Origin: Minisyncoccota bacterium
GTDB taxonomy: Bacteria; Patescibacteriota; Minisyncoccia; Phycocordibacterales; GWA1-40-21
NCBI GenBank assembly: GCA_041664585.1
Contig: JBAYKL010000001.1
Span: 123,384 to 187,383, forward strand
Reading direction: 5' to 3'
Length of the DNA: 64,000 nt
The notes under the pieces: model-generated
Told to the model about the DNA's origin: nothing
Database searches by the model: none
The model's input: the letters and a program-made list of their open reading frames with translations, nothing else
Shown: positions 1-64,000 of the stretch, one piece after another
How the letters are laid out: each line of letters opens with the position of its first letter
Numbering within the stretch: the stretch's first letter is position 1
Program-made: the position numbers and the translations under genes

Positions 1-1089
1 TCCAATTATCGTTAAGTGTGGATTCTTACCATATATCTTAAAAGGTGTCTCAGAATTCTGGTTTTTTATCTTTTCTACAAACAGATTAGATAAATCCGTA
101 TTTGCTATCATCATTATTTCTAAAGGAGCATCTTTTTCTTCACATATCCTCTTTAAAGCTCCATTAAAATTTTCTGACCACTTACTCAAACCAGTTTTTA
201 TAAAATTATTTACTTTTATATCTGTATCTTCATCACACTTTCCATGGCACTTGATGTTTAGTGTTGATAGAACTAAATCTTTTGTCATTTTTAAGTCTTT
301 TGCAATATTTTCTATAATAGCATTCTCACCAAAGGGAAATGATGCTATCCCGTGTATTGTGTCATCAATAACGACATAAATATCTGTAATGAGTTTACCG
401 ATATCTACATATATGAAGTTATTTTTGTTTTGAAACAAATCCCTAGTAAAAGTAAACGTAGAGAGAGTCTGAGAATGTGAACAACTTTTATCTCCCTTCA
501 ATTTTTTATTTGAATAAGTTTTAATCTTGTCATTTATCTCCTTTGCTATAAAAGATGTAAACAAGTGAACTTCAAATTCCTTTGCTTTTCTATTATAAAA
601 ACTATCTACTTTATAACCATTAAGTTTAGCCTCAACTATTTTTTCCTCAAAGACTTCCCACCCGCCACGTTCACTCTCCTTTTCAATTTCTTTCTTCAAA
701 TTTTCTTCTTTGCCCACTAAAACCCTCTTAAGAAAATCACCATCCACAGAAAAGGCCTTGTCTTTTGTTAGTTTTATAGACTTTCCTTTAGATACAACCC
801 ACGGAGAACCAACAAAGAAAAAATGGTTGGAAATTTTATTTTTAATTCCAAGCGATATAAGAGATTTATGTGTTTCTATTATAGCCCTATCTATTGTCTT
901 TATAAGAGATTCGGAATATTTTTTATAACTTGCAATCTCTGATTCAATAACCTCGAAAGTCTGACAAGAAATAATTTCTGATTTCTTGCCTCTAAACATC
1001 TCAACCACAGCGGCAGTCAGAGAAAATTCTCGAATATCAAAAACAATGGATAAAGATGGGCTTTTTTTTGAAAAAGAAAAAAACTTCAT
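1..1089 (-). CDS. Partial CDS running off the left edge. Actin-like ATPase fold protein, FtsA/PilM-like.
   Basis: Manual translation of the minus strand from ATG (cat at 1087-1089) gives an ORF open through position 1: MKFFSFSKKSPSLSIVFDIREFSLTAAVVE... with a phosphate-2-like motif FIYVDIGKLITDIYVV. It is missing from the ORF track because the stop lies outside the window. Confidence 0.45.
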   Translation of the reverse strand, partial: MKFFSFSKKSPSLSIVFDIREFSLTAAVVEMFRGKKSEIISCQTFEVIESEIASYKKYSESLIKTIDRAIIETHKSLISLGIKNKISNHFFFVGSPWVVSKGKSIKLTKDKAFSVDGDFLKRVLVGKEENLKKEIEKESERGGWEVFEEKIVEAKLNGYKVDSFYNRKAKEFEVHLFTSFIAKEINDKIKTYSNKKLKGDKSCSHSQTLSTFTFTRDLFQNKNNFIYVDIGKLITDIYVVIDDTIHGIASFPFGENAIIENIAKDLKMTKDLVLSTLNIKCHGKCDEDTDIKVNNFIKTGLSKWSENFNGALKRICEEKDAPLEIMMIANTDLSNLFVEKIKNQNSETPFKIYGKNPHLTIIG

Positions 1090-1134
1090 GTAAGTTAATT
1101 ATAACTCTCAAAGAAAAGCGATGCAATAGAAAAT

Positions 1135-2964
1135 TTATTCCAAAACTGCTTTTATACGTCTAACCCCAGCACTTGAAGCTTCTTCTTTAGAAATTTTGAA
1201 GTGTCCGAGTTCAAATGTATTTGATACATGAGGTCCACCACAGAATTCTGTACTGAAATCCCCTATTTTATAAACCTTCACGACATCTCCATATTTAGAT
1301 AAATCAAAAGAAAGAGTTGTAACAATTTTCTTTGCTTCTTCTTTTGGCAATTCAAGCATTTCTACAGGAAGCTTTTCTTGTATTTTTTGATTTACTAAAT
1401 CTTCAACGTTTTTTAATTGGTCTGCAGTGAGTTTCTCTGTCCAATTGAAATCAAAGCGCATTCTTTCTGCTGTAATATTGCTTCCTTTCTGTACAATTTC
1501 TCCACCAAGGACTTTTCTAAGTGCCGCGAGTAATAGGTGGGTGGCTGTATGATATTTTGTCTCCACTTCTCCTGTACCAGCTAAACCTCCTTTGAATTTT
1601 TGTTCTGAGCCAGCCTTTGATTTTTGGTGGTGAATTACAACCTCATCAGAAAATTCTTTCATATCAATAAACAACCCTTTTTCTTTTCCTAATTCCATTT
1701 GTATCTCTATAGGCAACCCTTTTGATTGGTATAAATCGAAAGCAACTTTTCCAGAGACTTTTCCAGAGACTAATTTATCCTCTTTTGTAGCTTCTTCAAA
1801 TTCTTTTAAACCTTGTGCTAAGGTCTTCCTAAACTTATCATCCTCAGTCTTAATCACTTCTAAAATTTCATTTCCTTTTTCATTAAGTATTGGATACGCG
1901 TAAGAGAGTTCATTTATAACAACTTTTGCAAAAGATAATATTTCTTCTTTATTTATATCGAGCTGATCTATAAATCTGATAGCTCTTCTTAGGATTCTTC
2001 TGAGCACATATCCGGCTTCAGTATTTGATGGAACGACACCATCAGAAATAATCATAACAGCTGAACGAATATGGTCTGCGACGATCCTTTCGGCTCTCTC
2101 ATCTCTCTTTTGTGCTTTAGATTTTATTTCTCCAAGAATTTTTTCAAATAAATCTGTATCAAATACCGTACTCTTTCCTTGCATAACGACAGTGGTTCTC
2201 TCAAGACCCATTCCAGTATCCACATTTGGCTTTGAGAGTTTCTCGTATTTACCTTCCGAAGTTTTATTAAACTCCATAAAAACATTGTTCCAAATTTCTA
2301 TGATTCTTCCGCTTTTTACCAAATCAGAAAATTTACCGGCAACAGGACCATCTTCTGGACGAGTATCATAAAACATTTCAGTGTCTCCACCGCAAGGACC
2401 CACCTGACCAGCTATCCAAAAATTATCTTCCTTTCCTAAAGGAATAATTCTTACACCGTCTTTTATAATTTCATCTTCTTCCGCGACTTCTACATCTATA
2501 TTATGTTTCTTAAAATTCTCCTTCCAAATTTGTATGGCGTCTTCGTCTCTTGGAATATCATCCTCACCCTTAAACACAGTTACATAAAGTCTGTTTGATA
2601 GAAGACCAAGTCCTTCTTCTTTACTAGTGATAAATTCTAAGCTCCATTCAATAGCTTCCTTTTTAAAATAATCCCCGAGAGACCAATTACCCATCATTTC
2701 GAAAAATGTAAGGTGTCTGTTATCACCAACCTCATCTATGTCTATAGTTCTTACACATTTTTGTACATCGACAAGTCTAATACCTCCAGGGTGTTTTTCA
2801 CCGAGTAAATAGGGTATGAGAGGCTGCATACCAGCTGTAGTAAACAGAGACCCCTTATCAGGAATAACATAATCTGTGGGTATTAAAGAAGCAGAAGGAA
2901 TTATTTTGTGTCCCCTTTTCTCAAAAAACTTTAAATACCTCTCACGAATATCTTTTGATTGCAT
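1135..2964 (-). CDS. alaS: Alanine--tRNA ligase, short form lacking the C-terminal DHHA1/C-Ala domain.
   Basis: 609 aa. Has the class II catalytic core and the editing-domain motifs HTATH and CGGPH. It ends just after the editing domain. Confidence 0.9.
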   Translation of the reverse strand: MQSKDIRERYLKFFEKRGHKIIPSASLIPTDYVIPDKGSLFTTAGMQPLIPYLLGEKHPGGIRLVDVQKCVRTIDIDEVGDNRHLTFFEMMGNWSLGDYFKKEAIEWSLEFITSKEEGLGLLSNRLYVTVFKGEDDIPRDEDAIQIWKENFKKHNIDVEVAEEDEIIKDGVRIIPLGKEDNFWIAGQVGPCGGDTEMFYDTRPEDGPVAGKFSDLVKSGRIIEIWNNVFMEFNKTSEGKYEKLSKPNVDTGMGLERTTVVMQGKSTVFDTDLFEKILGEIKSKAQKRDERAERIVADHIRSAVMIISDGVVPSNTEAGYVLRRILRRAIRFIDQLDINKEEILSFAKVVINELSYAYPILNEKGNEILEVIKTEDDKFRKTLAQGLKEFEEATKEDKLVSGKVSGKVAFDLYQSKGLPIEIQMELGKEKGLFIDMKEFSDEVVIHHQKSKAGSEQKFKGGLAGTGEVETKYHTATHLLLAALRKVLGGEIVQKGSNITAERMRFDFNWTEKLTADQLKNVEDLVNQKIQEKLPVEMLELPKEEAKKIVTTLSFDLSKYGDVVKVYKIGDFSTEFCGGPHVSNTFELGHFKISKEEASSAGVRRIKAVLE

Positions 2965-3017
2965 AAGAGAAATATAACATAATATTTGATCTAAAAAAAG
3001 ATGTGCACAAACTTATA

Positions 3018-3046
3018 TTGACAGGTTAGATAATATATCCTATTAT
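3018..3046 (+). promoter_or_regulatory. Sigma70-like promoter: TTGACA, 17-nt spacer, TATTAT.
   Basis: Consensus -35 and -10 hexamers with 17-nt spacing lie about 45 nt upstream of a strong RBS (AAGGGAGG) and a small ORF. Confidence 0.45.
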
Positions 3047-3090
3047 ATTGTCTGAACTTAGTTCCAAATTTTCAACCAAGGGAGGCTTAG

Positions 3091-3234
3091 ATGTGCAAGT
3101 CGTGTTTAAAAAAGTTTCTTATAGCATGCTTAGTAATAAGCGTACTAAGTGTTCTGTGCATTTACCAAATCATAGAATTTGGGAAGATTATTAAGGAAAC
3201 CTGCAAGGAGGCACCGAGTGAGAAAAAAATATAG
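3091..3234 (+). CDS. Small Cys-containing membrane peptide (47 aa), hypothetical.
   Basis: AAGGGAGG RBS 7 nt upstream of the ATG. Sequence MCKSCLKKFLIACLVISVLSVLCIYQ... It sits between a promoter and a terminator. Confidence 0.3.
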   Translation: MCKSCLKKFLIACLVISVLSVLCIYQIIEFGKIIKETCKEAPSEKKI

Positions 3235-3386
3235 TCACTGGCAATACCTTCGACAAGAAATCATCGTGGGTATGGTAGCAACATTCATTTTGGCACTATT
3301 TATTGTGCCTATGATAGAACTTAACAAAATTGGCCTGCAACACCAAAAAATAATGGGTGCCTCGACAGCCTCCAAATAAAGCAAAC

Positions 3387-3416
3387 TCGCCCCAAAATCA
3401 ATGGGGCGATTTTTTA
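3387..3416. terminator. Intrinsic terminator, bidirectional.
   Basis: Stem TCGCCCC/GGGGCGA followed by a T-run. It abuts the stop of the minus-strand UDG gene. Confidence 0.5.
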
Positions 3417-4043
3417 TATATTTTTTAGAATTTCAAAATCTTTTTTTAGTTCACCAATCCTTGTTGGATTATATACAGCAACACAAGGGTGATATAAAAC
3501 AGCAATTTTTATTTTTCCATAGGAAGCCTCTGCTTCAAAAACTTTTCCATGCGCCATGCCTATTGGTAATATTTCATTTTCCAAACCAAATCTTCTCATA
3601 ATATAATCCATGGAATACCTACCTAGAGTAGCAATTACTTTGGGTTGGATAATCTCAATTTGTTTATCCAAAAATGGACCGTAAATTTTTATTTCTTCTG
3701 CAGTAGGGTCACGATTCTCTTGTGGCCTATCTTTTACAATGTTTGTTATATAAACATCTTCTCTCTTAATCCCAACATGATAAAGTAAACCGTCTAAAAC
3801 TTTTCCAGCCGTACCACAAAATGGCCTGCCAGTTTTAGCTTCGTTTCTACCAGGAGCTTCTCCAATAAACATTATTTCCGCGCCATGATTCCCTTCCCCT
3901 ATAACTGGAAAATATTTATTACTAACTCTATATTCATATAATGGAGAATCTTTTAAAAACAAGACTTCGTCTTTAATTTCCTTTAATTTTCCTGTTCTAT
4001 CAGAAGACATATCTTTAATTAAACTGTGCCTTGCAGTGTTCAC
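3414..4043 (-). CDS. Uracil-DNA glycosylase, family 4 (4Fe-4S type).
   Basis: GEGNHGAEIMFIGEAPG...GRPFCGTAGKVL motifs. An alternative start at 4010 (MSSDRTGK) would remove the 29-nt overlap with the upstream gene. Confidence 0.85.
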   Translation of the reverse strand: MNTARHSLIKDMSSDRTGKLKEIKDEVLFLKDSPLYEYRVSNKYFPVIGEGNHGAEIMFIGEAPGRNEAKTGRPFCGTAGKVLDGLLYHVGIKREDVYITNIVKDRPQENRDPTAEEIKIYGPFLDKQIEIIQPKVIATLGRYSMDYIMRRFGLENEILPIGMAHGKVFEAEASYGKIKIAVLYHPCVAVYNPTRIGELKKDFEILKNI

Positions 4044-4869
4044 ACAAAGAATTTACTTCAGTAATTATGCTTTTTATTTTCTTCTCATCAAAATTTACTT
4101 CCTTAAGCAAGTTCTCATCTAAAAGAGCCTTGGACAAAACAACACCTCTGGCAAGAAACATATTTTTTTCTATTGTATTTATAGATGTAAGAGCCGTAAT
4201 TGGAATGAGCTCGGCCCTCTCTATCATATTGTGTAAATTATTTCCGTAAGGATAGTTCCAACCAACGAGCTTGAGGTGCGGCTGACATTGATCATACTGA
4301 ATAGCGGTGGAACTAAATTTTGTATTAGTAACAATCCAACCCTCTGTAAGTTCTCTTTCCTTTCCTCCAAATACATATCTATTCCCGTACAAGTCGTCAT
4401 ATCTTGCCTTAACATATAAAACAACTTTGAGATCCGACTTTAAATTAAAATCTGTGTGAAATTTTGCTTCTGTCATTATAAGTTCACCCTCTTTCCAAGC
4501 GACAACATCTATCTCATGTTCTACGCACTTACCTTTTACTATCACTCCAGTCTCAGTCTCATATCCTTGAGACTTAAAAATTTCTGCAACATATTTTTCA
4601 AAAGGGAAACCGGTAGGACCAAGCTCGGCTACTGCTTTTTTCAAAGAATATCTAAGAGATACTGTCTTTTGTTTTTTTCTTAAAATAGAATAGGCTCTCT
4701 TATATATTTCTCTTGTGGTAATTCCTTCATGAAGCTCCTTTGCTATTTCTTCCAAAATTTCTTTTACAACAAGATCATCAGTACCAATTTTTTTAAGTGA
4801 TGCTTCTAATTTTGAGTAATCGAAAACCTCTCTCTCACCGTTAGATTTAATTATATATATTTCGGGCAT
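4015..4869 (-). CDS. ATP-cone domain fused to an Mrr-like PD-(D/E)xK restriction-endonuclease-fold domain.
   Basis: The N-terminus IYIIKSNGEREVFDYSKLEASLKKIG is an ATP-cone signature. The C-terminal half has HEIDVV...LIMTEAKF (D...ExK). Start chosen at MPEIY (4869). Confidence 0.6.
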   Translation of the reverse strand: MPEIYIIKSNGEREVFDYSKLEASLKKIGTDDLVVKEILEEIAKELHEGITTREIYKRAYSILRKKQKTVSLRYSLKKAVAELGPTGFPFEKYVAEIFKSQGYETETGVIVKGKCVEHEIDVVAWKEGELIMTEAKFHTDFNLKSDLKVVLYVKARYDDLYGNRYVFGGKERELTEGWIVTNTKFSSTAIQYDQCQPHLKLVGWNYPYGNNLHNMIERAELIPITALTSINTIEKNMFLARGVVLSKALLDENLLKEVNFDEKKIKSIITEVNSLCEHCKAQFN

Positions 4870-4902
4870 AAGTAAATAATACCACAAAACCAATAATTCA
4901 AG

Positions 4903-5967
4903 CTAGCAGATTATTCCACCACCAAGACAAACTTCCCCATCGTAAACCACTGCGGACTGACCCGAAGAAATAGCTTTCTGCGGACTAGTGAAATGTAATT
5001 CTATACAATTACCTACTTTTTTTATTTCACATTCTTCTAAAGGCTGTCTGTAGCGAATCCTTGCAGAGTATCTTTTATTTAAATCTGGCATCTCATCTAA
5101 CGTCCAACTCATATTCTTTAGCTTTACTATTTTTGATTCACTTTCAATTATCTTAGCTGAATCTTGAGATACGGTAATTGTATTTTTTTCTATATCTTTA
5201 GAGATAATATAATATCTGGAATCATTAGGAGTTTTTTCTGTAATCTTGAAACCATGTCTCTGACCGATAGTAAGAAAAAGTACTCCATCGTGAACCCCGA
5301 TCTCCTCTCCTCTTTCGTTTAAAACTCTTCCCGGAATTTCTTTTATATAGTGAGTTAGAAATTCTTTCATATCAAATTTACCAAGGAAACAAACTCCCTG
5401 ACTATCCTTTTTTACAGCAGTAGAAAGTCCTAATCTCTTCGCGATCTTTCTTACTTCTGGTTTTTCTATGTCACCAATTGGAAAAAGTGTTTTACTAAGT
5501 TGTTTTTGTGTAAGAGTCCAAAGAAAATATGTCTGATCTTTGTTTGTGTCTTTCCCTGCAAGCATTTTATTTCCTCCGACTCTTGCATAATGCCCCGTAG
5601 CAACAAAATCTGCACCTTGCTCCATTGCCCAATTAAAGAAACCGCCAAACTTCACGTACTTATTACACATTACATCTGGATTTGGAGTTCTGCCAAGCTT
5701 ATATTCATCTATCATGTAGTCAGCTACATCTTTTTTATATTCTTTTTCTAAATCAAGAGTAAAAAATGGAATATTTAATTTAGCACAAATGCGCATAGCA
5801 TCTAACCTATCTTCTCTCCAAGTACATTTTACAAAGTCTGGTTGCCAAACTTTTATAAAAACACCAGTTACATCATAACCTTCTTTTTGAAGTAGTGCAG
5901 CAGAAACAGAGCTATCAACTCCGCCAGACATACCAACAAAAACTTTTTTCTGCTGTTTTCTCAACAT
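4903..5967 (-). CDS. mnmA: tRNA-specific 2-thiouridylase MnmA.
   Basis: VGMSGGVDSSVSAALL PP-loop and the MnmA C-terminal domains. Confidence 0.9.
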   Translation of the reverse strand: MLRKQQKKVFVGMSGGVDSSVSAALLQKEGYDVTGVFIKVWQPDFVKCTWREDRLDAMRICAKLNIPFFTLDLEKEYKKDVADYMIDEYKLGRTPNPDVMCNKYVKFGGFFNWAMEQGADFVATGHYARVGGNKMLAGKDTNKDQTYFLWTLTQKQLSKTLFPIGDIEKPEVRKIAKRLGLSTAVKKDSQGVCFLGKFDMKEFLTHYIKEIPGRVLNERGEEIGVHDGVLFLTIGQRHGFKITEKTPNDSRYYIISKDIEKNTITVSQDSAKIIESESKIVKLKNMSWTLDEMPDLNKRYSARIRYRQPLEECEIKKVGNCIELHFTSPQKAISSGQSAVVYDGEVCLGGGIIC

Positions 5968-5968
5968 A

Positions 5969-5997
5969 TTGACTTTATACCATATAAAATGTATGAT
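5969..5997 (+). promoter_or_regulatory. Sigma70-like promoter (TTGACT, 17-nt spacer, TATGAT), copy 1 of a repeated promoter module.
   Basis: ACATATTGACTTTATACCATATAAAATGTATGAT. It is nearly identical to the module at 6499-6527. Confidence 0.5.
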
Positions 5998-6042
5998 TTC
6001 AATCGAATTTGTTGTTTCAAGTTACATAAATAGGAGGTTCGT

Positions 6043-6451
6043 AGTGTCAGTAAAGATTGGTCAGGAGTTTAAAAGACCGGGGCGTTGTGATTTGGTCGTT
6101 TGTGGTATTTCCCCAGATGGAAAAATACAAACATACCAAAAAATCAAAATTCCAGGTTGGAAAGTTAAACAAGCGTTTGAAAAGAAGATCAGGATTGTAC
6201 CAGGGACAATTTTGGATTTACCGAACAAACAAAAAAGAGAGGTGCTGGGTCACTGTGGTACCGATTGGTACATGAAGATTCCTGGAGAAATTTTGGAATT
6301 TACCGAGGAGCAACTTATCGATTTCGATGCAGGTGCAGAAATAGAAAAAGAGCTCAAAAGAATCGTCGGCAATTCACCAAACAACATACATGTGAGTAGG
6401 CCCAAAAGCATAAGATTTTCTCGTTGTAGGAAAGCTTTTGTGGAAAACTAA
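6043..6451 (+). CDS. Hypothetical protein (about 136 aa).
   Basis: GTG start 5 nt after a perfect AGGAGG RBS. The track ORF from 5969 begins inside the promoter, so the shorter start is preferred. Confidence 0.4.
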
Positions 6452-6461
6452 ATCACAGCAG

Positions 6462-6496
6462 CCGCCCGAGCATTTTTGCAAAGGCGGTTTTTTATT
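6462..6496 (+). terminator. Intrinsic terminator.
   Basis: CCGCC...GGCGG hairpin plus a T-run, immediately followed by the next TTGACT promoter. Confidence 0.45.
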
Positions 6497-6498
6497 TA

Positions 6499-6527
6499 TT
6501 GACTTTGTATCATATACAATGTATTGT
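6499..6527 (+). promoter_or_regulatory. Sigma70-like promoter, copy 2 of the repeated module.
   Basis: TTGACTTTGTATCATATACAATGTATTGT, about 85% identical to 5969-5997 over some 30 nt. Confidence 0.5.
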
Positions 6528-6573
6528 TGAAAATGAAATTGTTGGCTCAAAAACATAAACGAAAGGAAAGAAA

Positions 6574-6876
6574 ATGAGCTTTTTAAATATACTTCCATGG
6601 GTACTTCTGACTATAGTTTCCATAATCGGATTCTACAAAAACCAACCCCGTCGACTTTCAGAACTCAGTGGAAAAGAGAGGTTTGTTGTCGCCAGCTATG
6701 AGAGCAAAAAATATTTCTATGTGATTGTCCATAGGAGTTTAAAAATCGTCGTGTACAAACACAAAATAAATAAAATCGCCAGTAAAGAACAACCCTTTTT
6801 ACAAGAAATGAAAGAGGGGTTGTACAAATTTTATGATATTGGTGATGGAGAAATTATGGTAAACCTCATTGGTTAA
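6574..6876 (+). CDS. Hypothetical small membrane-anchored protein.
   Basis: N-terminal transmembrane segment (ILPWVLLTIVSIIGF). It has its own promoter and terminator. Confidence 0.4.
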   Translation: MSFLNILPWVLLTIVSIIGFYKNQPRRLSELSGKERFVVASYESKKYFYVIVHRSLKIVVYKHKINKIASKEQPFLQEMKEGLYKFYDIGDGEIMVNLIG

Positions 6877-6884
6877 TCACTTTA

Positions 6885-6910
6885 AACCGCTCTTAAAGGC
6901 GGTTTTTATT
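6885..6910. terminator. Intrinsic terminator, bidirectional.
   Basis: AACCGC-loop-GCGGTT followed by TTTTTATTTT. It abuts the ychF stop. Confidence 0.5.
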
Positions 6911-8008
6911 TTATATCTTAAATTCAATCACGTCCCCATCCTTCACCACATATTCCTTCCCTTCTGTACGAATCAAACCTTTTTCTCTGGCTTGTCCATG
7001 TGAACCAACATTTAATAGCTCCTGCCAAAAGACAACTTCGGCTCTAACAAATTTATCTTTAAAATCTCCATGTATCGCTGTACCAGCAAGAGGAGCTGTC
7101 CAACCTTCTTTTATCGTCCAAGCACGGCTTTCATCTTCTCCAGTAGTGAAATAGGTAATGAGACCAAGAAGCTTATAACCAGCCTTAATTAAATTATCTA
7201 TTCCATCATCTTTTACTCCTAGCCCTTCTCTCATTTCTTTTTTGTCTCCTCCTTCCAAATCTTTTAATTCTTGCTCTATTCCAGCATCCACAATAACATA
7301 CCCGGATTTTGTTTCTTCAAAAAACTTTATCAATTTTGTAAATCTTTCGTCATTCATTTCGTCAAGATTTTTCCCCCCAGCTTTTTTATTTAAAACATAT
7401 AGAATTGGCTTCATCGTAAGAAGACAAAGTTTAGCCACTTCCACAATTTCTTTTTCATCGAAAGAGATTGATCTGGAAAGTTTACCTTCTTCAAGTACAA
7501 CTTTTAACTTCTCTAACGCCCCTTTTTCAATCACGGCAGATTTCAATCCTCTTTTAATATCGCTTTCTACATTTCCTAATCTTTTAGAAACAGTTTGTAA
7601 GTCGGCAAGTATGAGCTCTAAGTTTATAGTTTCAATATCAGAAAGTGGATCTACTTTATTTGAAACATGAAGAATATTGTCGTCTTCAAAAATACGTACA
7701 ACTTCTGCTATAGCATCCGTCTCACGAATGTTTGTAAGGAATTTATTACCCAATCCTTCACCGGCAGAAGCTCCTTTTACAAGACCTGCAATATCTACGA
7801 ATTCTACAGCAGCAGGAACGGTCTTAGCTGATTTACTAAATTCAGAAAGCTTCCAAAGCCTATCGTCAGGCACAGCAACAACCCCCACAGAGGGGTCTAT
7901 TGTACAAAATGGGTAGTTCTCACAAGCAACAGCTTTCTTTGTAAGCGCGTTAAAAAGAGTACTTTTCCCAACATTTGGTAAACCAACGATTCCAATTGAT
8001 AATGACAT
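6911..8008 (-). CDS. ychF: Ribosome-binding ATPase YchF (Ola1).
   Basis: GIVGLPNVGKSTLFNALT P-loop and the TGS-like C-terminus. Confidence 0.9.
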   Translation of the reverse strand: MSLSIGIVGLPNVGKSTLFNALTKKAVACENYPFCTIDPSVGVVAVPDDRLWKLSEFSKSAKTVPAAVEFVDIAGLVKGASAGEGLGNKFLTNIRETDAIAEVVRIFEDDNILHVSNKVDPLSDIETINLELILADLQTVSKRLGNVESDIKRGLKSAVIEKGALEKLKVVLEEGKLSRSISFDEKEIVEVAKLCLLTMKPILYVLNKKAGGKNLDEMNDERFTKLIKFFEETKSGYVIVDAGIEQELKDLEGGDKKEMREGLGVKDDGIDNLIKAGYKLLGLITYFTTGEDESRAWTIKEGWTAPLAGTAIHGDFKDKFVRAEVVFWQELLNVGSHGQAREKGLIRTEGKEYVVKDGDVIEFKI

Positions 8009-8047
8009 ATAAAGTAAAGATACCTAAAAAAAGACTAAAAGTAAAAT

Positions 8048-8491
8048 TTATTTTTTAGAATCTTCTAAATAATTCAAAACAGCTTTTTTTAAAGCTTCAT
8101 GTCCCAGAACAGAACAATGAAACTTTCTGTCTGGTAAACCACCAAGGCGATCTACTATCTGTTGTGGTTTAAGTGTCTGCGCTAGATCTAAATCCATTCC
8201 ACCTTTTTCTGTGGCCATGACAGACATCATGGAAGCCGCGGCTATAGCAGAAGCACAACCAAAAGTTCTCCATTTACATTCCTTAATTTTACCTCTCTTC
8301 TTATTAACCTTAATCCAAACATTCATAATATCACCACACGCAGGACTACCAACACTTCCAAATCCATCTGCATCATAATCTGTTTCATCAATTAGAATAT
8401 TCCTAGGAAAAAAGAAATGTTCCTTAACCTCTGGGCTATAAAACCACCCTTCGCCATCACAATTATTTTTTTTGTCTTTTGTTGTAGTCAT
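8048..8491 (-). CDS. iscU: Fe-S cluster assembly scaffold, NifU/IscU N-terminal-domain type.
   Basis: GSPACGD, GCASAIA and HCS cysteine-ligand motifs. Confidence 0.8.
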   Translation of the reverse strand: MTTTKDKKNNCDGEGWFYSPEVKEHFFFPRNILIDETDYDADGFGSVGSPACGDIMNVWIKVNKKRGKIKECKWRTFGCASAIAAASMMSVMATEKGGMDLDLAQTLKPQQIVDRLGGLPDRKFHCSVLGHEALKKAVLNYLEDSKK

Positions 8492-9657
8492 TTTATTGTA
8501 GAAATACTTCTTATATAGTTCACACCTTCTGATAGAATCCTTACGACGTAATTTAAATCTTTTTTCCTTGTATGTCTTCCAAGCGTTAAACGAATACTAC
8601 AATGAGCAAACTCTGAAGATACTCCAATATTACGTAATACATAAGAAGGTTTTAAATCAGAAGAAGAACACGCTGAACCAGTTGAGCAATATATACCTTT
8701 ACTATCAAGAAACAACACTAAAGATTCACCCTCAACCCCTCTTATTGAGATATTAAGATTATTTGGTAAACGATTCTTTAAATCACCGTTCAAAGAAACG
8801 CCATTAATTTCTGACAAGATTTTAGACAAGAAGTAATCACGAAGCTTTTTCAATCTTTGATTTTCTTTTGCCCTCTTTTTTTCAGATATAACAAGCGCCT
8901 CAGCGAAACCTACGATGGCAGCAACATTTTCTGTACCAGATCTTAAACCCCTTTCTTGACTACCACCAATAATAACAGGATCAATAAAATATTTTTTATT
9001 TAAATAAAGGCAACCGATACCTTTTGGACCGTATATCTTTGAAGAACTGATCGTTAGAGCATCAACACCAAGATCTTTTATGTCCAAAGACAAAGCACCA
9101 GATGCTTGGCATGCATCGCAATGAAAGATTGGGGTAGAAATAGATTCTTTTAAAATTTTTGATATTTTTTTAATTGATTGTATTGTACCAATCTCATTGT
9201 TCGCATACATAATTGATACCAAAATAGTATCTTTTTTAATACTAGATTTAAGTTGTTCTAAGGAAATAATCCCCTCTTTATCTACATCTAAATAGGTTAT
9301 TTCAAAACCCTCTTTCTCTAATTTCTTACAGGGATCCAAAACCGCTTTATGTTCAATACAAGATACAATTATATGTCTACCTTTATTCTTATATGCTCTT
9401 GCGATTCCAAGAATCGCTAAATTATCAGACTCAGTACCACCACTAGTAAATATGATTTCATCTTTTTCTGAATTTAAAATACTAGCAATATTTTGTCTAG
9501 CTTTTTCTATAGCACTTTTAGCCATTCTACCCTGGTGGTGTAAAGATGATGGGTTTCCATATTTTCCTTTTAAATACGGCATCATAACACCCAAAACCTT
9601 TGAATCAATTGGGGTGGTCGAAGCATTATCTAAATAAATCTGAGCAGTCCTTTTCAT
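8488..9657 (-). CDS. iscS: Cysteine desulfurase (NifS/IscS class).
   Basis: YLDNASTTP N-terminus and the PLP-lysine region. Start at MKRTAQ (9657). Overlaps iscU by 4 nt. Confidence 0.9.
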   Translation of the reverse strand: MKRTAQIYLDNASTTPIDSKVLGVMMPYLKGKYGNPSSLHHQGRMAKSAIEKARQNIASILNSEKDEIIFTSGGTESDNLAILGIARAYKNKGRHIIVSCIEHKAVLDPCKKLEKEGFEITYLDVDKEGIISLEQLKSSIKKDTILVSIMYANNEIGTIQSIKKISKILKESISTPIFHCDACQASGALSLDIKDLGVDALTISSSKIYGPKGIGCLYLNKKYFIDPVIIGGSQERGLRSGTENVAAIVGFAEALVISEKKRAKENQRLKKLRDYFLSKILSEINGVSLNGDLKNRLPNNLNISIRGVEGESLVLFLDSKGIYCSTGSACSSSDLKPSYVLRNIGVSSEFAHCSIRLTLGRHTRKKDLNYVVRILSEGVNYIRSISTIK

Positions 9658-9684
9658 ATAAATATACTGTATCAAACAAACATC

Positions 9685-9720
9685 AAAAAAACAAAAACCG
9701 CGAGGGTCGAGTCCTCACGA
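9685..9720 (-). terminator. Intrinsic terminator for the 9748-10401 gene.
   Basis: CGTGAGGACTCGACCCTCGCG hairpin followed by a U-run on the minus strand. Confidence 0.5.
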
Positions 9721-9747
9721 TTTTCGTATCTTTATGTTTATTAATAA

Positions 9748-10401
9748 TTAATTAGAAGTCTGAAAAGCTCTAGGTAAGACCAAAGTTATGTTTCCAGAAT
9801 TATCTACCGCACGAATTAAATAATAATAAACAGTATTTGGTTGGAGATTCTGAATTGTTATTGATTGAGAATAACTAACACCAGAATTATTTGGGGCTAA
9901 AACACCACTAACATATGCCTGATCACCACGAAATGATGACTCGTTAGACTGAATCATCGTTGCATCATAATATAATTGTCCTCTAGCTGATTCGTTTGTT
10001 GACCAACTAATCGTTGCACTGTTACGACCAGATTGAATATTGATATTAGATATGCTTGGTGCATTAATATCCAGACCAAAGCCTGACAACATGATGTCAT
10101 TTATTTTTGAAGCTGTAATTGGACCGACAGTACCAACTTGTGAAATTCCGTAGTTTACTTGAAATTGTGTTACAGCATCTTTGGTTAATGCACCATAATA
10201 TCCACTGACAATTCCTTGGGGATATATAGAATTATTTGTTGCTAAAAACTGCTGAAGTTCTGTAACCTGAGATCCTTTTGATCCAAGTCCGAGCTGGCTA
10301 GTTATTGCTGCACTAACTGTTTGTGCTGTAAAGAATGATACCAAAAGAAGTATCGCTAAAACACCGACCGTAGAGAAACCGAGTATATTTATTTTTTTCA
10401 T
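9748..10401 (-). CDS. Secreted protein: signal peptide, peptidoglycan-binding domain (PG_binding_1-like) and fibronectin-III-like domain.
   Basis: Signal peptide, then GSKGSQVTELQQFL...GYYGALTKDAVTQFQ, then TISWSTNE...TVYYYLIRAVDNSGN. Confidence 0.65.
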   Translation of the reverse strand: MKKINILGFSTVGVLAILLLVSFFTAQTVSAAITSQLGLGSKGSQVTELQQFLATNNSIYPQGIVSGYYGALTKDAVTQFQVNYGISQVGTVGPITASKINDIMLSGFGLDINAPSISNINIQSGRNSATISWSTNESARGQLYYDATMIQSNESSFRGDQAYVSGVLAPNNSGVSYSQSITIQNLQPNTVYYYLIRAVDNSGNITLVLPRAFQTSN

Positions 10402-10500
10402 AGTATTTTTAAGATTAAATTCGAGTAATTATTGTTTGTGTAATCGACCTTTTTGTACATTTATGCCTCTATAATAGATGCCGTCTCAAAGAGAAAAATA

Positions 10501-11136
10501 TTACAATAGCTCCTTATCACTAAAAACCACAGTTCTATTTGAATAGTTTTTTAAAACCTTATTCCAAGTACCTCCACAAGTAATAAGATTTAAATGGGAA
10601 AGTCCATCAGTTGAATTAAATACATCTGAGGCATCATCCGTATATTTGTAATTTTTAATTTTACTTACAATAAAAATAGTTGTATTTTTATTTTCATCTT
10701 CAATATATATTTTATCTCCTATTTTTACCTTGCTCAAATTGTCAAAAACTCCAAGGGTATTATTCTTATAGCCAAAATGTCCCGCGATTACAGAACTACC
10801 TATTCCACCTGGAATTGTACCGAGCCTATACCATCCAACCTTGGTTGGATCCTTAGGCGACTCCATCTCACCAGTTAACGTAAGTCCAATGTACTCGAAA
10901 GAAGCATTAACACTAATTACTGGTATCGTAATATGTACGGGTAAATCTTTTTCTATTTGAACCATACTTACTTGTTCTATTTTTTTGATACCAAGCACAG
11001 ACGAAAGATCTCTGATAAGTTTAATCTTGTTATTATATTCCAGTGATTTAGAAAAAACAAAATTTAAAGACAACAAAATTATAATTCCCAAAACACTCAC
11101 TATTATTAATATTATTTTAAATATTTTCATTTTCAT
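10501..11136 (-). CDS. Sortase-family transpeptidase.
   Basis: N-terminal membrane anchor, catalytic His (VIAGH) and the LITCGG Cys motif. Confidence 0.8.
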   Translation of the reverse strand: MKMKIFKIILIIVSVLGIIILLSLNFVFSKSLEYNNKIKLIRDLSSVLGIKKIEQVSMVQIEKDLPVHITIPVISVNASFEYIGLTLTGEMESPKDPTKVGWYRLGTIPGGIGSSVIAGHFGYKNNTLGVFDNLSKVKIGDKIYIEDENKNTTIFIVSKIKNYKYTDDASDVFNSTDGLSHLNLITCGGTWNKVLKNYSNRTVVFSDKELL

Positions 11137-11206
11137 ATAAATTAAACATGAAATGACCCCGCCAAGGCGGAGCCATTTCCTGCCTCTAAATAAATTTAAT
11201 GAATAC

Positions 11207-12892
11207 TTATTCTAAGTGGGCTCTACTTATACCTGCAGCAATTCTTACTCTTTTAAGAATCCAAACAAGTGTGGTCGAAATTAAGGAGACAATTATGACC
11301 GCTATAATTATATTTAACGCCATATTGCCAGTTTCAGGAAATATCCCTGTATTTGGGAACCTTGGAGTAACTGCAAGGATAGGGCTGATTATCGCGGTAC
11401 TCGAAGAGATACTGACATTACCAATTGGTAGAGATACTGACCCCGTCGTAGACACAACTGGCGTAGAGGTAGTTGCGATGACAATCTGCCAGGGTTGGGC
11501 TATATCATTATTTATAATTGTACAAACCTTATTCTGATTAGTATCTAAAACCAAGACACCATTAACATCGCAATCCCCAGAAAAAGATTGGGTATAATTA
11601 GAATTAGAAATTTCTCTTATTGTATAACTAGAAGTACGGAAAGTTGTCGTCGCACCAGACGCGACTTGTGCATCATTAACAAATAATGGAAAGTCTGCAA
11701 CAATTTTTGTTCCTCCATCATCGTTTATAACCACTTTATTAACAGTAATAGTACCGTACCTTACAATTCTATGAGGAATGGCTGTGTTAGTGATTGTACA
11801 AGTTTTATTATCACCAGAAGAAAGAGTCACGCTACCATTAGCATTACAATCTCCACTAAAAGATTCATTATAATTTGTATTAGCATCTTCACTTACTGTA
11901 TATGTACCAGCGGAAAGAGTATATGGAGTACCTGGAGATCCAGCTCCAACTAAAGGACTTCCAGAGACATCTGCATTCAATGAATTTTTTACATGAAGCA
12001 TAAAATCTGATGGGGCAGCAACGCCACCACTAACGACTTTAATAACATTAAGAGTGGCTGGACCAGAACCAGAAATGCCAGAAACAGAATTAGCATCCAT
12101 CGTAACCTGTGTTTGTGACAAGGCTCTACCATTTAGAACAGCACCTGTTTGCATAACGATATCTGTTGCACTCAATATATTTCCGTTGAAGGTAGAATAT
12201 GTACCAAGGGTTGCTCCTGCGCCACCACCAACCTGCCAAAAAACGTTTGAGGCCAAAGCTCCTCCCGTTAGTATAACTTTTGCCCCAAGTGGAATACTTC
12301 CATATGATGGGACAATAAGGTTCCCTGCTATTTGAAATATCCAAACATCACTGGCGCCACCATTTAAAGTAACTTCATTTAATGTTGCTGTTCCATCTAT
12401 TAAAGAAACATTCGTAGTCCACTTATAAAGCCCTGGAGCAAAAGTTTGTCCTCCGATAAGTCCAGAATATAAATTTGTACCGTCTGGTAAAGCTCTCCCA
12501 GCTGCATCAGTATAAGCAGTTTCCATATTACTTATAGAAGTAGTCATATAAGAAGGGGTTGGCGCTGTATAATTAGCTGCGTATATTCTTCCTGTTACCA
12601 AAGCTGATGTAGAAAATGTGTTAGAAACATCCATAACCGGTCCAAAGCCAGTCATATAACTCGCTGCGGCCGGACTGATTCCAATGTTTCCGACAACGGT
12701 TGCGCTACCGGTATTCGTAATGGCTGTTTTCGCTAAAATAGAAAAACCTCCAGCTAAACCAAGATCTACAGAGGATGGTCCTAATGCCAATGTTGTTATT
12801 GGCCCCACGAGACCAAATACAGACGATATGGCTATTGTTGCTAATATTAATTTTTTATTAAACTTATTCATTTTTTTTATTATCTTATTCAT
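11207..12892 (-). CDS. Cell-surface protein with an N-terminal DUF3494/ice-binding-like domain, two tandem repeats of about 90 aa, and a C-terminal sortase sorting signal.
   Basis: Signal peptide. LGLAGGFSILAKTAITNTGSATVVGNIGISP is the DUF3494 hallmark. Repeats SFSGDCNANGSV...CTITN and SFSGDCDVNGVL...CTIIN. C-terminus FPNTGIFPETG, then a hydrophobic helix, then KRVR. Confidence 0.75.
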   Translation of the reverse strand: MNKIIKKMNKFNKKLILATIAISSVFGLVGPITTLALGPSSVDLGLAGGFSILAKTAITNTGSATVVGNIGISPAAASYMTGFGPVMDVSNTFSTSALVTGRIYAANYTAPTPSYMTTSISNMETAYTDAAGRALPDGTNLYSGLIGGQTFAPGLYKWTTNVSLIDGTATLNEVTLNGGASDVWIFQIAGNLIVPSYGSIPLGAKVILTGGALASNVFWQVGGGAGATLGTYSTFNGNILSATDIVMQTGAVLNGRALSQTQVTMDANSVSGISGSGPATLNVIKVVSGGVAAPSDFMLHVKNSLNADVSGSPLVGAGSPGTPYTLSAGTYTVSEDANTNYNESFSGDCNANGSVTLSSGDNKTCTITNTAIPHRIVRYGTITVNKVVINDDGGTKIVADFPLFVNDAQVASGATTTFRTSSYTIREISNSNYTQSFSGDCDVNGVLVLDTNQNKVCTIINNDIAQPWQIVIATTSTPVVSTTGSVSLPIGNVSISSSTAIISPILAVTPRFPNTGIFPETGNMALNIIIAVIIVSLISTTLVWILKRVRIAAGISRAHLE

Positions 12893-12930
12893 ACTTATAA
12901 AGCCGTCCGAATGCCTAAATTATTACAAGA

Positions 12931-13236
12931 TTAAGATACTAGTTTCTTAACCTGTTTCTTCGCTTTCTTCGCATGAGATACTAAAACTGGAATCTCCTTC
13001 TTCACATTTTTGCTTGTTTTTTTAATATTCTTTACAAATAAAGCATACTCAGCCTTTCCCTTTTTCTCTAAATTCTTCATTTTTGGCTTTAAATACGCCT
13101 TGAGTTCTACAGATTTCTTTTTTATATCACTACGAAACTTTTTCCCTGATTCTGGAGCAAGAACAATACCAGCGGCTACACCAATAGCTGCTCCAACAAG
13201 CCCACTTCCAACCATTTTCAATTTATTATTTTTCAT
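12931..13236 (-). CDS. YtxH-like membrane protein.
   Basis: GAAIGVAAGIVLAPESGKKFR motif followed by a Lys-rich helical tail. Confidence 0.55.
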   Translation of the reverse strand: MKNNKLKMVGSGLVGAAIGVAAGIVLAPESGKKFRSDIKKKSVELKAYLKPKMKNLEKKGKAEYALFVKNIKKTSKNVKKEIPVLVSHAKKAKKQVKKLVS

Positions 13237-13255
13237 ATATTTGTTTAATTAATTT

Positions 13256-13519
13256 TTAAATTTTCTTATCTTCGTTTGAGTCACGCTTTCGTCTTCGCTT
13301 GGACGAAAATAAACGTTCTAATAATTTTGATACGTACTTAACAACCTCTATAGTTTTATCTAATACCCCGTCTGTTAATTCTTGAACTTTACGAGTTGTA
13401 TCTTTTATGTCTCTCATAACACAGATTGCTTGATATAAAAGAATAGAAAACAAAATTCCAACAACTATGATTGCGACTGAAATAGTGAAATAAAAAATGG
13501 TTTGTGAAAGAATAAACAT
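13256..13519 (-). CDS. Small membrane protein (DUF948-like), hypothetical.
   Basis: One N-terminal transmembrane helix plus a coiled, charged tail. Confidence 0.4.
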   Translation of the reverse strand: MFILSQTIFYFTISVAIIVVGILFSILLYQAICVMRDIKDTTRKVQELTDGVLDKTIEVVKYVSKLLERLFSSKRRRKRDSNEDKKI

Positions 13520-13530
13520 TGTTTTATAAA

Positions 13531-14106
13531 TTACTTCTTAAATTTCCTAATTTCTTTCTCTAAAGACAAAATATTAACCTCCATTTGTCTCATCCTGTCT
13601 GTAATATTTACTTCAAAATGTAGTGTGTGATCGGCAAGCTTCTCAGCCACAGTCATAATCTCTGTAATATCTTCCATGGCAAGAAGAATAATTGGTGGAA
13701 ATAATCCAGAGGCGGTATGTTCTTTGCAATGAATCTGACGAGCATTTAAGATCATCACTTTTCTGCCAATAAAAGGAAACTCATGTGCAACCTCGAACCC
13801 TTTGAAGAAGGTATTCCTAGGAAGTATATCCTCAAGCAGCTTTCTTAGTGCTGGAATATTCCATTGACCATTTCCAAGTTCATAAACAACCTTACCTTCT
13901 GTATCTTTCTGTTCGACCTGAAAAGTATTATAAAAAGAACCATTGGCTGTCATAATACGAAAGTCTTTATCAAGAATTAAAACAGGCTCTCTTACGACAT
14001 CCACTACAGTTTTAATAAAAGTCCAGCTTTCTTCCCAAAAACCATTAGCAAAATCTGCTTTCACGGTTTTAACATATTCTCCTTTACCTTTTTTTAATGT
14101 ATCCAT
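13531..14106 (-). CDS. PAS-domain protein with no output domain.
   Basis: PVLILDKDFRIMTANGSFYNTF...GKVVYEL is a PAS core. Confidence 0.65.
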   Translation of the reverse strand: MDTLKKGKGEYVKTVKADFANGFWEESWTFIKTVVDVVREPVLILDKDFRIMTANGSFYNTFQVEQKDTEGKVVYELGNGQWNIPALRKLLEDILPRNTFFKGFEVAHEFPFIGRKVMILNARQIHCKEHTASGLFPPIILLAMEDITEIMTVAEKLADHTLHFEVNITDRMRQMEVNILSLEKEIRKFKK

Positions 14107-14266
14107 ACAAGTGTAGTCGTTTCAATAGCCAAACTATTACAACTTTACATAATATAAAATACGTTATATACTTAAAGTCTAAATAAATCTTACTTTTAAA
14201 TCCCCGCGACTGTAATATCAGCGTAATCTTGCACCTTCAAAACAAATCGGACTCGAACCTAATAAT

Positions 14267-14288
14267 TTGAATAATTTAAATTATTCAA
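14267..14288. promoter_or_regulatory. Perfect 22-bp palindrome TTGAATAATTTAAATTATTCAA, a candidate operator.
   Basis: Exact self-complement. It lies in the divergent PAS/ECF-sigma intergenic region, 54 nt upstream of the sigma-factor ATG. Confidence 0.4.
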
Positions 14289-14341
14289 AAACTACTTGTA
14301 ATATTTTTGTAATATAAATAGCCATCAAACGGCATAAATAT

Positions 14342-14863
14342 ATGATGACCCCAGAAGAAACAAAAAAACAGAAGGGGGTGATGACAGTAGCCCACCACGA
14401 CTATGAGAAAGGAATGAATTCTCGTGCCTTTTTCAAAGTACATAATCACGAAACTGGTGAAGACTTGGTGCAAGATACTTTTATGAAAACTTGGAAATAT
14501 TTAGTTAAGGGCGGGAAAATTGATGTAATGAAAGCTTTTCTATATCATATTCTTAACAATCTCATTGTCGACGAATACAGAAAAAATAAAACCAGTTCAC
14601 TAGATATGCTCTTAGAAAAAGGTTTTGAGCCTAGTGATGATAGTTCTAATAAATTTTTAAATTTCTTAGACGGTAAAAAAGCAATACTTCTTATTAAAGA
14701 GTTGCCAGAAAAATATCAAAAAATAATGCATATGAAGTATATACAAATGCTATCAATAGAAGAGATATCTGTTCTGATTATGCAATCAAAAAACGCCACC
14801 ACAGTACAACTGCACAGAGGATTAGAAAAACTTAAGCTGTTATATAATCGAGCGCACAATTAA
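14342..14863 (+). CDS. ECF-type RNA polymerase sigma factor (sigma-70 regions 2 and 4).
   Basis: EDLVQDTFMKTWKYL (region 2) and ...LSIEEISVLIMQSKNATTVQLHRGLEKLK (region 4). Confidence 0.8.
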   Translation: MMTPEETKKQKGVMTVAHHDYEKGMNSRAFFKVHNHETGEDLVQDTFMKTWKYLVKGGKIDVMKAFLYHILNNLIVDEYRKNKTSSLDMLLEKGFEPSDDSSNKFLNFLDGKKAILLIKELPEKYQKIMHMKYIQMLSIEEISVLIMQSKNATTVQLHRGLEKLKLLYNRAHN

Positions 14864-14895
14864 TAGTCGTTTTTTGTGTTTAATATTTAAAAATT

Positions 14896-15027
14896 ATGTT
14901 TGGAAAAATTATTGCTATATTATTAATACTTTGGCTACTTGGATTTAGTTTCAAAATAGGAGGAGGTTTAATTCATTTATTACTTATATTTATTCTCGTC
15001 GCACTTATAATTCGTTTAATATCTTAA
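14896..15027 (+). CDS. lmo0937-family small membrane protein (43 aa).
   Basis: MFGKIIAILLILWLLGFSFKIGGGLIHLLLIFILVALIIRLIS matches the family pattern (W..G.....GGLIHLLL...R). Below the ORF-track size cutoff. Confidence 0.55.
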   Translation: MFGKIIAILLILWLLGFSFKIGGGLIHLLLIFILVALIIRLIS

Positions 15028-15033
15028 TAAAAT

Positions 15034-15066
15034 AAGCTGGTCGTTTACACGACCAGCTTATTTTTA
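15034..15066. terminator. Bidirectional intrinsic terminator.
   Basis: 11-bp stem AAGCTGGTCGT/ACGACCAGCTT, loop TTAC, with A/T runs on both sides. Confidence 0.6.
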
Positions 15067-15294
15067 ACTCATCAATTTTCTTAATTCATCTTGATTCTCC
15101 CTCATCACATCCATTGTTGCAGACACTTGATCTTTTCCTTCGCTAACTTTTTGTTGAACTTTTTTTGCAATATCTTCAAAAAATTGTGGGTTTTTTTCTA
15201 TTGCTGCCAATATTTTCTCTTGTTGTTCTGCTGGCACGTCTTTCATTTGTGACTTAAGCATCTGCTTCATTGCTAAATTTTTGAAAAATCCCAT
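15064..15294 (-). CDS. Hypothetical small Met/Gln/Lys-rich protein.
   Basis: Clean ORF at the tail of the export operon. No recognisable domain. Confidence 0.4.
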   Translation of the reverse strand: MGFFKNLAMKQMLKSQMKDVPAEQQEKILAAIEKNPQFFEDIAKKVQQKVSEGKDQVSATMDVMRENQDELRKLMS

Positions 15295-15301
15295 TTTTAT
15301 A

Positions 15302-15547
15302 TTATTTAATATCTAATAATTCTCTAATTCTTTCCTCTTGGAAACCTAACGTTGGTTCACCATCTATTATTATATACGGTACCTTAGTACTCCCGGACGA
15401 TTCCTTCAATTTCTCTCTGTTCTCAAGATTAAACTCAACATCAAGGTTTTTAAAAGTAATTTTATGTTCTTTTAAAAAAGTCTTTAATGCATTACACGGC
15501 GGACATTCCGGCATCGAATACAGTATTATTTCTTTTTTCTTTGACAT
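15302..15547 (-). CDS. Glutaredoxin-like / thioredoxin-fold protein (NrdH/YruB-like).
   Basis: CPPC active site near the N-terminus and the VPYIIIDGE glutaredoxin motif. Confidence 0.7.
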   Translation of the reverse strand: MSKKKEIILYSMPECPPCNALKTFLKEHKITFKNLDVEFNLENREKLKESSGSTKVPYIIIDGEPTLGFQEERIRELLDIK

Positions 15548-17070
15548 TATTTTTTAAATGTTATTATTTCTCCTTCTGATAATCCAGAAACAATCTCAGT
15601 AAAACTATTATCTCCCTGTATACCAATTTTAATTTCGTTTATTTCGCTTTTTGAGCCAATTAATCTATTAACATAGAATTTACCATCATTTTCTTCTATA
15701 GCATACCTAGGTACTGATATTACACCTATTTTCTTATCAACCTCTATCTCGATATCAACAGACAAACCACTCTTTATTCTCTCATCTTGTTTATCAAATA
15801 CGATTCTAAGTTTAAAATTTGGTACATTATCAATTAAAGTTTCTGCTGGATCTATATAAATCAATTTGCCCAAAAAAGATTCTCCAGGAAAGGCATCCAT
15901 TTTCATATATACCAAATCACCTATCATAACCTTACCTATATTTATTTCTGGAACATAAGCTTCTACTTCAAAATTATTCGATGAGATTACAGAAACGATA
16001 GTTTGATTTGGATTTATTATCTCACCTATTTTTGCCTCTTGTTTTACGACAAGACCATTTATAGGAGAATAAATTATATTTTTATTAATCACAGCTTCGC
16101 TACTAGAGACCTGGGCTTTTACTTGAGCAACCCTAGCTTCCTGAGCCTTAATTGTCTCCTCCGTTGAACCAGAAAGCTTGAGCTCCATCTGTCTACTAGC
16201 AATCGCTAAAGCAGACTGAGCAGAATTTTGTGCGCTCACCGCATTAAGCACATTTGTTATCGATGTATTTATGTTTGTTCTGGCAAGAGAAACTGCATTT
16301 TTATATTTATCTATTGTAACTTGTGTTATTGAAGAATTTGGCGAGAGAGAGTTTACCGCTAAAGCAATGTTGTCCAAAAAAGCTTTGATCATTTCTAAAC
16401 TCCCCAGAACATTTGTTGCTTTCCATTTCGTCAAAATATTTTCAATTAAAACTCTAGAATTATTTAAATCGTTTTCTAATTGAAAATTATTTATTTCAAT
16501 ATTTATATTAGGATTTGTTGCTCTTGGATTATCAAACATCTGGTCTATAGAATTTCTAATGGCATCGTCAGATTTGGTATAAGCATCATTTATTTTTTCA
16601 TTTAGAGAAATTGTGGTGTTTCTTAGATTATCCTCTGCTGATTTTACTTCTGCCTGAACTACTAAAACCTCTTCTGGCCTAGTACCATTTTTCATTTCGT
16701 TAAGTTTAGCAATTTCAGCATTTAAATTAGCTTCTGATTGTTCAAGATTGGCTAATAGTTCAGATGAGTCTAATCTAACCAAAGCCTGTCCTTTTGATAC
16801 TAAACCGCCAACATCTGCACTTATATAAGAAACCTTACCGCTTTTTTCAAAACCAAGGTCAACAGATGAAGCAGGTTTTGTCTTACCGCTTACACTTACA
16901 GTTTGTTTAATATCACTTTTAATAACAGTGATTTTTTCTACCCCACTATTGTTATTTTTAACAAGAAAAGGGACCAGCGCTAAAATCAAAACAATAATAG
17001 ATATAAAAAATTTAGGTTTTTTAAACATTCTGACCATGCTAACAAAATTTTTAATTATTTTTTTATTCAT
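15547..17070 (-). CDS. HlyD-family periplasmic adaptor / membrane fusion protein.
   Basis: N-terminal transmembrane segment, long coiled-coil, and biotinyl-lipoyl-like and beta-barrel domains. Confidence 0.85.
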   Translation of the reverse strand: MNKKIIKNFVSMVRMFKKPKFFISIIVLILALVPFLVKNNNSGVEKITVIKSDIKQTVSVSGKTKPASSVDLGFEKSGKVSYISADVGGLVSKGQALVRLDSSELLANLEQSEANLNAEIAKLNEMKNGTRPEEVLVVQAEVKSAEDNLRNTTISLNEKINDAYTKSDDAIRNSIDQMFDNPRATNPNINIEINNFQLENDLNNSRVLIENILTKWKATNVLGSLEMIKAFLDNIALAVNSLSPNSSITQVTIDKYKNAVSLARTNINTSITNVLNAVSAQNSAQSALAIASRQMELKLSGSTEETIKAQEARVAQVKAQVSSSEAVINKNIIYSPINGLVVKQEAKIGEIINPNQTIVSVISSNNFEVEAYVPEINIGKVMIGDLVYMKMDAFPGESFLGKLIYIDPAETLIDNVPNFKLRIVFDKQDERIKSGLSVDIEIEVDKKIGVISVPRYAIEENDGKFYVNRLIGSKSEINEIKIGIQGDNSFTEIVSGLSEGEIITFKK

Positions 17071-17076
17071 ATATTT

Positions 17077-17769
17077 TTAATTTATAAATTTATTTGCTCC
17101 AGTTGTTGTTTCGACTATTATACCATCTGCAATTGTAATTACACGATGAGCTACCATTGCATAATCTTTTTCGTGAGTAACCATCACTATCGTTTGCCCC
17201 TCCTTGTTTAATTCTTGAAAAACCTTTAATACGGTTTTGGCTGTCTCACTATCTAAGTTTGCAGTTGGCTCATCTGCAAATATGATCTTGGGTGCATGAC
17301 CTATCGCTCTTGCAATACTTACTCTCTGTTGTTGTCCCCCAGAAAGCTGGTTGGGTAGATTGCTTAATTTGTCTGATAATCCAACTTTTTCAAGAGCTGT
17401 CTTAGCGCTTCTTTCTGCTACGACATTGTCAGCTCCTTGCATAAGTAATGGTAACATAACATTTTCTAAGGCTGTAAGCTCCGGTATCAAAGCATAATCT
17501 TGAAAAACAAAACCTAGTTCTCTTAATCTAAATTTTGTTTTTTCTTTATTATTTAACTTTAAAATGTTAACTCCATCAACAAATATCTCTCCTCCATTCG
17601 GTTCATCTAATAAGCTAAGTTGATATATAAGTGTACTTTTACCAGAACCAGATTTGCCAGTAATAGCAACAAACTCCCCTGGTTTTACATGTAAATCCAA
17701 TCCTTTTAAAACCACGAGTTCTGTATCTCCTGTTTTAAATTTCTTTAATATGTTTGTTGCCTTAATCAT
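17077..17769 (-). CDS. ABC transporter ATP-binding protein (MacB/LolD-like).
   Basis: Walker A GKSGSGKST, signature LSGGQQQRVSIARA, Walker B and H-loop. Confidence 0.9.
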   Translation of the reverse strand: MIKATNILKKFKTGDTELVVLKGLDLHVKPGEFVAITGKSGSGKSTLIYQLSLLDEPNGGEIFVDGVNILKLNNKEKTKFRLRELGFVFQDYALIPELTALENVMLPLLMQGADNVVAERSAKTALEKVGLSDKLSNLPNQLSGGQQQRVSIARAIGHAPKIIFADEPTANLDSETAKTVLKVFQELNKEGQTIVMVTHEKDYAMVAHRVITIADGIIVETTTGANKFIN

Positions 17770-17779
17770 TTTATTTAAA

Positions 17780-19084
17780 TTAATTTCTTCCTAAAATTGC
17801 ATCCAGAGTATTCTGTCTCACAACAATCCTAGCTGGTATATATCCGGCGATTATTGTAGCAATAATAAGTAATATGGCCCTAACAGCAACACCAGTAGGT
17901 GTAGCAACGAGAATTCCATCGCTAAATGGAAAATCTATAGGATTAGCAACAAAATATGGCTGTATTACAAAAAATACGAGTAAGCAACCAATAGCAGTTC
18001 CTATTACAGCATAAAATATAGCTTGTAAGACATAGGCCGTTTTTATAACACTTGATTCTATACCTATACCCTTCAAAATACCGATAAATTTTCTTCTGGT
18101 AATCGCATTGATATATATAACAATAAAAATTGTTATGGAGGCAACAACAAGTCCTATGCCCCCAACAACATTTCCAAGAATCGCAAAAGTGTTTACGAGG
18201 TCAGTTAAGAATTTTGGTTTACCCTCATCAAAAGTTTGAATTTTTGCGTCTTTGTCTGCACCAGTTCTCTTGATCGCATCTCTCACAAATTCTGGTTTAA
18301 TACCTGGTTTTAATTTAACAGCAATTTCATTTACATTATAATCAGTCTTTCCAGCTATAACCCTAAACTGAGATTCTGGAAAGTAAACTCTTCTTGATAT
18401 TTCATCAACCTTACTCTTTATAATACCTTTTATTATAACTTCTCTAGTGTTCCCATTTATAGTAACTCTGACTTTGTCACCAACTTTTGCATCGCTAAGA
18501 GTAGCGAACTCTGTAGACTCAACTGGAAAATATTTTTTTAATAACATAGAACCAATGAGGACCTTGTCATTATCATCAGGTTTTAAATACTCTCCTTCAA
18601 CAAGATACTTCGATAAACCAGTAACTTTATCTTCTGCAATGACATCTATTCCTGTAATTGAAGTAGCAACTTCATCTGTCACATCGGTTTGTTTTATCTT
18701 TTCTTTGTAATTTGCCTCTATTTTACCTCTTGTAATATATCTGGCAGTAAGGCCTTCTACCCAAGGCATTGCTTCTACTGTTTTTATAATTTGAGGACTA
18801 TGTTCTACAACATCTTTATTTTTAAGAGGAGAAATAGCAATATCACTAATATAAAGAGTCTTAACAGCATCCGTGGCACCTTGTATAAGCCCGACTAAAA
18901 TACCACTAACAACAACAAGATTCAAAAAAGTAAGAACCATTACAAAGATTATAAGAATAGTAGTCGCTGGACTGCTTCTTTTTATTTGCCTGTAAGCCAA
19001 AAAAGAACCGATTTTAAAATCTTCTAAAATTCGATTTTTATTTTTTTTACTATTACGTTCTTTTTCTTCGGACGTAAGGATCAT
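17780..19084 (-). CDS. ABC transporter permease, FtsX/MacB-like.
   Basis: One transmembrane helix, a large extracytoplasmic domain, and three C-terminal transmembrane helices typical of the FtsX fold. Confidence 0.85.
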   Translation of the reverse strand: MILTSEEKERNSKKNKNRILEDFKIGSFLAYRQIKRSSPATTILIIFVMVLTFLNLVVVSGILVGLIQGATDAVKTLYISDIAISPLKNKDVVEHSPQIIKTVEAMPWVEGLTARYITRGKIEANYKEKIKQTDVTDEVATSITGIDVIAEDKVTGLSKYLVEGEYLKPDDNDKVLIGSMLLKKYFPVESTEFATLSDAKVGDKVRVTINGNTREVIIKGIIKSKVDEISRRVYFPESQFRVIAGKTDYNVNEIAVKLKPGIKPEFVRDAIKRTGADKDAKIQTFDEGKPKFLTDLVNTFAILGNVVGGIGLVVASITIFIVIYINAITRRKFIGILKGIGIESSVIKTAYVLQAIFYAVIGTAIGCLLVFFVIQPYFVANPIDFPFSDGILVATPTGVAVRAILLIIATIIAGYIPARIVVRQNTLDAILGRN

Positions 19085-19098
19085 ACTTCAATTATACA

Positions 19099-19815
19099 CT
19101 AATTTTTATATATAAAAAAATATTCTTCATTTCCATCTCCGCCCTTTATCGGAGAAGTAATCTCACCCTTTAATCTTAATCCTAAATCTTCAGAAAATCT
19201 CTTTATTTTTTCTAAAACTAATTTTTTTGCTTTTTCATCTTTCACAATACCACCCTTACCGATATTTTCTTTCCCTACTTCAAACTGCGGCTTAACAAGA
19301 ACAATTACTTCGCCGCCTTCTTTTAATAATTTAATAATGCTAGGTAAAACCAGTTCTAATGAAATAAAAGAAACATCTACTACAGCCAAATCTACTTTTT
19401 CTGAAAGTTCTGCTTTTCTAATATCTGTTTTTTCTAATGATATTACCTTATTGTTATTTCTTAGTTTTTCTACAAGCTGACCAGTTCCTACATCTATTGC
19501 ATAAACCCTTTTTGCACCATTTTGTAAAAGAAAATCTGTAAAACCACCAGTAGATGATCCGACGTCTACGGCGACTTTGTCTTTAATGTCAAAATTAAAC
19601 TCTTTATGTGCACCCTCTAATTTCAATCCGGCACGGCTGACATATTTCAATACTTCTGTAATTTCTATCTTTTCATTACCAACAAATTCTTTACTTGGTT
19701 TGTTTATGACAACACTATCAACAATAACTTTCCCTTCTTTTATAAGGTCAGAAGCTTTCTTCCTACTATCCACCAAACCAAGTTCAAAAAGTAATATATC
19801 TAAACGTTTTTTCAT
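19099..19815 (-). CDS. tlyA: TlyA-family rRNA 2'-O-methyltransferase (S4 plus FtsJ domains).
   Basis: RLDILLFELGL S4 N-terminus and the VDVGSSTGGFTD SAM motif. Start at MKKRLD (19815). Confidence 0.85.
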   Translation of the reverse strand: MKKRLDILLFELGLVDSRKKASDLIKEGKVIVDSVVINKPSKEFVGNEKIEITEVLKYVSRAGLKLEGAHKEFNFDIKDKVAVDVGSSTGGFTDFLLQNGAKRVYAIDVGTGQLVEKLRNNNKVISLEKTDIRKAELSEKVDLAVVDVSFISLELVLPSIIKLLKEGGEVIVLVKPQFEVGKENIGKGGIVKDEKAKKLVLEKIKRFSEDLGLRLKGEITSPIKGGDGNEEYFFIYKN

Positions 19816-19816
19816 T

Positions 19817-20539
19817 TTATAAACCAGAAATTTTTGTAACAATATAAATAAGAGTAATACCTAAGACTGTGGAAACTGTTGTCCAAATCTTTGGATGTTT
19901 ATGATGGCTTTCTGGAAGCAAATCACTAGCACCAATATACAAGAAGAATCCACAAAATAATGCTACTAGTAAAGAAAGCGATGTTTCCTCTAAAGAAAAT
20001 AATGTTGATAAAATAATACCGGTGATTGGTGCTACAGCACCAATCAAAAGCCATTTTCTAGCCAATGATATGCTTCCGCCCACACGAGTAATCATATTTG
20101 TAACATTAATACCATCAGAAAAAGCATGCACAATAATAGCGGCAGCTATTGCAATACCAAGTTCCGTAGATACTTGAAACGATAAACCAACGATAAGACC
20201 ATCCATCAAACTGTGGAGAGACAAACTAGCTGCACCAAGAATACCTTTATGTGAATGGTTCTCACAATGTCCATCGTGATGACTGTGGGGTGCGACCCAT
20301 CTATCTAAAATCATATATGATAAAAATCCAATGGCTACAATAAAAGAAATAAATCCAGCATCATATTTTTCTAACCCGAGCTCAAAAGACTCTGGCAGCA
20401 AATCAAAAAAAGCAATACCAATAACAGACCCGGCAGAAAAGCCAAGTATCAAGTGAAGTTTGTCTTTAAACTTTAAAGCAAAAAGCCCACCTAATGCAAC
20501 TGATAAAAAAATAGCAAAAGCTGTAATTGTGAGAATCAT
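19817..20539 (-). CDS. ZIP-family divalent metal transporter (ZupT-like).
   Basis: His-rich loop HSHHDGHCENHSHKG and the HAFSDG signature helix. Confidence 0.85.
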   Translation of the reverse strand: MILTITAFAIFLSVALGGLFALKFKDKLHLILGFSAGSVIGIAFFDLLPESFELGLEKYDAGFISFIVAIGFLSYMILDRWVAPHSHHDGHCENHSHKGILGAASLSLHSLMDGLIVGLSFQVSTELGIAIAAAIIVHAFSDGINVTNMITRVGGSISLARKWLLIGAVAPITGIILSTLFSLEETSLSLLVALFCGFFLYIGASDLLPESHHKHPKIWTTVSTVLGITLIYIVTKISGL

Positions 20540-20541
20540 AA

Positions 20542-20757
20542 TTATTTTCCACCACCCATAAGACTAGTCCAATTATCATCACGATCTCCAACGGGGACCA
20601 TTTCTATTGGCTTCTCTTGGGCTACTGTTTTCGTTTCTAATCCTTCACCATTCTTTTGTCTTTCTAAATATTCTGAAATAGCAATTTTCCCTCTTTCACA
20701 AAATTCGCATAATCCAGCATCTCCACAATATTGGCATTCCGTTCTTTCGAAATTCAT
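20542..20757 (-). CDS. Small zinc-ribbon protein (CxxC...CxxC), hypothetical.
   Basis: CQYCGDAGLCEFCERG. The stop is 2 nt from the ZIP start. Confidence 0.45.
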   Translation of the reverse strand: MNFERTECQYCGDAGLCEFCERGKIAISEYLERQKNGEGLETKTVAQEKPIEMVPVGDRDDNWTSLMGGGK

Positions 20758-20769
20758 AATTAAATAAAA

Positions 20770-21174
20770 TTAACCGTTAATAAAAATGTCATATTTTTTG
20801 TCCTCCACAGCTATATGGTTTAGCCACCACTGACCTATATATGTTTCCACTTCTAGAATCAACTCCCCCGCAGGTACTCCAGATTTTAGTTTATCTTTAA
20901 ATAAATTATATTTATTTATAAAATCCTCATGCATCTTTCTATGATTATAAAATTCGGGATAATTATTTTTAATCATATAACCTTCTTCATAAGTTAGGTG
21001 CCCATGAATATATTCGTCAAAGAAGAATATAGCATCCTCTACATCTTTTGTCTTTACTCCCTTCAATATAGCAGCGATAACTGTATTAACTTGAGAAAGA
21101 AGCTTTTTATGTTGAATATCAATTACACCCTCATGAACAGACAACTCTGGTTTCCACTCAAAATTAAATGACAT
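20770..21174 (-). CDS. Hemerythrin-like metal-binding protein.
   Basis: His/Glu spacing typical of the HHE cation-binding domain: IDIQHKK...HGHLTYEE...HRKMHEDF...LNHIAVED. Confidence 0.75.
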   Translation of the reverse strand: MSFNFEWKPELSVHEGVIDIQHKKLLSQVNTVIAAILKGVKTKDVEDAIFFFDEYIHGHLTYEEGYMIKNNYPEFYNHRKMHEDFINKYNLFKDKLKSGVPAGELILEVETYIGQWWLNHIAVEDKKYDIFING

Positions 21175-21276
21175 GGTTTTTAATAAATATTAAATTAATA
21201 ATACTCATATTATACTACTTCTAGCTAAAAAAGCATTTGATTAATATAATAAATATGCTAACATATTGACTGTATT

Positions 21277-21352
21277 GGGCCCTTAGCTCATCTGGTAGAG
21301 CACCTCATTTGCAATGAGGGGGTGGCAGGTTCGAGTCCTGTAGGGTCCACCA
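21277..21352 (+). tRNA. tRNA-Ala (anticodon TGC).
   Basis: Cloverleaf folds by hand: acceptor GGGCCCU/AGGGUCC with the G3:U70 alanine identity pair, anticodon loop TTTGCAA, T-loop GGTTCGAGTCC, encoded CCA. Confidence 0.9.
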
Positions 21353-21366
21353 TTGTATAAAAACTT

Positions 21367-21390
21367 AAACCGCTTTATGCGGTTTTTTGT
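21367..21390 (+). terminator. Intrinsic terminator after tRNA-Ala.
   Basis: AACCGC-TTTAT-GCGGTT followed by TTTTTTGTTTTT. Confidence 0.6.
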
Positions 21391-21550
21391 TTTTACAGTG
21401 GTGGGCCCTAAGTAAGCAATGAGTATTGCTTACGTCAGGACTCGAACAGCGGAACCAAATTTTTTCAGTAGAAAAAATAGGTGAGCTGGTGCCCAGACAA
21501 AATTGAGCGACGGCGAAATTTTAGTCGGGGGAGAGATTTCTGTAGTCCAC

Positions 21551-21578
21551 TTGACAAATATATCTGAGGTTCTATAAT
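21551..21578 (+). promoter_or_regulatory. Sigma70 promoter TTGACA...TATAAT with a shared upstream box TGTAGNNCAC.
   Basis: TGTAGTCCACTTGACA, spacer, TATAAT. Paralogous to 21972-22000. Confidence 0.5.
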
Positions 21579-21647
21579 TAATACAGATTTTTATAATAAT
21601 ATATGCATTCAAAACCTTAGAAAGATGTACATTAAAAGGAGTTAATC

Positions 21648-21851
21648 ATGAAATCATACCTTGTACTATATGGCATATTTTGTCGTACTAGCTTTGATAC
21701 TGGTCATAATACTTATCAGAGAACTATTACATGTGAGCCCAGTGATTTACCAACAGAAGTTGCAGAAACAAAGACATCGCTTGAAAATAGACGTCCGCCA
21801 GAAGCTGAGGCTTGGGAAATTACCGTAACTCAGATTGTTCCTTTAAGTTGA
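21648..21851 (+). CDS. Small hypothetical protein (67 aa).
   Basis: AAAGGAG RBS 6 nt upstream of the ATG, its own consensus promoter, and an 8-bp perfect-stem terminator (21869-21900). Confidence 0.35.
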   Translation: MKSYLVLYGIFCRTSFDTGHNTYQRTITCEPSDLPTEVAETKTSLENRRPPEAEAWEITVTQIVPLS

Positions 21852-21868
21852 GGACGCCAGGAACCACT

Positions 21869-21900
21869 ATGCACATTCTTTTTGGGATGTGCATTTTATT
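21869..21900 (+). terminator. Intrinsic terminator.
   Basis: ATGCACAT...ATGTGCAT stem followed by a T-run. Confidence 0.5.
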
Positions 21901-21971
21901 TCCCTAAAATATCCCTCAAAATATTTTAACTCCCTTACTATTTGGTTCGTAAATAAAATGTTGTAGCTCAC

Positions 21972-22000
21972 TTGACAGATAACACTCTATATGCTATACT
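21972..22000 (+). promoter_or_regulatory. Sigma70 promoter TTGACA, 17-nt spacer, TATACT, with the TGTAGNNCAC upstream box.
   Basis: TGTAGCTCACTTGACA, spacer, TATACT. Confidence 0.5.
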
Positions 22001-22081
22001 CTGTAGAGATTTATAAAGTGGGTAAATTACCCAAAACCGTGGTGAGAGCCACAATGTTCATCAAAAGAAAGGGAAACGAAA

Positions 22082-22258
22082 ATGGCAATAAAGATATTTG
22101 CTGAATGTATAGATAGCGAAGAAGAAATTGAAGTCCTTAATAATAAAGTAAATGCTTTTATTCAGGACAAACCGCAAGCCGAAATTCAATGGCTTCAAAG
22201 CTCCGCTGGATCAAGCCATGAAAAAACAACCGTCCTTACATCAATCATCAGATACTAA
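22082..22258 (+). CDS. Cse60-like small protein (58 aa).
   Basis: MAIKIFAECIDSEEEIEVLNNKVNAFIQDKPQAEIQWLQS...TSIIRY follows the Cse60 pattern (I..F.E..E..LE..VN.F....I.I.Y......Y). Below the ORF-track cutoff. Confidence 0.4.
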   Translation: MAIKIFAECIDSEEEIEVLNNKVNAFIQDKPQAEIQWLQSSAGSSHEKTTVLTSIIRY

Positions 22259-22290
22259 TAAGCGATAAAAACGCTTTGAAAGTATCCAGA

Positions 22291-22317
22291 CCGCCCTGCA
22301 ACTTGTAGGGCGGTTTT
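22291..22317. terminator. Bidirectional intrinsic terminator.
   Basis: CCGCCCT-loop-AGGGCGG followed by a T-run. It abuts the ddl stop on the other strand. Confidence 0.55.
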
Positions 22318-22320
22318 ATA

Positions 22321-23289
22321 TTATCTCCCCTTCCTCGCCTCAGTAATCACATGATCTAAAAATTGTGAGAATGAATACCCTATCACCTTAAACGATTTTG
22401 GCAAAAGAGATTCTTTTGTAAGCCCTGGTAATGTATTTACTTCTAAAACATAAACACCTCTTTTAGGATGAACAATAAAATCAGAACGTGAGTAATGTTT
22501 AAGCCCAAGTGCTTTATGCACATTAATTGCCATTTTCTGTATTTCTTCTTTTTCTTTTTGACTAAAAGCTCCTGGGCAAATTTCTTCGGAAATTCCACTG
22601 TATTTTGAATTGAAATCAAAAAATTCAGCCTCTTTTGGTTTACGAATTTCTATGGGCAATAAAGGGTATACATCTAATCCACGAAGATTATCTACAACAC
22701 CACAAGTAGCCTCCTTGCCCTTTATAAATTCTTCTATAATTACAGTATCCGAATGTCTAAGAGCTTCTATAATTCCTTTCTCCATATTAGAAATATTATC
22801 CGCAATACTTACACCTAAAGAAGAACCACTGTTGTTTGGTTTTATAACAACTGGTATTGGGAAAGTCTTAAAAAGTTTTTTAGAAAATTCTAATATATCT
22901 TCTCCAGATTTTATAACTGTATGAATTGGAGACTTAATTCCATTCATTTTAAATACTTCTTTAGAAAGAATTTTATTCATACCAATAGCAGAAGAGAGTG
23001 CCCCAGAACCAGTAAATGGAATCTTGAAATGTTCTAAAAGTTGTTGAACCTTACCATCTTCACCATATGCTCCGTGCATAGCGTTGAAGACAACGTGAGC
23101 GTCGGCGATAACTTTTTCTGGTTTTACAGCTACACCATCAATATGCCAAACACCTTTTTTATCTATATAAACGTCTATAGGAATATATTTTTCTGGAAGA
23201 TTTTCTATTACAGATTTACCAGTCTTTAATGAGACATCGTGTTCACCACTTGGCCCTCCACGCAAAATAGCAACTTTAATTCTTCGCAT
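22321..23289 (-). CDS. ddl: D-alanine--D-alanine ligase.
   Basis: ATP-grasp fold with HGxxGEDG and the C-terminal EVNTLPG motifs. Confidence 0.9.
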   Translation of the reverse strand: MRRIKVAILRGGPSGEHDVSLKTGKSVIENLPEKYIPIDVYIDKKGVWHIDGVAVKPEKVIADAHVVFNAMHGAYGEDGKVQQLLEHFKIPFTGSGALSSAIGMNKILSKEVFKMNGIKSPIHTVIKSGEDILEFSKKLFKTFPIPVVIKPNNSGSSLGVSIADNISNMEKGIIEALRHSDTVIIEEFIKGKEATCGVVDNLRGLDVYPLLPIEIRKPKEAEFFDFNSKYSGISEEICPGAFSQKEKEEIQKMAINVHKALGLKHYSRSDFIVHPKRGVYVLEVNTLPGLTKESLLPKSFKVIGYSFSQFLDHVITEARKGR

Positions 23290-23296
23290 ACCAAAA

Positions 23297-24499
23297 TTAT
23301 ATCATTTTGTTTCTCAAACTTCTATGATATTTGATAGCAAATCTGTGAGCTTCATTGTTTGCCAATAATATTTCATTTGAATATCTAGATGATATTGTTT
23401 TATCACCCATCACAGCCTTAGGTTTATGATATTCATCCTTAAGAACCGAAACCACTGGAATATTTAAGCCAAATTTTTCTAAAACCTTTCTGGCGATGTT
23501 TATTTGTGCTTTCCCTCCATCAACAACAACCACTTGAGGAAAAGACCATTCTTCATGAGTAAACCTTCTTTCTAATACCTCTTTCAAAGCCGCAACATCG
23601 TTTTGTTTACTATTATTAATCTTAAACTTTCTATATTCTTTTTTATTTGGTTCGCCATCCTCCAACACCACCATTACACCGACATTTGCAGACCCACTAA
23701 TGTGAGCGATATCATATGCCTCAATTCTTATTGGATCCTCAATCTTTTTGTATTCTTCCTTAACCAAAGCAACATCTTGAATGTGATTAAGAGCAAAAAT
23801 TGTTTTCTTAATCTTATTAGCTTCTTCAAATCTTTGTTCCATAGCAAAAAAATTCATTTCCTTTTCTAGATTCTTTATTATCTGTGTTTTTTCGCCTTCA
23901 AAAAACAATTTGATGTTTTTAATTATCTTTGAATATTCATTTTTTGAAATTAAACCAGCACAAACACCAGGACAAAGACCTATTTGATAGTTAAAGCATG
24001 GTCTATCTTGTCCTATCTTACACCTATCTCTAAAAGGAAATATTTTACGTATTATTTTTAAAGCTTCTTTTAATTGTGTAGCATTAGGAAAAGGACCAAA
24101 TTTTTCTTTAATTAATAAAGAAAAATTGCTTTCTAAATTTCTTCCTCTCTCTACCAAAACTCTTGGAAACTCTTCTTTTGTGATAACAACATAATTAAAA
24201 CTTTTATTATCTTTTTCTTTCGTGTTGTATTTTGGTTGATACTTTTTTATCAAATTCGCTTCTAGAATAAGCGCCTCCAAAACGGAATCTGTTTTTTCAA
24301 AAGTTACCTTATTTGTCTTAAAAACCATATCAACCAACAGTGGACCCCTTGTGGCAATTAAATCATTAGAAAAATAACTTCTTACCCTATCCTTGAGAGA
24401 GGTCGCCTTACCAATATAAAGGACTTGCTTACCTTTCATAAAAAAGTAAACTCCTGGGGAATCTGGTAATTTTGCTCTATTAAAAACTTGACTATTCAT
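23297..24499 (-). CDS. uvrC: Excinuclease ABC subunit C, short form without the C-terminal HhH domain.
   Basis: GIY-YIG motif (GVYFFMKG...LYIGKA), UvrBC-interaction region, and the RNase H-like endonuclease region with DGGKAQ. Ends with no (HhH)2. Start at MNSQVF (24499). Confidence 0.8.
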   Translation of the reverse strand: MNSQVFNRAKLPDSPGVYFFMKGKQVLYIGKATSLKDRVRSYFSNDLIATRGPLLVDMVFKTNKVTFEKTDSVLEALILEANLIKKYQPKYNTKEKDNKSFNYVVITKEEFPRVLVERGRNLESNFSLLIKEKFGPFPNATQLKEALKIIRKIFPFRDRCKIGQDRPCFNYQIGLCPGVCAGLISKNEYSKIIKNIKLFFEGEKTQIIKNLEKEMNFFAMEQRFEEANKIKKTIFALNHIQDVALVKEEYKKIEDPIRIEAYDIAHISGSANVGVMVVLEDGEPNKKEYRKFKINNSKQNDVAALKEVLERRFTHEEWSFPQVVVVDGGKAQINIARKVLEKFGLNIPVVSVLKDEYHKPKAVMGDKTISSRYSNEILLANNEAHRFAIKYHRSLRNKMI

Positions 24500-24562
24500 A
24501 TAATGTAATATAATATAATTTTCAGATTTATACAAATTGTACACTAACAACGGGAGGAAAAG

Positions 24563-24970
24563 ATGTTTGGAGAAATCGTGTTTGTAAATAATCGGGCAGC
24601 AATTTTCGTACTTTGCTTCATCGTACCGGTCTTCTTAATTTTTCTGTTCAAATGTAACCGAACAGAAAAAAGAAACGAGAAATTAAAAAAGGATGCCGAA
24701 GATGCAAGAGGTAAAGCGGCCGTAGCAGAAGAAGTTATCCAACACGGCGGTGAATATGAATTCAAAGAAGTTTTTACAGAATACGGTTCAATGTTTTTTG
24801 TAGTAGTCATCAAAGACTTGCGAAAAATAAAATTTTGCTACATAGCGAATACAAAAAAGTGGAGAACGGGTGATACCTACGGATTAAAACCCGAAAAGGG
24901 AGTCATCTACAGAGCCGATATTCAAGACAATGTAATCCATCTAAATAGGAAAGAAGGGAGCAGACATTGA
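24563..24970 (+). CDS. Hypothetical membrane-anchored protein.
   Basis: GGGAGG RBS. One transmembrane helix, then a charged helix, then a globular part. Confidence 0.4.
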   Translation: MFGEIVFVNNRAAIFVLCFIVPVFLIFLFKCNRTEKRNEKLKKDAEDARGKAAVAEEVIQHGGEYEFKEVFTEYGSMFFVVVIKDLRKIKFCYIANTKKWRTGDTYGLKPEKGVIYRADIQDNVIHLNRKEGSRH

Positions 24971-25278
24971 ACAAACGTCTAAAAAAGAAACGTTCCAAAC
25001 CACCACCTACAGAAACACAAGGAATAGTTGTGGTACCAGCAGAAGATTTTCTAGAAAGCGGAGTAGACTCTTATTTCGTAAGAATGAAATCTGAAAATGA
25101 AAACGACTGCATCTACACTATTCGTAAGGATGGTGAAAAAGAAGGGACTCTTTGTCGAATTGACAGGATTGTAAATTGGTCTATCGACAAGCTCACAGGA
25201 GTACCTCCAAAAACAGGCGTATATAAAGTCCGGAAAAATGGGAGAAGGATAACACTCTCAAAATTCAGACTGCGATAA
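24967..25278 (+). CDS. Hypothetical protein, apparent TTG start overlapping the upstream stop (ATTGA).
   Basis: The ORF is in frame from the TTG at 24967 and is translationally coupled. No recognisable domain. Confidence 0.35.
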   Translation: MNKRLKKKRSKPPPTETQGIVVVPAEDFLESGVDSYFVRMKSENENDCIYTIRKDGEKEGTLCRIDRIVNWSIDKLTGVPPKTGVYKVRKNGRRITLSKFRLR

Positions 25279-25283
25279 ACGCA

Positions 25284-25316
25284 AAAACCGCTCATCGAAC
25301 GAGCGGTTTTTTATTT
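25284..25316. terminator. Bidirectional intrinsic terminator.
   Basis: AAACCGCTC-ATCGAAC-GAGCGGTTT followed by TTTTATTTT. It overlaps the uvrA stop. Confidence 0.6.
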
Positions 25317-27911
25317 TCTCAAAACCTTCTTCAAATATTTCCCTGTGTGAGACTTTTCATTTCTTGCAACATCTTCTGGTGTCCCCTTTGCGGTTATTTC
25401 CCCTCCACCATCTCCACCTTCTGGACCGATGTCTATTACATAATCAGAAGATTTAATTAAGTCCATATTGTGTTCTATAACAACCACAGTATTTCCATTA
25501 TTTACAAGCTTCTGTAAAATTTCAATAAGTTTCTTTACATCTTCATAATGTAAACCAATAGTCGGTTCATCTAAGAAATAAATAGTTTTATGAAGTCCAG
25601 GTCTATAAAGTTCAGAAGCTATTTTTACTCTCTGTGCTTCCCCACCAGAAAGAGTTGTTGCTGATTGACCAATTTTTAGATATCCCAAACCTACATCCAT
25701 CAAACATTTCAATCTGTCATATACAGCAGGGAGATCCATGAAAAATTCTAAGGCCTCCTCGACAGTCATCTCAAGAACCTGATGTACATTTTTATTCTTA
25801 TATTTAACTTCCAGTGTTTCTTTTGTAAATCTCTTACCATGACAAATATCACAAGGCACATGAACTGTTGGTAAGAAATGCATTTCTACCTCTATAGTTC
25901 CATTACCCTGACAAGCTTCACACCTTCCACCCTTTACATTAAAAGAAAATCTATTAGCTTTCCAACCTCTCTCTTTGGCTGTAGTTGTAGCAGCAAACAT
26001 ATCACGAATAAATGTCCACGCTCCAGTATACGTACCAGGGTTTGATCTAGGGGTTCTTCCTATTGGTGACTGGTCTATCATAATAGTTCTACCAACATAT
26101 TCTGAGCCCGTAAAAGAAGAGCAGTTGTGTGTTTGCACTGAACGCATTTTTCTTTCTAATCTTGCCTGTAAATTTTTGTAAAGAATTTCATAAACAAAAG
26201 AAGATTTACCAGAACCAGAAACTCCTGTGATACAAACAAACTTACCTAGTGGGACATCAATATTCATGTTTTTGATATTGAATATTTTTCCACCACGGAC
26301 TTTCAAAGACCCTTTATCCTGATCCCTTCTCTTCTCCGGAATTTCTATTTTCTTTTCACCTCTAAGATACGCGAGAGTTAGAGAATCTGAATCATTATTT
26401 TTTGCAGTAAGTAATTTATCTAATTCTCCAGATACAACAACTTCTCCTCCGTGTATTCCAGCACCAGGACCAATATCAACAATATAGTCAGATGAATACA
26501 TAGTGTCCTCATCGTGTTCAACAACAAGAATAGTATTTCCTAAATCTCTTAGTCTAAGAAGTGTTCCTATGAGCTTATCATTATCTCTTTGATGTAATCC
26601 TATGGTTGGTTCATCAAGTACATAAAGAGCACCCACGAGCCCAGAACCAAGCTGCGAAGCTAACCTTATTCTTTGTGCTTCTCCGCCAGAAAGGGTGTGC
26701 GCACGCCTATTAAGAGACAAATATTGGATACCGACATTGATCATAAACTGAAGTCTAGAATCTATTTCTTTCAAAATCACTTTTGCTATTTCCTTTTCTG
26801 TTTCTGTAAGATGTACACTTTCCAAAAATTCCCTTGCATCAGTAATTGATTTCGCAGTAAAGTCGACAATATTTATTCCACCAAAAAGCACATGGAGCGC
26901 TTCTTCACGTAATCTCGCGCCTTTACACAATTCACAAGGATCATCACTAAAGAATTCTTTGGTACCCAAACCATTACATTCTGGACATGCTCCATATGGA
27001 GAGTTAAAAGAAAAAAGTCTTGGTTCTATCTCTGGATATGAATATCCATCATATGGGCACATGAATTTTACAGAAATAAGTTTTTCTTCTTCTGGAGTTT
27101 CAATTTTTAGTAATCCCTTTGATTCTTCAATAGCTTTTTCCACTGCATCACTAAGTCTTTCACGTATTCCATCTTTCTTCTCTTTAAATTCACTTATATA
27201 AAACTCATCAACAAGCACATCAATATTGTGCTTCTTGGTCTTTGAAAGAATTATTTGGTTTCTTAATTTCTTGAGTTCTCCATCTATCTTTACCTGCTCA
27301 TATCCTTTTTCTAATAGATCATAAAGGAGTTGATAGTATTCACCCTTTCTTCCAACAACTACTGGAGAAAATATCTTCACCTTTGCAGAACTTACTTCTA
27401 CACCCAAAATTTCTTTTGTTTTTTGTGGAGCTTTAATATGAGAAACTGTATTTATAATTGTCTCCAAAATTTCTTCCTTGGAAAGCTTTTTAATTTCTCT
27501 GTTACAGACAAGACAGTGTGGTTTGCCAATCCTAGCAAAAATGATTCTGAGATAATCATATATTTCTGTAATAGTAGCAACCGTAGATCTAGGATTATTT
27601 GATCTAGATTTTTGATCTATAGAAATTGCAGGAGACAAACCAATAATTTCATCGACATCTGGTTTTTGCATCTGATGTAAAAACTGTCTTGCATATGAGG
27701 AAAGAGATTCAACATACCTTCTTTGCCCTTCTGCAAATATAGTATCAAAAGCAAAAGACGACTTTCCTGATCCAGAAAGACCTGTGACAGCAATCATTTT
27801 ATTACGAGGCATCTCCACAGTAATATTCTTTAAATTGTGAGTTCTTGCTCCTTTTACAATGATTTTACCTGCATTTTCATCAAATGTTGTTTTTGTTGTC
27901 TTTTTATCCAT
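25311..27911 (-). CDS. uvrA: Excinuclease ABC subunit A.
   Basis: Two ABC ATPase modules ([18 protein letters not shown]) and Zn-finger CxxC pairs. 866 aa. Confidence 0.9.
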
Positions 27912-27997
27912 ATGAATTGAAATAAACCTCCCGTTTGCTCCTTAGGGGGGGGTATTAGACTTTTATACTACTATTAATATGATAAGTTGGCAAATTA

Positions 27998-28036
27998 AAA
28001 AACACCTTTCTATTTCTAAGAAAAGTGTTTTTTAAT
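27998..28036. terminator. Intrinsic terminator downstream of the response-regulator gene.
   Basis: AAAACAC...GTGTTTT extended hairpin with a T-run. Confidence 0.4.
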
Positions 28037-28041
28037 TTAAG

Positions 28042-28428
28042 TTATTTATTATTCAAAACCTCAACAGAAGCATCTACTATTTCTTCCACAGAAAATAGAG
28101 CCTTTATCAAAAACTTCTTTGCACCCAATCTTAAACCTTTTTCTACATCAGCCTTCTGTCCTGTATTTGAAAGAATTATTATTGGAATATTCTTTGTCTT
28201 TTCATTTGACTGGGCTGACTCTAAAACATCAAATCCATTAATCTTTGGTAAAAGTAAGTCAAGTAAAACCAAGTCGTAACTATTTGTAGATATCATTGAA
28301 ACCGCCTTTTCTCCATCTGTAGCGTGTTCAATAATTGCTTTTTCTTCAATAAATTTTCTAGCAAGCATGCCGCTAAGCAAGCTATCATCCTCAACTATCA
28401 ATATTTTTTTGTTATCAAGTTTTGCCAT
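28042..28428 (-). CDS. Stand-alone response-regulator receiver domain (CheY-like).
   Basis: KKILIVEDD...LVLLDLLLP...K core residues. No DNA-binding output. Start at MAKLD (28428), as the upstream kinase ORF requires. Confidence 0.8.
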   Translation of the reverse strand: MAKLDNKKILIVEDDSLLSGMLARKFIEEKAIIEHATDGEKAVSMISTNSYDLVLLDLLLPKINGFDVLESAQSNEKTKNIPIIILSNTGQKADVEKGLRLGAKKFLIKALFSVEEIVDASVEVLNNK

Positions 28429-28459
28429 ATGTTTATATATTATATCAAATATAAAGATC

Positions 28460-29740
28460 TTAATCCACAAGAGGTACAAATATCTCAAAAGTTGTACCTT
28501 TACCAAGCTCAGATTTAAGCTTTATGTTACCACCATGCATCTCCACGATCTTCTTAGTGGCATATAGACCGACGCCACTTTCGTTTGGATCAACAGCTAC
28601 TGCATTTTTACCCCTAAAGAACTTTTGGAACATATGTTCCATATCAACAGGGTCTATACCTATTCCGTGATCTCGTATTGTGAGCCTAGCGTCTTTACCA
28701 ACTGCATCCAAAGAAACAATAACCTGACTCTTTGGGGAATACCTAAAAGCATTATCAAAAATATTTGTTAAACCCAAGTCTAAGGTCTTTCTATCGGCAA
28801 AGACATTTAAATCTTTTTGTTTATTATAAACCAAATCTATACCATTTGCTTTTATTAAGAAATTTAAGTTTTTTAATATGTTATCTATAACGGAATATAG
28901 ATCAATCCTTTCTTTATTGAGCTTAAAAACATCTTTGTTTTTATCCAAATCAGTAGATTTCAACATCTCACCAACTATGTTTATGGCTTCAACAATTTTA
29001 TCATACCCCTCTTTCAAAAGTCCCTTCTCTGGACATTCTTTATTTTCAAGAACTTCTTGTACGGCCCACTTTGCGCCGTTCAAAGGTGTGCGAAGTTGAT
29101 GTGAGATAGCTGTAATAAAGGTTTCTTTTGTTTTTTCAACTTCCATGAGATCAACAAACTGCCTCTTATAATGTTCCTTCTCAAATCTTTGGTAAAGAAT
29201 TTCTTTACTAAGTTTGTAGATAAGATATACGACAATTGAGTATCCTAAAATATTCAACACTTGCTTAATCATAAAAGCAGAATCTTCATTTCCGCCAAAT
29301 AAAATCAGGGAAGCTAAAAGTATAATAGAAACTACCCCGACATTCCTTGTAAGTTTGGCGTTAAGAAAGGCCACAGATATGATCGGGATGAAAGATAGCA
29401 TAAAAACATAAGAGCTATTTACCCCACCGGTAATCAAATAGATCAAAATTATATAAGTAATAGTTCCAATATAGCCAGTGTAAGAAAAATATAGCCCTTT
29501 ATTTACTGAGTGTAAGACCAACATAATGGCCGCATTCACAGTGAGATAAGATATGAGCAATATCAGATAGTATCTTAAGTTAGGAATACTGGACAAAAAC
29601 CCAGGGTAAAAATAAGAAAAGATAATAACATCAATTAAACCTGCATAAACAATAAGCTGTTTAATGAAAAAAGATTTGTCATATTTAATATCGTCTAGTC
29701 TGTATGAAAACCAACTTTTTATTTTTTGAAATGAGGGCAT
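28460..29740 (-). CDS. Sensor histidine kinase with a polytopic membrane domain.
   Basis: 5-6 transmembrane helices, H-box SHQLRTPLNG, and N/G1/G2 boxes in the HATPase_c domain. Confidence 0.8.
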   Translation of the reverse strand: MPSFQKIKSWFSYRLDDIKYDKSFFIKQLIVYAGLIDVIIFSYFYPGFLSSIPNLRYYLILLISYLTVNAAIMLVLHSVNKGLYFSYTGYIGTITYIILIYLITGGVNSSYVFMLSFIPIISVAFLNAKLTRNVGVVSIILLASLILFGGNEDSAFMIKQVLNILGYSIVVYLIYKLSKEILYQRFEKEHYKRQFVDLMEVEKTKETFITAISHQLRTPLNGAKWAVQEVLENKECPEKGLLKEGYDKIVEAINIVGEMLKSTDLDKNKDVFKLNKERIDLYSVIDNILKNLNFLIKANGIDLVYNKQKDLNVFADRKTLDLGLTNIFDNAFRYSPKSQVIVSLDAVGKDARLTIRDHGIGIDPVDMEHMFQKFFRGKNAVAVDPNESGVGLYATKKIVEMHGGNIKLKSELGKGTTFEIFVPLVD

Positions 29741-29789
29741 GTTTAAAATTATTTTAATATTTAAATAACTTTAAACATTATATCAGTTT

Positions 29790-31856
29790 CTATTTCTTTT
29801 TAACAACCTTCTTTTTGTTATTTTCTATCTTTTCCTTCAAAAGCAAAATCTCATCTCTTAATATAGAAGCTGTCTCGAAATCCAATATCTTCACGGCAGC
29901 ATTCATTTGAATTTCTTTTTGTTTTATTATTTTCGCTGGGCTCTTTATCATCATAGCTTCATCTATTCTAAGTAGTTCAGCTACAGCTTTATCATGATCG
30001 CTTCTCATACTATCTGTAATATCGTGTATTTTCTTTATGATGGTTTTCGGAGTAATGCCATGTTTTGTATTATATGCGATTTGTTTGTCTCTCCTCTTGT
30101 TTGTCTCTGCTATCGCTCTTTCTATTGAGCCAGTGGTCTTGTCAGCATACAAAACAACCCTACCAAGCACATTTCTGGCAGCACGGCCGATGGTTTGGAT
30201 AAGAGAAGTATCTGAACGCAAGAAACCTTCTTTGTCAGCATCTAAGATACCAATAAATTCTACTTCGGGTAAGTCTAGTCCCTCTCTAAGTAAGTTTACC
30301 CCAACCAAACAATCAAACTTCCCTCTTCTAAAGTTTGTAAGAATATCTATTCTATCTATTGTCTTAATATCGCTGTGTAGATATTCTGCCTTCACTCCTT
30401 TTTCTTTTAAATATTCACTCAAATCTTCCGCCATCTTTTTTGTAAGTGTCGTGGCAATTACTCTTCCACCGTTTTTTACAACTTTTAATGTTTCTTCTAT
30501 AAAATCAAAAATCTGAGATTTGTTATTTTTTGTTTCTGTAATTGGTTTAATATCTACAATAGGGTCTATAAGACCAGTAGGACGAATTACTTGTTCTACT
30601 ATTTGTTCTGACTTTTCTTTTTCATATGCTCCCGGAGTGGCCGTGGTATAAATAGTCTGCCCAACTCTTTCTTCAAATTCTTTGAAATTAAGTGGGCGAT
30701 TATCTCTTGCAGATGGAAGTCTAAAACCAAAATCAATTAAAGTCTTTTTTCTTGAAGCATCTCCAGCATACATACCACCTATTTGAGGTACAGTAATATG
30801 AGATTCATCTATAATGGTAAGGAAATCTGGGGAACCATCTGCTTTCTTTGGAAAATATGAAATTAGAGTATCAGGAGCATCTCCAGATTTTCTACCAGAA
30901 AAATGTCTTGAGTAGTTCTCAATACCATTACAATAACCGACTTCTTTTATAAGAGCCAAATCGTAACTTGTCCTTCTCTTCAATCTTTCCGCCTCGAGAT
31001 TGTGTCCTTCTTTTTTGAGCTGTTCTAACCTTTCTTCAAGCTCTCTTTTTATACTCTTAAAAGCACTCTCTTGCTGTGCTTTATTCGTAATAAAATGTTT
31101 CGCAGGAAAAATAAAAATCTGATCCAAATCACTTTCTATAATATTTCTTGATACGGAATCAATTTTTAATATTTCAGATATCTTATCATCTTCAATATTA
31201 ATCCTTATTATTATTTTCTCACTCACTGGCATTACTTCTATGGAGTTTCCGATAACCCTAAACTGACCAGATGCTAAATCTGCATTTGTTCTTTCAAAAT
31301 GAATATTTACAAGTTTCTTAATTATATTTTGTCTCTCTGCAGAATCTCCTTTCTTGATTTGTAAGTTTACACTCATGTATTCTTCTGGACTTCCAAGACC
31401 GTATATACAAGAAACTGATGCAACAATAATTACATCTTTCCTTGTAAGAAGTGCTTGGGTAGAAGCATGGCGAAGTCTATCTATTTCTTCGTTAATCATC
31501 GCCTCCTTCTCTATATATGTATCTGTAACGGGCATATATGCCTCTGGTTGATAGTAATCATAGTAAGATACAAAATAGTGTACGGCATTGTCTGGAAAGA
31601 ATTCCCTATACTCTTGGGCAAGCTGAGCTGCAAGGGTCTTATTGTGGGCTATCACAAGAGTTGGTTTTTGTACTTTTTCAATAATATTTGCAACAGTAAA
31701 AGTTTTACCAGAACCAGTAACACCAAAAAGGGTTTGTTTATTAAAACCCTTGTTTATACCTTCCATAAGCTCTTTTATAGCCTTTGGTTGATCTCCTGCT
31801 GGAACATATTCTGCTTTTATCTTGAATTTATCCTTCATTGACTTAATTTGTTTCAT
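29790..31856 (-). CDS. uvrB: Excinuclease ABC subunit B.
   Basis: GVTGSGKTFT Walker A, helicase motifs, beta-hairpin region and C-terminal UVR domain. Start at MKQIKS (31856). Confidence 0.9.
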   Translation of the reverse strand: MKQIKSMKDKFKIKAEYVPAGDQPKAIKELMEGINKGFNKQTLFGVTGSGKTFTVANIIEKVQKPTLVIAHNKTLAAQLAQEYREFFPDNAVHYFVSYYDYYQPEAYMPVTDTYIEKEAMINEEIDRLRHASTQALLTRKDVIIVASVSCIYGLGSPEEYMSVNLQIKKGDSAERQNIIKKLVNIHFERTNADLASGQFRVIGNSIEVMPVSEKIIIRINIEDDKISEILKIDSVSRNIIESDLDQIFIFPAKHFITNKAQQESAFKSIKRELEERLEQLKKEGHNLEAERLKRRTSYDLALIKEVGYCNGIENYSRHFSGRKSGDAPDTLISYFPKKADGSPDFLTIIDESHITVPQIGGMYAGDASRKKTLIDFGFRLPSARDNRPLNFKEFEERVGQTIYTTATPGAYEKEKSEQIVEQVIRPTGLIDPIVDIKPITETKNNKSQIFDFIEETLKVVKNGGRVIATTLTKKMAEDLSEYLKEKGVKAEYLHSDIKTIDRIDILTNFRRGKFDCLVGVNLLREGLDLPEVEFIGILDADKEGFLRSDTSLIQTIGRAARNVLGRVVLYADKTTGSIERAIAETNKRRDKQIAYNTKHGITPKTIIKKIHDITDSMRSDHDKAVAELLRIDEAMMIKSPAKIIKQKEIQMNAAVKILDFETASILRDEILLLKEKIENNKKKVVKKK

Positions 31857-31866
31857 TATGTAGTCT
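31838..31866 (+). promoter_or_regulatory. TTGACTTAATTTG promoter module (copy within the uvrB 5' end).
   Basis: ATTGACTTAATTTG is identical to 33087-33100. It sits upstream of the 31909 gene. Confidence 0.4.
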
Positions 31867-31908
31867 TTTAAACTGGAAATCAAGTACAAACAGAAAGGGT
31901 CACAAATC

Positions 31909-32325
31909 ATGACAAAAAATACAAACTCTAATTTCCAACCAGGCGTTTACTATGCTGTATTGGATAAAAGATGGAGTAATGTTGTTCAAACTCCCGGTAG
32001 AAGAAAAGGGCGAGCTGTATATTTGGTAATTTCTTATGAGATTAAGGCTACCGGAGACGCAAACCTAAGCTCACACAGAAGGACTTCCACGTTAAAAAGA
32101 TTGAGAGGATACAAATACCTTTCGTCTGAATCGGCTGGGGCAAATGAAAAAGACTTTGTCCAAAGCATGATCGCTGGAAACACAAACTCTATACACATAC
32201 GCCTAGAGAAAAATAGGGTTTTTAAAGACCAAGAAGAGTTGTTCAAAGTATTAAACGACAGCTTAGCTTGGTTAAAAAAACACCGTGTAGATATTCCACA
32301 GGAAGTACTACAGAAGCTCGAGTAG
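31909..32325 (+). CDS. Hypothetical protein (138 aa).
   Basis: AAAGGG RBS, then its own terminator. No recognisable domain. Confidence 0.45.
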   Translation: MTKNTNSNFQPGVYYAVLDKRWSNVVQTPGRRKGRAVYLVISYEIKATGDANLSSHRRTSTLKRLRGYKYLSSESAGANEKDFVQSMIAGNTNSIHIRLEKNRVFKDQEELFKVLNDSLAWLKKHRVDIPQEVLQKLE

Positions 32326-32343
32326 TACAAGTGGGAAAATCAC

Positions 32344-32369
32344 AAGCCGCATCTAACGCGGCTTTTTTA
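32344..32369 (+). terminator. Intrinsic terminator (repeat copy A).
   Basis: AAGCCGC-ATCTAAC-GCGGCTT followed by TTTTTT. Near-identical to 33373-33398. Confidence 0.6.
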
Positions 32370-32375
32370 TTAATA

Positions 32376-32404
32376 TTGACTTCACCTATTTGGTAATGTA
32401 ATAT
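32376..32404 (+). promoter_or_regulatory. Sigma70 promoter TTGACT, 17-nt spacer, TAATAT.
   Basis: Immediately 3' of the terminator: TTTTTTATTAATATTGACTT. Confidence 0.5.
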
Positions 32405-32449
32405 CTGTTTTGAGAAAAAGTTCATTCAATTTTGGAAAGGAAATGTTTA

Positions 32450-32644
32450 ATGAATAGTTTTGTAAAAAAGACGATTATCATACTGGTTGTCCATGGTGGC
32501 AATCATAAATGTGATTTTTTTAAAGATATCACGAGCCAACAAATCAATGAGGAAAAAATAAGAAAGGCTCGTGCATCACAAAGATTCAGCGGACTCAAAG
32601 GTATCAAACCCAAACCCATTCATTGGAGAAAAATTGGGAGATAA
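32450..32644 (+). CDS. Small hypothetical protein (about 64 aa).
   Basis: GGAAAGGAAA RBS. MNSFVKKTIIILVVHGGNHKCD... The start within the track ORF (32432) is chosen for RBS spacing. Confidence 0.3.
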   Translation: MNSFVKKTIIILVVHGGNHKCDFFKDITSQQINEEKIRKARASQRFSGLKGIKPKPIHWRKIGR

Positions 32645-32655
32645 AAGGAGACAAA

Positions 32656-33045
32656 ATGGACCAGTCAGAAGAAATGTTACAAAAGACAAAGGAAAGACAA
32701 GAAAAAATTGAAGCACAGCTTCGAAAACTTTCTTGGGGAGAAACTGAAGAAGAAAAAGATATGTTTGTAAAAACTATTCATCAATTCTTCTCTCCCAAAA
32801 TGGTTCCGGAAGGCTTAAGCGACGGAGAAGCTAGATTGATTTATATCATTGCTTCCACTTTCGCAAATGCCAGAGTAAACATGGGACCACTCCCAATGGA
32901 ATGGGAAGTGGAAAAAATGACCAGAGATTCATTCCAGAAAGGTTTAATAAGTTTTTTAAATGTGGATCTTTCGAGATCAAACGGAGAAATTGATTCGGAA
33001 GGAAACGTTTCAATTTTTAGTTTTTCACCACCAAAAACATTTTAA
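32656..33045 (+). CDS. Hypothetical protein (129 aa).
   Basis: AAAAGGAG RBS 6 nt before ATG 32656, within track ORF 32623-33045. Confidence 0.4.
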   Translation: MDQSEEMLQKTKERQEKIEAQLRKLSWGETEEEKDMFVKTIHQFFSPKMVPEGLSDGEARLIYIIASTFANARVNMGPLPMEWEVEKMTRDSFQKGLISFLNVDLSRSNGEIDSEGNVSIFSFSPPKTF

Positions 33046-33051
33046 TGTCTT

Positions 33052-33081
33052 GCCGCAACATCAATTGTTGCGGTTTTTTTA
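33052..33081 (+). terminator. Intrinsic terminator.
   Basis: GCCGCAACA-TCAAT-TGTTGCGGT followed by TTTTTTT. Confidence 0.6.
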
Positions 33082-33087
33082 TTTATA

Positions 33088-33116
33088 TTGACTTAATTTG
33101 CGACAGATGTACTATT
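33088..33116 (+). promoter_or_regulatory. TTGACTTAATTTG promoter module.
   Basis: TTTTTTTATTTATATTGACTTAATTTG directly after the terminator. Confidence 0.5.
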
Positions 33117-33155
33117 TATTGTAATAAAACAGTTCTTTGGAAAGGAGAACCACTT

Positions 33156-33356
33156 ATGAGAAGATTCGGAATTATGAGCGGTGGACGATCACACATTAAA
33201 GGTGGACCTGAGGGTGAAGACGGTCCGTACAAAAAAGACGGAAGACATGATGATTTCTCAGACGGACCAATTCCACGAGAAGGTAGACGTCCTACAAACT
33301 CAAACGTAGAGAAAATCAACGGGGTTCCTTTTGCAAAAAGAGGTAAAGGTTTATGA
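33156..33356 (+). CDS. Small Gly/Pro/charged-rich protein, possibly a KGG-repeat (YciG-like) stress protein.
   Basis: AAAGGAG RBS. MRRFGIMSGGRSHIKGGPEGEDGPYKKDGRHDDFSDGPIPREGRR... The track ORF from 33045 spans the terminator and promoter, so the short start is preferred. Confidence 0.4.
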   Translation: MRRFGIMSGGRSHIKGGPEGEDGPYKKDGRHDDFSDGPIPREGRRPTNSNVEKINGVPFAKRGKGL

Positions 33357-33372
33357 CAATCCAATACCTTTT

Positions 33373-33396
33373 AAGCCGCATCCTAATGCGGCTTTT

Positions 33397-33398
<2 letters not shown>
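33373..33398. terminator. Intrinsic terminator (repeat copy B), bidirectional with the tgt stop.
   Basis: AAGCCGC-ATCCTAAT-GCGGCTT followed by TTTTTT. Confidence 0.6.
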
Positions 33399-35135
<1,737 letters not shown>

Positions 35136-35228
35136 TTGTTTATAAATTAAAACTTCTAAAAACGATTTTATGTAATTATATCAGATTCCCTAGGCATATC
35201 AAATACATATGATATAATCCTCAGTATT

Positions 35229-35948
35229 ATGATATTTAAAAAAATATTTTCAAACAAAAAAGATACCAAAAATGGAAACCGTATAGATGCTGGAACTGAA
35301 CAAATGAAAGAAGTTGATAAAATTGTTAAGAAAAGATCACAAGTCGCCAATAGTGAATTCGAGAAAGGATACAATTTAATTAAGAAATACCCAAGATCCG
35401 TAAGCATCTTAGGTTCTGCTAGATTCAAAGAAGACAATATTTACTATCAAAAAGCACGATCTCTATCATCAAAAATAGTAAAAGAGCTCGGCTATGCAGT
35501 TGTTACTGGTGGTGGTCCTGGAATAATGGAAGGAGCAAACAGAGGTGCATTCGAAGCTGGCGGAACATCTCTTGGTTTCAATATCATTTTACCCCACGAA
35601 CAATCAATAAATAAATATGTCACCGATTCTGTAGACTTCGAGTATTTTTTTAGTAGAAAGACTCTTCTTTTCTTTGGAAGTGAAAGCTACGTTTATTTCC
35701 CAGGAGGATTCGGAACACTTGATGAATTTTTTGAAATGATTACCTTAATACAAACAGGTAAAATTAATCCGGCACCAATAATATTAGTAGGAAGAGAATT
35801 TTGGGAACCAGTATTAGAACTCATGAAAAACCTGCTTCTTGAAAAATTTAATACAATAAATATAGATGACTTAAACATCTATAAAATAGTAGATGATGAA
35901 AATGAGATTGTACAAATAATAAAGAATGCTCCGTTTAGACAAGAATAA
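35229..35948 (+). CDS. LOG-family protein (cytokinin riboside 5'-monophosphate phosphoribohydrolase-like, TIGR00730).
   Basis: VVTGGGPGIMEG and PGGFGTLDE motifs. Confidence 0.8.
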   Translation: MIFKKIFSNKKDTKNGNRIDAGTEQMKEVDKIVKKRSQVANSEFEKGYNLIKKYPRSVSILGSARFKEDNIYYQKARSLSSKIVKELGYAVVTGGGPGIMEGANRGAFEAGGTSLGFNIILPHEQSINKYVTDSVDFEYFFSRKTLLFFGSESYVYFPGGFGTLDEFFEMITLIQTGKINPAPIILVGREFWEPVLELMKNLLLEKFNTINIDDLNIYKIVDDENEIVQIIKNAPFRQE

Positions 35949-35957
35949 CAAAACAAA

Positions 35958-35985
35958 AAACACCCTGAAAGGGTGTTTTTTGTTT
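35958..35985. terminator. Bidirectional intrinsic terminator.
   Basis: ACACCCT-GAA-AGGGTGT followed by TTTTTTG. Confidence 0.6.
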
Positions 35986-35991
35986 TGTTAT

Positions 35992-36717
35992 TTATTTTAT
36001 TCCAAACGATGCTCTTACTGTTACCATCACATTCTTATTTATCTTAGAAGTATCATATGCGCCATAATCAGAAACCTCAAGATTGTTTGCAGACAAGACC
36101 TGCACTACGCCACTTGCTGCAGATTTTAAATTACCAATCTTTTTACCTGTGCTTTCTACCATCTTACTTGCTCTAGCTTGTGCATCTTTTATGGCATCAG
36201 AGAGTAAACTAACCCTAAGTTCTGGAAGTTTAGTATAGTAGTATTCGACTTGATTTGCACTAAATATAACTCCTTTGTTTATAAGATTCTGTGTTGCTTG
36301 AGCTAATTTTGTTATTTGAGCAATATCAGAAGAAGATACCTCAACATTTTGAGATAGATTATATTCTTTTTCTGACTGAGAGTCATTTTTATAATTATAA
36401 TTCTCCATCATTGATACAGTAGAAATAATCACATTTTTATCATCTATTCCCTGTTCCTTCAAAAAAGATTTCACTAATTTCAAATCACTAGCCATTTGAT
36501 CGTAACCGCTTTTCAAATTACTAACTTTTACAATCCTTGAAAAATTTCCACTAAATTTCGCGCTATCGGAAACGACTTCTTTACTAGCAGAACCAGTAAC
36601 AGAAATTGCTTCTGTAGAAATTCTTGAATTATAAAAAGCCAAAGAGAAAATGCTAAAGCTTAGAATCAAACTCGCACCAACAACAATAGCTGGTTTAAAA
36701 ATATTTTTGTTTTCCAT
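35992..36717 (-). CDS. SIMPL-domain (DUF541) secreted or anchored protein.
   Basis: N-terminal transmembrane segment or signal. Length and composition typical of the 26 kDa periplasmic immunogenic protein family. Confidence 0.55.
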   Translation of the reverse strand: MENKNIFKPAIVVGASLILSFSIFSLAFYNSRISTEAISVTGSASKEVVSDSAKFSGNFSRIVKVSNLKSGYDQMASDLKLVKSFLKEQGIDDKNVIISTVSMMENYNYKNDSQSEKEYNLSQNVEVSSSDIAQITKLAQATQNLINKGVIFSANQVEYYYTKLPELRVSLLSDAIKDAQARASKMVESTGKKIGNLKSAASGVVQVLSANNLEVSDYGAYDTSKINKNVMVTVRASFGIK

Positions 36718-36791
36718 AATATATTAATTATATCACACAAAAGCTAAATATCTTTAGCTTTTTTACATCATATATGCTAGGATATGTAAAT

Positions 36792-37499
36792 ATGGAACAA
36801 AAAACAGCAGAAAAAATAAGAATAAACAAATATCTGGCCTCTAAGGGTATAGCTACCAGAAGAGATGCAGATAAGATCATTTCTGCTGGAAAGGTGCTTA
36901 TAAACGGTAAAAAGGCTGTTCTAGGAGACAAAGTATCAGAAACTGATGATGTAGAAGTCTTAGGAAAATCATCAAAAAAGATGATTTATTACGCATACAA
37001 CAAACCAAGAGGTGTTGTTACCCACAGTCCACAAAATGGAGAGAAAGATATCGCAAGGTCAATTGAATTAAAAAATGTCTTCCCTATTGGTAGACTCGAC
37101 AAAGATTCAGAAGGCCTTCTTATACTTACAAACGACGGAAGAATCACTGATAGACTTTTAAATCCAGATTACGATCACGAAAAAGAATATATAGTAAAGA
37201 CAAGAACACCAATAAAACAATCTCATTTAAATATAATGGAAAGAGGTATGGACCTTGAAGGTATTACTACAAAACCCTGCACAGCAAAAATGATAGATGA
37301 GTTTTCATTTAAAATTATTTTAAAGGAAGGTAAAAAACATCAAATAAGAAGAATGTGTGACGCTTTGACAATACCGATAGAATCCCTTAAAAGAGTAAGA
37401 GTAATGAATGTTAAACTTGGAAGTCTAAAATCAAATGAGTATAGAGAACTCGCTGGCCCAGAACTAGAAAGTTTTCTGGATTCCCTATTTAATAGATAA
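36792..37499 (+). CDS. rluB: Pseudouridine synthase, RsuA/RluB family (S4 plus PseudoU_synth_2).
   Basis: S4 domain INKYLASKGIATRRDA and the catalytic PIGRLDKDSEGLLILTNDG. Confidence 0.85.
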   Translation: MEQKTAEKIRINKYLASKGIATRRDADKIISAGKVLINGKKAVLGDKVSETDDVEVLGKSSKKMIYYAYNKPRGVVTHSPQNGEKDIARSIELKNVFPIGRLDKDSEGLLILTNDGRITDRLLNPDYDHEKEYIVKTRTPIKQSHLNIMERGMDLEGITTKPCTAKMIDEFSFKIILKEGKKHQIRRMCDALTIPIESLKRVRVMNVKLGSLKSNEYRELAGPELESFLDSLFNR

Positions 37500-38630
37500 C
37501 TACGGAAGTTTAATACACTCGTTAAAGGTTTTAACTTCATTATTATATTTAGTGGCCAATACACCAATTTCTTTTATTGATGAGTTAATTACGCTAATTA
37601 ATAAGTTGTACTCAGCAACTTTTGAATTATATAAATTGGGATTTTCAGTAGTATTTAAAGTTTTTAACTCTAAAGTATTTTTTGCTGCTCTCGCTTTCAT
37701 ATCAGTAATAGAAGCCTGGATTGAATCGATTTTTGCCCTTTCCTTTGAATCTGGTTCTATACAAGAAGATAGGGGTCTTCCAAAAATCTGCGCGGATATC
37801 CAAACCTTTTGACCTTTGTATTGAGACTCTTTTGCATATACGCCTATTTCAGTATAAGCGGTATGTAAAATATTTTTTCTGTGCCCTTCACTATTCATCC
37901 AAGCATTTATAAGAGCTTGAGTATTATCGAAATTACCAAGGGCAATATTTTCTCCAACAACAATATATCTATATCCCTCTCTATCAGCAACAAGAGACGC
38001 ACTATCACCACTAGGAGAAACGTGTTCAAAATAACCTTTTGCAAACATATCTAATACTCTTTTCTCTGCAACAGCATCTAATTTACTACTACCAGCCAGT
38101 GATTGAAGCCCTTTCTTTACACGCTCAACGTTTGTTAAAGAAACGATTTGGGTTTTATTTATTTTCGCACCATCAGACACAGTTTTACCAACAAGCAGGC
38201 CTGATGTTTCAACTTTTTTGATGATGTTTTGAATTTTCGAAACTACGGGAGTTTTTATATCTGGAGTTTTTTTAGAAATATCTACAGAAACAGCATTATT
38301 AGATTGAACATTATTTTTTTTGTCAGCCACATCTATTTTAACAGCAACCTTTTCAGTACAAATCTTTGAACCAAGACTAACTCTAAATTCCGTAGTTTTC
38401 CATTCTCCACTAGCTAACGACGAAAAATAATTTCCACAAAAATCGTTTCTCACTTTACCTATAACTGTATCACTAAAAAAACTCACAAAATCATGAACCC
38501 CACCAATAACACTAAAAATGGAGGCTGTTAAATCACCCCTTGAAAATTCAAAAGCCAAAGTACGACTAGAAATAGTACCCGAAAACAGTAGACAAAAGAT
38601 TATTAGAAACAATTTTGCTCTCTTAACCAT
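37500..38630 (-). CDS. Secreted CAP/SCP (PR-1-like, YkwD-like) domain protein.
   Basis: Signal/transmembrane N-terminus, and the C-terminal GENIA...AWMNSEGHRKNIL...YTEIGV CAP signatures. Start at MVKRAK (38630). Confidence 0.7.
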   Translation of the reverse strand: MVKRAKLFLIIFCLLFSGTISSRTLAFEFSRGDLTASIFSVIGGVHDFVSFFSDTVIGKVRNDFCGNYFSSLASGEWKTTEFRVSLGSKICTEKVAVKIDVADKKNNVQSNNAVSVDISKKTPDIKTPVVSKIQNIIKKVETSGLLVGKTVSDGAKINKTQIVSLTNVERVKKGLQSLAGSSKLDAVAEKRVLDMFAKGYFEHVSPSGDSASLVADREGYRYIVVGENIALGNFDNTQALINAWMNSEGHRKNILHTAYTEIGVYAKESQYKGQKVWISAQIFGRPLSSCIEPDSKERAKIDSIQASITDMKARAAKNTLELKTLNTTENPNLYNSKVAEYNLLISVINSSIKEIGVLATKYNNEVKTFNECIKLP

Positions 38631-38690
38631 TGATACTATTTTAACATAAAACAAATTGAATGATAATCTAAGCAGTGATATAATATTTGT

Positions 38691-39083
38691 ATGAAGTCTT
38701 TGCAAGTTTTTTTCAAATATTTTAAGTGGCATTATGGAAAAGCCCTTATCGCTTCCATTTCTCTTTGGAAGAATCTCGCTTTATTTCTCTTTAGTTTTTT
38801 CTCAATAAAAACTCTCTTCTTAAACTTTTTTACTCCTTGGAGAAGAATATCTGACTCATACCCTAAATGGTATAACTTCAAAGAATACTTTTCTACATTA
38901 CTAATGAACACTCTTATGAGAATCGTTGGTATGTTCATTAGATTTTTTGTTATAATTTTAGGCCTAATCTGCACTTTTGTTTTTATAATATTTTATCCAG
39001 CTGCGCTTTTAATTTGGATAGTTCTTCCTGTTGTTGTTTTAACAGTCGTTCTGGTCGGAATAACATTAATTATTATTGGATAA
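38691..39083 (+). CDS. Hypothetical polytopic membrane protein.
   Basis: 3-4 hydrophobic helices. Its stop overlaps the start of the downstream ClpB-like gene. Confidence 0.45.
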   Translation: MKSLQVFFKYFKWHYGKALIASISLWKNLALFLFSFFSIKTLFLNFFTPWRRISDSYPKWYNFKEYFSTLLMNTLMRIVGMFIRFFVIILGLICTFVFIIFYPAALLIWIVLPVVVLTVVLVGITLIIIG

Positions 39084-41556
39084 TATGGATATAAGAAATT
39101 ATTTAAAACAAAGCCACCTATACGATGTTCTCGTAGTCAATTCTTTTGTTTCAATCAAAAGAAGACTTCTTCTTAAGAAAATATCAGGAAACATAATTTT
39201 CTACACATTGATAATAATGGTCTTATATTACTTGATAAAAGATACGAGTAAATTTAAAATATACCATGATTTTGCAGATTTCCTTGTGCCAAGACTCATT
39301 GGATTATTTATATTAAATGTTGGTATATTTGGAATAGCAAAACTTATAGATCTATATCTATCTTCTCAATATTATTTTGAGCATATAGTTCTAAACCAAT
39401 ACTCTCCAGAAGAACTCTACACATTGTCAGCTGGAAAAGTTTTATATTCTGGAAGAAAAACAGACATACTTCATGGTTTCTTTGAGTCTAGGATAGGTAA
39501 AAGGGTCCTTACACGTCTCGGCGTAACAAAGAAAGAAGTGTCTGATTTTATATCTTCACAAAAGCCAGTCTATGAGGAAAATATTCCGAAACAAAAGGAT
39601 AATATATTAAAACTAAAGGATATTGTTATACACCTTTATGAAAATAACAAAAACTTTACCGAATTTTTAAATAAAAAAGGCATATCCAAAGAAGTTCTTC
39701 TGGGTGCGTTAAGTTGGGTTATATTTGAAATAGAATCAAGAGAGTACAAATCGGAGTGGTGGAGACCAGAGGCACTGGCGCGTATACCCGGCATAGCAAA
39801 AGACTGGTCTTTCGGTAGAACATTTCTTTTAGATAAATACAGCAGAGAAATCATGTTAGATGAGCAAGTTTCTTCAAATTATTTCGTTATATCAGATAGA
39901 GAAAACGAAATAAGTCAGATAGAAAATATTCTTTCAAAATCAAATGAAACTAATGTATTGTTAATTGGTGAGCCTGGACAAGAAAAAATCCAGGTGATAT
40001 GGAGCCTGTGTAGACAAATTAAAAGTAAAAATATAGCCGCGACATTAAAAAATAAAAGGCCTATATTACTAATTGTAAACATTCTAGTTTCGTCTTGTAG
40101 AGAAAAGTCTTTTTTTGAGAACCAATTTATAAAGATATTAGATGAAGTTATAAAAGCAGGTAATGTGCTTTTGGTTATAGACAATTTCCCCCTTTTAATC
40201 TCTACTGCGACGCAACTTGGTTCTGATATATCAAGCTTGATTGAACCTTTTCTAACTGGATCAGGAGTACAAATAATTGCTATCTCGAATACAGCAGAAT
40301 ACCATCAAGTAATAGAACCAAATAAGGTTTTGATGAGTGGTTTAGAAATAGTAAAAATAAATCCTTTAACAACAGAAGAAAATGCAAAAATTATTTCCGG
40401 CTCAGCACTAGAAATAGAAGATTTATATGATATTACCTTTACATTTCAAGCCATAAAAGAATTAGCAGAAAGCGCCGAATACTATTTCCCAGAAGGGGTT
40501 TCTTCAGACAAGGCAGTGGACCTTTTAAATGAAATTGCTCCGTGGGCTAAAAGAAAAGGAATAATAAATATAGATAAAAATGAAGTATTGGAATATATAG
40601 AACAAAAAACAAATATACCAACAAGCGGAAGAATTTCAGAAAAAGAAAAAGATAAACTTTTAAACATGGAGAACCTGATCGGACAAAGAGTGATAGGACA
40701 AAAAGAAGCAGTTACTGGAGTAAGCAACGCAATACGAAGAGCTAGATCTGGTGTAAGAAATCCAAACAAACCTATCGGGTCTTTCCTATTCCTGGGGCCT
40801 ACTGGTGTTGGTAAAACAGAAACTGCAAAAGCTTTGGCCGAAGTATTCTTTGGTAGCGAAGAAAATATGATGCGTCTTGATATGTCAGAATATCAAACAG
40901 ATGATGCCATGGAACGCCTTATAGGTTCATTCAAAGAAAATAAACCTGGTATATTTTCAAGTATGCTTAGAGATAAACAATACGGCGTTGTCCTTCTTGA
41001 TGAGTTTGAAAAAACCAATAAAGAAGTTCAAAACTTGTTTCTACAAATATTAGATGAGGGAATGTTTTCTGATACTAATGGTAAAAAAGTTAGTACAAAA
41101 AATATAATATTTGTTGCTACTTCAAATGCTGGTTCAGAGACAATATTTAAAATGATAGAGGAAGGTAAAAATCCAGAAGATGCAAAGGAAGAAATATTAG
41201 GAAACATTATAAGCAAAGGATTATTCAAACCAGAGCTTATAAACCGTTTTGATGGGACAATAATATTCCATCCACTAAATGAAGGACAACTCAAGCAAAT
41301 TGCGAAATTAATGATAAAAAAAGTCGCTAAAAGATTAATAGAAAAAGGAATCGAACTAAAAACAAACGATTCTCTTGTGGATTATATTGTAAAAAATGGT
41401 TCAAATGCAGTATTCGGCGCAAGACCGATGAACAGATTTATCCAAGATTCTGTGGAAGAAAAGATCTCCGTACTTATAATAAAAAATGAATTAAAAACTG
41501 GGGACTCCCTAGAATTTAAGATTGAGGAGAATGAACTCTTACCTGTCATAAATTAA
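39076..41556 (+). CDS. Clp/Hsp100-family AAA+ ATPase with an N-terminal membrane anchor and a degenerate first nucleotide-binding module.
   Basis: Two N-terminal transmembrane helices. D1 Walker A reads LLIGEPGQEK (no GKT). D2 is intact (FLGPTGVGKTE, Walker B VVLLDEFEK, sensor region) plus the ClpB D2-small domain (GARPMNRFIQ). Confidence 0.7.
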   Translation: MDNMDIRNYLKQSHLYDVLVVNSFVSIKRRLLLKKISGNIIFYTLIIMVLYYLIKDTSKFKIYHDFADFLVPRLIGLFILNVGIFGIAKLIDLYLSSQYYFEHIVLNQYSPEELYTLSAGKVLYSGRKTDILHGFFESRIGKRVLTRLGVTKKEVSDFISSQKPVYEENIPKQKDNILKLKDIVIHLYENNKNFTEFLNKKGISKEVLLGALSWVIFEIESREYKSEWWRPEALARIPGIAKDWSFGRTFLLDKYSREIMLDEQVSSNYFVISDRENEISQIENILSKSNETNVLLIGEPGQEKIQVIWSLCRQIKSKNIAATLKNKRPILLIVNILVSSCREKSFFENQFIKILDEVIKAGNVLLVIDNFPLLISTATQLGSDISSLIEPFLTGSGVQIIAISNTAEYHQVIEPNKVLMSGLEIVKINPLTTEENAKIISGSALEIEDLYDITFTFQAIKELAESAEYYFPEGVSSDKAVDLLNEIAPWAKRKGIINIDKNEVLEYIEQKTNIPTSGRISEKEKDKLLNMENLIGQRVIGQKEAVTGVSNAIRRARSGVRNPNKPIGSFLFLGPTGVGKTETAKALAEVFFGSEENMMRLDMSEYQTDDAMERLIGSFKENKPGIFSSMLRDKQYGVVLLDEFEKTNKEVQNLFLQILDEGMFSDTNGKKVSTKNIIFVATSNAGSETIFKMIEEGKNPEDAKEEILGNIISKGLFKPELINRFDGTIIFHPLNEGQLKQIAKLMIKKVAKRLIEKGIELKTNDSLVDYIVKNGSNAVFGARPMNRFIQDSVEEKISVLIIKNELKTGDSLEFKIEENELLPVIN

Positions 41557-41564
41557 ACAAAAAG

Positions 41565-41610
41565 AAAGCCGCTCAAAAATGTTCTAAAAACTTTTTTGAG
41601 CGGCTAACTT
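41565..41610. terminator. Bidirectional intrinsic terminator.
   Basis: 13-bp stem AAGCCGCTCAAAAA/TTTTTGAGCGGCT. Confidence 0.6.
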
Positions 41611-41637
41611 TCGTCACCTTCGTCTTGTATATTCATT

Positions 41638-41925
41638 TTATTTTGAATAAGATTCTGTCATGAGATTGGATTTGAGAATTTGCTTCTTCTCTCTCTGACT
41701 AAGATAATATGTTCCGATCATAGTACCGATTGCGCAACCGATGGCATATACGACCACGATAAAGGTGTTGTCTATGTTATCCATTATTCTGTTAAGAATA
41801 TAATACCAAATTAACACATTTACAGTAGTAATAGCTCCACTAGCTAAAACCTTCGCTTTTGTGACAGACTCTGTCCAAGCGGTAACTATAAGCATTTCAA
41901 CAATGCCAAGCAAAAATATAAACAT
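41638..41925 (-). CDS. Small three-transmembrane-helix membrane protein, hypothetical.
   Basis: Hydrophobic helices. No recognisable domain. Confidence 0.4.
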   Translation of the reverse strand: MFIFLLGIVEMLIVTAWTESVTKAKVLASGAITTVNVLIWYYILNRIMDNIDNTFIVVVYAIGCAIGTMIGTYYLSQREKKQILKSNLMTESYSK

Positions 41926-42092
41926 ATATTTACTGAGTTTATTCCATTATTAATGTACTCGACCAAATATAAAAACGCCCTTATGGGGTGTTTTTATATT
42001 GTCTATACAATACTACATTATAGGTAAAATTGCAACACAAAAGACAACGGCCTTTGTCTTGCGCATCTTTAAATTTTAAATATACTTATTGT

Positions 42093-42821
42093 ATGAGTAT
42101 TGAAAAAATTGGACATTTTTTAGGAGAAAAAATAGGGCGTAAAGGATTAGAGTGGCTAAATAAAAAAGTAGAAAATTTTGATATTAAAGTCAGTGGTGAA
42201 GAAAACTTAGAAAGCTTAAAAGAAGAAGCTTATTTATTAGTTTCTAATCACCTTAAACCTGAAGAAAATATCGCCGTAAATACCGGTATCAGTCCGGACT
42301 CTTTTATACTATCAAGCTTAGTCAAAAAAATTACAGGACAGGAAATAAAAGCAATTCAAAAAAGCGATGATGGATGGTGGGCAAAAAATCCAATATGGCG
42401 TTCTTTCCAAAAAAACATTGGGCAACCCTTGGGTAAAGGGTTCGCTGAGGGATCTGGTAATGTTCCCGTAAAAAAGAATCCTGGTAGCTTCAATAGAGAC
42501 TTTTTATTATTAGTTGATGGAGTAATAAAAAATGGAGAACCACTCTTGATTTTTCCAGAAGGTAATTGGTATGAGGACTTTGAAATAGATCACGAGATCA
42601 AACCAGGAGCGGCTCATATTGCTAAAAAATACGATCTTAAAGTAGTTCCTGCTTACATAAAAGGTGCTACCAGTTGGGAAGATGGTCAAGATATCTCTGT
42701 TTCTTTTGGAGAACCTTTTACAGTTGAAAATTTTGAAAAAGATGAGATATCAGAAAAGATTAAAGAAGAAATACACAAACTTCAGCAAGAAACCGAACAA
42801 GAAGTCACACGACAAGCATAA
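42093..42821 (+). CDS. Lysophospholipid acyltransferase (PlsC-like) family protein.
   Basis: VSNHLKPEE (variant HX4D/E box) and FPEGNW (motif III). Start at MSIEKIG. Confidence 0.55.
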   Translation: MSIEKIGHFLGEKIGRKGLEWLNKKVENFDIKVSGEENLESLKEEAYLLVSNHLKPEENIAVNTGISPDSFILSSLVKKITGQEIKAIQKSDDGWWAKNPIWRSFQKNIGQPLGKGFAEGSGNVPVKKNPGSFNRDFLLLVDGVIKNGEPLLIFPEGNWYEDFEIDHEIKPGAAHIAKKYDLKVVPAYIKGATSWEDGQDISVSFGEPFTVENFEKDEISEKIKEEIHKLQQETEQEVTRQA

Positions 42822-42842
42822 CCTTTCTAAATAGGAAAAACA

Positions 42843-43544
42843 TTATTTCCTAAGCCAAAACTGTCTTTTAGACTCTGGAAATTTTTCTATGGCATATCTT
42901 AGAGTAGTTCTGGAAGTATTCTTGTGATTTTTAATCAAAAAACCTTCCAAGATTGGCTCCTCTCTTTTCCCCACCTCCCTGAGCATCCAACCAACAGCCT
43001 TTTGTATAAGATCATGTTCATCCTTCAGAAGCACTTTTGATATTCTCAAAGTATCTATAAAATTCCCCTCTTTTATAAAGGCGAAAGTAGAAATAATAGA
43101 AACTCTCCTTTCCCAAAGGTTTTTGGATTCTGAAAATTTATATAAAACCTTTTTGGGTTTATTTAACAAATATGTCCCAACAATTTTAGGAGCTGAAAGG
43201 TCTACTAAATCCCAATTATTAACCTGGCGAACGTTTCTTATATAAAAATCAAATATCTTTTTCTTTTTCTCTTCATTTCCCTCTTCAAATTGGTTTACCA
43301 GTATTAAAAGAGCGCAAAGTCTTTCTTCGTGAATTTTTGAATATAAGAGTTCCTTTATATCTTCAATGTATAAATCACCATATTTTTTAGAGATCTTTCT
43401 TATATTTGGAACAAAAATACCCAGAAAAATATCACCTTCTCCATATTCCCCTTTCTTAGTTTTAAAAAATCTTTGTAGGATATCAACCCTACTAAAGTCA
43501 GAAATATTTATTAAATCTTTTTTCACATTCTGAAAATCAATCAT
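42843..43544 (-). CDS. DNA alkylation repair protein (AlkD/AlkC-like HEAT-repeat glycosylase family).
   Basis: Family-typical length and helical-repeat pattern, with NNWDLVDLSAP and GWMLREVGK motifs. Confidence 0.65.
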   Translation of the reverse strand: MIDFQNVKKDLINISDFSRVDILQRFFKTKKGEYGEGDIFLGIFVPNIRKISKKYGDLYIEDIKELLYSKIHEERLCALLILVNQFEEGNEEKKKKIFDFYIRNVRQVNNWDLVDLSAPKIVGTYLLNKPKKVLYKFSESKNLWERRVSIISTFAFIKEGNFIDTLRISKVLLKDEHDLIQKAVGWMLREVGKREEPILEGFLIKNHKNTSRTTLRYAIEKFPESKRQFWLRK

Positions 43545-43617
43545 AAAATAATTATATAATATAAAAACAAAAACTGCTCATAATAAAATGAGCAATTTTT
43601 GCTTAAGAATCGTCTTA

Positions 43618-43833
43618 TTATACCCTTGTCTTTTTTGCAAGTCTTCCGATTAGAAACACTAGATACAAAGCCGATAGGCCAACCAAAGCATAAACAACTG
43701 AGGTCCAGACAGTTGCTCCAAAAAGCAAAGCTACCAAATTCCAACTTGAGTCAATTGAAATAAGACCCCAATTTAAACCGCCCACAACAACAAGAATCAA
43801 AGTCAACAAATCAAACCAGTTAAGTTTTGACAT
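43618..43833 (-). CDS. DUF378-family small membrane protein.
   Basis: LNWGLISIDSS...LVALLFG pattern. Confidence 0.55.
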   Translation of the reverse strand: MSKLNWFDLLTLILVVVGGLNWGLISIDSSWNLVALLFGATVWTSVVYALVGLSALYLVFLIGRLAKKTRV

Positions 43834-43931
43834 AAAAATTATATTTTCTTAATGAGTAAAAACGACCTTTATCACTTATAATTATACACCCTTTTAAATA
43901 CAAAATGTAAAGGGTCTCGGTGGATAATTTT

Positions 43932-44498
43932 TTAAATGGCTATTTTCTTTAATAAAGTGTCTATATTTTTCTTATCCTGAGCAGAACAAGTAATGATCTC
44001 TCCTTCTTTTGATTCCTTTTTAATTAAGTTAACTTGTTTAATGACATCCTGTTGTTTTAGCTTATCCATTTTATTAGCAACGACTAAATACTGTAGTTCC
44101 TCATTTCTAAGAACTTCTAAAACTTCCCTGTCAAAATCGGTTAGCCCAGCTTTTATATCAAGAACCAAGACCACAAGAGGTTCTGTTTCTGAATACATAA
44201 GATACCAAAGGATTAATTTCCTTATTTTCTCTCTCTTTTCTGGCGTAGCTTCTGCATATCCAAAACCAGGCAAATCTACAAAGTAGTTTTTTTTATTAAC
44301 AAGAAAAAAATTAATCTCCGTTGTTTTACCGGGTTTTTTACCGACTTTTACCAAATCCTTTCTCTTGAGTAACGCATTTATCAAACTAGATTTACCAACA
44401 TTAGAACGCCCGATAAAAGCAATCTGTCTAATCCCATTGTATAAAATCGGATCTGTACCGTTAATTCCTTTCACAAACTCAGCGCTCTTTATTTCCAT
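43932..44498 (-). CDS. engB: Ribosome biogenesis GTPase YsxC/EngB.
   Basis: GRSNVGKSSLINAL, DLPGFGYA. Confidence 0.85.
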   Translation of the reverse strand: MEIKSAEFVKGINGTDPILYNGIRQIAFIGRSNVGKSSLINALLKRKDLVKVGKKPGKTTEINFFLVNKKNYFVDLPGFGYAEATPEKREKIRKLILWYLMYSETEPLVVLVLDIKAGLTDFDREVLEVLRNEELQYLVVANKMDKLKQQDVIKQVNLIKKESKEGEIITCSAQDKKNIDTLLKKIAI

Positions 44499-44540
44499 AT
44501 GGCTTTAGTATATGCGGAAATTCAAAAAATAGCTAGAAAA

Positions 44541-45764
44541 TTATTCGTACCTTAAAGCATCTATTGGATTTAGATTTGAAGCCCTAGCGGCTGGATAATA
44601 ACCAAAAACTATCCCTATAAGAGCAGAAACTCCGAAAGAAAGTAAAACTGACATCAAAGAAATTTTTGCTGTAAGAAGTCCGGTTAATGTTATCCCCCAA
44701 GCTATTGCAATACCTACAACGATTCCGACAGCCCCACCGATAGCCGTAAGCATTATGGATTCAATTAAAAATTGTAAACGAATATCTCTCTTTTTTGCCC
44801 CCACCGCTTTTCTTAGACCTATTTCTCTAGTTCTTTCTGTAACCGTTGTGAGCATCATATTCATAATACCTATACCACCAACAAGTAAAGAAATGCCAGC
44901 GATTGCTGCAAGTAAGGCGGTCATTGTCGCTGTAATAGAAGAAGCTGTCTCTAGCATATCAGACTGGTTCATTGTACTAAAATCTGCTTTAGTAGCATCG
45001 GTAATATTGTGTCTAGAAAGTAATATGTCTGTCGCCTGATTTTGCACATCTGTCACCAAATCTGCAGATTGAGCAGAAATATTTATAGCAGAAACATATT
45101 TATTACCAGTGAAAAATTGTTGGGCAACATTTATAGGTATATAGACAACATCATCAGCACTACCTAAACCAGTTCCTCCCTTTGCTAAAGTTACGCCAAT
45201 AACAGTAAACTCATTTCCGCTTATTCTAATCGTCTGGCCCACCGCATCAACACCACTTCCAAAAAGATCATCCCTAGTAGTTGGACCAATAACAGCAACC
45301 CTAGATAATTGGGTTACTTGTTCATCTGAGAAAAAAGTACCCAAATCTAAAACTAAATTTTTAATTTCTACATAAGAAGGTGTGGTGCCAATAACAGAGG
45401 TATTTGTATTCATACCAGCAGCGACAATTTGTTTCTGTGTAGAAACCGTTGCGGCAATATATTTCGCACTTGTAACTCCACTTTTAATTGCGTCGACGTC
45501 AGACATTGTCAATGTATTTGCAGACCCCCTGCTTGTTTTCACGTTACTTCCAGCTGTCTTTACGGCCCCAGGGGAAATAACAACCAGATTCGAGCCTGTA
45601 GACTCAATTCTAGACTGGATGGAGTTAGTAGCCCCATTGCCAACAGCGAGCATCGAAATAACAGAAGCAATACCAATTACGATACCAAGCATTGTAAGAC
45701 CTGTACGAACTTTATTCGATAATAATCCAGACGACGTTTCTTTTAACAAATCTTTAATTGTCAT
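44541..45764 (-). CDS. ABC transporter permease, FtsX/MacB-like.
   Basis: 1+3 transmembrane topology with a large extracytoplasmic domain. Confidence 0.85.
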   Translation of the reverse strand: MTIKDLLKETSSGLLSNKVRTGLTMLGIVIGIASVISMLAVGNGATNSIQSRIESTGSNLVVISPGAVKTAGSNVKTSRGSANTLTMSDVDAIKSGVTSAKYIAATVSTQKQIVAAGMNTNTSVIGTTPSYVEIKNLVLDLGTFFSDEQVTQLSRVAVIGPTTRDDLFGSGVDAVGQTIRISGNEFTVIGVTLAKGGTGLGSADDVVYIPINVAQQFFTGNKYVSAINISAQSADLVTDVQNQATDILLSRHNITDATKADFSTMNQSDMLETASSITATMTALLAAIAGISLLVGGIGIMNMMLTTVTERTREIGLRKAVGAKKRDIRLQFLIESIMLTAIGGAVGIVVGIAIAWGITLTGLLTAKISLMSVLLSFGVSALIGIVFGYYPAARASNLNPIDALRYE

Positions 45765-45777
45765 TTAATTTAAAATC

Positions 45778-46509
45778 TTATTCACAAATTTTTATTACTC
45801 TCTTATTTTTATTTTCTTCATCCGTAACAATAGCCCCATCTCTTATGTGTATAATTCTATCTGCATGTTCTGCAACGTCTAATTCGTGAGTAATAAGTAT
45901 AATAGTATGCCCTTCTTTTTTATTTAAATCTTGAAAAGTTTTCAAAACAATTTCACCAGTTTTTGTATCGAGATTCCCAGTTGGCTCATCCGCCATGATA
46001 AGTGATGGATTATTTACCAAAGCTCTAGCAATAGCTACACGTTGTATTTGTCCTCCAGAAAGTTGGTTTGATAAATGATGCCATCTATTCTCTTCAAGAC
46101 CAGCAGAAGTGAGAGCCTCCCTTGCTCTTTTCTCCCTTTCTTCTGGAGAGACCTTTAAATAGACTAGTGGCAAAATAACGTTACGAATAACCTCTGCTCT
46201 AGGCAAAAGATTGAATGACTGAAAGACAAAACCTATTTTTCCACCACGAATATCAGCAAGCTCATCGTCCGAAAGTTTAGAAACATCTTCTCCGTCCAAA
46301 AAATATGTACCTGAAGTTGGTGTATCCAGTGCACCAAGAATATGCATAAGAGTTGATTTACCAGAACCTGAAGGCCCCATGATAGCGACAAACTCTCCAT
46401 CTTTTATGGTAAAAGAAACTCCCTTTAATGCCTGTGTTTCCGCTTCACCGTTTATGTAAGTTTTTTTAATATTTTTACATTCAATCATTTTAATATTTTT
46501 ACATTCCAC
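45778..46509 (-). CDS. ABC transporter ATP-binding protein (MacB-like).
   Basis: [23 protein letters not shown]. The N-terminus has a duplicated octapeptide [14 protein letters not shown], so the true start may be the second Met (46485). Confidence 0.9.
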
Positions 46510-48367
46510 CTAAAGCCCCCGGACCACCAAAACCTCCCCTAGTGTTTGTGGTTGCTGAAGACGCCGACGTTTTTATACTAGTTGAACTAACTGTTGTTTT
46601 TTTAGTAACTATAAGTTGTCCTTCATAAAGTCCAGACAAAACTTCTGTACTAGTATTATTTGAAATCCCCGTAGTAATTTCTACATTGATAACAGGATAT
46701 TGGATATTACTAAGATTCTGAAATACTTTTGTACCGCTGGCTTGATAATTTCCAAATTGCCTTGAAGAAGTACCCTTTGTTGAAGAAGAAAAGTTTTTTG
46801 TAGTTGATGATTGAAACTCTTTTGTGGAAGAAGACACATCTGCGATTAAAACAAATTTCTTTCCGCCTATAGTTGTAATAGCAGAAGTTGGAATTATGAG
46901 TGTGCCAGAATGCTGCGTAGTAATGATGCTTACTGAAGCTGTCATACCGGCCTTGACTTGTTCATCTTGCTTATCCATTTTTATCTGCACAGCATAACTA
47001 ACAACACCCTGACTCACCGTTCCTAGTGGATCTATATAACCAACAACCCCAGTTAAAGAAAGACCAGGTAAAGAATCAAAACTAATTTTTACAATATTTC
47101 CTCCAGAAACCTTTGCTGCATCTACTTCATTTAATGTTACATTTATAACCTTCTCTGATGTGATAAGTGTTGCCAAAGAATCTGAGGAAGAAACTTGTTG
47201 ACCAACTTCGGCAGAAAGACCTCCAATCTGACCATCAAATGGAGCCGTAATAATTCTGCTTGAATACGCCTCCTCTGCGTTTGCTAAATTTGCTTTAGCA
47301 TTATCCAAACTAGCCTTTTGCACAGCCAAATCGTCTTCGGAAGCAGGCTCTAATTTTAGTGCCAGATTATCTTTTGCTTGTTGTAATGAAAAAACAGTAT
47401 TGTTATATGACTGTAGAGTAGAGACAAGATCGCTTATCAAGGAATCTATACTGCCTCTTGCACTTGAAGCCGTGCTTTTGTTTGTGTTTATAGATGACTG
47501 GCCACTTGAGTTAGAAGCCGTGCTATAAGATGCAAAAAGTATGGTCATATCATCAAAATAATTTCTCATCATATTCAAGTTTGATATAGCATTATTTATG
47601 GAAGCAACCAAATCATCTCCTATTGTCTGATTTCTTATATTCCCTCTCCACGTATTAAGCATTATACCGATATCATATCGACCAATATTTATATTATTTT
47701 CAAGTTGATAGTTTAAAAAACTTACACCATCTATCTTAAAAGATGGACTGGAAGAAACTGGATTATTTTCAAAAAAAGAATCAGTGCTCAAATAAATAGA
47801 GTTTGAGGCTGTGGTATATGCGCTCTTTAGTTTTATTAAAATATTTTGTTTTGCATTATCCAAAGATGTCTGAGCTTGTGTTAGTGTATTGTTTACAGAC
47901 AAAGCCTCAGAATCTGTCATGCCTTTGACTAATTTATCATAACTAGCTTGCGCACTAGTTACGCTAGCCTTAGCCTGATTTAGGGTCTGTAGAGCATTTT
48001 TACCATCTAAAATAGCCACAATCTGGCCGGCCTTCACATAATCTCCGTTCTTTACTTTTACAGATGTTATCTGACCAAGAGTTTGTGTTTGTCCTGTTGT
48101 ATTTGGTTTAATAGAAACCTTACTTAGTGTTGATACTTGTCCAGAACCAGAAATACTAACAACCAAATCTCCTTTCTGCACTTTACCAAATGTATATTCT
48201 ACCGTCTTGGTTTTAGTAAAAACTTTTGAAAAAAGTAAATAACCAGAATATATTAAAACAATTATTATTACCGCAGAAATAATTTTGTGTTTTAAAACAA
48301 AACCCTTTGTTTTTCTAAAATCTATTTTCTTGAAAAACTTTTTAATATTTTCTAGTATCTTTTTCAT
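46499..48367 (-). CDS. HlyD-like periplasmic adaptor with a long Ser/Thr/Gly-rich C-terminal tail.
   Basis: N-terminal transmembrane segment, biotinyl-lipoyl domain (KVKNGDYVKAGQIVAIL), coiled-coil, and beta-barrel domain. The last roughly 110 residues are low-complexity S/T-rich. Confidence 0.8.
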   Translation of the reverse strand: MKKILENIKKFFKKIDFRKTKGFVLKHKIISAVIIIVLIYSGYLLFSKVFTKTKTVEYTFGKVQKGDLVVSISGSGQVSTLSKVSIKPNTTGQTQTLGQITSVKVKNGDYVKAGQIVAILDGKNALQTLNQAKASVTSAQASYDKLVKGMTDSEALSVNNTLTQAQTSLDNAKQNILIKLKSAYTTASNSIYLSTDSFFENNPVSSSPSFKIDGVSFLNYQLENNINIGRYDIGIMLNTWRGNIRNQTIGDDLVASINNAISNLNMMRNYFDDMTILFASYSTASNSSGQSSINTNKSTASSARGSIDSLISDLVSTLQSYNNTVFSLQQAKDNLALKLEPASEDDLAVQKASLDNAKANLANAEEAYSSRIITAPFDGQIGGLSAEVGQQVSSSDSLATLITSEKVINVTLNEVDAAKVSGGNIVKISFDSLPGLSLTGVVGYIDPLGTVSQGVVSYAVQIKMDKQDEQVKAGMTASVSIITTQHSGTLIIPTSAITTIGGKKFVLIADVSSSTKEFQSSTTKNFSSSTKGTSSRQFGNYQASGTKVFQNLSNIQYPVINVEITTGISNNTSTEVLSGLYEGQLIVTKKTTVSSTSIKTSASSATTNTRGGFGGPGALGGM

Positions 48368-48378
48368 TTTTTAATAAG

Positions 48379-48870
48379 TTATTTTATTGCTGGTAAATCT
48401 TTAGCAGAGATTCCCTCTGGATTTGGCATAATTCTTATAAGTTTCGCCTCGACTTGTGCTTTGTCATCTGGAGAACCAATGACTGTAACAAAATCATTTA
48501 TTTTTAAATCTTCAGATTTAATTACTTCTTTAAATCTTTTTATATCCGTACTAGTGCTTATTACGACTGTCTTTTCAATGCCATCCCTATCAGTAACTAC
48601 AATGGAAGGTAGTTTTATACTAACAATCTTACCTATCGCACCATGAGAACTACCAAAATCATCCCTGCCAATTCCCATCATAGGGAAACCTTCTGGACCA
48701 CCCTTCATCTGTCTAAAATATTGTTCACCCATTCTAAAGGCAAAACCAGCTTTTTTAAAACCAACGAACATACCAGCTTGGAATATAATCAAGGCTATAA
48801 TTAAACCACCAATTATATATGCGATCGTTCTCAATTTTAAATTCTTAAAAGTTTCTTCTATATTTTTCAT
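48379..48870 (-). CDS. Hypothetical membrane-anchored protein in the export operon.
   Basis: One transmembrane helix plus a soluble domain. No recognisable family. Confidence 0.4.
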   Translation of the reverse strand: MKNIEETFKNLKLRTIAYIIGGLIIALIIFQAGMFVGFKKAGFAFRMGEQYFRQMKGGPEGFPMMGIGRDDFGSSHGAIGKIVSIKLPSIVVTDRDGIEKTVVISTSTDIKRFKEVIKSEDLKINDFVTVIGSPDDKAQVEAKLIRIMPNPEGISAKDLPAIK

Positions 48871-48879
48871 ATTTTTGTA

Positions 48880-49320
48880 TTAATTAAATTGATAAAAAAC
48901 CTTGCTCATGTTTTTAGAAAATGACAACACCAAGTTTAACGAAACGGTTAATACCCATATCGAAATCAAAACCAATGTAATAGCAAAGATTGGTAGGGTT
49001 TCTATAAGAGACATGACGTATGATTGCCAATAAGAAACAAGAGCGGATCCATCAGAAAACATTAGAGATACATACTCCGAAAGTCCTGATCGATAATAAT
49101 CTCTTATTATATTTACAAGCAAAAACACAACAGAAACTGCGGAACCCAAAGAAACAAATGAACTCAAGCCTATTTTTAATATAGACCTTTTAAATTCTTC
49201 TCTTTTGATCTTTTTTATAATAGAAACCTTAAGACTATTCTTTGGTTCCAAGATATTAAATAATTGTTTTTTGCCTTCCATATAATATCTAATACGTTGG
49301 CTTTTTTGATTTGGGTGCAT
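48880..49320 (-). CDS. Putative anti-sigma factor (membrane protein overlapping the 3' end of the ECF sigma gene).
   Basis: Two transmembrane segments. Overlaps the sigma gene, a typical sigma/anti-sigma arrangement. The start may be the internal MEGKKQ. Confidence 0.35.
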   Translation of the reverse strand: MHPNQKSQRIRYYMEGKKQLFNILEPKNSLKVSIIKKIKREEFKRSILKIGLSSFVSLGSAVSVVFLLVNIIRDYYRSGLSEYVSLMFSDGSALVSYWQSYVMSLIETLPIFAITLVLISIWVLTVSLNLVLSFSKNMSKVFYQFN

Positions 49321-49870
49321 TCAGAATATCCCTCATCTTTAATAATGCCCTTCTGTGATGGCTTTTGACAGTATCCTTTGGCATATTCATAATTTCAGCC
49401 ACTTCTGATAGCGATAATTCATTAACATATTTCATAACAATAATCTCTCTTTGAGTTATCGATAACTCCTTTAATATTTCATCAAAAATCTTCTTATTCT
49501 CTTTCAGAATAATTTTTTCCTCTGGGCTAGATTCCTCCGACTCTAAATTGTCTTGAATAAAATTTCCTCCATCTTCGTCGTCAAACACAGACATCGGTAT
49601 GTCTCTTTTCTTTCGTAAATAGTCTATGCAAGTATTTTTTGCAATAGAAAAAATCCAAGTCTTAAAACTTTTTTCAATATCAAATTTCTTTAGATTCTTC
49701 CAGACTTTCAAAAAAATCTCCTGGGTAATATCTTCCGCATCTTTCTCTGAACCAATAATCCTATAAGAAAAATTAAAAATAGATTTTAGATAAATATCCA
49801 CCAATTTAGGAAAAGAAGCTTCATCTCCATTTAAATAATCCTTTATTAAATCCAGATCTTTATCATTCAT
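49289..49870 (-). CDS. ECF-type sigma factor.
   Basis: Region 2 (EDITQEIFLKVWKNL) and region 4 (LSLSEVAEIMNMPKDTVKSHHRRALLKMR). Confidence 0.8.
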   Translation of the reverse strand: MNDKDLDLIKDYLNGDEASFPKLVDIYLKSIFNFSYRIIGSEKDAEDITQEIFLKVWKNLKKFDIEKSFKTWIFSIAKNTCIDYLRKKRDIPMSVFDDEDGGNFIQDNLESEESSPEEKIILKENKKIFDEILKELSITQREIIVMKYVNELSLSEVAEIMNMPKDTVKSHHRRALLKMRDILNAPKSKKPTY

Positions 49871-49915
49871 AAAGAGTTAGTTTATCACAAACAATAAGAT
49901 CCTGTAAAAAATAAA

Positions 49916-50488
49916 TTAATTCTTATGTCTTTCTTCTACCACAACCCAATTTATAGATTGAATAAATTTTTCTATATAATCTGCCCTTTTTATACCATAA
50001 TCTGTTATATATGAATGTTCCCAAACATCCATAACAAGTAATATTTCTTGCCCAACAAGCTGTCCAATGTCATGTTCTCCAATCCAGATATTCATCAAGG
50101 TATGATTTATTTTATCTTTCACCAAAACAACCCAACCAATACCCCTAGTAAGACCAACGGATTTAAAATTTTCAAGCCACTTTTCATAAGAAGAGAAAGA
50201 AATTGTTAGATCATTAAACAACAGACCGCTTGTGTTTAGTTCTTTAAAATCTTTTATGAGATTACTAAAATATAGTTCGTGCATTCTCATACCGTTCCAT
50301 TCCCAACCAAAACGTCTACGAATTTCATTACATTCTGAAGATCCATTTTCTAAACTCTTAAGTAAACCGTCAAAAATATTTACGTTCTTCACATAACCTT
50401 CATACAAAGCTACATGGTTTTTTAGCATCGTATCGCTAAAACCATTTAAACCCAAAAGATGATCGAATTTTTTAGCTTCGTAAATCAT
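49916..50488 (-). CDS. sod: Fe/Mn superoxide dismutase.
   Basis: DVWEHSY motif and conserved N-terminal metal-ligand His residues. Confidence 0.8.
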   Translation of the reverse strand: MIYEAKKFDHLLGLNGFSDTMLKNHVALYEGYVKNVNIFDGLLKSLENGSSECNEIRRRFGWEWNGMRMHELYFSNLIKDFKELNTSGLLFNDLTISFSSYEKWLENFKSVGLTRGIGWVVLVKDKINHTLMNIWIGEHDIGQLVGQEILLVMDVWEHSYITDYGIKRADYIEKFIQSINWVVVEERHKN

Positions 50489-51845
50489 TTATTTTATCTT
50501 CATTAACTGGATTTGGATTCTTTCTTATACCTACTCCGACAACAAATAATACGGCCAAAACTGACAATACAAGAAACCCAATAATCATTATTGTATATTT
50601 ACTATTCCAAACTTCTGGCTTCATATCGATAACTTGTTGTTGCACCACTGGTATTAATGTAGCTGCCTCTGCCGTCTTTGCAAAAGCAAAAGGGGTGCTC
50701 TTTGCTAAAATTTTCCCAGTATTATTAACGGTCGCCGTATAAATTATATGTTGCCCATCCTCCAGCTCTTTATCAAGAGTATACATCCATTCACCACTAG
50801 CATCAGTTTTTACAGTGACAATAACTGGGGTACTATAAATATATAAAGTAACGTAACTGTTTGGTAAAGCCTTACCTTTGAAGGTTACTTGTTTGTCCGA
50901 ATTTAAAGCTACCTCATTAATTTTATAAGTTGATATTTCTTTTACAGAGGAAACACCTGGCTCTTCGTGACTAATTTTTACAGTTGAAGTTGTTGCAGGA
51001 TCAAAACCTAAAAGTATTTTTTCTCCGGCATTTATCTTCTTTCCTTCGTAAACAGCCGTTGGGGATGTCTTTATGGGATCAATATTATAGACATAAATAG
51101 AATCGTAGTCAGAAACACCATCCTTATTTGTATCTTTATAAAGTAAATCTACACCTTCAGTTTTTACTTCAATTGCTTGCTCGACAATCTTAGAAGTCGT
51201 TGTCCCGAAAGAATTCACAACGTTCATTGTATTTTCTATTTTATATTTTAAATCAGTAGTTGGGGTAGAAAATGGAGCCGGTGTTACAGCCTTCTTCTCT
51301 TCTATTTTTGTTGTCGAGATTACACCAGTTTTTAAATCTTTACCAATCTGATCGTTCTCCTCTTTATCGTTTTTAACTGTCGATATTTGAATAGTTGGTA
51401 CTTCTTTTGGAACAACGTTTGTTGTGGTAGAAATAAAAGCTTTACTGGTTGTTGGTACAACGTAACCAGAAGTTGATGGACTAGACACTTCTTTGTTGGT
51501 AGAACCCCAGCCATTATAATTTGTAGAAGTATTATTAATAATAGTAGCGGGAATAGTAGGAGGAACAGCCACTGGATTATTTTCAGAATTCCAACCACCA
51601 GAAGTGCCACTGGTAGTAGCAATTGCGCTTCCCGTATTTATTGGTGTAACATTAAAGTTAACATCTCCTTTAGACTCAACTGTTTTATTTGTTGAATTCC
51701 AGCCACTTTTCACAAACCAATCACTTAAAGCAGCCTGTGTTGTCTGCCCAAACATAAAAACAATAACAATCAATAATCCAGTAATTAAATTAAAATGCCC
51801 AATGACTCTTAAGCTAGGAGAAGAATTAAAAAATATTTTTTTCAT
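50472..51845 (-). CDS. Thr/Ser-rich cell-surface protein with signal peptide and C-terminal transmembrane anchor.
   Basis: Signal peptide, T/S-rich linker, TSP3-like acidic motif DTNKDGVSDYD, C-terminal hydrophobic helix then KNPNP. Confidence 0.5.
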   Translation of the reverse strand: MKKIFFNSSPSLRVIGHFNLITGLLIVIVFMFGQTTQAALSDWFVKSGWNSTNKTVESKGDVNFNVTPINTGSAIATTSGTSGGWNSENNPVAVPPTIPATIINNTSTNYNGWGSTNKEVSSPSTSGYVVPTTSKAFISTTTNVVPKEVPTIQISTVKNDKEENDQIGKDLKTGVISTTKIEEKKAVTPAPFSTPTTDLKYKIENTMNVVNSFGTTTSKIVEQAIEVKTEGVDLLYKDTNKDGVSDYDSIYVYNIDPIKTSPTAVYEGKKINAGEKILLGFDPATTSTVKISHEEPGVSSVKEISTYKINEVALNSDKQVTFKGKALPNSYVTLYIYSTPVIVTVKTDASGEWMYTLDKELEDGQHIIYTATVNNTGKILAKSTPFAFAKTAEAATLIPVVQQQVIDMKPEVWNSKYTIMIIGFLVLSVLAVLFVVGVGIRKNPNPVNEDKINDLRS

Positions 51846-51859
51846 GATTATATTATAGA

Positions 51860-53236
51860 TTATTTACTTATAATTGGAAACGACAAAATAAAATGTGACC
51901 CAACCCCTTTTATAGACTCAACAGAAATGTCGCCTTTCATTTCGGTGACAATCTGATGTGTAATCCACAAACCCAAACCTGTACCTCTAATATTCTCTGT
52001 TTCTTTTGTCCTAATACGATAAAACTTTTCAAAAAGTCTCTCCCTCTCTTCGGCACTAATACCTATTCCTGTATCACTCACCCTTATGCACAAACGTCTG
52101 TTTTCCGTATATTGTCTAACTTTTACTTCTCCTTGCATCGTATACTTAACAGCATTACCTATTAAATTTGTAAGCACTTGTTTTAAACGATCTTTATCTG
52201 CAAAAATAATTTGCTCATCACTTACACCACTTTTGTCAAAAAAAATGGCTAATCCTTTCTCCTTTGCTGGTAATGCAAAAGATGCCATTAAAACGTCTAA
52301 TATTTCCACTGGACTAATTTTACTCATAGAAAAAGACATCCTACCCTGCTGTATTTTTGAAACATCCAAAATATCCCCAACTAAATTATCTAAATTTTTT
52401 GCTGAAACGTCTATCTTTTCTGCAAAGTCTTTTGTCTCTGGTAGAAGTTCCTTTGCATCACGAATAAATTCAGCGTAACCACGAATAATAGTAAGCGGGG
52501 TACGAAGTTCATGAGAAGCCATAGAAACGAAATCGTCTTTAAGCTGATCCACTTCTTTAAGTCTTTTATATAATTCCATATAATCAACAATTTTTGAATG
52601 TCTCAAAAACAAAAGCATAATAAAAACAATAATAACAGCCAGTAAGATCATACTATTTTTTATATTGGAATTTATAAGTTCATCTGCCTGAGACAAAGTT
52701 TGTGTCGTCATGACTACACCAAGAATATTTCCATCAGAACCTTTTATTGCTCTCGCTGTCTGAAATAAGCGTTCATCATCGCCGTTTAATTGGATAGTTA
52801 ATGAATGGTTTGAATCACCAGAAGCTAATGTGTAAAGTAAATCGGCCTGTGTATCGATAGCCCCAATTTGACTCTCATCATTTGAAGCCAAGACCATATA
52901 CTCACCCTGAGGTGTCGTCGTGGAATTGTTTTTCACCACGATACGAAAATTTTTGATTGTTTCATTAGCGTTTATGACTTCATAAATCTTGCGATTTAAG
53001 TAAACTGTATCTTTTATCCTGTCTCCAGCAAAAACCACAAAAGAATCTTGAATTGAACCGACACGAATATTTACAAGTCTTTCTTGGGCATCGTTTGCAA
53101 TACCCACAAATCTATCAGCCATAAAAACAAAGGAGCCTACAATGATAATTGCCACAAATACAGTATAAAATAGCTGGGGGTTACCTCTAACCTTTTGAGA
53201 CCCCTTCTTTAAATTTCCGAAAATAAAATCAAACAT
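51860..53236 (-). CDS. Sensor histidine kinase (two transmembrane helices plus extracytoplasmic sensor).
   Basis: H-box ASHELRTPLT, and HATPase_c N/G boxes (NLIGNAVKYT, DTGIGI, GTGLGL). Confidence 0.8.
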   Translation of the reverse strand: MFDFIFGNLKKGSQKVRGNPQLFYTVFVAIIIVGSFVFMADRFVGIANDAQERLVNIRVGSIQDSFVVFAGDRIKDTVYLNRKIYEVINANETIKNFRIVVKNNSTTTPQGEYMVLASNDESQIGAIDTQADLLYTLASGDSNHSLTIQLNGDDERLFQTARAIKGSDGNILGVVMTTQTLSQADELINSNIKNSMILLAVIIVFIMLLFLRHSKIVDYMELYKRLKEVDQLKDDFVSMASHELRTPLTIIRGYAEFIRDAKELLPETKDFAEKIDVSAKNLDNLVGDILDVSKIQQGRMSFSMSKISPVEILDVLMASFALPAKEKGLAIFFDKSGVSDEQIIFADKDRLKQVLTNLIGNAVKYTMQGEVKVRQYTENRRLCIRVSDTGIGISAEERERLFEKFYRIRTKETENIRGTGLGLWITHQIVTEMKGDISVESIKGVGSHFILSFPIISK

Positions 53237-53282
53237 AAAAAATAATTATCTTAGAAATATTATATCATAACTTTTACATATA

Positions 53283-53312
53283 TTAAAAAACAAAACCGAC
53301 TAGTATCGGTTT
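53283..53312 (-). terminator. Intrinsic terminator for the small basic ORF.
   Basis: AACCGA-CTAGTA-TCGGTT hairpin with a U-run on the minus strand. Confidence 0.45.
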
Positions 53313-53322
53313 TGTTTAAAAA

Positions 53323-53445
53323 TTATTTTTTACTCTTCTTTGTCTTTTTTACCGCCAACTTTGCATGCTTTACAGCCAATCTTTTCTTAGTCTTTTTTGA
53401 ACGACTTGTCTTATTCTTAATATCCTGACTTGCTCTTTTTGCCAT
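53323..53445 (-). CDS. Small highly basic protein (40 aa), hypothetical.
   Basis: MAKRASQDIKNKTSRSKKTKKRLAVKHAKLAVKKTKKSKK, with its own terminator. Below the ORF-track cutoff. Confidence 0.3.
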   Translation of the reverse strand: MAKRASQDIKNKTSRSKKTKKRLAVKHAKLAVKKTKKSKK

Positions 53446-53613
53446 ATATTTATTAATTAGTTATTATTATACCAACAAACATATTCTACTATCTTTCAGG
53501 ATAAAAAGCAAAGAAAAAAAACTAAATCCTATTCTAAAGGAGATTTCAAATTATATTTCCTATTAAGAAAGCCCGCTGTATCTTTAAAGTATTTATCAAA
53601 ATCACCCTCCTGT

Positions 53614-53970
53614 TTATTTATTATGCTTTTTAGATTTTTTAACTAAGCACTTTTTAGATGATTTATCAGTAAATACAAAACTACCGTGTTTTATGGCAAG
53701 TTTATTTTTTACTTCATTCCAAGAAACAAGCTCGTTCTGTTTAAATTCTACATTCGCCCTTTTCATTCTTACAACAAATCTTTTATCGTTTGCCATCATC
53801 AAATCCTCTATTAAAGAATCATATTCCTCGGCAGACATCACAGCCATTTTTGCTTTGCCATTTTCTGTAAAAATATAGTGGTTCCCCTCTTTCTGTATTT
53901 TTTCAGCAATATCAAAAATATTACTTCTCGCCTCTGTAATAGATATTATATTTTTTGTTTTTACAAACAT
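53614..53970 (-). CDS. Phd/YefM-like antitoxin-fold protein with a C-terminal extension of about 50 aa.
   Basis: N-terminal ISITEARSNIFDIAEKIQKEGNHYIFTENGKAKMAVMSAEEYDSLIEDL matches the Phd/YefM N-terminal domain pattern. Confidence 0.5.
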   Translation of the reverse strand: MFVKTKNIISITEARSNIFDIAEKIQKEGNHYIFTENGKAKMAVMSAEEYDSLIEDLMMANDKRFVVRMKRANVEFKQNELVSWNEVKNKLAIKHGSFVFTDKSSKKCLVKKSKKHNK

Positions 53971-54067
53971 AATTTTATTTATTTAAATAATAGTATGTAC
54001 ATAATAACGCACATAATAAATTAAAGCAAATTATATTTCCTACAAAAATAATTTAATCAAAACTTTA

Positions 54068-54808
54068 TTATTTATTTTCAATTTTAATTCTTCTTATATT
54101 TAAAGCCAGTGCAGAAACACCCACTTTCATACCGATCTCATTAGCCAAACTTCTCATATATGTTCCACTCGTACAAGAAACTCTTATAGAAATAACTTTG
54201 AATTCTTTCTGCTGTGTATTTTTAAGGGCCTTGTCCCAAGACTCTAAGGTTTCTTTCTGACGGAAATCTCCAAAAACCAAAGCAACAGAGTCTTTTACAA
54301 AATTTTCTAAATCTGATTTTGAAATATTTTTTTCACCAAGAAAATCAATACTTTTAATTTCCACATCTTTGGTGGGTATTTCGTCTTCAGAAATCCCGCC
54401 ACTTTTTGCTAAAGCAAAAAGCGGCTCCCCCCCCACAGTCTTGGAAGAAAAGGCTGGATATTTTTGAGAAAACTTGCCAACAAAAGTTGATAAAGTATCT
54501 TCTATACTAATAATTGATTGTGATGAAGTATCTTTAACCAACCCCAAAATATCATAAGTATCTGTAGAAAAACCAAACAACACATCTACTACATATTCTT
54601 TATCCAAACCAAGATATTTTTCTTTATTTTTACACTCTTCACCTACAAGCACCAAAAGTAACCCGGAAGCGAGAGGATCGAGCCTGCCAGCGTATGTCAT
54701 TTTTTCGTCTCTATATTCTGGATTGTCTTTTTTAAACCTATTCAAACACTCTAGGGGTGTTTCTCCCCTTTTCTTATCCAATATTAATACTGCTTGTTTT
54801 GACTCCAT
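54068..54808 (-). CDS. truB: tRNA pseudouridine(55) synthase TruB.
   Basis: Catalytic AGRLDPLASGLL motif. Confidence 0.85.
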   Translation of the reverse strand: MESKQAVLILDKKRGETPLECLNRFKKDNPEYRDEKMTYAGRLDPLASGLLLVLVGEECKNKEKYLGLDKEYVVDVLFGFSTDTYDILGLVKDTSSQSIISIEDTLSTFVGKFSQKYPAFSSKTVGGEPLFALAKSGGISEDEIPTKDVEIKSIDFLGEKNISKSDLENFVKDSVALVFGDFRQKETLESWDKALKNTQQKEFKVISIRVSCTSGTYMRSLANEIGMKVGVSALALNIRRIKIENK

Positions 54809-54849
54809 ATTTCAGCTACAATAATAGAACTATTATAAAAATAAACAAT

Positions 54850-56178
54850 ATGTCTAAAGAAACAAACAAAAAAGAAGCTGTCAGCACTGAATCATACAAA
54901 GGGGTAAGAGATTTCTATCCTGCCGACATGGCAATACAAAATTACATTTTCAGCAAGATGAAAAAAACCGCTGAAAGTTTTGGCTACTCAGAATATGGCG
55001 CGTCTGTACTTGAATATGCAGATTTATACAAAGCAAAATCTGGAGAAGAAATAGTAAATGAACAAACCTACACCTTTAAAGACAAGGGTGATCGTGAAGT
55101 GTCACTTAGACCAGAAATGACTCCTACTGTAGCCAGAATGATTGCCGCAAAACAAAAAGAGCTCTCGTTTCCTCTCAGATGGTATTCTATTCCCAACCTT
55201 TTCCGTTACGAAAAGCCGCAGAGAGGAAGAACTCGTGAACATTGGCAATTCAATGTTGATATATTTGGTGTAAAAAACATAAATGCAGATGTTGAAGTTA
55301 TTTCTCTAGCTTCATCTCTTATGAAATCTTTTGGATTTAAAGATGGCAATTTTGAAATTAGAGTTAATAATAGAAAAATCGTTAATTACATCCTCAATAA
55401 TCTCTTTACACTTGATGCAGATACAACAAAAATAATTTCAAGGCTTATTGATAGGAAAGATAAGATGAAAGATGGAGAATTTAATCAAGCAGTTCAAGAA
55501 ACTATCCCAGAAAGAAGTTCAGAGCTATTACAGCTTTTAAATTCAAAAAACTTTGAAGAGTTTGTCTCTCGTCTGCCAAAGAGCGCCGAACTACAAGAAG
55601 GTATCATAGAGACAAAGGAACTCATAAAAAAACTTGAGGACCTAGGAATTACAAATGTGGTCTTTAGCCAAAGCTTAATGCGTGGATTTGATTACTACAC
55701 AGGAATGATATTCGAGATAATGGACACTCATCCAGACAACATAAGGGCAATATTCGGCGGAGGTAGATATGATGATCTCCTAGATATTTTTGGTAAAGAT
55801 AAAGTTCCTGCTGTCGGATTTGGTATGGGAGATGTAGGAATACGTAATATGCTTGAAACATACAGTATACTTCCAGAGATTGTAGCCCCAGCAGAATTAT
55901 ATATCTGTATACAAAACGAAAGTTCAATCGGATTTGCTCAAGATTTAGCACAAAAGCTTAGGAATAATGGTCTCAAGGTATCGGTAGATTATTCTGGAAA
56001 GAAATTTGGAGACCAAATCAAATACGCCGATAAAAACAAAATCCCTTTCATTACCTGTATTGGAGATGAGGAAGTAAAAAACGGTAAATTCAAAATTAAA
56101 GAACTTACATCTGGAGAAGAGATAATTCTTTCTGACAATGAGATTGTAGATAGTATCAGAAACATATCATCAAAATAA
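54850..56178 (+). CDS. hisS: Histidine--tRNA ligase.
   Basis: Class II motifs 1-3 (FRYEKPQRGRTREHWQFNVD, GGGRYDDL) and the anticodon-binding domain. Start at MSKETN (54850). Confidence 0.9.
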   Translation: MSKETNKKEAVSTESYKGVRDFYPADMAIQNYIFSKMKKTAESFGYSEYGASVLEYADLYKAKSGEEIVNEQTYTFKDKGDREVSLRPEMTPTVARMIAAKQKELSFPLRWYSIPNLFRYEKPQRGRTREHWQFNVDIFGVKNINADVEVISLASSLMKSFGFKDGNFEIRVNNRKIVNYILNNLFTLDADTTKIISRLIDRKDKMKDGEFNQAVQETIPERSSELLQLLNSKNFEEFVSRLPKSAELQEGIIETKELIKKLEDLGITNVVFSQSLMRGFDYYTGMIFEIMDTHPDNIRAIFGGGRYDDLLDIFGKDKVPAVGFGMGDVGIRNMLETYSILPEIVAPAELYICIQNESSIGFAQDLAQKLRNNGLKVSVDYSGKKFGDQIKYADKNKIPFITCIGDEEVKNGKFKIKELTSGEEIILSDNEIVDSIRNISSK

Positions 56179-56182
56179 CATA

Positions 56183-56755
56183 ATGCGTAAAATAATTTTT
56201 GACATCGAAACTGATGGAATAATTACTAATGTCGGAAATAAACAAATATTCCCAAATATTTATGTTGTCTGTATTTACGATTCTGAAACCGACAAATATT
56301 CTAGTTATACTGTTGAACAACTAAAAGATCTCTGGCCAATATTAGAGAAAGCTGACTTATTAATCGGCTATAATAGCGATAGCTTTGATATACCAATACT
56401 AAACAAATATTATTCCGGTGATTTAACCAAAATAACAAGCCTTGATTTACTCTCAGAAATTAAAGAATCCCTCGGAAGAAGAATAAAATTAGATAGCGTA
56501 GCAGAAGCTACACTTGGTAGAAAAAAGACTGGTCATGGACTTGAAGCTATGGAATGGTGGAAACAGGGTAGGATTCAAGATGTTATAAATTATTGTACTG
56601 AAGATGTAAGAATCACAAAAGATATTTATGACTACGCCGTAAAAAATGGTTTTCTCAAATACAAAGATATAAACGAAATAAAAGAAATAAAACTAGATAC
56701 CTCCAAATGGCATGAAATAGAAAACTCAGCCATGACTTTTACAATGCCTTTTTAA
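56183..56755 (+). CDS. DEDDy-type 3'-5' exonuclease domain protein.
   Basis: Exo I FDIETDG, Exo II YNSDSFDIPIL, Exo III YCTEDVRITKDIYDY. Confidence 0.65.
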   Translation: MRKIIFDIETDGIITNVGNKQIFPNIYVVCIYDSETDKYSSYTVEQLKDLWPILEKADLLIGYNSDSFDIPILNKYYSGDLTKITSLDLLSEIKESLGRRIKLDSVAEATLGRKKTGHGLEAMEWWKQGRIQDVINYCTEDVRITKDIYDYAVKNGFLKYKDINEIKEIKLDTSKWHEIENSAMTFTMPF

Positions 56756-56756
56756 A

Positions 56757-57755
56757 TTATTTTAAATATTTCTCTTTATTTAAAACGTGTTCATCATGTG
56801 TAATAGCATAATGCATATTACCCTCATCATCAGTCAAAAAATATAAATAAGCAGTCTTTATAGGCGTTATAGCCGCTTCTATAGCCACAAGACCGGGATT
56901 TGATATCGGGGTTGGTGGAAGACCTTTATTAGTATAAGAATTATAAGGAGAATCTATTTTTAAATCATCTGTAGTAAGAGTCTTACTCGTTTTTCCATTT
57001 ATGTACTTAAAAGAAGTGTCCACCTGAAGAGGCATACCTATAGAAATCCTTCTCCACAAGATTCCACAAACAATCCTTCTCGTTTCAAGAGTCCTGGCTT
57101 CTCCTTCTAGAATTGATGCCATTTTTATGATATCTGGAAGTGTTTTACCAAAAACTTTAGTTTTATTTTCTAAAGTCTTAATTTTTTCATCAAAATTATC
57201 TGTCATTAATTTGGCCACTTCCGATTCGTCTGTTCCTGGAATTATAAAATACGTATCTGGAAAAAGATACCCCTCCGATTTTTCAACAATTTTTATAAAC
57301 TTTTTTTTATCAAAAGTTTGTAATTTTTCTGCTAAAACATCAGCGATTTCATTGAAAGTGAGGCCCTCCCTCAACGTTACCTTTATTGGCACCAATTGCG
57401 TATCGCTGTGAGCTATTCTCCAAGCTAAAGATATTACATTATGTCTTTTTGATAAAATATAATCCCCCTCATAAACCTTGCAACTCAAACCAAAAACACA
57501 AACCAGAGATTTAAAAAAGAATGGAGATTTTATAACATGTTTTTGTTTAAAATCATTCGATACGACAGAAAGAGTTTTTCCTTTTGACAAATCATAAATC
57601 AAACCAGCCGGAAAGTTCATCGGTGAAGAAATAAAATTTACCCAAAAAACAATTGATGCTAGAAATACAACTGCAATAATCAACAATATAAAATCCCTCT
57701 TCCCAAGGAGATCTCTTTGCAAAAAAGTTTTTGATGTCTCTTCTTGGTCCATCAT
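56757..57755 (-). CDS. mltG: Endolytic murein transglycosylase MltG (YceG-like).
   Basis: N-terminal transmembrane helix and the YceG domain. Confidence 0.75.
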   Translation of the reverse strand: MMDQEETSKTFLQRDLLGKRDFILLIIAVVFLASIVFWVNFISSPMNFPAGLIYDLSKGKTLSVVSNDFKQKHVIKSPFFFKSLVCVFGLSCKVYEGDYILSKRHNVISLAWRIAHSDTQLVPIKVTLREGLTFNEIADVLAEKLQTFDKKKFIKIVEKSEGYLFPDTYFIIPGTDESEVAKLMTDNFDEKIKTLENKTKVFGKTLPDIIKMASILEGEARTLETRRIVCGILWRRISIGMPLQVDTSFKYINGKTSKTLTTDDLKIDSPYNSYTNKGLPPTPISNPGLVAIEAAITPIKTAYLYFLTDDEGNMHYAITHDEHVLNKEKYLK

Positions 57756-57757
57756 TT

Positions 57758-59101
57758 TTATATAGGCAAATTTGCTGGTGCTTCTGATTTCTTAGAGGGT
57801 ACCCTATTTAATGTTGGAGTCTGAGATACGATACCGCTTGGGAAGTGAAAGATCGTTGCCAATTCCTCTGTTGTAAGAACAAACGGAGGTTTATCACCCA
57901 AATTTTTGTATGGCCACTGGAAAAAAGATCTTAGTTTATAAGCATGAAATATTTTTTTCTTTCTTTTGGCTATCTTTTTATTCATATGGTTTGTCCAGAA
58001 AGGAAAGAAAAATCTAACGACATCTTTATATTCATCACTCATATCTGTTCTGTAACCTGGCTTAAAACCATTTAGTGTTTGAGAACTATACTGCCTAAAA
58101 CTATTGATTAGACCTCCAATATTGACGGGGTTCATACCTGTAGACTCTGCTATATAAAGACCCCTTACCATACAGTCAAAAGGAATCTTGCTAGCACTTC
58201 TTTCTAGAGCCGCAATAACTTCCTGCTGACCTTTTGATGGGTTTGGTAATTTAAAAGACATCTCTTTCCCAGGAACTTCAATAATAGATGCTTTTTTAAT
58301 ATCTTCGATTTCTTTTTTTACTTCTTCTTTTAAGGATTTGGATCTACCAAATAAATAAATTAGGAATTTAAAAAACCAATTTGCTTTTTTGGGATCTTTG
58401 TCTATCTTCATAACTCCGTGTTTCCAGCCTTCAGGTTCATGTTTTTGTAAAAGAATCTGTATCCATATATTTTCACTTTTTTTCATAGATCCCAAAAACT
58501 CTATGACTGCAGACATAGGGTCTATCTTGTACTCATCTTTTTGGTCAGCATCTAGACCATAATCTATGTAAGTTTTGATCGGAAAAGGATCTGATTTGGT
58601 AAGGGCATATTGTACACCATATGTAAAATATTTATCTGGATCATATGGAATATTTTTTGTGTAATCTTCTTTAGCTTCAAAAATTTCAATGTTTGGAAAC
58701 TGAGCATAGAGCTGAGCTTCAACGATATTCTTAAACTTTGCTTGACTACACCATACATAAAATTTAATTTCTCCGCCTATTGAAACAAGCTCGCAAGAAA
58801 ACCATGGCCTAGTCTTACCGTCTAAATATGCCTCGGCATAACCACCAGCTCCGCTCTGTTGTAAATGAGAAAAAAATATTTCCATAGCTGCTGGAGATTT
58901 TGTTATTTCCTTTGGTAATTTTATCTCAAGAAGACATGTTTTCTGAGACTCTACGAATTTCATCTGTATCCATCTAAACCTCATAACAAAAAAAACATAG
59001 AAGAGCATAAACGGCATTGCTATCGGCAACATCACCAAAAGGAGTGTGTAAATATTAGGGAAAAGCCCTGTATTTATAGAATATAAAAATTGTTCAAACA
59101 T
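57758..59101 (-). CDS. Hypothetical membrane protein (two N-terminal transmembrane helices plus a soluble domain of about 380 aa).
   Basis: No recognisable family. Tightly packed between mltG and the helicase. Confidence 0.4.
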   Translation of the reverse strand: MFEQFLYSINTGLFPNIYTLLLVMLPIAMPFMLFYVFFVMRFRWIQMKFVESQKTCLLEIKLPKEITKSPAAMEIFFSHLQQSGAGGYAEAYLDGKTRPWFSCELVSIGGEIKFYVWCSQAKFKNIVEAQLYAQFPNIEIFEAKEDYTKNIPYDPDKYFTYGVQYALTKSDPFPIKTYIDYGLDADQKDEYKIDPMSAVIEFLGSMKKSENIWIQILLQKHEPEGWKHGVMKIDKDPKKANWFFKFLIYLFGRSKSLKEEVKKEIEDIKKASIIEVPGKEMSFKLPNPSKGQQEVIAALERSASKIPFDCMVRGLYIAESTGMNPVNIGGLINSFRQYSSQTLNGFKPGYRTDMSDEYKDVVRFFFPFWTNHMNKKIAKRKKKIFHAYKLRSFFQWPYKNLGDKPPFVLTTEELATIFHFPSGIVSQTPTLNRVPSKKSEAPANLPI

Positions 59102-59147
59102 ATAAACATTATATCAAAACAAAAAAATAAAACACTATGTCAAAAAG

Positions 59148-60815
59148 CTACAGTCCTCTTTTCACAAAAAGCCTTACGATACGTATTTCTTCATAAGAAA
59201 AATTAGTACCGAGTTTGTTTTTTATAGGAGCCAAAAGTAAGTCTCTATTTTCTCCATAAGAATCCTTGAAAGCATTCCAAATTTTTCTAAATTTATCAGC
59301 AGAAATTTCTTTTTTCAAATGTGATATATCAAAATCTGGTTCTTTGTCCAAAATCTTTTCCAAATGTGCAATCACAGTTTCTGCTTTTACCCCCTTACTC
59401 TTTGCAATTTCTTTTACAGTCAATCCTTCCTCAAGCATTGTTTTGGTTTGAAAAAATACAGAAACTTTTTTCTTTTTTGTTTTGCCTTTTACACCATCTG
59501 CTGGAGCAACCTTACTTAAGAACTCTTCTTGCTTTTCTTTTATCTCGCTTTCATTGAGTGTGCTTAGCCATCGATTATCTTTTTCAGACATTTCTTGTAA
59601 CGTCTCATCGAATTCTAAAATATCATCTCTTACCTCAAGCGCATTTTTATTTATTCCAAGAATATTCAACCCTTCTAATGAGCGTACACGAGAAAGAGCT
59701 ACATAGCCCATCCCCTTTTCAAAAGACTTCGAAAGATCTACTTCTACAGCATCTAAGCTCATACCCTGACTTTTATGCACAGTAATAGCCCAAGCCAGAC
59801 GAAGCGGATACTGACTAATCTCAGCTTTTCTCTTTCCCTCTTCCTCTATCATCCATGTCTCTTTTTCTACATTTATTATTTTCCCAGAAGTTGTCATAAC
59901 TTTCGGACCAGAATAATCACAAGAAATGACTTTTCCTAGTGTTCCATTCGCGTATCCACATTCAAAATTATTTTTTACAAAAATTACTCTCGCGCCCACC
60001 TTCAGTCTAAGAGTTCCTGGAGCTAAACAGCTTTTTTGTAATGATTCAACAAGAGGTTTCTTACCCTTACTATCCATATTATATACAAAAACATCTGTTG
60101 AAAGTTTCTTCAGTTCTATATCATTTATATTATCTACATCGTAGTTGTGAGTATGAAGCTTAGTGGGTTCAATGGAAGAATTTGGAGCTTTATTGTGTCT
60201 AGATTTCAGGTGGTGCAAACTTTCTTCGCTCATTCTATTCTTACGAATATCATTTAATATTCTTATGAATATTTTGTCCTTCTGTCTGTGCTGTTCTTCC
60301 AAATAACAAATCTTTAGACCAAGCTCTCTCCAAGCATTTGAACGGTATGAGAAAAATGATTCCATATCTCCCGGTCTTGAAACTGGTGGTAACTGGAAAA
60401 AATCTCCACAGAGAATAACTTGCATTCCGCCAAATGGTAAATTGTTTCTTTTTAAATGTCTCGCAATTCTATCTACCAAATCTAACCTATAATGATGGAG
60501 CATTGAAATTTCATCGAGTACCAAGACTTTTGTGTTCGCAAATCTTTCATAAAGATATTTCTTTGTTTCCATATCTTCAAGATCGTATTCTGTAAGTGTG
60601 TCTCTTATACCAAGACCAGACCAAGAATGAATAGTCGTACCTCCCATATGTGTTGCGGCAATACCGGTAGAGGCCGTAATACCAACTTCCACTCCTTTGT
60701 TTTTGAGGAATTTAATATATTCGTTTAAAAGATGTGTTTTACCACTTCCGGCAGGACCAGTAATATAGCAGTTATATCCCATCTTCAAAATCTCCATTGC
60801 CTCTTTTTGAGTCAT
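59148..60815 (-). CDS. Pif1/RecD-family ATP-dependent DNA helicase with a C-terminal HTH-like extension.
   Basis: Walker A GPAGSGKTHLL, helicase motifs (VLVLDEISM, QLPPV), and a C-terminal helical tail of about 100 aa. Confidence 0.8.
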   Translation of the reverse strand: MTQKEAMEILKMGYNCYITGPAGSGKTHLLNEYIKFLKNKGVEVGITASTGIAATHMGGTTIHSWSGLGIRDTLTEYDLEDMETKKYLYERFANTKVLVLDEISMLHHYRLDLVDRIARHLKRNNLPFGGMQVILCGDFFQLPPVSRPGDMESFFSYRSNAWRELGLKICYLEEQHRQKDKIFIRILNDIRKNRMSEESLHHLKSRHNKAPNSSIEPTKLHTHNYDVDNINDIELKKLSTDVFVYNMDSKGKKPLVESLQKSCLAPGTLRLKVGARVIFVKNNFECGYANGTLGKVISCDYSGPKVMTTSGKIINVEKETWMIEEEGKRKAEISQYPLRLAWAITVHKSQGMSLDAVEVDLSKSFEKGMGYVALSRVRSLEGLNILGINKNALEVRDDILEFDETLQEMSEKDNRWLSTLNESEIKEKQEEFLSKVAPADGVKGKTKKKKVSVFFQTKTMLEEGLTVKEIAKSKGVKAETVIAHLEKILDKEPDFDISHLKKEISADKFRKIWNAFKDSYGENRDLLLAPIKNKLGTNFSYEEIRIVRLFVKRGL

Positions 60816-60857
60816 AGGAGTTATTTTAGCATAGAAAGATAAAAAGTTAGAAAAAGA

Positions 60858-61376
60858 CTACTTTTGCTCTTTCTTAAAAAGTTCAAGATCAAATTTAACC
60901 ATTTTATCTAGCGCCAATATAAAATTTATATAATTATTAAAAGTAATATTATTTAAGGTGCTACTAAAACTTGGTAGAAAAATTTTCCCATCTTTGTAAT
61001 CAACATATAGTGTCTGGCTTTTGAATTTTTTTAAAATTTCTATAGATTGTTTTATTGTGAAAGGATTATTAATACCTTTTCTTTTGCTGTCTATAATAGA
61101 TATTATTGATTCCATCTTTTTATCATGACTGCGAAAGCCAATTGATGAATTTTGTAATATAGATAATTTTTTAGGGTATAATGATTTAACAAGATAAAAT
61201 TTTCCAACTTCATCTGTGAAGGCAAAAAGGAAGTTCTGAGCATACGCTGCCCAGGTTAATTTTTCAATTTTAGTTTGTTTTTTAAGACTCTCCCTTAATA
61301 TCTCGACGGAAATATCTTTTAAAAAAGAAGAATTCTTAACGATTGCACCCAACAAATTTTCATATTCTTTATACAT
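60858..61376 (-). CDS. Hypothetical protein downstream of trmD.
   Basis: Clean ORF 6 nt after trmD. No recognisable rimM or rplS features. Confidence 0.4.
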   Translation of the reverse strand: MYKEYENLLGAIVKNSSFLKDISVEILRESLKKQTKIEKLTWAAYAQNFLFAFTDEVGKFYLVKSLYPKKLSILQNSSIGFRSHDKKMESIISIIDSKRKGINNPFTIKQSIEILKKFKSQTLYVDYKDGKIFLPSFSSTLNNITFNNYINFILALDKMVKFDLELFKKEQK

Positions 61377-61381
61377 AAATA

Positions 61382-62059
61382 TTATTTATTCATTCTCCAC
61401 TCATCAATCTTCTTATGATTCCCAGAGAGCAATACTGGTGGAACTTTATATTTCTTACCTTTAAATTCTAAAATTTCTGGTCTTGTATAAACCTCCGAAC
61501 TAGAAATTCTTTCTTCTTCTAGAGATGCTTTGTTACCAAGTACTCCATCTAGCTGTCTTGAAATACAGTCCATGATAATCATAGCTGGTAATTCCCCACC
61601 CGTAAGGACAAATGGTCCAACTGTAACTTTTTCCGTCTTAAATATTTTATTTACTCTCTCGTCTATTCCTTCATATCTACCAGAAATTATAATTACATCA
61701 GTAAACTTTTTTGCAGCAGTTTTTGCATAATCAGTATCAAATTGTTTACCGTTTGGACATAAGAAAATTATTTTAATCTTTGATTTAGGATTTTTATTTA
61801 TTTTTACAACGGCTTTCTCAATAGCTTTAGCAACTGGTTCAGCCTGCATCACCATTCCTGGACCACCACCATATGGAATATCGTCTACTCTTTTGTATGG
61901 CTTGTCTTTCATTTTCTGTACCTTTGTTATTTTTACAAAGTCACGTGGGTTATAGAAACTTACTTTTAGAACTTTATTATTTATGGCACGCGCCAAAATA
62001 GACTCATTTAAATATGAGCTGAAAGATTCTGGAAATAATGTAATTATGTGAAAATTCAT
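61382..62059 (-). CDS. trmD: tRNA (guanine37-N1)-methyltransferase.
   Basis: SPOUT knot motifs (ITLFPE, GRYEGIDERV, GGELPAM). Start at MNFHII (62059). Confidence 0.9.
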   Translation of the reverse strand: MNFHIITLFPESFSSYLNESILARAINNKVLKVSFYNPRDFVKITKVQKMKDKPYKRVDDIPYGGGPGMVMQAEPVAKAIEKAVVKINKNPKSKIKIIFLCPNGKQFDTDYAKTAAKKFTDVIIISGRYEGIDERVNKIFKTEKVTVGPFVLTGGELPAMIIMDCISRQLDGVLGNKASLEEERISSSEVYTRPEILEFKGKKYKVPPVLLSGNHKKIDEWRMNK

Positions 62060-62149
62060 CGAAAGAAACAATAACACAAAAGACAGTATATTGTAAACAA
62101 AAATAAAACCACCCTCTCAGGCGGTTTTATTTTTAAAATCTATAATTTA

Positions 62150-62491
62150 TTAGAGATTAAGGTCAGCCATAGCTTCATCTACTGTCTTTGAAGCTTTCAT
62201 TTCTGGCTTTGGAGCCATTTCTCCTCCCATAACTCTTTCACTACCTTCTGGTTCATTTATCTTTAAGTTTACTCTTGAATTGTTTTTCATACCTACAACT
62301 CTAAGAAGTGTTCTTATAGCTTTTGCTGTATTACCTGATCTTCCGATAACCTTTCCCATATCAGCGTTGTCTACAACTAAAGTCAAAAGTACTCCCATTT
62401 CGTCTACTGTTCTTTCGATTTTTACTTTCTCTGGAACATCGACTAATGCTTTGACAACGAAATCCAAAAATTTTGTGTCGTTTTCTGTCAT
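62150..62491 (-). CDS. KH-domain RNA-binding protein (YlqC-like), extended C-terminus.
   Basis: GKVIGRSGNTAKAIRTLL KH motif. Confidence 0.75.
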   Translation of the reverse strand: MTENDTKFLDFVVKALVDVPEKVKIERTVDEMGVLLTLVVDNADMGKVIGRSGNTAKAIRTLLRVVGMKNNSRVNLKINEPEGSERVMGGEMAPKPEMKASKTVDEAMADLNL

Positions 62492-62633
62492 TGTTTTGTT
62501 TTTAATTCTGATTGTGCAGTAATTCGACCGGTAACTAATAATACTGCTTATGCAAATATAATATCACATGATAAAAAGGCAAGCAATAAAAAAACAAAAA
62601 CCGCAGTAAGCGGTTTTTGTTTTAAAAATTATT

Positions 62634-63053
62634 TTATACAGTAGCTGGAGTTTCTGGAGCAACTTCTGCAGGAGCAGGAGTTTCTACTACTGGCTCAGGA
62701 ACTGGTTCTGGCTTAGGGGCTTTCTTAGCTTCTTCGTCAGCTTTTGCTTTTGCAGCAGCTTCATTTGCTTTGATTATTTTGTTTTTTGGAAGAACGTTTA
62801 TTTTCTTTCCTGTAAGAACTTTTTGATCGATACAGAAGTTGTGAACTGTTTCCGAAAGCTTTGCACCTTTTGAAATCCAGTATTTAACCCTCTCACCATC
62901 AACACTGCTATTACCCTTTCCTTTTCTAGCATCGTAAGAACCAAGTACCTCAACGGCCTTTCCGCTCTTTGGACCAAACTTAGAATCCGTAAGAACTATA
63001 CGAAATGTTGGCTCATGGACTCTTCCTACTCTTTGTAATCTGATTATTAACAT
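62634..63053 (-). CDS. rpsP: 30S ribosomal protein S16 with a Pro/Ala/Glu-rich C-terminal extension.
   Basis: MLIIRLQRVGRVHEPTFRIV core, with about 50 aa of low-complexity tail. Confidence 0.85.
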   Translation of the reverse strand: MLIIRLQRVGRVHEPTFRIVLTDSKFGPKSGKAVEVLGSYDARKGKGNSSVDGERVKYWISKGAKLSETVHNFCIDQKVLTGKKINVLPKNKIIKANEAAAKAKADEEAKKAPKPEPVPEPVVETPAPAEVAPETPATV

Positions 63054-63146
63054 AGCAGACATATTAACAAAAAGACTGATAAAGTCAATACCAGAAACAA
63101 AGATGTCCCTCTGGAATTTACTCGTACCGCGGCAAAAGTTGATAAA

Positions 63147-63743
63147 TTACTGACTATTCACGAATCCTGTAGCAATACTTCTCCCATCTTTTAAAAGAAC
63201 TTCCAACCCCTCGCTAGCCTTTTTCATTATCTTTTTTATCTCAATAACCTCGTTTGGTTTAAATTTACCAAGAATAGCTTTTTCTACGGCTTCCTCCCCT
63301 TGTGGCTTTTTTATCTTCCCGCTCGCAGTACTATTTGAGATACCGATCCTGAGCCTTATAAATCCCTCTGTTTTTATTGCCTTAATAATTGACTCTACTC
63401 CTCTATGACCACCAGCGCTTTTGTTGTATGACATTTTCATCTTTCCAAAAGGGATATCTAAATCATCATGTACAACCACCAGAGTCTCAGCGATTTTTTT
63501 GCTTTTCACTAAAGATCTTACTGCATCACCACTCTTGTTCATAAAAGTATTTGGTTTGATAAGCAAAACCGTATTCTTGCCAACTTTTGACTTAGTTATC
63601 TCTGATTTTATTTTCTTATCTTCTTTCCATTCCTTAACTCCTAAAAGTTTAGCAAAGGTATCCACCGCAATTCTTCCAGTGTTGTGTCTTGTGCCTTCAT
63701 ATTCTTGTCCTGGATTTCCAAGACCTACAATTATGTAATTCAT
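63147..63743 (-). CDS. pth: Peptidyl-tRNA hydrolase.
   Basis: MNYIIVGLGNPG...HNTG N-terminal motif. Confidence 0.9.
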   Translation of the reverse strand: MNYIIVGLGNPGQEYEGTRHNTGRIAVDTFAKLLGVKEWKEDKKIKSEITKSKVGKNTVLLIKPNTFMNKSGDAVRSLVKSKKIAETLVVVHDDLDIPFGKMKMSYNKSAGGHRGVESIIKAIKTEGFIRLRIGISNSTASGKIKKPQGEEAVEKAILGKFKPNEVIEIKKIMKKASEGLEVLLKDGRSIATGFVNSQ

Positions 63744-63849
63744 GGTATCTATTGTATTACAAAATAATTATAAGCAAAAACTCTTTTTTAAAATACGAAA
63801 TAATTTACTGCTTGTGTCAAACGAATTATTGTAATAGAATAAAGCACAA

Positions 63850-64000
63850 ATGGAACAAACAAAAAGTCTAATTAGAGAAGTTTTAAGTGTCGTAATCATC
63901 TCGCTTATGGTCGTTATACCGATACGTATGTATATTGCTCAGCCTTTTGTGGTTTCTGGACAATCAATGGATAAAACCTTGGCAAACGGTAACTATCTCA
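63850..64000 (+). CDS. lepB: Signal peptidase I (N-terminal fragment, continues past the window end).
   Basis: Transmembrane helix, then QPFVVSGQSMDKTL (Ser-box). Confidence 0.6.
   Translation, partial: MEQTKSLIREVLSVVIISLMVVIPIRMYIAQPFVVSGQSMDKTLANGNYL

Follow-up and report, generated by a model that had tools for sequence, protein, structure and literature searches.

The gap between uvrB and tgt in this genome raises the question of how a series of small plus-strand genes with look-alike promoters and terminators came to lie between two conserved minus-strand genes. An earlier note on the window (the whole 64,000-nucleotide stretch of DNA that was analysed) had read the block as three single-gene cassettes with reused regulatory modules. 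Our ORF analysis finds four plus-strand ORFs (orf1 to orf4) organised as three transcription units, whose promoters and terminators are predictions called by consensus match only. The block is bordered by the DNA-repair gene uvrB (29790..31838, minus strand; Pfam UvrB domains) and by the tRNA-modification gene tgt, encoding queuine tRNA-ribosyltransferase (33397..34614, minus strand; a 405-aa gene call with Pfam PF01702 at E 1.6e-138), which is convergent with the island. The start of uvrB is likely the ATG at 31838 (MKDKFKIK...) and not those at 31856 or 31910, since the relatives begin with MNKFKIK and the ATG at 31856 falls within a minus-strand -10 element. Because four independent assemblies carry the identical locus, an assembly artefact is excluded.

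Two of the three genes originally proposed stand as described: orf1 (31909..32325; 138 aa, pI 9.95) and orf4 (33156..33356; 66 aa, pI 10.1, rich in Gly, Pro and charged residues). The third, at 32450-33045, splits in two, as a stop codon lies at 32642-32644 and orf3 begins at 32656 in another frame, with its own AAAGGAG upstream. The first gene of this pair, orf2 (32450..32644), encodes 64 aa with a pI of 10.8, and orf3 (32656..33045) encodes 129 aa with a pI of 4.9 and is the founder of a helical family. None of the four has a match in Pfam, PHROG, PADLOC or NCBIfam; orf1 also lacks a PDB match, and PDB and viral searches with orf4 were empty. Among 5.8e9 proteins searched, orf1 has a single homologue (85% identity, in the relative L085) and orf4, an orphan, matches only itself. 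The orf3 family is tiny (12 matches among 1.84 billion proteins); it is marked by the motif FFSPxxIPDGLTxxEARLIYIIA, and of the six members whose context could be retrieved, five are located within the uvrB-tgt interval or next to it. The KGG/YciG-like identity once suggested for the Gly/Pro-rich orf4 product was ruled out, with no Pfam match even at E<=1.

We compared the locus with that of six close relatives, in which UvrB is 97-99% identical at the amino-acid level. Gap content across relatives ranges from 0 to 5 genes: orf2+orf3 in L086/87 and L088-90, divergent orf3 alleles in L091 and L093, orf1 with a 189-aa multi-TM gene in L085, and five genes, one of them a two-domain orf3-family member, in L105. 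In distant Parcubacteria uvrB follows immediately on tgt, both being on one strand (L008, L014, L016, L019), and larger tgt-uvrB gaps occur in L009, L010, L012 and L013. The order of events at the gap follows from the phylogeny, ((window, L085), L086, (L088/90, L093), L095). The ancestral state, as seen in the more distant Parcubacteria, is fkbp>tgt>uvrB on one strand and almost gapless, and the opposite-strand operon orf2-orf3 became resident in the gap within this clade. Homologues of orf2 are found at the equivalent position in L086 (51%), L088 (75%) and L091 (68%). The middle unit is thus a conserved bicistronic operon and the ancestral occupant of the gap in the clade, not a recent cassette, which overturns the reading as three single-gene cassettes.

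The operon was originally read, it appears, from the predicted promoter P1 (TTGACT-17-TAGTCT, 31838..31866, plus strand), the orthologue of the orf2-3 promoter in relatives, standing back to back with the uvrB promoter and overlapping the uvrB start codon. A consensus scan places the putative uvrB promoter at 31855..31883 on the minus strand (TTGATT-17-CATAAT), so that its -10 hexamer (31855-60) directly abuts that of P1 (31861-66) in a predicted pair of overlapping, back-to-back divergent promoters. Both -10 hexamers are kept in L086, L088, L091 and L093. Bidirectional or overlapping divergent promoters, such as symmetric -10 promoters, have been described for bacteria; the present pair resembles them in its abutting -10 elements and in being kept in relatives, but its hexamers, predicted from consensus only, are adjacent and not overlapping.

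Two later changes separate the window from this resident state. A 535-bp piece (RBS, orf1, T1, P2) entered the orf2-orf3 5′UTR in the common ancestor of the window and L085. This orf1 cassette (31886..32420, plus strand), which also includes part of the 5′UTR, is present in L085 and has blastn breakpoints against L086-L090 at 31884-31888 and 32416-32418; it is bordered by AAG microhomology, and its left end lies within a 5′UTR. The GC3 of orf1 (0.37) is atypical for the genome. Through this insertion orf1 would have captured P1, the resident island promoter, and the incoming P2 (predicted; TTGACT-17-TAATAT, 32376..32404, plus strand) would have taken over orf2-orf3. In L085, a membrane-protein gene stands in place of the operon. 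The second change is a 317-bp unit following the orf3 terminator (P3, orf4, T3; 33088..33404, plus strand), found in this species only: homology with L086-L090 skips from 33087 to 33387. At either edge stands a copy of the terminator tail, the 13-nt direct repeat TTTTTTATTTATA (33075-33087 and 33392-33404; repeat family D1). The direction of the orf4 event, a gain or else several precise deletions between 13-19-nt repeats, is assigned by parsimony over five lineages. From one near-identical genome to the next, orf1 and orf4 vary in presence independently of each other, in agreement with the accessory, modular character first ascribed to the block. Furthermore, sister strains carry other alleles in place of orf3 or of orf2+orf3, the replaced stretch being sharply delimited by the promoter and the terminator. 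The swapped orf3 alleles share 34-41% amino-acid identity inside 90-98% identical flanks; over exactly the stretch that runs from the promoter, or from the junction of orf2 with orf3, to the tgt stop, identity is down to 35-65%, compared with 90-98% outside it.

The regulatory ends of the units were then the remaining part of the question. P2 and P3 (predicted; TTGACT-16-TACTAT, 33088..33115, plus strand) score 9/12 against consensus, and the -10 of P1 is weak. Each unit does have a promoter-like site of its own. P1, P2 and P3 have ATTGACTT and an ATG-TA -10 context in common. A terminator for each unit is borne out: the folding energies of the three hairpins lie between -11 and -14 kcal/mol (z -4.5 to -5.6), and U6-7 follows them on the plus strand only. 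These are the intrinsic terminator T1 (AAGCCGC-ATCTAAC-GCGGCTT then six T; 32344..32371, -11.1 kcal/mol), the orf2-orf3 terminator T2 (GCCGCAACA-TCAAT-TGTTGCGGT then seven T; 33052..33081, -14.4 kcal/mol), which is kept in L086, L088 and L090, and T3 (AAGCCGCAT-CCTA-ATGCGGCTT then six T; about 33373..33401, -13.3 kcal/mol), whose T-tract shares sequence with the stop codon of tgt.

T1 and T3 are near-identical, as had been noticed, matching at 27 of 29 positions (blastn-short E 0.005), and they form the most similar pair among 11 plus-strand hairpins compared (0.82 versus a median of 0.63). In L085 the T1 orthologue forms a 9-bp stem without mismatch, and one loop base sets it apart from T3. 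Among all related loci the T1/T3 hairpin is found only at the orf1 and orf4 cassettes; 241 million metagenome records, when scanned for it, gave six matches, all unrelated. The identical 14-mer pair was also recovered: ATTGACTTAATTTG occurs exactly twice, at 31837, abutting the true uvrB start codon, and at 33087, in P3; among the versions of P1, only the variant specific to the window and L085 has it. The P1 and P3 spacers agree at 9/12 positions against a mean of 3.9, an extra identity that amounts to only 8 nt past the -35 hexamer and is borderline by itself; a repeated 14-mer somewhere within 64 kb of AT-rich DNA is likewise unremarkable by itself. The terminator-promoter junction TTTTTTATTNATATTGACTT recurs exactly at 32363 and 33075, but the further copy reported at 6489 fits only with a 2-nt gap. 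Within the window, ATATTGACT(T) is a generic -35 context and GCGGYTTTTT(T)ATTT a generic terminator tail; the same promoter and terminator shapes recur there in no fewer than three further islands of small ORFs and serve a tRNA-Ala gene and islands beside mnmA, uvrC and ddl. Promoter-like sites in the region number 22 against a shuffled expectation of 26, that is, they show no excess. Judged on sequence, most of the cloned-module likeness is the genome's stereotyped promoter and terminator consensus; the T1/T3 hairpin and the P1/P3 14-mer surpass that consensus and indicate local copying. Identity above chance, and reuse by copying, would therefore apply to these two pairs and not to the remainder. 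The ends of the orf4 unit match the lineage-specific P1 variant and T1.

We consider it distinctly unlikely that a set of genes for stress or host association is co-regulated through common modules, as the earlier note had proposed. The features common to the three promoters and the near-identity of T1 and T3 would suit such a dedicated programme, but the same shapes serve unrelated units of the window, the tRNA-Ala gene included, the hexamers are plain sigma-70-like with no further common operator-like motif, co-regulation is not conferred by terminators, and the three units differ in evolutionary age. Very improbable, too, is an integron- or MITE-like system in which the hairpins or junction repeats are recombination sites of an unrecognised enzyme. 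Like integron arrays, the block lines up short units of one gene each in tandem, and a sequence with a hairpin recurs at the unit ends; one hairpin and one 25-nt junction repeat are common to the ends of both variable cassettes, and the 13-nt repeat bounds the orf4 unit. Unlike such arrays, it has no IntI, attC or attI: recombinase, transposase and integrase domains are absent within ±10 kb of the block, no attC sites lie at the block, and no terminal inverted repeats flank the cassettes. Moreover, the hairpins are 21-23 nt long with U-tracts, typical of ordinary intrinsic terminators and not of 55-140-nt attC sites, the units come with promoters of their own, no dispersal of the T1/T3 hairpin is seen, and the left end of the orf1 cassette shows AAG microhomology only. 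Tandem duplication of a whole promoter-gene-terminator unit, with a coding part that diverged past recognition, would explain why the orf4-unit ends resemble those of P1-orf1-T1, and the small proteins at the locus do evolve fast. It is nonetheless highly unlikely: orf1 and orf4 differ in length (138 versus 66 aa) and GC3 (0.37 versus 0.27) and retain no protein or DNA similarity, and since spacer and loop bases outside the consensus have remained identical, there would have been far too little time since the duplication to erase the coding sequence.

The nature of the genes themselves leaves two further readings. That some or all ORFs are spurious, and the interval a non-coding spacer, is barely credible, even if none has a known domain and orf4 lacks any homologue. 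The synteny comparison suggested for this point found tgt adjoining uvrB in distant relatives, but in close relatives homologous cassettes are present and evolve under purifying selection, so that at least orf1-3 are not spurious. From codon comparisons, orf1-3 are under purifying selection (dN/dS 0.16-0.45 overall; 0.25 for orf1, 0.16-0.45 for orf2 and 0.16-0.32 for orf3), with third-position changes in excess and a dS resembling that of the flanks. The AF2 model of orf3 is confident once 11 homologues are supplied (pLDDT 80.6). Finally, orf4 shows strong coding periodicity (GC by codon position 0.54/0.51/0.27, its GC3 equalling that of housekeeping genes), an AAAGGAG RBS 8 nt from the ATG, and its own predicted promoter and terminator. 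It is less far-fetched, although still unlikely, that orf2-orf3 is a toxin-antitoxin, defence or immunity-type pair in which diversifying selection drives allele turnover. A small basic and a small acidic protein encoded 11 nt apart, extremely divergent alleles within near-identical flanks, and a rare, lineage-restricted orf3 family all fit this idea. Against it stand the empty PADLOC, Pfam, PHROGs and NCBIfam searches, pairwise dN/dS values below 0.5, a strictly syntenic position inherited vertically across the clade and not patchily, and a fold search with the predicted orf3 structure that gave no match, known toxins and antitoxins included.

We regard it as probable that the uvrB-tgt gap in this Paceibacteria genus is a hot-spot of long standing, where genes are gained, lost or replaced by other alleles, and not a regulon built for a purpose or a cassette system of the site-specific kind. 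The closest likeness is to the minimal mobile elements (MMEs) of Neisseria (Saunders & Snyder 2002; Snyder et al. 2007; definition per PMC3082526). As in MMEs, two conserved genes flank the site, mobility genes are absent, and identity breaks sharply at the conserved flanks. In contrast to MMEs, the host is an uncultured member of the Paceibacteria (CPR), transformation and flank-mediated homologous recombination are only inferred, the cassettes are complete promoter-to-terminator units with regulatory ends partly copied from the resident unit, and one occupant, orf2-orf3, is kept across the clade. More generally, chromosomal hot-spots of horizontal transfer, or flexible islets between core genes, are an established pangenome concept. 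The locus shares with them repeated, independent gain, loss and replacement at one core-gene junction, but on a very small scale (0.3-0.5 kb single-gene units) and at a site with no tRNA, integrase or phage remnant.

Under this hot-spot explanation, two routes of exchange would operate, homologous recombination within the conserved flanks and recombination over short homologies where terminator tail and promoter head meet in a stereotyped junction (GCGGYTTTTTTATTWAT-ATTGACTT), and the regulatory ends of the orf4 unit would have been copied locally and not imported. One-way terminators would insulate each new gene and leave tgt>uvrB transcription unblocked; the units may lie antisense to the housekeeping genes because these terminators act in one direction only. 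The products would be fast-evolving accessory factors. That the orf3 family has stayed linked to uvrB/tgt could reflect a functional tie instead of a passive hot-spot. The locus presents an ordinary sort of genome variability, here in unusually clean form, in a tiny-genome Paceibacteria/CPR bacterium.

The DNA has a low GC content (33.7%), and its source is an uncultured bacterium of Candidatus Paceibacterota (Parcubacteria, CPR): the best relatives of its uvrB are in Parcubacteria MAGs, and NCBI product names are those of Paceibacterota hypothetical proteins. Two minus-strand genes, uvrB (29790-31838, identified with Pfam) and tgt (33397-34614, Pfam TGT, E 1.6e-138), enclose a group of plus-strand ORFs that the earlier note had read as three equivalent single-gene cassettes. 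We count four ORFs: orf1 (31909-32325, 138 aa), orf2 (32450-32644, 64 aa), orf3 (32656-33045, 129 aa) and orf4 (33156-33356, 66 aa). The supposed middle gene, 32450-33045, is split by a stop codon at 32642-32644, and orf3 lies in another frame with its own AAAGGAG ahead, which makes the middle unit a bicistronic operon. Its two ORFs, 11 nt apart, have the putative promoter P2 and the terminator hairpin T2 in common and no terminator between them, as in a compact small-protein operon. The 1.8-kb interval shows zero mismatch across four independent assemblies, so the locus is not an assembly artefact. Annotations of the uvrB start differ (longest ORF, 706 aa from 31910; ENA, 688 aa from 31856; JGI, 682 aa from 31838); the start at 31838 agrees best with the relatives (MNKFKIK) and with where the minus-strand -10 lies. 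Upstream of this gene (31836-31910), ATGAAACAAATTAAG resembles a degenerate second copy of the 5′ end of the ancestral uvrB (ATGAACAAATTCAAG).

Substitution rates show purifying selection on orf1, orf2 and orf3, relaxed with respect to the flanking genes: dN/dS is 0.25 for orf1, 0.16-0.45 for orf2 and 0.16-0.32 for orf3, against 0.02-0.07 for uvrB and tgt, with dS of the three ORFs comparable to that of the flanks. Among 5.8 billion proteins, the fourth, orf4, has no homolog but itself; the GC of its codon positions (0.54/0.51/0.27), with GC3 at housekeeping level, and its good RBS lead us to treat it as probably coding. The GC3 of orf1 (0.37) is atypical. Searches of orf1 to orf4 against Pfam, PHROGs, PADLOC and NCBIfam yielded nothing at or near threshold, and PDB sequence searches with orf1 and orf4 gave no match. 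The earlier note had suggested that one product was KGG-repeat/YciG-like; this identity is not supported for orf4, which has no Pfam family at E<=1 and no NCBIfam match. Rfam found no riboswitch or sRNA in the UTRs of the interval (E-value mode) and, across the whole window in gathering mode, only a tRNA-Ala at 21277.

The orf3 family is very small. A profile search of 1.84 billion representative proteins recovered only 12 proteins, which carry the motif FFSPxxIPDGLTxxEARLIYIIA; 11 members compared with Pfam gave no match. Six distant members were examined for their surroundings: P0007, P0008 and P0009 lie between uvrB and tgt, P0015 is one gene away from tgt, P0011 adjoins a HK/RR pair and P0012 is on a 679-bp contig without context. 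Among members with context, five of six are in or beside the uvrB-tgt interval. A speculative reading would make the family a hypervariable factor with a functional link to uvrB or tgt. In another protein from the search, P0010 (4201 aa), 14 separate stretches match orf3 profile positions 91-122; it may be a repeat protein with a short motif common to the C-terminal part of orf3.

Comparison with loci of related genomes (numbered L) reveals how variable the gap is. In more distant Parcubacteria the order is fkbp>tgt>uvrB on a single strand, with tgt and uvrB essentially adjacent in L008, L014, L016 and L019 and wider gaps in L009, L010, L012 and L013. In the close relatives, L085 to L093, uvrB is 97-99% and tgt 88-97% identical at the amino acid level, and order and orientation are unchanged. 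Between these flanks we find five contents, the first being the four ORFs of the window. In L085 there is orf1 (85%) together with an unrelated multi-TM gene of 189 aa on the minus strand, which gave nothing at or near threshold in the four family searches used for the ORFs. The third content is orf2 with orf3 (51% and 81% in L086 and L087; 75% and 79% in L088, L089 and L090), the fourth is orf2 (68%) with a divergent, 41%-identical orf3 (L091), and the fifth is a divergent orf2-like ORF with a 35%-identical orf3 (L093). The still more distant L105 (uvrB 73%, tgt 85%) holds five genes, one of them a two-domain member of the orf3 family.

The breakpoints, located by blastn and MAFFT, delimit two added pieces. 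The orf1 cassette (31886-32420) comprises the RBS, orf1, the hairpin T1, P2 and part of the 5′UTR, with AAG at its flanks; the orf4 cassette (33088-33404) comprises the putative promoter P3, orf4 and the hairpin T3, with the 13-nt direct repeat TTTTTTATTTATA at its bounds. The putative promoter ahead of orf1, P1, is orthologous to the orf2-orf3 promoter of the relatives (CAT-ATATTGACTT...TAGTAT), indicating that the orf1 piece was inserted in the 5′UTR of the resident operon. In this event orf1 would have captured P1, and P2, imported with orf1, would have taken over orf2-orf3. Neighbour-joining trees of uvrB and tgt both have the topology ((window, L085), L086, (L088/L090, L093), L095), from which it follows that orf2-orf3 is ancestral, that orf1 was gained in the ancestor of the window and L085, and that orf4 belongs to this species only. 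Furthermore, sliding-window identity between L088 and L091 or L093 drops from 90-98% to 35-65% exactly from the promoter (or the orf2/orf3 junction) to the tgt stop, a pattern of allelic cassette replacement.

Several further observations were made at these loci. Two strains, L091/L092 and L093/L094, occur together in both JGI samples 3300047491 and 3300042261; their uvrB/tgt flanks are ~87-100% identical in nucleotides, and their orf3 alleles differ, being P0007 and P0008 (identity to the window protein 41% and 35%). A gene lies between the orf3-family gene and tgt in L095 (772-1227, minus strand, 151 aa) and in L105 (6727-7161, minus strand, 144 aa); neither has a Pfam match, and the two may be homologous to each other and may represent another recurrent occupant of the gap. 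Downstream of uvrB in L088 (3061-5646) there are two tandem histidine-kinase genes, 88% and 56% identical to the single one of the window. The tgt-uvrB gap of ~460 bp in L010 (2932-3395), a more distant Paceibacterota MAG, contains no convincing ORF and may represent an RNA gene or an insert that has decayed.

The hairpins T1, T2 and T3 (32344, 33052 and 33373) fold with -11.1, -14.4 and -13.3 kcal/mol (z -4.5 to -5.6); on the plus strand U6-7 comes after each, and the minus strand has no U-tract. As stable GC-rich hairpins with a U-tract, they are predicted to be intrinsic (rho-independent) terminators. P1 is TTGACT-17-TAGTCT, with a weak -10 that is TAGTAT in relatives. P2 (TTGACT-17-TAATAT) and P3 (TTGACT-16-TACTAT) both match the consensus at 9/12 positions, and the number of such sites in this region is not above that in shuffles. 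A putative, conserved uvrB promoter (TTGATT-17-CATAAT) has its -10 immediately next to that of P1, so that competition between the two is possible.

The earlier note had described these regulatory pieces as cloned modules, and its observations were largely real apart from the mis-parsed middle unit. Indeed, the 14-mer ATTGACTTAATTTG is present exactly at 31837 and 33087, T1 and T3 match at 27/29 positions, and a 25-nt terminator-tail/promoter-head repeat, GCGGYTTTTTTATTWATATTGACTT, is found at 32358 and 33070, with a third, promoter-less copy at 33388. The junction said to recur at 6489 matches the pattern only if a 2-nt gap is allowed. Much of the likeness is the organism's general promoter and terminator grammar: ATATTGAC has six copies in the window, all on the plus strand; there are 12 TTGAC(A/T)-N16-18-TAnnnT sites; and the shape A-tract, CCGC...GCGG, T5-6, ATTT is common to at least 10 of the window's 22 hairpin terminators. 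Two likenesses rise above consensus. Of the 11 plus-strand hairpins compared, T1 and T3 are the most alike (0.82 vs a median of 0.63), and the spacers of P1 and P3 are identical at 9/12 positions vs a mean of 3.9; the sole closer promoter pair lies within another island, at 5969/6499. The T1 ortholog of L085 is one loop base off T3, and the TAATTTG of the P3 spacer is confined to the P1 variant of the window and L085, with TGAGACTG in its place in other relatives. Since P3 thus resembles this local variant and T3 resembles T1, which came with orf1, local copying is the most likely origin of the orf4 unit's regulatory ends. Near-copies of this kind might also arise by tandem duplication followed by divergence, a route made unlikely by the lack of anything in common between orf1 and orf4 when non-consensus regulatory bases are still identical. 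We found no additional cassette copies or paralogs elsewhere in the window, and no further copy of the T1/T3 hairpin in the window or the related loci; a dispersed repeat family was rejected, a metagenome-wide scan giving six matches, each in an unrelated organism and context.

At least three more islands of like build occur in the window. In island 2 (5965-6905, plus strand), the start CAT of mnmA (minus strand) abuts ATTGACTT (promoter-like site P5969); an ORF of ~135 aa with an AGGAGG RBS ends at 6451 and is followed by a terminator (6461-6488), and a second unit consists of the promoter-like site P6499, an ORF of 100 aa (6574-6876, plus strand) and a terminator at 6884, with ychF (minus strand) after it. 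P5969 and P6499 are the closest promoter pair in the window (35/50 overall, 10/12 in the spacer). The tRNA-Ala island (21266-22314, plus strand), ahead of ddl, has the tRNA-Ala unit and two units with ORFs of 67 aa (21648-21851) and 58 aa (22082-22258), both on the plus strand, each with its own TTGACA promoter and terminator and sharing the upstream string TGTAGYYCAC. The uvrC/uvrA island (24488-25311, plus strand) has uvrC (minus strand), with a TTGACT within its first codons, on one side and uvrA (minus strand) on the other; its plus-strand ORFs, of 135 aa (24563-24970) and ~82 aa, have no Pfam match and precede a terminator at 25283. All four islands occupy the plus strand and run antisense to the housekeeping genes of the window's first ~37 kb, most of which are on the minus strand. 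Where a divergent minus-strand gene marks the beginning of an island (mnmA, uvrC, uvrB), its start codon is abutted or overlapped by the first -35. Their small ORFs show no paralogy across islands. The idea that the uvrB-tgt block follows a dedicated expression programme is not supported, like promoters and terminators serving the other islands. Elsewhere in the window, long perfect-palindrome bidirectional terminators stand between convergent genes at 35946-35990 (stem up to 20 bp, T-tracts on both strands) and 15033-15060.

Among known systems, the interval comes closest in structure to the minimal mobile element, a Neisseria-type variable site (PMC3082526), with uvrB and tgt as conserved flanking genes across L085 to L093 and five contents of whole-gene cassettes varying between them. 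Such elements are exchanged by DNA uptake and homologous recombination in the flanks, with which the sharp identity breakpoints and the absence of mobility genes here are compatible: no called gene within 10 kb on either side has a recombinase or transposase Pfam domain, and no terminal inverted repeats surround the cassettes. On the other hand, an integron cassette array was rejected on every defining feature, there being no IntI (the tyrosine recombinase that goes with attI and Pc) among the called genes within these 10 kb, and no attC; attC sites are imperfect palindromes of 55-140 nt with R′′/R′ core sites, whereas the end hairpins here are 21-23 nt plus a U-tract, and integron cassettes are mostly promoterless, whereas the units here each have a TTGACT-type promoter. 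No relatives of orf1, of the orf3 family or of orf4 emerged from scans of viral contigs, and a phage origin is not supported. The compact two-gene organization of orf2 (64 aa) and orf3 (129 aa) would suit a type II toxin-antitoxin or immunity-like pair; neither partner shows homology to known toxin, antitoxin or defence families, and we consider this reading a live but unlikely rival.

Taken together, the comparisons indicate a hot-spot at which whole self-insulated transcription units, with terminators predicted to be orientation-specific, are gained, lost and exchanged while the flanks stay conserved. The earlier view of a modular, accessory block thus holds, with units gained, lost and replaced among close relatives and some regulatory DNA copied; its middle unit is the ancestral orf2-orf3 operon and not a cassette equivalent to the others. 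Exchange would proceed both by homologous recombination within uvrB and tgt and by short-homology events at the stereotyped terminator-tail/promoter-head junction, which would explain the junction repeats of 13-25 nt. Antisense placement of the units would be tolerated because the hairpins have no U-tract on the minus strand, so that read-through from tgt to uvrB is unblocked. A bolder reading is that streamlined CPR genomes gain genes in general as pre-insulated promoter-gene-terminator units, recombinase-free, the GCGGYTTTTTTATTWAT-ATTGACTT junction acting as a portable short homology that is duplicated during recombination. It would explain both the near-copy promoters and terminators of each island and the antisense position of all four islands relative to housekeeping operons; we regard it as a distinctly long shot.

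Patescibacteria have small genomes made up largely of genes without known function, and how they gain genes is poorly understood. At this locus a series of states is resolved to the base pair, from no insert to a resident operon, to one added unit and to two, in which orphan genes would arrive singly, each within a self-contained and insulated transcription unit, at one fixed junction of core genes. The locus displays allele replacement of a fast-evolving resident gene and, where the insertion occurred, what appear to be capture and replacement of promoters; it flags a very rare uncharacterised protein family in orf3, and it documents a stereotyped promoter and terminator grammar that can help the annotation of small genes in MAGs of CPR bacteria. 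Current views are not overturned: the locus is a new, cleanly resolved case of known genome plasticity, and extends the picture of hot-spots and minimal mobile elements to a CPR lineage.
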